Both the position numbers and the translations under genes were made by a program. From the IMG/VR virus record IMGVR_UViG_3300030332_001087, positions 1 through 25,235 of that record: a stretch of DNA of 25,235 nucleotides, one strand, 5' to 3'. Source of the DNA: a virus. Its lineage: Duplodnaviria > Caudoviricetes. Shown here in pieces: positions 1-25,235 of the stretch. The notes below the pieces were generated by a model, which worked only from the letters and a program-made list of their open reading frames with translations, searched no databases and was not told the origin of the DNA. Numbering within the stretch: position 1 is the stretch's first letter; each line of letters starts with the position of its first letter.

Positions 1-61
1 TGATTATCTTAAAACTATCTGTTGCTACAATCGGGTCTTCAACAATATTGAAATCACTCAT
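1..61 (-). CDS. Partial hypothetical protein (N-terminus MSDFNIVEDPIVATDSFKII..., runs off window)
   Basis: ATG at 61-59 overlaps the end of the GIY-YIG gene and the frame is open to the window edge. Confidence 0.5.
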   Translation of the reverse strand, partial: MSDFNIVEDPIVATDSFKII

Positions 62-680
62 TATTATCACCAGCATATTGGTCAAAACCCTCTATCATGG
101 TTTCATATGTTTCATCTTGATATCTATATCTTTGATGTTTTAGATACCCATCTTTATTATATTTTGGTTGTAATCTTTCAATGAAAAACCTTTCAACCCT
201 GTCGAGATTTTCCTTGACCACTGGCAAATACAAGACCTTATTAAAATCCTTGTCTTGAATATGCTGATTTACTCTTGCTGCAACATTGATAGATTGTCCT
301 ACATACACTATCTCAACACCTTCAAGCAAAAAATAAACACATGGTGGGTTAATTATAGGAAGTTCAAGTAATTCTTGAGAATGATGAATCAGTTCTTTTG
401 GAATATCTAACGGTTTCTTTAAATCATCATCATAGCTATAAAACTTTGAAACGATTTTAAAGCCATCATAGTGTTCAACCAATTCTTCTTTTATCCATTT
501 TAATACTTCAATTACTTTATATGCTTTTATTCCATTAATTAAATAATGTGGCATTAATCCTTGTTCATCATATTTTGTGAATGTCTCTTTGGTGAGAAAT
601 GCTTCAAGTTCTTTTATTTTATTAGATTCCATCAACTGCTCAAACGTCTTTAATGATGAACCCAAGGTTATGTTTTCCAT
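54..680 (-). CDS. GIY-YIG nuclease-domain protein
   Basis: C-terminal CVYFL...VYVGQS...RVNQH...E...I..LQPKYN matches the GIY-YIG pattern; N-terminal ~110 aa unassigned. Confidence 0.75.
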   Translation of the reverse strand: MENITLGSSLKTFEQLMESNKIKELEAFLTKETFTKYDEQGLMPHYLINGIKAYKVIEVLKWIKEELVEHYDGFKIVSKFYSYDDDLKKPLDIPKELIHHSQELLELPIINPPCVYFLLEGVEIVYVGQSINVAARVNQHIQDKDFNKVLYLPVVKENLDRVERFFIERLQPKYNKDGYLKHQRYRYQDETYETMIEGFDQYAGDNNE

Positions 681-681
681 T

Positions 682-1089
682 TCATGTTTCCTCTATCTTT
701 ATCCATGTTGATGGATGCTCTGTATATATTTTTTCCATTTCCACTTTCCAAATCTGGGAATCATCGTACCAGATAACATTATTTCCAGCGTCCATTACAA
801 ATTTCAGCATATTATCGATGTCTGGCTTGTTTGTATAAGCGAGTGGTGGATTTGGTTTTAATTCGCCTGAATATTTACCAGTTCTGTAATGTTTCTTCAC
901 AAACGGCATACCAAAGGTTACCTTTAGTGAGATATCGCCTTTAAGGGGCTGTTTTGGAGCTTTTGCGTGTATTAGGGCAAGAAAGTCGTTTTTATCGCTC
1001 TTGGAAGGGTCATATGTGAATCCAGCCTTGGTGTGCCGATGTCTTTTCTGGGCTTTTGGGCTGCCCTTAATAGTAATTTCAATTTTCAC
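682..1089 (-). CDS. rusA: RusA-family Holliday junction resolvase
   Basis: GSPKAQKRHR, KPDIDNMLKFVMDA and WYDDSQI motifs. Confidence 0.9.
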   Translation of the reverse strand: MKIEITIKGSPKAQKRHRHTKAGFTYDPSKSDKNDFLALIHAKAPKQPLKGDISLKVTFGMPFVKKHYRTGKYSGELKPNPPLAYTNKPDIDNMLKFVMDAGNNVIWYDDSQIWKVEMEKIYTEHPSTWIKIEET

Positions 1090-1412
1090 TTTTGGGGAAA
1101 GTTCTTTTCAAAATTAAACTGCTCAACATCATGCAGTAAATCTTTCATTTTATTCATTCCGAGTATATGGGAGTCTGTTGGGAAGAAATACTTCCAGTGA
1201 CCACCGCTTGATTTGACCCAGTAAAAGAATGCTATTCCTACCTTGCCTGAAGATTTGTTGAAGTGAACTGCTGCCGTTAAGTCACTCAGTGGTTTTATTA
1301 CACCAACTGAGAAGGTTTCGTTTGTTTTGTTGAATTCTCTTTCTGGATTTGAAAAATGATAGGCTACTTCATTAGCCTTATCGTACAGCTTGACCGCTAT
1401 ATCTTTTTTCAT
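1086..1412 (-). CDS. Hypothetical protein
   Basis: 108 aa ORF closely coupled to both neighbours. Confidence 0.7.
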   Translation of the reverse strand: MKKDIAVKLYDKANEVAYHFSNPEREFNKTNETFSVGVIKPLSDLTAAVHFNKSSGKVGIAFFYWVKSSGGHWKYFFPTDSHILGMNKMKDLLHDVEQFNFEKNFPQK

Positions 1413-1414
1413 TG

Positions 1415-1732
1415 TTAGAAGGGTAGGTCGTCGTCTTCAGATTCTGTATTCTTTTTGTCTGGTTCTTTTTTAGACCATTTTTCTTTAGCCTGTTCTTTTG
1501 TCAGTACAATGCATTCGGAAGAATACTTCTGTACATGAACTTCATCCATAGGACGAACTGCTACCTGTAGGGCTGGTCTGTTATCCCCTTCCTGTTTTTT
1601 GGCTCCTACCCAGTGCCAGCCTGCTTTGGCTATATATATTTTACCATTAAAATCATCCATCCAGTCATCAGTTTTACGGTCATTGTTCCAAAGACCAGCT
1701 TTGTTTTCTGTTATATATGTCTTTTCTGCCAT
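1415..1732 (-). CDS. SSB-like protein
   Basis: Acidic C-terminal tail EDDDLPF typical of SSBs; adjacent to recT; AAGGA RBS. Confidence 0.6.
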   Translation of the reverse strand: MAEKTYITENKAGLWNNDRKTDDWMDDFNGKIYIAKAGWHWVGAKKQEGDNRPALQVAVRPMDEVHVQKYSSECIVLTKEQAKEKWSKKEPDKKNTESEDDDLPF

Positions 1733-1753
1733 TTTGTTTTCCTTTTAATTGCC

Positions 1754-1868
1754 GGGGGCAGGTGCATGGAGTCACCTACCCCCCTAACACTGTCAATAAC
1801 GATGGAGAGATGCCCACGAAGAGGATTGTAGTTGTGGGTTTCGCAGGCAAAATTGTCCGACAGTGCTA
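1754..1868 (-). ncRNA. Candidate structured RNA with an anti-RBS loop (ACUCCAUG)
   Basis: Two stems (1785-1794/1859-1868 and 1754-1764/1773-1783), each with a G-U wobble on the minus strand that would be a C-A mismatch on plus; loop 1765-1772 reads ACUCCAUG on minus. Confidence 0.55.
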
Positions 1869-2741
1869 ATTGTTAAATTCGTCTTCCGGGTACACCAGAG
1901 CAGGGTCTTGCACCTCATCAAATTCCGGTTGTGGAGTTGAAGTAGAAGTAGAAGTATCCAAATCAGCTACTTCCTGCTCGTTATTCTGCATAATTATATG
2001 CCTTGGCTCTTTGTCTTCCACCAAGTCATCTATGTGAGCAGCTTCGCTCATCAGGATGCCATGCTCGGTTGTAGACTTCGGCAGCTTCTTGTCACAGAGC
2101 TGTCTAAGAACAGTCTTATAAGCCATAGCATCAAAGTCTGTCTGCCAAGGGCTGGACTCGGATGAGAACCCCCTGCTGAAGTGCTTTGCGTGGGCAATGA
2201 TGTCTTCACGGGTCATTACCTGAAAGGCTGTGCCACCATGCTTTAGTTCAGCGTAAGCATAGTATATACTGCCTTCGCCACGGCTGTTAGACAGCTTGGG
2301 TCGGTGGTGAAAGGACAATCCATTACTGCCCTTGGAGTAGTCAAACTCGTCCCCGTCGCAGACCTTGTCATAGTCCAGTGATTTAATCAGTCCAGTATTC
2401 CAAGCCAGTTTCATCATGCCCCGGTATTCAATCAGGAAAGTGCAATCCTGACCGTAGGGAATAAGAGCAGCTTCACTGAGTGGGCTGTTAGGCTCTAATC
2501 CATACCTTGCTGATTCCATCATCGACTTCAGTACCGATGCTGGTTTGCATTGCATCAGCTTTGGCTGTACTGACAGTGCAGTCAAACAGGAAGATATATA
2601 TCTCTTCGCAGACAGGTTGCCCTGTGGTAGAGCGTTGGATATCTGGGTATAGAATGCACTGCTTTGGATTGTTTCCTTGAGACTGGTCTGATTGTTAGTC
2701 AGTCCCTTTGACCTTTCTTTTGCTTTTTGTATTTCAGTCAT
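1866..2741 (-). CDS. recT: RecT-family ssDNA annealing recombinase
   Basis: PKLMQC...S...GLEPNSPL.EAALIPYG...IEYRGMMKLA and SPWQTDFDAMAYKTVLRQL motifs. Confidence 0.93.
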   Translation of the reverse strand: MTEIQKAKERSKGLTNNQTSLKETIQSSAFYTQISNALPQGNLSAKRYISSCLTALSVQPKLMQCKPASVLKSMMESARYGLEPNSPLSEAALIPYGQDCTFLIEYRGMMKLAWNTGLIKSLDYDKVCDGDEFDYSKGSNGLSFHHRPKLSNSRGEGSIYYAYAELKHGGTAFQVMTREDIIAHAKHFSRGFSSESSPWQTDFDAMAYKTVLRQLCDKKLPKSTTEHGILMSEAAHIDDLVEDKEPRHIIMQNNEQEVADLDTSTSTSTPQPEFDEVQDPALVYPEDEFNN

Positions 2742-3664
2742 TATAACTCCTTCTTAATTACAAATCTTCTGGAACCAGACTTCATAGAAACATATTCAGA
2801 ATATATATCAGGATGCTCTTTCTTAAATAATTCCTTGTCAAAATGTTCCCTGTCCTTGGTTTGTTTCCATGTCACAAGCTGGCGACCATTGTATTCCAGT
2901 ACCTGTTTGTCTTCGAGGACATTCATTAACTGCAGCTTGAGTTCCTTTATCTCACTCTCGCAGTCTGATTTCTGTTGATTGCAGACCCTTAACTGGACGG
3001 CTATATTATATATATCATCATCAGCCTGTACTATCTCATCTTCCGAAACAGTGCTGTACAACAGGTTCGCATCTCCAATGGTCTGGCACGGTGGTGCTAC
3101 ATTGCCTTCCACATTAATTTTCCAGAATTCTACCAATGTATCCATCAGGCTCTTGATGAACTTATCATCCCGGTGATATTTCTCTATCACCATCTGCTTG
3201 TTATAGCCGAGGGAAAGAGATGCGAAATAAATGTAGGGCGCATCCGTGACCATCATCTGGTGCTGTAACTGGACGAAGTAGTGGTCTGGAATCTCACCAT
3301 CCCATTTCTGGGATGTAGTCTTGAACTCAACAGGAACCTTTTCACCAACAACCATGCCGTCAAGGTTGGTTGTTATGAATGGATGGTCATCGTGTATTCT
3401 GATTTTATTGTCCTGCTTAACCTTCAGTCCCGTTTCACGAAAGAACAAATCTCGTAAGATAGGTTCCATCTCCCTACCCAGATACATTGCAAGGTTATCA
3501 TCCTTGGGCTGAAATCCGTTCACCAGTTCATTCCATAATTCAACTGCTGTAAGCCAAGGATGAACTCCTTTGACTGCTGCTGACTGGGATGCTCCGATGC
3601 TTGGATTTAGCTGTCTGTCCAACAGCCAGTCATCATAATTGAGTGGTGCTTTTCTGTATGTCAT
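2741..3664 (-). CDS. YqaJ-like (lambda-exonuclease family) recombination exonuclease
   Basis: WL..R...IGASQSAAV.G..PW, G..MEP, NLDG, VEFKT and PDHYFVQLQHQM motifs; coupled to recT. Confidence 0.92.
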   Translation of the reverse strand: MTYRKAPLNYDDWLLDRQLNPSIGASQSAAVKGVHPWLTAVELWNELVNGFQPKDDNLAMYLGREMEPILRDLFFRETGLKVKQDNKIRIHDDHPFITTNLDGMVVGEKVPVEFKTTSQKWDGEIPDHYFVQLQHQMMVTDAPYIYFASLSLGYNKQMVIEKYHRDDKFIKSLMDTLVEFWKINVEGNVAPPCQTIGDANLLYSTVSEDEIVQADDDIYNIAVQLRVCNQQKSDCESEIKELKLQLMNVLEDKQVLEYNGRQLVTWKQTKDREHFDKELFKKEHPDIYSEYVSMKSGSRRFVIKKEL

Positions 3665-3855
3665 TATTTTCTCCTCTTAAATGGTGATGCTAAAAAATTC
3701 TTAATTCCTTTAAAAACCCGTCTGAAAAATCCATCTGTCCTGACATATGACTCTCTTTTCTTGCCCTTGTCTGAACGAACCTTTCTCTTCGTTTCAATTT
3801 CTGTTAATTTTTTTCTGAGAATTCTCTTTTTTTTATTTTTACTGACCTTAGCCAT
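3664..3855 (-). CDS. Small basic protein
   Basis: 63 aa, K/R-rich with RKVRSDKGKKR; AAGGAG RBS. Confidence 0.7.
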   Translation of the reverse strand: MAKVSKNKKKRILRKKLTEIETKRKVRSDKGKKRESYVRTDGFFRRVFKGIKNFLASPFKRRK

Positions 3856-3886
3856 TCTGTCTCTCCTTTGCGGTTAAGTTATTGAA

Positions 3887-3915
3887 AAGTTACAATAGGT
3901 TACAATAAGTTGCAA
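3887..3915 (-). promoter_or_regulatory. Sigma70-like promoter with TGTAA direct repeats
   Basis: TTGCAA-cttat-TGTAA-cctat-TG-TAACTT (17 nt spacer) upstream of the recombination genes. Confidence 0.6.
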
Positions 3916-3917
3916 GG

Positions 3918-4514
3918 TCAATCGGGTATAACAAGTTCTACTTCGTGCTGATGCGCTACATTGGATGTGGATTGATTATTCATCAACCTGAACTTATTTA
4001 TGAGAGTGTTGAACAGGCTGATAAAGTTATGCATATCTTGGGGTTTGCCGTTGACCATTTCGCTGTAGTCAATCGTAGACATAGCCTGAGTCATTCTCAT
4101 CATCTCCACCATCATGGCTGTAGATATATAATTCATCCCCTGCTGCAGCGTGGTGGCTCTCTGGGACATTATCTCATCCCTTTTAGCCCACCAACCCCTG
4201 AGTGTACTCGCAGGAACACCAATCATCTGCTCTACCCGTTTGTACAGGGGTATCAAGTCACCAGTTATCTTGTCTTCATTCTGGAATGCTTCCAGAAACA
4301 TCAGTGCAAAGTGCTGTTCATCAATTCTATACTTCCCGTTCTTCTTCACCAGTAACGGCTCACCTTCAAACACTGGCTCATTCAGTTCCATCGGTTTCAT
4401 GTTATCAACAGCAAGCCCCAGTGCCTTGCCCTGTTCCTTCACAAAATTAATCTCACCTTCATTCTTGGCGAGATTAACTTTCTGTTTTATTTTTTCTGCT
4501 TTGGTCTTATCCAT
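3918..4514 (-). CDS. HTH protein, possible terminase small subunit
   Basis: HTH-like YKRVEQMIGVPASTLRGWW, helical middle and C-terminal strand-like QHEVELVIPD; the TerS call is inference. Confidence 0.45.
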   Translation of the reverse strand: MDKTKAEKIKQKVNLAKNEGEINFVKEQGKALGLAVDNMKPMELNEPVFEGEPLLVKKNGKYRIDEQHFALMFLEAFQNEDKITGDLIPLYKRVEQMIGVPASTLRGWWAKRDEIMSQRATTLQQGMNYISTAMMVEMMRMTQAMSTIDYSEMVNGKPQDMHNFISLFNTLINKFRLMNNQSTSNVAHQHEVELVIPD

Positions 4515-4531
4515 CGTAAAATTTACAAATA

Positions 4532-5119
4532 TTACGCCCCAATAGAAAACTCTTCATAGGCTTCATCAAGGTTGGACTGCTCGATGCCAATGTATCTCAG
4601 GGTGTACTCCGGGTCGCTGTGATTCAGTATCCGCATGACCAGTGCCAAGTCTTTTGTTTTATTATATATATTATATGCTAATGTTTTTCTCATGCTGTGA
4701 GTCCCGAACTTAGTCACGCCTGACTTCTGGGCAGCATCCCTGAGCATGGTGTACGCCCTGATTCTGTCAAGAGGATTGGCAGGGTTTTTCAGGGAGAAGA
4801 ATATCCAGTCTTCTGGTTCCAGACCATAGAACTTTACATAGGATTCCAGTTCTGGACGAATTACGCTGTTGAGTTTAATCTGTTTCAGTTTACGGGTCTT
4901 GCGCTTGATGGTCTTACTCTCGAACAGGTCGAGGTATTCTTTCAGTGTTCCATCTGGATGAAATAGATACTTAACCTTCAGCCTGAGTATATCCTTGATG
5001 CGGAGTCCTGTATTCAATCCAAACCTCAACAGCAACGGGTCACGCTTGTTCCCCTTGCGCTCCAAGATGCGAATCATATTGGAAATTTGGTTCATGTCTT
5101 TTACTGGTTGTACGGTCAT
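4532..5119 (-). CDS. Short tyrosine recombinase (catalytic domain only)
   Basis: NTGLRIKD (R), K, HSMRKT (H-x-x-R), LNHS (H), TLRYIG (Y); 195 aa with no N-terminal binding domains. Confidence 0.9.
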   Translation of the reverse strand: MTVQPVKDMNQISNMIRILERKGNKRDPLLLRFGLNTGLRIKDILRLKVKYLFHPDGTLKEYLDLFESKTIKRKTRKLKQIKLNSVIRPELESYVKFYGLEPEDWIFFSLKNPANPLDRIRAYTMLRDAAQKSGVTKFGTHSMRKTLAYNIYNKTKDLALVMRILNHSDPEYTLRYIGIEQSNLDEAYEEFSIGA

Positions 5120-5140
5120 TACTTTTTGCCTTCCGTTTTA

Positions 5141-5581
5141 TTAGTGACTTTGATGACCATGTAATTCCGTGTGGCAGTTAGAACATAGGACTATACACTT
5201 TTTGATTTCTTTAAATATTTTTGATAATCCAAATCCATTGGAAATCATATCACCGACATTGGCTTCTTTGCTTGCATCATGGTGATGGAACTGTAATGCC
5301 CAAGTAGTAAAACTCTTTCCCCTTGTTTCCTTAGAATAGCCTCCCTTGGTACTGCATTTCGGATTTTCGCAAGAACATTGCTCTTTGTATTTTCTTACCG
5401 CAGTTGCTTTTGCCATTCTACCACTGGGGGAGTTTTTCTTTCTTGCCCAGTAGCAACCATTCTTTGCACAATAATGCCTTCTATAAGGTTCTCCAGCCTT
5501 ATTGTCTCTGCCTGATTTAGCGAAGTGTTCCAACTTCATAGTTTTATAACACCCCTTACAGGTTCTTGTTTCTGTTTGCAT
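5141..5581 (-). CDS. HNH-like Zn-finger endonuclease
   Basis: CKGC, several Cys clusters, LQFHH and KCIVLCSNCHTELH. Confidence 0.75.
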   Translation of the reverse strand: MQTETRTCKGCYKTMKLEHFAKSGRDNKAGEPYRRHYCAKNGCYWARKKNSPSGRMAKATAVRKYKEQCSCENPKCSTKGGYSKETRGKSFTTWALQFHHHDASKEANVGDMISNGFGLSKIFKEIKKCIVLCSNCHTELHGHQSH

Positions 5582-5690
5582 TGGTTTCTCCTCAAAATTT
5601 TGCCGTAAGGGACGGTTTTATGCGGAGTCCCGACCAAGGTAGGGTAACCGCCCCAAACGGCTGTCATGGAGCAAATTTGCTCGTTATTTG

Positions 5691-5807
5691 CTATGCTAAT
5701 GCCAACCTCACTAATGCATAAATAATTATTAGTGATAATACACCAATCCAAGTAAAGATTAGAGTTTCAAGGGCTGATAGTATCAGGTTTTGCCATCTGT
5801 CATTCAT
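5691..5807 (-). CDS. 38 aa single-TM peptide (MNDRWQNLILSALETLIFTWIGVLSLIIIYALVRLALA)
   Basis: Not in the ORF track; AAGGAG RBS, TAATG overlap with the upstream stop, hydrophobic helix. Confidence 0.65.
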   Translation of the reverse strand: MNDRWQNLILSALETLIFTWIGVLSLIIIYALVRLALA

Positions 5808-6001
5808 TATTCAACTCCTTCTTCTTTTCTGTTGCTATCCGGTTTTAAATGTATAACATCATCTTCAATACTACCCTCATCCCAACAACTTACATACATT
5901 GGTGCGACCTCACTGTGTTCCAGATAAAATATCATCCCATTTATTGTGATGTAAAGCGACTTGGGACTACGAACATCTATTTTTATTCCATATTTTTTCA
6001 T
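5807..6001 (-). CDS. Hypothetical protein
   Basis: 64 aa, AAGGAG RBS, TAATG coupling. Confidence 0.7.
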   Translation of the reverse strand: MKKYGIKIDVRSPKSLYITINGMIFYLEHSEVAPMYVSCWDEGSIEDDVIHLKPDSNRKEEGVE

Positions 6002-6273
6002 TATTCAACTCCTTTTTCAAAGCGTGATTTGACGTAGGCACTCTTGTCGCCTTCCTGTATCAGTCCCTGCTCCAACAGGTTGTGAGCAGACCGACCAAAA
6101 GAACCTTGTAATGTCCATGCCATTCCAGTATCAACCAGTATCTGCCATGCGACCAATATCTGCTCCTGAGAGTCAGGAGTCAACCATCCTTCCGCAATGC
6201 CGACTGCATCGTACTGACCCATATTTGCATACAGGTCAGAATCACGAAGGGTTTTATTTATGTTTATTGTCAT
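6001..6273 (-). CDS. Conserved-looking phage hypothetical protein
   Basis: AGGAGG RBS before ATG 6273; contains WQILVDTGMAWTLQGSFGRSA, a motif type I recognise from phage early proteins. Confidence 0.65.
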   Translation of the reverse strand: MTININKTLRDSDLYANMGQYDAVGIAEGWLTPDSQEQILVAWQILVDTGMAWTLQGSFGRSAHNLLEQGLIQEGDKSAYVKSRFEKGVE

Positions 6274-6514
6274 CATCATCCTCCTTGAGTGATATTTTAT
6301 TAGGGAAATCAATATATAACACGCTGTCATCTTCATTATCGCAACCCTTTACTCCGCATATTCCAGAGCCTAAATCAGATATACCAAGCCCTTCTATCTT
6401 GTCTGAATGTTTCCGCTGACAATCTCCGCATATCTGTGACCACATGACATTTCCACCGAAACACTCACCTACCACATCATCAAATTCAATTCCATTGTAA
6501 TTAAATTTTCTCAT
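6254..6514 (-). CDS. Cys-rich hypothetical protein
   Basis: CAUGGAG-N6-AUG start; CGDC and CGVKGC. Confidence 0.7.
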   Translation of the reverse strand: MRKFNYNGIEFDDVVGECFGGNVMWSQICGDCQRKHSDKIEGLGISDLGSGICGVKGCDNEDDSVLYIDFPNKISLKEDDDDNKHK

Positions 6515-6544
6515 TTTTCACTCCATGTTTGTTATTTTTGATTT

Positions 6545-6605
6545 CCATCGACCCCAGATTGCTCTGGGGGTTTCGACTGGTAATCATCCAGTCTCATCAG
6601 GATGG
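6545..6605 (-). ncRNA. Hammerhead ribozyme HH1 (type I)
   Basis: CCAUC CUGAUGA GACUGG-AUGAUUA-CCAGUC GAAA CCCCCAGA-GCAA-UCUGGGG UC|GAUGG; full core, one bulged C in stem III; predicted cleavage between 6550 and 6549. Confidence 0.9.
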
Positions 6606-6608
6606 GCG

Positions 6609-6776
6609 TTACTCTTCTAAATGTCTTATCAACCTTTCAAGACCGTCCTTAATGCCATTATGTTCTGCTTGTGTATGGCTATCATTAATCCATTCAGTAT
6701 CATCGATTATGTCTTTTGCTATATTCCTGATGCGTTCCAATGATACATTCTTTTTTGTTTCTTTTTTCTTTTTCAT
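6609..6776 (-). CDS. 55 aa hypothetical protein (MKKKKETKKNVSLERIRNIAKDII...)
   Basis: Not in the ORF track; CAUGGAG-N6-AUG start; stop just before HH1. Confidence 0.7.
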   Translation of the reverse strand: MKKKKETKKNVSLERIRNIAKDIIDDTEWINDSHTQAEHNGIKDGLERLIRHLEE

Positions 6777-6802
6777 TTTAATCTCCATGTTTAAGGTTAC
6801 TT

Positions 6803-6831
6803 AGTTTACAGTTGTTTACAGTCCCATGCAA
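6803..6831 (-). promoter_or_regulatory. Internal sigma70-like promoter with TGTAA direct repeats
   Basis: TTGCAT-gggac-TGTAA-acaac-TG-TAAACT (17 nt spacer), same layout as 3887-3915. Confidence 0.6.
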
Positions 6832-6834
6832 GGG

Positions 6835-7071
6835 CTAATTCACTCTCCTGAGTGCAGTCCCTTCATCAATCTGGTAGTATTCACCGTTGTGGTATCTCCA
6901 GTAGCCACCATCAGTATCGATGTTGATGTACCTTCTGGTGGCTATGCTCTTGTACAGGTTGATATCACCCACTGCGCCCATGTGCATGAAATCGCAGCAG
7001 TTTATTTCATTTGGTTTTCTTTCGCTGAGATTCTCCAGTGGAACCCAGTTTATTGTTGTGCTTATGTTCAT
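6835..7071 (-). CDS. Hypothetical protein (78 aa)
   Basis: Start reassigned to ATG 7071 from the CAUGGAG-N6-AUG signal. Confidence 0.7.
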   Translation of the reverse strand: MNISTTINWVPLENLSERKPNEINCCDFMHMGAVGDINLYKSIATRRYINIDTDGGYWRYHNGEYYQIDEGTALRRVN

Positions 7072-7072
7072 T

Positions 7073-7492
7073 TCATTCTCCATGATTTGGTTTTGTAAAA
7101 TAACTATTTGCCTTCCAAGGTCTGCAATCCCAACTGTCCAGTAGTACACCACCTACGACTGCTGTGAGATGACCGCAAGTAACGAAGATATAGATTCCGT
7201 CGGGGTCAACAGGGATATTCTTCAGAGAGTACTTTCTTCTTCCGCTGTGGGTCAATGGGCTATGTTTCACCCATCCCCTGTCCGACAGCCATTCCTCATA
7301 GCATCTTGGGTCATTTGGTAGGAATCCAATATCCCTGCCCAATTCAAACAGTTCATTCCAAACGACCAGATAGTCTGTATCGGTAGCATGAGCCAAAGCC
7401 CTCACTACACAATCGTTGGTTCTATCCTTTTTCAGTTTACAAGACCAGTACTTGTCTCTGCCACCAAACGATTTTTTGTATTTTATTCTCAT
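7073..7492 (-). CDS. Phage protein with a possible papain-like Cys-His-Asp triad
   Basis: NDCVVRAL...GHLTAV...DSWD; CAUGGAG start. Confidence 0.55.
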   Translation of the reverse strand: MRIKYKKSFGGRDKYWSCKLKKDRTNDCVVRALAHATDTDYLVVWNELFELGRDIGFLPNDPRCYEEWLSDRGWVKHSPLTHSGRRKYSLKNIPVDPDGIYIFVTCGHLTAVVGGVLLDSWDCRPWKANSYFTKPNHGE

Positions 7493-7779
7493 TTATCACT
7501 CCATGTTTGGTTAGTTTTAGGAAATGGTGAACATCTTGTCTCTTCATTCCAGTCACATAGTTGTAGGTCGGATAAGGGACAAACACTGCATGGTAGCACT
7601 TCCTTGTGACCACATTCTGAACAATCAGATTTTCCATCTTGGGTTATTTCAGCATCACATCCACATTCTGGACAACCTTCATCACATTTAGCATCTGTCC
7701 ATAATTTAGAGTAATCCCAACTTAATGCATCTGGCTCAAGACCAAATTTGCTGAGAAGGTTTGTTAGTTTTTTACTCAT
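7489..7779 (-). CDS. Cys-rich (Zn-ribbon) hypothetical protein
   Basis: CPECG, CSECG, CSVC; start reassigned to ATG 7779. Confidence 0.7.
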   Translation of the reverse strand: MSKKLTNLLSKFGLEPDALSWDYSKLWTDAKCDEGCPECGCDAEITQDGKSDCSECGHKEVLPCSVCPLSDLQLCDWNEETRCSPFPKTNQTWSDK

Positions 7780-7805
7780 TTTATTCTCCATGTTATTTTC
7801 AATTA

Positions 7806-7865
7806 GTAGCACCATGCTACAGAGCGCAGGGCAGGAATCGAACCTGCCCAGTACCATACTGCGCT
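7806..7865 (-). ncRNA. tRNA-like element TLE1
   Basis: AGCGCA GUA-UGG-UAC U GGGCAGG-UUCGAUU-CCUGCCC UGCGCU CU GUAGCA-UGG-UGCUAC. Confidence 0.75.
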
Positions 7866-7880
7866 TATTATATATATATA

Positions 7881-8579
7881 CTACTCATACTTGAACAGGT
7901 ATTCCTCGTGTACCCTTGGGTCGTAGTCTGTCTCGGTCTTAATCCGTTTCAGCAGGTGAGAGATAGTTACGGAAATACCATCATCTGTCTGTCTCTGCTT
8001 GGTGATAAGGTCAACCAACTTCACTGCCTCTGCTCTTGAGAGTTCAATCTGGGACTCTTCCTTGTATACGACCTTCACTTGAGTAAAACCCTGATTATCG
8101 ACTATGTAGTATTTTATATCCTGTTCATTTTCGATGATTATCATATCACCAACGCTCATGGACGTATGGGCAATCCAACCCATAACACCTGCCCAGTAGT
8201 ACCTTCTGTCGGATGCACATAGTTTTGCATAGTCAGGATTCTTCTCGTCAAACCATTTATTCGACTTTATCATCCTGTCAACATCACCATCGTCTTGGTC
8301 TTGACTGAACTCTGCATCGTAGCCATTGAGATGCTTGAGTTGTTCGGTGCTGATATGATTGAACTCTTCCCAGAGCGCATTCATAACTTGGTTGTCGTCG
8401 TCGTTGTTGTTTACTGTCCTGACAGCAACAGTCTTCCAGTTAGAAGAGATTACATCAGTTTTGATGTATCCCCATCTCTCGAACAGGGATGCACAGTGTT
8501 CCTTCAGCCATTTAACACCCATCATGGCATCCCTGCCAAACTGCCCAGTTACAGCGTATTTGATTGTTACTCGTTTCAT
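7881..8579 (-). CDS. Hypothetical protein with a YodL-like motif
   Basis: HTSMSVGDMIII...YYIVDNQGF resembles the YodL SLSVSDV motif; start reassigned to ATG 8579. Confidence 0.5.
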   Translation of the reverse strand: MKRVTIKYAVTGQFGRDAMMGVKWLKEHCASLFERWGYIKTDVISSNWKTVAVRTVNNNDDDNQVMNALWEEFNHISTEQLKHLNGYDAEFSQDQDDGDVDRMIKSNKWFDEKNPDYAKLCASDRRYYWAGVMGWIAHTSMSVGDMIIIENEQDIKYYIVDNQGFTQVKVVYKEESQIELSRAEAVKLVDLITKQRQTDDGISVTISHLLKRIKTETDYDPRVHEEYLFKYE

Positions 8580-8599
8580 TTCTAACTCCATGTTTGGTA

Positions 8600-8662
8600 G
8601 CGGATTCATTTCCGCAGAGCCTTGGGGAAGAATCGAACTTCCCCACTGCACCATGCAAGGCT
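8600..8662 (-). ncRNA. tRNA-like element TLE2
   Basis: AGCCUU GCA-UGG-UGC AGU GGGGAAG-UUCGAUU-CUUCCCC AAGGCU CU GCGGA-AAUGAA-UCCGC. Confidence 0.75.
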
Positions 8663-8677
8663 TATTATATATATATA

Positions 8678-9298
8678 TTAGCCTGTTCTAACAAAACCGA
8701 AGTAAAACCTCGGTTGATGGATGAACTCCAATGTGCCTTTGACTCCGTCGCTCTTGCGAATCACCACTACACAAGGTGATGCAAATCCCTGCACTGTAAA
8801 GTCCTGCTGCAACTCTTTGGTGTTCCAGACCTGACCATGTTGCTCTTCGAGTTCTTCCCGGTCAGGTGTAAAGTCTTCAAAGCAACGGTTACAGAATTCG
8901 TGACCGTTGAATAGCTTTGTATCACCCTTGTCAACTTCTTGGTCACAATTCTCGCAAGTAGTTTTATCGTCGTCAGCCTGAACATAACTCGGAAATTTCC
9001 GAGAGTCTACTGTTGGGCATTTCCAGAATCCATCTGCTGTGCCGTCAGTATAGTCCACAAACGTACCGTCAAGGTCATTCCAATACTGCTTTGCCAGTTC
9101 ATATCCACAACCAGTACACTTCAGGAAATACTCGAAGTTGCTGTTGTCATGGTCTTGATGCCATAGCTCCCAGTTATCGTGGGATTCATAGCCTTCATAC
9201 TTGCCATATTCATCTTCCAGAGGGAACTTACACCTACATCCCTGACCTGCTTGAGCAGTCACTATTCTGGATACCGCTTTGATTAATGTTCGTTTCAT
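8678..9298 (-). CDS. Cys-rich hypothetical protein
   Basis: Several CxxC pairs; C-terminal QVWNTKELQQDF...RKSDGVKGTLEF...PRFYFGF domain; CAUGGAG start. Confidence 0.7.
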   Translation of the reverse strand: MKRTLIKAVSRIVTAQAGQGCRCKFPLEDEYGKYEGYESHDNWELWHQDHDNSNFEYFLKCTGCGYELAKQYWNDLDGTFVDYTDGTADGFWKCPTVDSRKFPSYVQADDDKTTCENCDQEVDKGDTKLFNGHEFCNRCFEDFTPDREELEEQHGQVWNTKELQQDFTVQGFASPCVVVIRKSDGVKGTLEFIHQPRFYFGFVRTG

Positions 9299-9315
9299 TT
9301 TTTACTCCATGATTA

Positions 9316-9380
9316 GAGCGACTTCATTGTCACTCAGAGGGTAGGGGGAGAATCGAACTCCCCCAGTACCATACTACCCT
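9316..9380 (-). ncRNA. tRNA-like element TLE3
   Basis: AGGGUA GUA-UGG-UAC U GGGGGAG-UUCGAUU-CUCCCCC UACCCU CU GAGUGAC-AAUGAA-GUCGCUC; begins inside the ardC-like stop codon. Confidence 0.75.
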
Positions 9381-10323
9381 ATTTGGCTTCGTATTCAGTG
9401 CCAAGGATGTGGTCACAGGCTTTAGCCGACCTTGACCCAGCCCAGACAATCCAGTCTTCATTTTCGGACAATTTAGACTTCCATCCAGAGATATAACTTG
9501 CGCTGTTCTGGATGACTGAACTTCTGTCAATCCCTGCTATGGCGCATAGGAAGGTTGAACCAAGTTCAGCAACCAGTTCTTCCTTGCTGTACTCATGGCT
9601 CCCGAAGAAATTGGTTCCAGTAACACCTTCTCTCGCCAATCTGGACTTATGACCAGTCGAGTGAATCAACTCATGGAAGAATGTCGAATAGTATTCCTCG
9701 TCAGAGACAAAATACTCTGGCTTGACCATGTGAACTTCGTCAGCAGATGGACGATAGTGACAGCTATCTGCTTGGTCATGGTAGACCTTCGGTGAATCAG
9801 GATAATTAGCAATTATCTCGTCACAGGCTTCGACAGGAGTAAAATCCCGAACTTCATCATCGTCCTTGATAGCAGGATAATACTTCTCAGGAAGACCGTC
9901 ACATTGGTTGGCTGAGAATACGTTGAACGAGAAGAGAGAAGGGAATGGTGTTCTCTTGCCAGTACCCTTACAAGCAGTACAACTATCACCGATGCATCCA
10001 CTGTTGTCCCAAGATGAACCAGTACAGTCAACTGGTGGATGAAATTTCCAGTAGTGAATAGGAAATGACTTCTCACCCTTCCTGACCTGACCACCAAGTT
10101 TCTTAGCCTGACCAAAAGTAAGCCACCAAGGGGATTCATACCCTGCACAGCCCAGAATAGCCAGATTGGTTCCACGATACACCTTCTTGGTCGATACTGA
10201 CCGAGGTGCATTGGCTTTGCCACCATTCCAAGGCTTTTGCCAAGGAACAATGCCCTGCTCCAGAAAACCAAGGATTCTCTCGGTGATTCTCTTGCAGATT
10301 GATTGATATTGTTTTTTGTTCAT
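9379..10323 (-). CDS. ardC: ArdC-like antirestriction protein (ssDNA-binding domain plus zincin-like metallopeptidase domain)
   Basis: PWQKPW, YRGTN, WLTFGQA..LGGQVRKGEK, HELIHSTGH and YSKEELVAELGS; start reassigned to ATG 10323. Confidence 0.88.
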   Translation of the reverse strand: MNKKQYQSICKRITERILGFLEQGIVPWQKPWNGGKANAPRSVSTKKVYRGTNLAILGCAGYESPWWLTFGQAKKLGGQVRKGEKSFPIHYWKFHPPVDCTGSSWDNSGCIGDSCTACKGTGKRTPFPSLFSFNVFSANQCDGLPEKYYPAIKDDDEVRDFTPVEACDEIIANYPDSPKVYHDQADSCHYRPSADEVHMVKPEYFVSDEEYYSTFFHELIHSTGHKSRLAREGVTGTNFFGSHEYSKEELVAELGSTFLCAIAGIDRSSVIQNSASYISGWKSKLSENEDWIVWAGSRSAKACDHILGTEYEAK

Positions 10324-10340
10324 TTTGAACTCCATGTGTT

Positions 10341-10394
10341 GGTTAAGACAGGGCAAAAGCCCTGTTTCGAGTATTGAACTCTCGTCAGTTAACC
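10341..10394 (-). ncRNA. Hammerhead ribozyme HH2 (type I)
   Basis: GGUUAA CUGACGA GAGU-UCAAU-ACUC GAAA CAGGGC-UUUU-GCCCUG UC|UUAACC; predicted cleavage between 10347 and 10346. Confidence 0.95.
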
Positions 10395-10751
10395 TTCCAG
10401 TTTTTCTAATTCATCGACTATCTCTGACTCCCTATTTCCCCATAGTTCTGACTGTTCGTAATCAGAGTCGTAATCAGGGCTGTCTGGGTCTTCGTTGATG
10501 TAGTTTTCTTTCTGCACCAAGACTTCTTCTAACTCATTTTGCAAGACAATTCTCCTGAGAACAATATTGACGAATTCATAAGCATATGATTCACCAAGGT
10601 GATTACGTCGCTTAATGTCTGCTGTAATATGTGGAATTGTTCTCTCCCTGCCTAATTCAGAGTACAGGGCTGTCCAATGGTCGAGACTGAGAGTAATCAG
10701 TTCTTCTATCGACTCGAACTGTCCTTTGATGATGTGTTTTAGTGTTTCCAT
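10389..10751 (-). CDS. Acidic hypothetical protein flanked by two hammerheads
   Basis: 120 aa from ATG 10751 (CAUGGAG-N6-AUG); stop codon forms HH2 stem I. Confidence 0.75.
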   Translation of the reverse strand: METLKHIIKGQFESIEELITLSLDHWTALYSELGRERTIPHITADIKRRNHLGESYAYEFVNIVLRRIVLQNELEEVLVQKENYINEDPDSPDYDSDYEQSELWGNRESEIVDELEKLEG

Positions 10752-10766
10752 TTTTAACTCCATGTT

Positions 10767-10821
10767 GGTTAAGACGGGGAACGAGTCCCCGTTTCGGGCA
10801 TTCAGCCCTCGTCAGTTAACC
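10767..10821 (-). ncRNA. Hammerhead ribozyme HH3 (type I)
   Basis: GGUUAA CUGACGA GGGC-UGAAU-GCCC GAAA CGGGGA-CUCGU-UCCCCG UC|UUAACC; predicted cleavage between 10773 and 10772. Confidence 0.95.
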
Positions 10822-11295
10822 TGAAGTAATGCTACCGTCTACAACAGCAACTTTAAACTCGCCAATTTTGATATGTCCATGCCTATCTGTTTTATGGACA
10901 ACATCACCTTCGGTGATTGCAGGGTCTTCGACTATGACCTTGTCATCTGCAGTCTCAGGAAGAGAATCTATATCGTGGACAAACCGATAATCCCTTGAGC
11001 AAACATAACCGACATGATATGTCAGTGAATTGTAATCAGAATGAAAATGCGGTAAGTCCTTCCCTTCTGCCCTCAGTAAACGATTGATATGAAGTATCAG
11101 GGTTGGTGGATACAATTCACCATCACTTATGCCATATTCAGCACCATCGTTTGCATCAGAAACCAGAACAACATCCCTTCCTAATGCATCAGTGAAACAA
11201 CTTCTGTTATGAAGGTTAGCCCTTCTTATCCTCTGACTGAGTCTGGTCAGTTTTTCAGTGTAACTCTCATAGTCCTGTTTTGTCTTGAATTCCAT
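10816..11295 (-). CDS. Hypothetical protein, first gene of the leftward operon
   Basis: CAUGGAG-N7-AUG start at 11295; stop codon forms HH3 stem I. Confidence 0.7.
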   Translation of the reverse strand: MEFKTKQDYESYTEKLTRLSQRIRRANLHNRSCFTDALGRDVVLVSDANDGAEYGISDGELYPPTLILHINRLLRAEGKDLPHFHSDYNSLTYHVGYVCSRDYRFVHDIDSLPETADDKVIVEDPAITEGDVVHKTDRHGHIKIGEFKVAVVDGSITSG

Positions 11296-11340
11296 GTCTA
11301 TTCTCCATGTTAGTGTTTTGTGGGGTAGTTCCCATGCCAT

Positions 11341-11368
11341 ATATTACATAGATTACTACTGTTTCCAA
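11341..11368 (-). promoter_or_regulatory. Putative leftward early promoter
   Basis: TTGGAA-N16-TAATAT with an AGTAA/TGTAA repeat; AT-rich upstream. Confidence 0.4.
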
Positions 11369-11823
11369 TAACTTTATTTATAGAAAATGATATAATGATG
11401 AAATTAATGCCACCGTCGTGAAAGCATAAATCAGTACCATAATTATGGCAATCTGGCTGAAACTATATATATAAGGATGCAAATCCTGAATGCATTGAAG
11501 GGTGCTTGGGGAGAGGTGGGATAAGTGTATACAACTATTGGTCGCTTGTCTTGGTTGGATGTGCATGGCTCAGGGGGGTCTCAGGGGGTCATTTGTATAA
11601 CTTTTTAGGGAAATTGTTATACAGTCTCTCGTCGAGAGAAGGTTGGATACCCTATTATATGGTCACTCTCGGTCAACATGGCATGGAATCAGGATGGCTC
11701 ACAGTCGGTGACATGGGTGCGGTAAAATAATAATGTGCCGTCGGTGACCCACCCAGTCGGTGGGGGCGGGGGTCTCGTCATCTATATAGTCAGCATTGTT
11801 ATATTTCAGGTAAAATAAACGGG

Positions 11824-11853
11824 TTGACAAAGATTACAGATAGTGTGTAAGAT
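11824..11853 (+). promoter_or_regulatory. Rightward sigma70-like promoter
   Basis: TTGACA-N18-TAAGAT with an A-rich upstream stretch. Confidence 0.65.
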
Positions 11854-11858
11854 AGAGC

Positions 11859-12017
11859 ATGATAAAATTCATTATTGGTTTCGTTTTAGGCTGTGTCTTC
11901 ACCTTTTTAGTTTGCGGTATCACCTTAATGATTCGTGACGAGAAGGAGACAAAGAAGAGGAGGCAGCGCATGAATAAGGCAGGAACGCCTTGGAGCCGTA
12001 AAATAAGAGAGAGATAA
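11859..12017 (+). CDS. 52 aa membrane protein, probably leaderless (MIKFIIGFVLGCVFTFLVCGITLMIRDEKETKKRR...)
   Basis: Not in the ORF track; N-terminal TM helix and basic tail; ATG 5 nt after the -10 box; stop abuts the next ATG. Confidence 0.6.
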   Translation: MIKFIIGFVLGCVFTFLVCGITLMIRDEKETKKRRQRMNKAGTPWSRKIRER

Positions 12018-12452
12018 ATGGCATTAAATATTAGTGAGATAGTTGAGGTATTCGGTAATGATTCGACATTAAAGGTAGATGGTTACGATGATTGTGTAGT
12101 TGGTATAGATGGTGATGGTCGGTTGGTATATGACCGGAGGTTGATGTTAGACAAGTTAGAGAAGGACATGAGTTCTGATGATGCTGAGGAGTTTTTCGAG
12201 TATAACATAGCTGGTTCTTATATGGGTGAGATGACTCCGTTGTACATCCATTTATTCAGTAAGGAGGGCAATTTTTGTGAGCATTTAACCACTGAATACC
12301 AGCCAGAGGAGAAGGAAAACAACGTACCTGAGTCTTTGAATTGTGTAGATTGCGGTGAGGAGTTAGAGCCACCGGAGCCTGATTGGGATATGGAGCTGCA
12401 TAACAGCCCATTGGGCATAGGATTTGCACAGAAAGACATAAAGAATGGTTAA
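12018..12452 (+). CDS. Conserved-looking phage hypothetical protein
   Basis: DGYDDCVVG...LVYD...AEEFFEYNIAGSYMGEMTP pattern, plus a C-terminal CxxC. Confidence 0.75.
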   Translation: MALNISEIVEVFGNDSTLKVDGYDDCVVGIDGDGRLVYDRRLMLDKLEKDMSSDDAEEFFEYNIAGSYMGEMTPLYIHLFSKEGNFCEHLTTEYQPEEKENNVPESLNCVDCGEELEPPEPDWDMELHNSPLGIGFAQKDIKNG

Positions 12453-12651
12453 TTCTGACTGGAAGAATTGGACAAAGGGTTTTCCATACAGTGATGATAT
12501 AGATGACCCGGATTATATACGGGACAGATTAGAGTTATTCAGGACAAACGGTAACGGATGGTGGTGGAATGCACCGAGCAAGCAGAAGAAGGAGCCAATA
12601 AATAAAAGAAGGAGAAGAAGGAAGAATGTTAAAATTTCTAAAGACCAGTGA
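12445..12651 (+). CDS. Hypothetical protein
   Basis: 68 aa, overlaps both neighbours, basic tail. Confidence 0.6.
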   Translation: MVNSDWKNWTKGFPYSDDIDDPDYIRDRLELFRTNGNGWWWNAPSKQKKEPINKRRRRRKNVKISKDQ

Positions 12652-12847
12652 ATTATGCAGCATATTGGGGGTATCTCGTCAGTGTGTATATAAGTGGAGG
12701 AATCAGGATAATCCTTTACCTACTGCTATTAATAATACGAATGGTGGTGGTAAGTTAATCAGGTATAAATTAGAAGATGTAATGGAATGGTTAAACAGTA
12801 ATGGAAAAGAATCAAAAGCCGAAATTTTACGCACAGAAGAGGACTAA
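12626..12847 (+). CDS. Excisionase/AlpA-like winged HTH DNA-binding protein
   Basis: FLKTSELCSILGVSRQCVYKWR...P...IRYKLEDVMEWL. Confidence 0.85.
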   Translation: MLKFLKTSELCSILGVSRQCVYKWRNQDNPLPTAINNTNGGGKLIRYKLEDVMEWLNSNGKESKAEILRTEED

Positions 12848-12971
12848 GTCTGGCAGGTATATCACGATAGCTGAGGGTGATACCAGACAGGAGTTAATAG
12901 AGAATATCAAGTCAGACAGTAACACATACAACAAAAGAGAGAGGAACAGTAATGGCAAAGAGGTACTTTGA
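12801..12971 (+). CDS. 56 aa hypothetical protein (MEKNQKPKFYAQKRTKSGRY...)
   Basis: Not in the ORF track; fills the gap between the HTH and initiator genes. Confidence 0.5.
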   Translation: MEKNQKPKFYAQKRTKSGRYITIAEGDTRQELIENIKSDSNTYNKRERNSNGKEVL

Positions 12972-13740
12972 CACAGACATATGGAAGAAGAGATGGTTTC
13001 GCAGTTTATCACCGAGATATAAGAGTGTATGGTGGTATATAATCAGTCAGTGTGACCATGCTGGAATTTTTGAGCCAGATGTAGAGATAATGAGTCTTTT
13101 CATAGGTGAGGAATTAGATGAGGGTAAGATACTGGAAGTATTCAAAAATAGGATAGAATACTTAGATAATGGTAAGTGGTTTATACCAAAATTTATCCAA
13201 TTTCAGTATAATGCAGCTACACCTGAAGAGTTAAATCAAAACAACAGGGTACACAAGTCTGTATACGACAAACTACAGAAATATGGTATAACATTTAGAC
13301 CCATCGATGAAGCTACCAAGGGTCATAGTAGGGTCATGGATGGTTCATCTAAGGGTCAAGGTAGGGTCAAGCAAGGGTCATCGAAGGTTCATGTAAGGGT
13401 CATGCATGAAGCTAAAGATAAAGATAAAGCTATATACAAAGATAAAGATAAAGTAATAATAACTAATAATAATAAAAAAGCAGTATTTAAGATACCAAAT
13501 GAAAAACAAGTTAAAGAATATTGTAAAGAGCGTGGAAATTCTATTAATGCGAGTCATTTCATTTCATTCTACGAATCCAAGGGTTGGATGATTGGGAAGA
13601 ACAAGATGAAAGATTGGCAGGCAGCAGTGCGGTCTTGGGAGCAGCAGGAGATAGCTGAACAGAAAAAGGCTGATGAGAGGAAGCCTAAGACGAGAGCATT
13701 CATTCAGGAATCAGACAGGAACAGACCCCGTGATTTCTAA
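12952..13740 (+). CDS. Phage replication initiator (replisome organiser)
   Basis: N-terminal KRYFDTDIW...WFRSL...CDHAG domain, DKDKDK linker, C-terminal F..P...V.EYC.ER...FYESKGWMIGKNKMKDWQAAVRSWE; internal iterons. Confidence 0.85.
   Translation: MAKRYFDTDIWKKRWFRSLSPRYKSVWWYIISQCDHAGIFEPDVEIMSLFIGEELDEGKILEVFKNRIEYLDNGKWFIPKFIQFQYNAATPEELNQNNRVHKSVYDKLQKYGITFRPIDEATKGHSRVMDGSSKGQGRVKQGSSKVHVRVMHEAKDKDKAIYKDKDKVIITNNNKKAVFKIPNEKQVKEYCKERGNSINASHFISFYESKGWMIGKNKMKDWQAAVRSWEQQEIAEQKKADERKPKTRAFIQESDRNRPRDF
13319..13480. repeat. Putative replication origin: 8 iterons at 11 bp period plus an A/T-rich tract
   Basis: (A/T)GG(G/T)TCA at 13319, 13330, 13341, 13352, 13363, 13374, 13385, 13396, followed by AAAGAT repeats and AT-rich sequence. 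Confidence 0.8.
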
Positions 13741-15289
13741 GTACAAGTTCCGACCCCACAGCGGTAAGCAGACTGATTTTTTAAAGTCCACTGCTAACTG
13801 GATATTTTATGGCGGTGCGAGGGGTGGTGGGAAATCTTTGATGCTGGCATGGAAGGCAGCCCTGATACCGAGGGCATACCACTATGAGCGTATGAGGCGC
13901 AAAATTGAGCCTGAAGAAGCGAAAAGGCTGAAAGCCAAGGGTAGGGCTGTTAAAATCGTTGTTGATGCTGTGTCTATTGATTTTCCTGATTATATCGGCA
14001 TTTTGATGCGTAGGACGTTTCCCCAGCTCGAACGGAACCTGAAGCCTGAATGCGATAAGCTGTATAAGCTCTATAACGCCAACTGGCAGGAAAGGAACAA
14101 ATGCTATGTCTTCCCTTCTGGAGCCAAGGTTTACTTGGTGCATTGTCAGGACAGAAGGGCTTTGGACAACTACATCGGTGGTAACTACAATTTCATTGGC
14201 GTGGATGAAGCGAACCAGTTCCCTGAAGACTGGATTGAAGAGCTTTCCACATCTGCACGGACGGATAACGAACTTCTCCAGCCGCAGGTATGTCTCACAT
14301 CGAATCCCGGCAATATCGGTCATATATGGCTCAAGCGGAAGTTCATTGACCGCTGCCCGCCAGTCGTTACTGGCAAGCCCAGATACAACGAAGAATTCGA
14401 TGTCTATCACCAGAACCATAAAGCTGGTGAACCCTTTGTAGACGAAGAAGGAATCAGCTACCATTTTATCCCTGCTACCGTCTTTGATAACCCCACTCTC
14501 TTAAAAAATGACCCAAATTATGTAAGAAAACTTAAAAATTTAAACCCAGTGCTTAAGGCTATGTGGCTGGAAGGGAGATGGGATGTTTTTGCTGGAACCT
14601 ATTTCGATAACTGGAACCCCATGCACCATGTGATTCCCCAGTCGCATTTCCAGTATGGCGTGCATTTCAAGAAGAATACCCACACCCTTTACAGATTCTA
14701 CGACTATGGCACAAAAGCACCGTTTGTGTGTCTGTTTGCTGCTGTAGACCGTGACCAGAATATGGTTGTATTCGATGAAATAACCGAGACTGGGCTGTCT
14801 GCATCCAAGCAGGTTAAGATGGTCAACGAGTACACATGGGAAACTTATAAGCTAAAACCAAATGATTTTGACGACGATATAGCCGACCCTGCCTACTGGA
14901 CGAAACATTCGGAAAAGGAAGGTGCGCTATACTCGCCAGCAGACTTTTATAGTGATGATGGTATATTTTTGTCGAAGGGAAACAATGACCGCAAGGCAGG
15001 AGCCAAGATTGTCTATGAAGGGCTGGAAGTGCCTGACGAAGGTGAGCCAAGGATACGATTCACAGAAAATTGTTTACAATGTATTGAAACATTTCCTAAT
15101 TTACCATCGGCAGAAAACGACCCCGAAGATATTGATACCAAAGCCGATGACCATCACTACGATGCACTCCGGTACGGTTCATTAAAGGTTCTGCCAAGCC
15201 TTGCTATCTATGAAAAACGAAAAAAAGGGTGGCGGTATCGGATTGGTGAAGATAAGTCCGGTGGCAGCACAAGTTGGAAAACAGCATAA
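13730..15289 (+). CDS. terL: Terminase large subunit
   Basis: Walker A YGGARGGGKS, Walker B FIGVDEA, LTSNP, nuclease FYDYG...DDHHYDALRY; likely GTG start at 13730 (ORF track starts at 13673). Confidence 0.95.
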   Translation: MISKYKFRPHSGKQTDFLKSTANWIFYGGARGGGKSLMLAWKAALIPRAYHYERMRRKIEPEEAKRLKAKGRAVKIVVDAVSIDFPDYIGILMRRTFPQLERNLKPECDKLYKLYNANWQERNKCYVFPSGAKVYLVHCQDRRALDNYIGGNYNFIGVDEANQFPEDWIEELSTSARTDNELLQPQVCLTSNPGNIGHIWLKRKFIDRCPPVVTGKPRYNEEFDVYHQNHKAGEPFVDEEGISYHFIPATVFDNPTLLKNDPNYVRKLKNLNPVLKAMWLEGRWDVFAGTYFDNWNPMHHVIPQSHFQYGVHFKKNTHTLYRFYDYGTKAPFVCLFAAVDRDQNMVVFDEITETGLSASKQVKMVNEYTWETYKLKPNDFDDDIADPAYWTKHSEKEGALYSPADFYSDDGIFLSKGNNDRKAGAKIVYEGLEVPDEGEPRIRFTENCLQCIETFPNLPSAENDPEDIDTKADDHHYDALRYGSLKVLPSLAIYEKRKKGWRYRIGEDKSGGSTSWKTA

Positions 15290-17223
15290 TGGCTAAAGAT
15301 TCATACAGCAACGATTCACCTTCCGGGTCACAATATGCGGCAGGAGTCCTGTCCAAACAGGCTGATAAGGTCTTAAAATGCTGGAAATACAGCCGGGACT
15401 CATTCGAGAATGCGAGGGAAGAATCCGAGAAAGCGGTGCGGTATATGAATGGCGATACATTTACGTCTGACGAAAGAACCAATGCTACCAAGTATAAGAA
15501 GCCGCTGCTTAAGTATAATATTATCACACCCATAATCAGCACCCTTGTGGGGAATGAACAACTCAACCGCAAGACAGCAAAATTTAAGCCCACTACCATC
15601 GAGTCTGTCGGTGTGAGCGATATCCTGCAGGGCAGATGGAACGCAATCAACGACGAGCAGGACTTGGAAGATAAGCTGCAAACCGCATTTATTGACGCTC
15701 TTTCAACGAAACTTGGCGGCTGGATTCAGCGGAGCTGGGAAGTGAACGAAGAAGGGTATCTGGATTTTAAGTACGATGTATTGAATAATTTCCGTGTGTA
15801 TGTAGACCCGGAGACACGGGCAAACGACTATGACTTGAAACACTGCCGTTGGCTGGTCAAGGAAGGCTGGGAGCCGCTGGATGTTATATCAGAAAAATAC
15901 AGCATTGACCCCTACGATGTGAAAGTGGAACGGTCAAAGGCGTGGTATCAGACACTCTCTGAAACAATCCGTCGCATGACCGATAAGACCTACTCATCCA
16001 ATCTGGAGAACTATGACAAGATAAATGACCGCTATCGGGTGCTTGAGATGCAGGAACGGGTTACCACCAAAATGGTGAATGTATTCGATGGTAATGATTA
16101 CATGATTCTTCCGAGAAACGAGTACCGTAAGCTGAGAAAAGAGAATCCCAGCCTGATGATGGTCAATGAGTTCAATAAAGACCAGATTCATGTGACAACA
16201 ATTATACCCTATTTCAAGAACCTTATCGTCAAGGACGACGATATGGAACAGCCCACATCAAATTTTGACTGCTTCCCGGTCTGGAGCTACAACTACAACG
16301 TCCAGATAAACGAACAAACATCGCTTGTTGACCACCTGCTTGACATTCAGGACGATGTCAATAAGGCTAAATCTCAGGTCAGGGACTATGTGACCCAGAT
16401 ACTCTCAGGCGGTGTATTTATTGATAAGCGTGAGAAAGAAACAATAAAAGCTCTCAAGGAGAAAGGCAATCAGCCTAACATGGTTTATGAACTGAACAAC
16501 CCTTCCATAGTACCCCAGAGACTTTCTCCTTCATCACTGCCGCCAGATATCATGCTAAATGCTGAGAACAGCGTTGCATTCGCACAGCGTGTTTCGCTCG
16601 TTTCTGAAGCTATGAAAGGTGAGACTGCCCGCAGTGGGGAGTCTGGGGTTCTTTTCGAGCAGAAAGTACAGCGTGCTGCAGCAGCCATTAATCCCTACTT
16701 TAAAAATTTAAGCCGACTGAGAAAGGTGCTTGCCAAGGATTTTGTAGACAATTTCAGCCATGTATACTCCGAGATGGACAGGGTCATACGGGTCAAGGAA
16801 AACGATGTATTTGCTGAAACGATTATGAATTTAAGCGTTGGCGCACAGGTCTTCAACGATGTGAGAAATCCATCGCTCTATGTAGAGCTTGATGAAGGTG
16901 AAAGCAATATCACCCAGAAGGAAGAGAACTTCAACCGTATGGTAGCCCTCGCTAATTTGATAGGCTCCATCAACCCGCAGCTCGTGGATATCAGGACACT
17001 TGTGGAGAATGCCCCCATCTCAGGCTCAGACAAATTTGTGGAATATATCGACCAGACTATGCAAATGCAGTCAGAAGCGGCACAGCGTCAGTCGGAACTG
17101 GATTCAACCAAACAAACATTGGACAACATGAAAACCGAGCGTGGCATGGTGACCGATGAAGAGAAACTAAGGCTGGAAGCCCAGAAGATTGGGCAGGACA
17201 GGGCAAAACAGGGAGCTGAATAA
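15289..17223 (+). CDS. Portal protein (P22-like)
   Basis: ~644 aa directly after terL; KPLLKYNII.PII..LVG, LVDHLLDIQDDVNK, SGESG, coiled C-terminus; TAATG coupling. Confidence 0.85.
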   Translation: MAKDSYSNDSPSGSQYAAGVLSKQADKVLKCWKYSRDSFENAREESEKAVRYMNGDTFTSDERTNATKYKKPLLKYNIITPIISTLVGNEQLNRKTAKFKPTTIESVGVSDILQGRWNAINDEQDLEDKLQTAFIDALSTKLGGWIQRSWEVNEEGYLDFKYDVLNNFRVYVDPETRANDYDLKHCRWLVKEGWEPLDVISEKYSIDPYDVKVERSKAWYQTLSETIRRMTDKTYSSNLENYDKINDRYRVLEMQERVTTKMVNVFDGNDYMILPRNEYRKLRKENPSLMMVNEFNKDQIHVTTIIPYFKNLIVKDDDMEQPTSNFDCFPVWSYNYNVQINEQTSLVDHLLDIQDDVNKAKSQVRDYVTQILSGGVFIDKREKETIKALKEKGNQPNMVYELNNPSIVPQRLSPSSLPPDIMLNAENSVAFAQRVSLVSEAMKGETARSGESGVLFEQKVQRAAAAINPYFKNLSRLRKVLAKDFVDNFSHVYSEMDRVIRVKENDVFAETIMNLSVGAQVFNDVRNPSLYVELDEGESNITQKEENFNRMVALANLIGSINPQLVDIRTLVENAPISGSDKFVEYIDQTMQMQSEAAQRQSELDSTKQTLDNMKTERGMVTDEEKLRLEAQKIGQDRAKQGAE

Positions 17224-17393
17224 TGGCTGGTAGATACGAAAAGTACGCCAAGAAAAAGAAAAAGAAAAAACAGACCGCAAGAGAAAGTATGCCGCATGGT
17301 ATGTATAAGGTTAAAGTAAAAAAGACAAGAGAAGAAAAATCCCCTAAATACAAAAAATATAAAAAAGTAAAATTACTTAGAAAAAAATCATAA
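17223..17393 (+). CDS. 56 aa highly basic protein
   Basis: Not in the ORF track; TAATG-coupled to portal; MAGRYEKYAKKKKKKKQ...; 21 K and 4 R. Confidence 0.65.
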   Translation: MAGRYEKYAKKKKKKKQTARESMPHGMYKVKVKKTREEKSPKYKKYKKVKLLRKKS

Positions 17394-17398
17394 GTGAA

Positions 17399-17722
17399 GT
17401 GGGTGAAAAAGTTAAAACAGCACGAAGTTATAATAGCACTATTATTGACGATAATGCTGTTATTAGCCTTAACCTCAAATGGCTGGGTCAGTTATGCGTT
17501 TTGGTCGGTATGCTTGTTTATGGGTATTGGCGTGTGGAAAGCAGACTTGGTGAACTTGAAGATAAGATGCTTGATGCTAATGAGCAGATTGGGGATTTAC
17601 TTGATAAACATATCGTGGATGAACGGATTGAACGAGAAGAGCTGGCAGAGAAGGTGAATTTCTACGAAAAAGAATTTAATATTAACCCACTCAGTTGGGG
17701 AAAACGGAAGAAAAAGAAATAA
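17399..17722 (+). CDS. Single-TM plus coiled-coil membrane protein
   Basis: WLGQLCVLVGMLVYGYW helix, coiled coil and KRKKKK tail; GTG start. Confidence 0.6.
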   Translation: MGEKVKTARSYNSTIIDDNAVISLNLKWLGQLCVLVGMLVYGYWRVESRLGELEDKMLDANEQIGDLLDKHIVDERIEREELAEKVNFYEKEFNINPLSWGKRKKKK

Positions 17723-17895
17723 TGCCTTTTAATGATATTATAGATATACCTATTATTCGACCTGAAAAAGTTGTTGAAAATGAATACGAGGGTAGAATAC
17801 CGTATACAAAGAAAGATGCATTGCGAAATGTATTCAGAGCAAAGAGAAGTAATATAATCAACAAAGGAAAACAAAATGGCAGAAACCCAAAATAG
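17722..17895 (+). CDS. Hypothetical protein (57 aa)
   Basis: TAATG-coupled start at 17722. Confidence 0.55.
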   Translation: MPFNDIIDIPIIRPEKVVENEYEGRIPYTKKDALRNVFRAKRSNIINKGKQNGRNPK

Positions 17896-18847
17896 CGAAG
17901 TGCAGACAGATACTGCTCTTACACAAGAGCTTCAGCAACTTGAAAATAAATTTGAACCGAAGACAGAAGAACAGGAAGCTAAAGAGCCTACTGTAAATCT
18001 TATTGAAAAAGACGGTGAGCTGTATATAAACAGCGAATCGGATGAAGCGGTAGCCGACGCAGACCATGAAAGTGGAGAATCGAGTCAGGAAACTGCAGAG
18101 TCAGATGAGTACACCACCGATGGAAATGAACCATCACCGTTCCACGACAAGTCGAAGGATGACCTTGTCAATATGGTTGTGACTGCCCAAAAAATGATTG
18201 GGGAACAGTCCAACGAAATTGGCGAACTTCGCAAGCTAACGGCAGAAGACGAGGATTTGTCTGAAACCGAGCTTTTGGAACGACTCTCTGCGAACGATGT
18301 TCAGGAAGCCCTTTCTACGGAAAAGGCTAAATTGGATGAAATCGACCCTTATGATGCTGATGCTGTTTCTGAACAGCGCAGCCTTATTCGGGAGATGGAA
18401 AACGACCTGATTAACAAACGGACGCAGGAACATCTCGAATCACGGCTGAATGGTCGTGATAATGAAGCGTTTGTTTCTACAATGAAACAACGCCTTAACG
18501 ACGATGGGATTGAGGTATCTGATGATGAGTTCAATGCTGTCAATGAGCGAGCGAAGGGATACACTGAAAATGGGCTGTTAACCGAGAGAGCCTACCACAA
18601 AGCCATGATTGATGAATTTGGGGTAGACAAGGTAGCAAAAAACTACCAGATGTCAGGAGAGCGTAAAGCCAGACAAGACATTCAAAATGCTTCAGCCAAG
18701 CAAGTTGAAAAGGTCGATGTTCGTGGTACAGGCAAGAACGCTAAACTTATTCGTGTTGCTGATATGAATAAGAAAGAACTCCGCAGCACTCTCGACAATC
18801 TTTCAGTGGATGAACTTCAGAAGCTCTATGGACGGCTTAATAGTTAA
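17876..18847 (+). CDS. Putative capsid scaffolding protein
   Basis: Very acidic, helical, immediately upstream of the major capsid gene. Confidence 0.7.
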   Translation: MAETQNSEVQTDTALTQELQQLENKFEPKTEEQEAKEPTVNLIEKDGELYINSESDEAVADADHESGESSQETAESDEYTTDGNEPSPFHDKSKDDLVNMVVTAQKMIGEQSNEIGELRKLTAEDEDLSETELLERLSANDVQEALSTEKAKLDEIDPYDADAVSEQRSLIREMENDLINKRTQEHLESRLNGRDNEAFVSTMKQRLNDDGIEVSDDEFNAVNERAKGYTENGLLTERAYHKAMIDEFGVDKVAKNYQMSGERKARQDIQNASAKQVEKVDVRGTGKNAKLIRVADMNKKELRSTLDNLSVDELQKLYGRLNS

Positions 18848-18870
18848 CTAAAAACACAGGAGATTAACAA

Positions 18871-20145
18871 ATGGAATCCTCACAAACTTGGATTGCAAAT
18901 GTTGAAATTCTAAACTCTCTGCTCCGCAAAGAAAGTTGGTATAATACTTTTTGGGCTAAGTTCTCCGGTAATGTGGATATCTCACAGGACGATAACGGCA
19001 ACGCTGTTTACACTCCTTCTGGGAATCCCATTGAAGTCCTGAACGACTATGTCGCTCAGGGTCGGGACAATATGCTCATTCCTTTCCTTTCTGACCTGTC
19101 GGGTGCGCCAGTCTATGGTGACACGACACTGAAAGGTACAGGCGAAGACCAAACTATGAAGTGGCTGCGTGCGTACTGTAATCAGTATCGTAAGGCAGTT
19201 ATGAAAAAGTCTGGTTCTATGAGTGAGCAACGCCAGAAAGTGTTTAAACTGATGGACGAAGCGAGACCGCAACTTGCACGATGGTTTACTAAATGGGAAA
19301 ATCAGGCAGTATTTCAAGCCTTCTATGAAGGTGTATCGCCTAATCTTTCTACTGGTACTACATCCGATGGTTTAGGTCTTGTACGCAGGTATCATCCAAA
19401 CTGGTACATCAACGACGGTGCTGTATTAACAACCGTCGGTGCTGAAAAAACTACTAAGATTAATTCAGTCCTTGATGCTGCGATTGGTATGACTGCTGCC
19501 GCAGATGCTACTTGTGATACGGCTATGACTGCTGATATTTTACGGGAACTGCGTGTTAAATGTATGTCTCTTAAAATTCCTCAGATGGAAACTGCTGATG
19601 GTAACAAGTTCTGGTGCATTGTTATGCATCCAGCACAGCTTGCTTCACTGCAAACTGATACTGACTACGAACAAGCACAGCGATTTGGCTATATGGGTTC
19701 AGGCGGTTCTAAAATGCCTCAACTCACTGGAATGGCTGGATACTATGCTGGTTTCTGTATCTTTGAAGATATTGTCGGAATCCGTGAATGGGACGAAGCT
19801 GGTTACTTTTTTGGTGCTACCGTTGCGAAACGGTTTGACGACTCTGCCGTAACATTGGCATCTGGAACCACAAGGGTTCGTAATGCTATTGTATTCGGTA
19901 AAGGCGCAATGGGTAAAGCTGTTGCTGATGACCTTCACTTCACTTCTGAAGTGGATGACCATGCCAACACCATCGAACTCGGTGGTGCGGTAATCAACGG
20001 CTATAACCGTGCTGACTTTTTTGCTGAGGATGATGCTCTTGAATCAAGTGGCGATGCGTTCTATAAGAACCAATCTGCCGCTGCTGATGCAGCCGCATTG
20101 TCTTGTGTTAACCAAAGTTCCCTTATTTTGGGGACTCTTGATTAA
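18871..20145 (+). CDS. Major capsid protein (N4-gp56/DUF4043-like)
   Basis: 424 aa; GDTTLKGTGED...NQYRKAV and IVMHPAQLASL; strong AGGAG RBS; position after scaffold. Confidence 0.8.
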   Translation: MESSQTWIANVEILNSLLRKESWYNTFWAKFSGNVDISQDDNGNAVYTPSGNPIEVLNDYVAQGRDNMLIPFLSDLSGAPVYGDTTLKGTGEDQTMKWLRAYCNQYRKAVMKKSGSMSEQRQKVFKLMDEARPQLARWFTKWENQAVFQAFYEGVSPNLSTGTTSDGLGLVRRYHPNWYINDGAVLTTVGAEKTTKINSVLDAAIGMTAAADATCDTAMTADILRELRVKCMSLKIPQMETADGNKFWCIVMHPAQLASLQTDTDYEQAQRFGYMGSGGSKMPQLTGMAGYYAGFCIFEDIVGIREWDEAGYFFGATVAKRFDDSAVTLASGTTRVRNAIVFGKGAMGKAVADDLHFTSEVDDHANTIELGGAVINGYNRADFFAEDDALESSGDAFYKNQSAAADAAALSCVNQSSLILGTLD

Positions 20146-20158
20146 TAGGAGATAAATA

Positions 20159-20683
20159 ATGGCTAAAAGTTCACAGATGTTTCAAAATGCATACGGTGAT
20201 GAGACTATTTACATCACTTCATCTGATAATTACGACTACAGTCAAGAATCTTGGCGTGGTGGAGATAAGAATATTCTGGTAAATGTTGCAATGGCAAGTG
20301 CTAAGTACATACGGCTTCCTGAAGCAACGACATCGAATAAAGGTTTACACATCAAAGTCATCTATGGGCTGGCTCCCTCAGCAGCTACATATGTTGGTTT
20401 TGTAACAAGTGTAATCGTCGGTGGAGCAACTTCAATATCTGACGCTACTGAAGGTGCTTGTACTGCTGCCCCAGCACTTAAATCAAGTGCTTCAGGCACT
20501 TCTAACCTTCGAGTAGAACTGGATGTTGACGCTGCTGCTAAAGCAGGCGGTCACCCCGGTACTGTACTGGAATTTTGGTATCCCGGTGTAGCAAATGTTG
20601 TAATGTATCGTGGTTCACTAATTGGTGATGTCGATACTCCAACATTAGCAAGCCACTTTTCAACTACTGCAGTTAATGCGTAA
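20159..20683 (+). CDS. Putative capsid decoration or minor virion protein
   Basis: Ala/Gly/Thr-rich, IRLPEAT..NKGL motif, AGGAG RBS, follows the capsid gene. Confidence 0.55.
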   Translation: MAKSSQMFQNAYGDETIYITSSDNYDYSQESWRGGDKNILVNVAMASAKYIRLPEATTSNKGLHIKVIYGLAPSAATYVGFVTSVIVGGATSISDATEGACTAAPALKSSASGTSNLRVELDVDAAAKAGGHPGTVLEFWYPGVANVVMYRGSLIGDVDTPTLASHFSTTAVNA

Positions 20684-20758
20684 TTTCGATAATCTGAAAC
20701 TGGGGAGGTAATAGCCCCATATAAGGATTGACTCAAACATTTTGTGTTGAGTATGTTA

Positions 20759-20780
20759 AGGGGGGCTTTTTAGCCCCCCT
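20759..20780 (+). terminator. GC-rich hairpin (weak terminator or stability element)
   Basis: AGGGGGGCT-TTTT-AGCCCCCCT 9 bp stem; poor U-tract. Confidence 0.45.
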
Positions 20781-20842
20781 AATCATTTAACAGAGTGTTC
20801 ACGGTCTACCAGACCTTTAAACTCGACTCAAGGAGTGAATAA

Positions 20843-21178
20843 ATGGCAAATATAAATAAATCCCCCAAGCTACATAATTATTCTGTTCAAGAAAATCTTT
20901 CTGCCAGTTTTACTGTAGAATATATTACATCAGCAGATGCAACACCTTCTGGTACATTTGCAACAGGGGCTAATGGTGTCCCAAGAGGTGTGGTGGTTGC
21001 TGCAGAAATCGGTGGTAGTGGAGACCTTACCATAACATTTGGTGATGATTCTACATCAACAATGACAAACGCTCAGGCAAAAAATATTTTTTTAAAAGGT
21101 GCAATTCTTCCATTGGCAATCAAAAAGTGGCAGTTTGATTCTGCTGAGACTGCCTTTGCTTTAATGGCAATGTTCTAA
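20843..21178 (+). CDS. Putative virion structural protein
   Basis: 111 aa, AAGGAG RBS, in the structural module. Confidence 0.6.
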   Translation: MANINKSPKLHNYSVQENLSASFTVEYITSADATPSGTFATGANGVPRGVVVAAEIGGSGDLTITFGDDSTSTMTNAQAKNIFLKGAILPLAIKKWQFDSAETAFALMAMF

Positions 21179-21188
21179 GGAGTAGATT

Positions 21189-24100
21189 ATGAAATTCGTA
21201 AGTGCGGCACATTTAACTGGTGGCGGTACAATAGGTGGCGACCTGACCATTTCAGGTGATTTAACTGTATCTGGTAGTGGAGGTTACGCATATTCAGAAG
21301 TCATAACTGGAGATATGGCAATTTCATCAGCGGCTACTTCTGATATTATTACAATTACTGCACATACAGCAGATGTTAATGCCTCAAATCTTACTTTACA
21401 AAAAAGTAGGCACGCTGATGTTGGGGGGCAAACTGTTGTACAGGATAATGATAGTGTAGGTGCTGTTAATTTTAAGGGTAATGACGGGGATGCTTATATT
21501 GAAACTGCAAGAATTAAAGCAAAGATAGATGGAACTGTAGGTAATAATAGTATGCCGGGAGAACTCGGATTTTTTACAACTGCCGCCAGTGGGTCTTCTG
21601 CAACAGAAAGAATGACTATTAAATCCGCAGGCAATGTGGGAATTGGAACTGCGTCTCCAAGTGATTATTATGAGGACTATGATGATTTTGTAATTAAGGG
21701 TTCTGCACATACAGGAATGACAATAGTTGGTGGTACTTCACATCGCACTTCAATTGCTTTCTCCGATGGTACGTCAGGCGGTGCAAGATATGAGTCTGAA
21801 CTTATATATAATCATAGCACTAATGTATTTAGTATTGGAACGGCAGGGTCTGGTCGTTTATTTGTCGATTATTCAGGCAATGTGGGAATTGGATTGGCTC
21901 CTGCTGTTAGTGGTACTCCATCATTATGTATTGAAGGTACGGCTCCTGTTTTTACTCTGAGAGATTCATCATCTTCTGCTCAAGCTACTCAGTTTTTTAG
22001 AACTCATTTAGATGCTGGTATTGTTTATAATATGTATGATGATGGTGGAACTTATAGAATTGGACACGCTGATGATGTAGATGGAGTGAATTACGCATCA
22101 AATTTTGTTCTCGATGTCAACTCCCGAATCTCTCTGTCGAATAATGATAGTAGTGGTGGAGCATCTACTACTATATTTGGGTATCAGGCTGGTAATGCGA
22201 TAGCAAGCGGTGGGGCATACAACACTATTATGGGGCATAATGCGGCTCTGTTATTGTCTACTGGGGAGAAAAATTGTGTATTTGGATATACAGCTTTAGA
22301 CGGAGCTTCAACTGAAGCAGATGATAATGTCGCAATAGGCTATAATGCTATGGGTGGTGATATTGGAACAGAACAAGTAAATGACTGTGTTGCTATTGGT
22401 AGTGGTGCTTTAGCTGGTGCATTAGATAGTACAAATGGAGAAGATGAGGCTTCTGGTACAGTAGCTATTGGAAAAACTGCTCTAAGTGTACTTACTACGG
22501 GGTATGGTAATATTGCTGTAGGATTTCGTTCCTTGGCAAATATTACAACTGGAACTCACAATCTTATGATTGGTGTTGATGCCGCTATAGCTGCTAATGA
22601 TACCGATTTCAGTTATAATGTCGGTGTTGGTAATTATGTTTTTGATGGAGCTTTGTCAGGTGTTGATGCTCAATATAATGTTGCGGTTGGTCATGCGGCA
22701 ATGTCTGATGCATTAACTAACACGGCTCACGAGAATACGGCAGTGGGTTATAATGCATTATTGACTCTTGCCTCAGGGGAAAGTAATACTTGTATTGGCT
22801 CAACTTCCGGTGACGCAATTGTATCGGGGTCAAATAATACAGCCGTTGGAAAAGCGGCTCTCACAACTTCTAATGGCGACCACAATAATGTCGCTATTGG
22901 TTTTGATGCTTCAAATTCAACATGGGGTTCAAGTAATGTATCTATAGGTAAAGATGCTCTTAAAGGAGCGACATTTACTGAAGGTGGTGGCTCATACAAT
23001 GACGACCCAACTATTACTCATACCTCTGATGCAAGAATAATTGCAGGGTTGGGTGTTACTGGGACTGGAATACCAGATGGTGCTTATATATCTTCTATTA
23101 CCGATGGCACTCATTTTGAATTAAGTGCTTCTACTACTGGAGGCTCTCTATCCAGTCAAACTCTTACATTTTATAGTCGGTCAGAAGGCACAGTAGCTAT
23201 TGGGGCAGATGCTCTCACAGCACTCACAACTGGTGCTAAGAATACGGCTGTGGGTTATTCGGCTTTATCGGGATTAACAACTGGAGCAAATAATATCGCA
23301 ATAGGATATGAAGCCGCTGATGCTATGGTTGGTGGTGAAACAGACAATATCGCTATTGGCTATGGTGCAATGGGGGCGATGGATGAAGATAATGAATCCA
23401 TTGATAATAATATCGCCATTGGTACTGATGCTATGAAGGGTGGTGATTTAGCAGATACAAGTAGGGATTATGAAAATAATATTGCTATTGGCTATCAATC
23501 AATGGATGGAACTGGTGTTGTTGGAGGTTCAGACAATGTATTTATAGGTCTTGCGTCTGGTGGTGGCACATGGACAGGTGCGGCTTCCTATTACAATGTA
23601 GGCATTGGAAATAGCGTAATGGATGCCGCTATGGCTGGGGCATTGCATAATGTTGCTGTAGGCTATAATGCTTTAACTGCTCTCACATCGGGTGACTCAA
23701 ACGTCTGTGTGGGTAGTAGTGCCGGGGTATCAATTAGTACGGCTATTGAGAATGTTGCTATCGGACAAAATGCGTTGGCTACATCCGCAAGTGGACATTA
23801 TAATGTTGCTGTTGGATATTATGCATTGGCAAGTATAGGAGGACCAAGTAATACAGCTATCGGGTATCAATCTCTTAGAGCACTTAGTTCTGGAGCAAAT
23901 AATATAGCAGTTGGAAAGAATTCGGCTTTTTATTATGGAAGTGGTACAAGTAATCAACTCGCTACTTCATCCAGCGGTGTTTATCTTGGTGATGATTGTC
24001 GTGCCAATGCAGATAGTATGACAAACGAAATTGTTATTGGTACTAATGCTATTGGTAACGGTTCAAACACAGCTACAATCGGTGATGATGGCGTAACTGA

Positions 24101-25235
24101 TGTGTATATGTCAGAGGATAGTGGGGCTACTGTTCATGCTGGTGGAGCAACTCTTGTTGCCGCTCTTGGGGCAGAAAAAGTTACAAACGGTACTTTTACA
24201 GGTAATGATACTGGATGGACAGTTACATCTGGGTGGGCATACAGTAGTAATACAATGCTCAAAAATGGAGATGGTACTACGACTTTATCTCAGGATACAA
24301 CAGAAGTAGCCGCTGAAATTTATAAAGTAGAATATACCATTAGTAGCCATTCAGTAGGGTCGGTAACTGTTTCAATAGGGGGTGTAAGTGGTGAGACACG
24401 ATACGGAGATGGCACTTATGTAGACTATATTCTTGCAACTGGAACAGGAAACTTAACTTTTACACCATCTAATACATCAAGATTCACATTGGATACTGTA
24501 TCAGCTAAAAAGGTAGGGAAAGGAGCGGCAGACCAAATTAATACATGGTCAGCCGATACATTTGGTACCGCTGGAAAGGCTGGATTACATATTATGGCTG
24601 AAGATGGCACTATGCACGTTATTGGAAACAATGTTGGTATTGGCACTACGGAACCCGATTATGAGCTTCATACATTTAAGGCAAGTGGTGATGCAAGAAA
24701 TTATATCCAGTCTGGTGATGCTAACGATGCACAAACTCAATATGCTAATACGGCAACAACTTATTCGTCTGGTATTCAATCAACAAACTATGTTATTGCT
24801 CGACACGGTGATTTAGCTAATACTAGCTATCAACGAATAGTTATTGATTCAGACGGTGCGGTTAAAATGCCAGTTCAACCAGCATTTTTGGTAAAACCAG
24901 CAAGTTCTCAAGATGATATATCTACTGGTGGTGTAACGATTGTTTTTGGAACAGAAGTATTTGACCAAGGTGCTGATTTTGCTTCTAACGCATTTACCGC
25001 ACCAGTAACAGGAAGATATCAGTTAAGTTGGAATATTTATCTAACTAATGTAGATGCAGCGGCATCTTATATTGCTATCAATTTAATAACCAGTAACGAA
25101 ACGTATCCGTCTGTTTTTGACCCTGATTTTGGTCAAGACGCAGTTTATTGGACTATATCTGGTGGTCTTTTAGTAGATATGGATGCAAGTGATACAGCTT
25201 ATTTAGCATTCGAACAAAATGCTGGTTCAGCACAA
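21189..25235 (+). CDS. Large tail fibre/adhesin-like protein (partial, >1349 aa)
   Basis: Absent from the ORF track because it runs off the end; AAGGAG RBS; frame checked at several points; GNVGIG repeats, many N.AIG..A (YadA-head-like) repeats, NGTF..GW carbohydrate-binding-like segment, C1q-like FTAPVTGRY near the end. Confidence 0.85.
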   Translation, partial: MKFVSAAHLTGGGTIGGDLTISGDLTVSGSGGYAYSEVITGDMAISSAATSDIITITAHTADVNASNLTLQKSRHADVGGQTVVQDNDSVGAVNFKGNDGDAYIETARIKAKIDGTVGNNSMPGELGFFTTAASGSSATERMTIKSAGNVGIGTASPSDYYEDYDDFVIKGSAHTGMTIVGGTSHRTSIAFSDGTSGGARYESELIYNHSTNVFSIGTAGSGRLFVDYSGNVGIGLAPAVSGTPSLCIEGTAPVFTLRDSSSSAQATQFFRTHLDAGIVYNMYDDGGTYRIGHADDVDGVNYASNFVLDVNSRISLSNNDSSGGASTTIFGYQAGNAIASGGAYNTIMGHNAALLLSTGEKNCVFGYTALDGASTEADDNVAIGYNAMGGDIGTEQVNDCVAIGSGALAGALDSTNGEDEASGTVAIGKTALSVLTTGYGNIAVGFRSLANITTGTHNLMIGVDAAIAANDTDFSYNVGVGNYVFDGALSGVDAQYNVAVGHAAMSDALTNTAHENTAVGYNALLTLASGESNTCIGSTSGDAIVSGSNNTAVGKAALTTSNGDHNNVAIGFDASNSTWGSSNVSIGKDALKGATFTEGGGSYNDDPTITHTSDARIIAGLGVTGTGIPDGAYISSITDGTHFELSASTTGGSLSSQTLTFYSRSEGTVAIGADALTALTTGAKNTAVGYSALSGLTTGANNIAIGYEAADAMVGGETDNIAIGYGAMGAMDEDNESIDNNIAIGTDAMKGGDLADTSRDYENNIAIGYQSMDGTGVVGGSDNVFIGLASGGGTWTGAASYYNVGIGNSVMDAAMAGALHNVAVGYNALTALTSGDSNVCVGSSAGVSISTAIENVAIGQNALATSASGHYNVAVGYYALASIGGPSNTAIGYQSLRALSSGANNIAVGKNSAFYYGSGTSNQLATSSSGVYLGDDCRANADSMTNEIVIGTNAIGNGSNTATIGDDGVTDVYMSEDSGATVHAGGATLVAALGAEKVTNGTFTGNDTGWTVTSGWAYSSNTMLKNGDGTTTLSQDTTEVAAEIYKVEYTISSHSVGSVTVSIGGVSGETRYGDGTYVDYILATGTGNLTFTPSNTSRFTLDTVSAKKVGKGAADQINTWSADTFGTAGKAGLHIMAEDGTMHVIGNNVGIGTTEPDYELHTFKASGDARNYIQSGDANDAQTQYANTATTYSSGIQSTNYVIARHGDLANTSYQRIVIDSDGAVKMPVQPAFLVKPASSQDDISTGGVTIVFGTEVFDQGADFASNAFTAPVTGRYQLSWNIYLTNVDAAASYIAINLITSNETYPSVFDPDFGQDAVYWTISGGLLVDMDASDTAYLAFEQNAGSAQ

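Follow-up and report, generated by a model that had tools for sequence, protein, structure and literature searches.

Shut-off of early phage genes that are toxic to the host is understood in few systems. T4 uses a protein for this purpose, the nuclease RegB, which inactivates many early mRNAs through a shared GGAG-containing Shine-Dalgarno (SD) motif (PMC3014915, in the part available). Antisense control by an RNA loop facing a ribosome binding site (RBS) is established for the c4 RNA of phages P1 and P7 which, according to the available sections of PMC5320573 and PMC12197685, is cut from a longer transcript and directs unpaired loops at an RBS of its own message, loop and target changing together. 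This RNA, which is processed by RNase P and has a role in immunity, has three stem-loops over ca. 77 nt, of which loops a' and b' both pair, and its target is the antirepressor message. RNAs from the 3' side of a message may also act in this way, as OppZ and CarZ of Vibrio cholerae, released by RNase E and dependent on Hfq, pair with their own or linked RBSs in a negative feedback (PMC7398697), and in S. aureus RNAIII and RsaE present an unpaired C-rich seed to the SD of several targets (PMC3861533), both as given in the accessible portions of these reports. Clustered hammerhead ribozymes located between small genes and next to an anti-restriction gene such as ardA in prophages are known to cleave and are expected to release single-gene mRNAs (PMC3088659, text available in part). 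Finally, the Start Associated Sequences (SAS) of Cluster K mycobacteriophages, and of Microbacterium cluster EF, are RBS motifs conserved beyond the SD that occur before non-structural genes only, and a single inverted copy was noted in four K1 phages; the function of SAS was called unknown on description (Pope et al. 2011, PMC3203893; see also PMC7302621) and still was in 2024 (PMC11373665), as far as the accessible text of these papers goes.

The locus described here is, judged by comparison of its sequence with that of relatives, a real and conserved predicted RNA element that changes in step with an RBS tag specific to the phage, a pattern pointing to antisense control by a loop seed. It was found in a window of 25,235 nt that corresponds to the entire IMGVR_UViG_3300030332_001087 record, a tailed-phage contig. 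The products of its rightward genes include terminase, a P22-like portal, the major head protein and a tail spike. On the minus strand, ten small genes including one for ArdC are followed in leftward order by genes for an HNH protein, a tyrosine recombinase, a recE-like YqaJ exonuclease (2741..3664), RecT (1866..2741; PF03837, phrog_148), an SSB-like protein (1415..1732; phrog_18154, E 8e-6) and RusA. The leftward array is probably early, given ArdC and the run of small genes of unknown function. Many relatives carry marine metagenome record names. A search of 185,579 species genomes with RecT returned only four distant matches and no prophage relative, and among cultured phages the capsid had no match while all RecT matches were below 60%; Marinimicrobia had been a guess as host and was dropped, the literature search giving it no support. 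Two further features were noted in the window, an identical 23-nt RBS and start shared by the SSB-like gene (1723-1745, minus) and by a 323-aa gene preceding that of the capsid (17863-17885, plus), and an 11-nt tandem repeat (13319-13413, plus) within a 262-aa gene preceding that of the terminase.

The predicted RNA begins at the recT stop codon and is composed of two domains on the minus strand, a long 5' stem (1785..1868) with an internal loop and a large apical loop, then a 3' hairpin (1754..1783) whose 11-bp GC-rich stem (arms 1773-1783 and 1754-1764) has one U·G pair and closes an 8-nt seed loop, ACUCCAUG (1765..1772). This loop, complementary to the RBS tag CAUGGAG(U), costs 0.5 kcal/mol to open. 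Hairpin and loop are present exactly as stated in the earlier note, between recT and the SSB-like gene, the RBS of which is untagged and lies outside the hairpin; same-strand genes continue downstream. Over positions 1740-1880, the minus-strand fold reaches -50.7 kcal/mol (z -4.19; 0/200 shuffles as good) and the plus-strand fold -43.4 kcal/mol (z -1.87; 12/200 shuffles as good). Rfam gave no match at 1650-1950 up to E 10, nor over the element when the whole window was scanned, and ARAGORN detected no tRNA. The hairpin was not called by a terminator scan and has no U-tail in the window; such a tail follows it in only 7 of 44 loci, the other 37 having no terminator-like U-tail to mark the 3' end of the predicted RNA, so that a free RNA of 115-130 nt is no more than putative. 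A 42-codon ORF starting with TTG over the element was rejected as a gene, having no RBS and lying in a region whose length varies freely among relatives.

The motif CATGGAG occurs ten times on the minus strand of the window, and all ten copies are RBSs of ten consecutive genes that form the tagged array (6514..11309, minus). These genes start at 11295, 10751, 10323 (ardC), 9298, 8579, 7779, 7492, 7071, 6776 and 6514, with tags at 11302, 10757, 10329, 9304, 8585, 7785, 7498, 7077, 6782 and 6520, respectively. The tag is thus found at 10/10 array RBSs versus 0/25 other starts examined, 12 of which have GGAG; it precedes no structural gene in the window, and tags always overlap the SD at start-codon distance. 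As had been claimed from the window alone, the loop is the perfect complement (8 nt) of the RBS at six array genes and matches 7 nt at the other four, while the 25 other starts match over 3-5 nt. Net loop-RBS pairing energies after opening costs range from -6.2 to -10.0 kcal/mol for the ten tagged genes versus -5.3 to +2.2 kcal/mol for the rest. The word CATGGAGT has six minus-strand copies and a single plus-strand copy, which is the loop, for an expectation of 1.1, and 7 copies were reached in 0/100 shuffles. Inverted copies of the tag are located at 1765 and at 5665 in the window. The latter is a second seed copy (5665-5672), mostly paired, within a structured non-coding element (5595-5685, minus; z -4.1) that has no Rfam match and similar flanking sequence in L226 and L229. 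The recE-like gene has an untagged RBS in the window, and its RBS is tagged in 13/31 loci examined, as feedback would predict. Tags were also observed on two genes downstream of recT (L002, 5666 and 5877; also in L229 and L263), so that membership of the tagged set extends beyond the upstream array.

Relatives were collected by searches with RecT, YqaJ and the recombinase, yielding 129 loci (designated by L numbers) at RecT identity of at least 44%, with 71 distinct downstream sequences. In 29 loci having at least 4.5 kb upstream, the tag was defined as the commonest RBS word and picked blind to the intergenic region. Six tag classes were obtained, each with its own complement within ca. 110 nt after the recT stop: CATGGAG (the window, L102, L103, L110, L213, L222, L226 and L229), AAAGTGGAG (L105, L108, L233, L234 and L284), AGAAGGAGAA (L109), ACAGGAG (L119 and L287), AAAGGACAAG (L115) and AAGGAAAACAC (L114). 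Mean complementarity between loop and tag was 7.6-10.7 nt within a class versus 4.3-7.3 nt off class, and 18/29 loci surpassed their own dinucleotide shuffles (1000 each) at p<=0.053. The match after recT was not significant in the remaining 11 (L263, L242, L111, L285, L117, L112, L277, L118, L013, L017 and L016), most of which are distant (RecT <55%); L263 and L242 keep the loop and have only 1-2 tagged starts in the sequence examined.

That loop and RBS motif should co-vary in relatives had been set beforehand as a test by the earlier note, and this is what the RecT trees (one quick, one FastTree) indicate: of 27 rows, 19 are labelled for both loop and tag and agree in 19/19 cases, with six changes of each label, the other 8 rows lacking seed, tag or both. 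Because the recT of L233 may be recombinant, the joint changes are counted as 5-6. In this locus RecT falls near the clade of the window whereas loop and tags belong to the AGTGGAG class. This points to a recombination event inside recT that left loop and array matched. A locus-wide 8-mer scan further ranked the post-recT seed first or second among all candidates in 6/6 class representatives, whose matches to their own tags give a combined p of 7e-7 that is indicative only, since class labels and representatives were picked after seeing the data. The CATGGAG class persists across RecT identities of 56-100%. Single positions bear out the match as well, since L110 combines TCATGGAG with a loop ending in A and the L109 loop has U opposite a tag position that varies between G and A. 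Tag variants with one mismatch show no uniform trend, 14 being compatible with G·U pairing, 2 being other transitions and 21 transversions. In L287 and L114 much of the seed is taken up by the stem (unpaired probability 0.3-0.5). The comparisons give good support to loop-RBS pairing on the coding strand.

Among ten other loci subjected to the same scan, plausible seeds were found only in L112 and L277. L112 (ca. 9455-9525) and L117 (9919-9985) have a similar GC-stem hairpin located before the recombinase gene, not after recT; their loops differ despite near-identical RecT, and the best match to own RBSs is found in L112. In L277, and also in L280 and L281, an 11-nt complement of the lineage RBS motif GAAAGGAAGGT occurs in a hairpin loop inside the rusA frame, 427 nt past the recT stop in L277.

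The hairpin itself was detected in 44 of the 45 distinct loci with RecT identity of at least 55%, the remaining contig ending early. The suggestion that G-U pairs favour the minus strand extends to these relatives, in which the coding strand gives the better fold in 39/44 loci and G·U pairs occur in 43/44. From 28 aligned hairpins, 11 sharing the loop register were picked for stem alignment: 96% of their cells are paired, 6/12 pairs show changes on both sides and the 8-nt loop is invariant, with a stem covariation score reached by 0/500 shuffles. One stem pair is U·G in 7/11 of these hairpins, which would be a mismatch on the opposite strand. Scanning viral contigs for the pattern of loop plus 3' arm returned 27 loci, of which only the L009 contig has both a strong hairpin and a tag array, while a covariance model of 38 positions gave one strong match per close relative and missed the divergent classes.

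A second anti-SD-like tract, UCUCUCCAUC (1801..1810, minus), reported earlier in the long 5' stem is indeed present, in the internal loop and with a 6-7 nt match to the tags, but is not conserved, being kept in only 6/45 relatives at RecT identity of at least 55%. Better conserved is the apical loop CCACAACUAC (1828..1837, minus; loop 2), which is fully unpaired and was absent from the earlier note: its CAACTAC-type core occurs in 28/45 relatives, and a loop of the ATACCTCC type, a generic anti-SD, in 14/45, replacing CCACAACUAC in the L263, L252 and L109 lineages. Loop 2 is replaced or missing in some lineages. By eye, variants of the CCACAACUAC loop are mostly A>G or C>U, as if it paired with a fixed RNA. 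No consistent site for loop 2 in phage DNA was found in 15/16 loci examined, L263 being without this loop type, and its matches number 2-6 per record versus 8-22 for a reversed control in three whole records. With no partner in phage DNA, that of loop 2 is probably host-derived or a protein.

Upstream of recE-recT lies a sigma70-like promoter motif (3887..3915, minus) made up of TTG-N3, a 17-nt spacer, TAnnnT and a GTAA direct repeat, and a second copy (6803..6831, minus) precedes the tagged gene starting at 6776. The motif was found 0.9-2 kb upstream of recT in 30/31 loci at RecT identity of at least 55% and in 0/16 below, counts to be read with the pattern having been derived from these very sequences; in four loci of the AGTGGAG class it also stands ahead of the entire array. 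No promoter was seen by eye inside the 3' end of recT in 28 loci. A separate middle phase for the RNA, as initially proposed, is not supported, since the motif upstream of recE-recT also precedes tagged genes (6831-6803 and the AGTGGAG arrays). As it is common to tagged genes, promoter class does not explain timing, and the shared motif fits a delayed feedback better than a separate temporal class. The GTAA direct repeats, 10 bp apart, constitute a candidate operator, and an HTH_17 gene (12626-12847) a candidate regulator.

Structured elements precede 6/10 tagged genes in the window. Three are hammerhead ribozyme motifs on the minus strand, which by inspection have an intact core (CUGANGA, GAAA and UH) with three stems: one at 10765..10821, with a predicted cleavage site located a few nt 5' of the gene 10751 tag, a second upstream of the ardC tag (10338..10394), and a third upstream of the tag of gene 6514 (6545..6606), the only one scored by Rfam (RF03152), at 28.5 bits against a gathering score of 56.3. 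The three others are tRNA top-half mimics upstream of genes 9298 (9335..9380, an acceptor-like stem with a T-loop arm and then a small hairpin), 8579 (8615..8662) and 7779 (7820..7865), all on the minus strand. Similar hammerhead motifs were observed in L102, L103, L109, L226 and L229, and two Rfam Hammerhead_II matches in L081. The T-loop of the mimics, in the window as in L287, L119, L114 and L110, is GGTTCGATTC, and each mimic is followed by a small hairpin whose loop often contains ATG. L287 has seven T-loop hairpins, and in L287 and L119 at least one mimic forms a minihelix of 12 bp with ACTA behind it, which would make it a likely substrate of RNase P. Should these leader elements cleave the message, each target would be an RNA of its own, to be reached by pairing in trans.

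These data lead us to propose, with a probability of about 0.6, that an antisense RNA derived from the recT 3'UTR accumulates and blocks translation of the tagged cistrons. Transcription of the RNA would start at the conserved promoter that precedes recE-recT, the RNA being either the 3'UTR of the recT mRNA or a piece cut from it, while hammerheads and tRNA-like elements may process the long early message to RNAs of one gene each, with short open leaders. The seed loop would reach its ten targets in trans, and pairing over GGAG would keep the 30S subunit off. The outcome would be a delayed negative feedback closing the host-takeover phase, comparable to what T4 does by means of the RegB nuclease. 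We infer repression from the loop-RBS duplex covering the SD, as we do the RNA ends and the timing from sequence. Points against this reading are the shortness of a 7-8 bp duplex for which no helper protein was identified, the 11/29 loci with no significant match after recT, the partly buried seed of L287 and L114, the mixed one-mismatch tag variants, the rarity of U-tails and the promoter motif shared with tagged genes.

The main rival relies on the same pairing, with the RNA of a resident phage mainly serving to shut down early genes in an incoming phage that has the same tag, so that changes in tag and loop would create new immunity groups as for c4 in P1 versus P7. The occurrence of six tag classes within one phage group suggests such diversification, and in c4 a change of 4 nt in loop and target ends cross-reactivity (PMC5320573, available part). 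A tyrosine recombinase gene, terminal repeats in one complete relative and the operator-like repeat at the promoter also speak for this reading. Yet the RNA lies inside a recombination and replication operon, inspection by eye revealed no promoter at the recT 3' end that would serve this RNA alone, prophage relatives were missing from the species genomes searched, and the constancy of the CATGGAG class is slow for an arms-race tag; immunity as the main role is considered unlikely. That the RNA would instead be an adaptor or activator, loop 1 docking on tagged mRNAs while the CCACAACUAC loop recruits a host RNA, a ribosome component or a nuclease to raise translation or direct cleavage, appears quite improbable: it would account for a second loop that is fully open, conserved and partnerless in phage DNA, but the SD itself lies within the seed duplex and cannot pair with 16S RNA at the same time, and loop 2 is dispensed with in some lineages.

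The plus strand deserves consideration as well, since covariation is compatible with either strand, both of which fold, and a CAUGGAG-bearing loop could then serve as a decoy titrating a tag-binding protein, CsrA/RsmA-like or encoded by the phage. ANGGA, the CsrA-type core, is contained in the tags. One protein would however need to keep up with all six tags, no promoter is conspicuous on the plus strand, and both the better fold of the coding strand and the distribution of G·U pairs, including the U·G pair in 7/11 stems, speak for the minus strand, leaving the decoy very improbable. We give equally little credence to the idea that the tags are by-products of cassette duplication or shuffling (PeSL-like), or DNA recombination sites guided by a two-loop RNA, the hairpin having no translational role. 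Leaders do look like exchangeable cassettes that bear hammerhead or T-loop elements, the genes for RecT and a tyrosine recombinase lie nearby, and PeSL cassettes are described as driving shuffling in T4-type phages (PMC2839356, available in part). Duplication nevertheless explains repeated tags and not a single inverted, loop-exposed copy that tracks them in six classes; the fixed position of the tags over the SD is another objection, a site of 7-9 nt does not suffice to target DNA, and no DNA partner was found for loop 2. Hardly any weight is left for an ordinary stabilising or terminating hairpin at the recT end that matches the tag by chance. In the window alone 16/1000 intergenic shuffles match as well, and U-tails follow a few of the hairpins, but the six representatives match their own tags (with the combined p, chosen after the fact, given above), the loop is invariant while the stem varies, and class complementarity and tree agreement contradict a coincidence.

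With the antisense RNA from the recT 3'UTR as the preferred reading, the locus would represent a regulon-wide and reprogrammable RNA switch in which one loop co-evolves with the tag on about ten cistrons, and the six natural tag/loop pairs would provide a ready set of orthogonal translational repressors. The full-text literature search and Rfam revealed no described phage RNA antisense to a shared early RBS tag, the search having excluded subscription journals and bioRxiv supplements, and the motif tables of PMC5737381 and PMC10690425 could hold one unnamed.

When compared with the systems introduced above, the hammerheads resemble the prophage clusters in lying between small genes beside an anti-restriction gene and, unlike what the available part of PMC3088659 describes, alternate with tRNA top-half mimics and precede tagged RBSs. 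With RNAIII and RsaE, the element has in common an unpaired C-rich seed facing the SD of several targets, as far as the accessible text of PMC3861533 allows the comparison; there is no homology (no Rfam match), the loop has CUCC and not UCCC, and the targets here share a lineage-specific tag that reaches beyond the SD. The parallel with RegB concerns a GGAG-containing motif common to many early messages, whereas specificity here apparently resides in an RNA loop re-written with the tag and not in a protein (PMC3014915, same part). Like OppZ and CarZ, the element lies directly 3' of a CDS on the same strand, starting at the recT stop, and is proposed to act in negative feedback on linked RBSs, but the terminator with U-tail at the operon end is wanting (7/44 loci, none in the window) and, in so far as the available text of PMC7398697 shows, it differs in being intercistronic and in addressing a whole tagged array. 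The trait shared with c4 is an unpaired loop complementary to, and co-varying with, an RBS in the phage's own messages, to which excision from a longer transcript would be added for the predicted recT 3' RNA (c4 as in the available sections cited above). The fold has two domains with a second loop lacking a phage target, a single seed located after recT faces about ten tagged cistrons in place of one antirepressor message, and the Rfam C4 covariance model gave no match here, nor in a scan of 7 relatives at the gathering score. The likeness to c4 and to OppZ/CarZ is therefore one of action, with membership of neither given the absence of an Rfam match, the different fold and the lack of a terminator.

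The SAS of Cluster K offer a parallel of another kind. The same pattern of an RBS motif conserved beyond the SD, confined to non-structural genes and accompanied by inversely oriented copies (one in the loop at 1765 and a mostly paired one at 5665) is found here, with a different sequence (CATGGAG and not the 13-bp SAS consensus) and in unrelated phages. The SAS is invariant among the genomes read, and in Anaya, Angelica, Peanam, LilPharaoh and Adephagia its lone inverted copy is exposed in the loop of a hairpin. In Anaya it makes up the loop (mean unpaired 0.87) of a long hairpin located in a non-coding gap, and the anti-SAS region has matches in 193 phage records; among 12 aligned phages the loop is an exact anti-SAS in four, an imperfect pyrimidine tract in four and none in four. 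TM4, Pixie and Microbacterium phage AnnaSerena had no accessible anti-SAS in the ca. 50 kb examined of each. The Adephagia loop is located in the gap between genes 92 and 93, the reported start of late transcription in the available part of PMC11373665. This right-end gap (Anaya, L532, 48700-49070; Adephagia, L561, 58,450-58,880) was seen to contain a promoter-like motif and a conserved multi-hairpin RNA of ca. 300 nt with the anti-SAS loop, annotated as a hypothetical gene in some records. The SAS hairpin parallel is a lead. It may, tentatively and with the odds against it, be extended to an all-RNA address system in which host-takeover genes carry private RBS tags, ribozymes and tRNA mimics cut the message and one re-writable hairpin silences the set, tag and loop pairs forming RNA-based immunity groups; the same design would explain the SAS of Cluster K and their inverted copy in a loop where late transcription begins. 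Because the inverted SAS of K1 phages also lies in a hairpin loop, the question is testable in cultured phages, and the comparison suggests what conserved RBS motifs of the SAS kind could be for in phages, a hypothesis concrete enough to be addressed on M. smegmatis.
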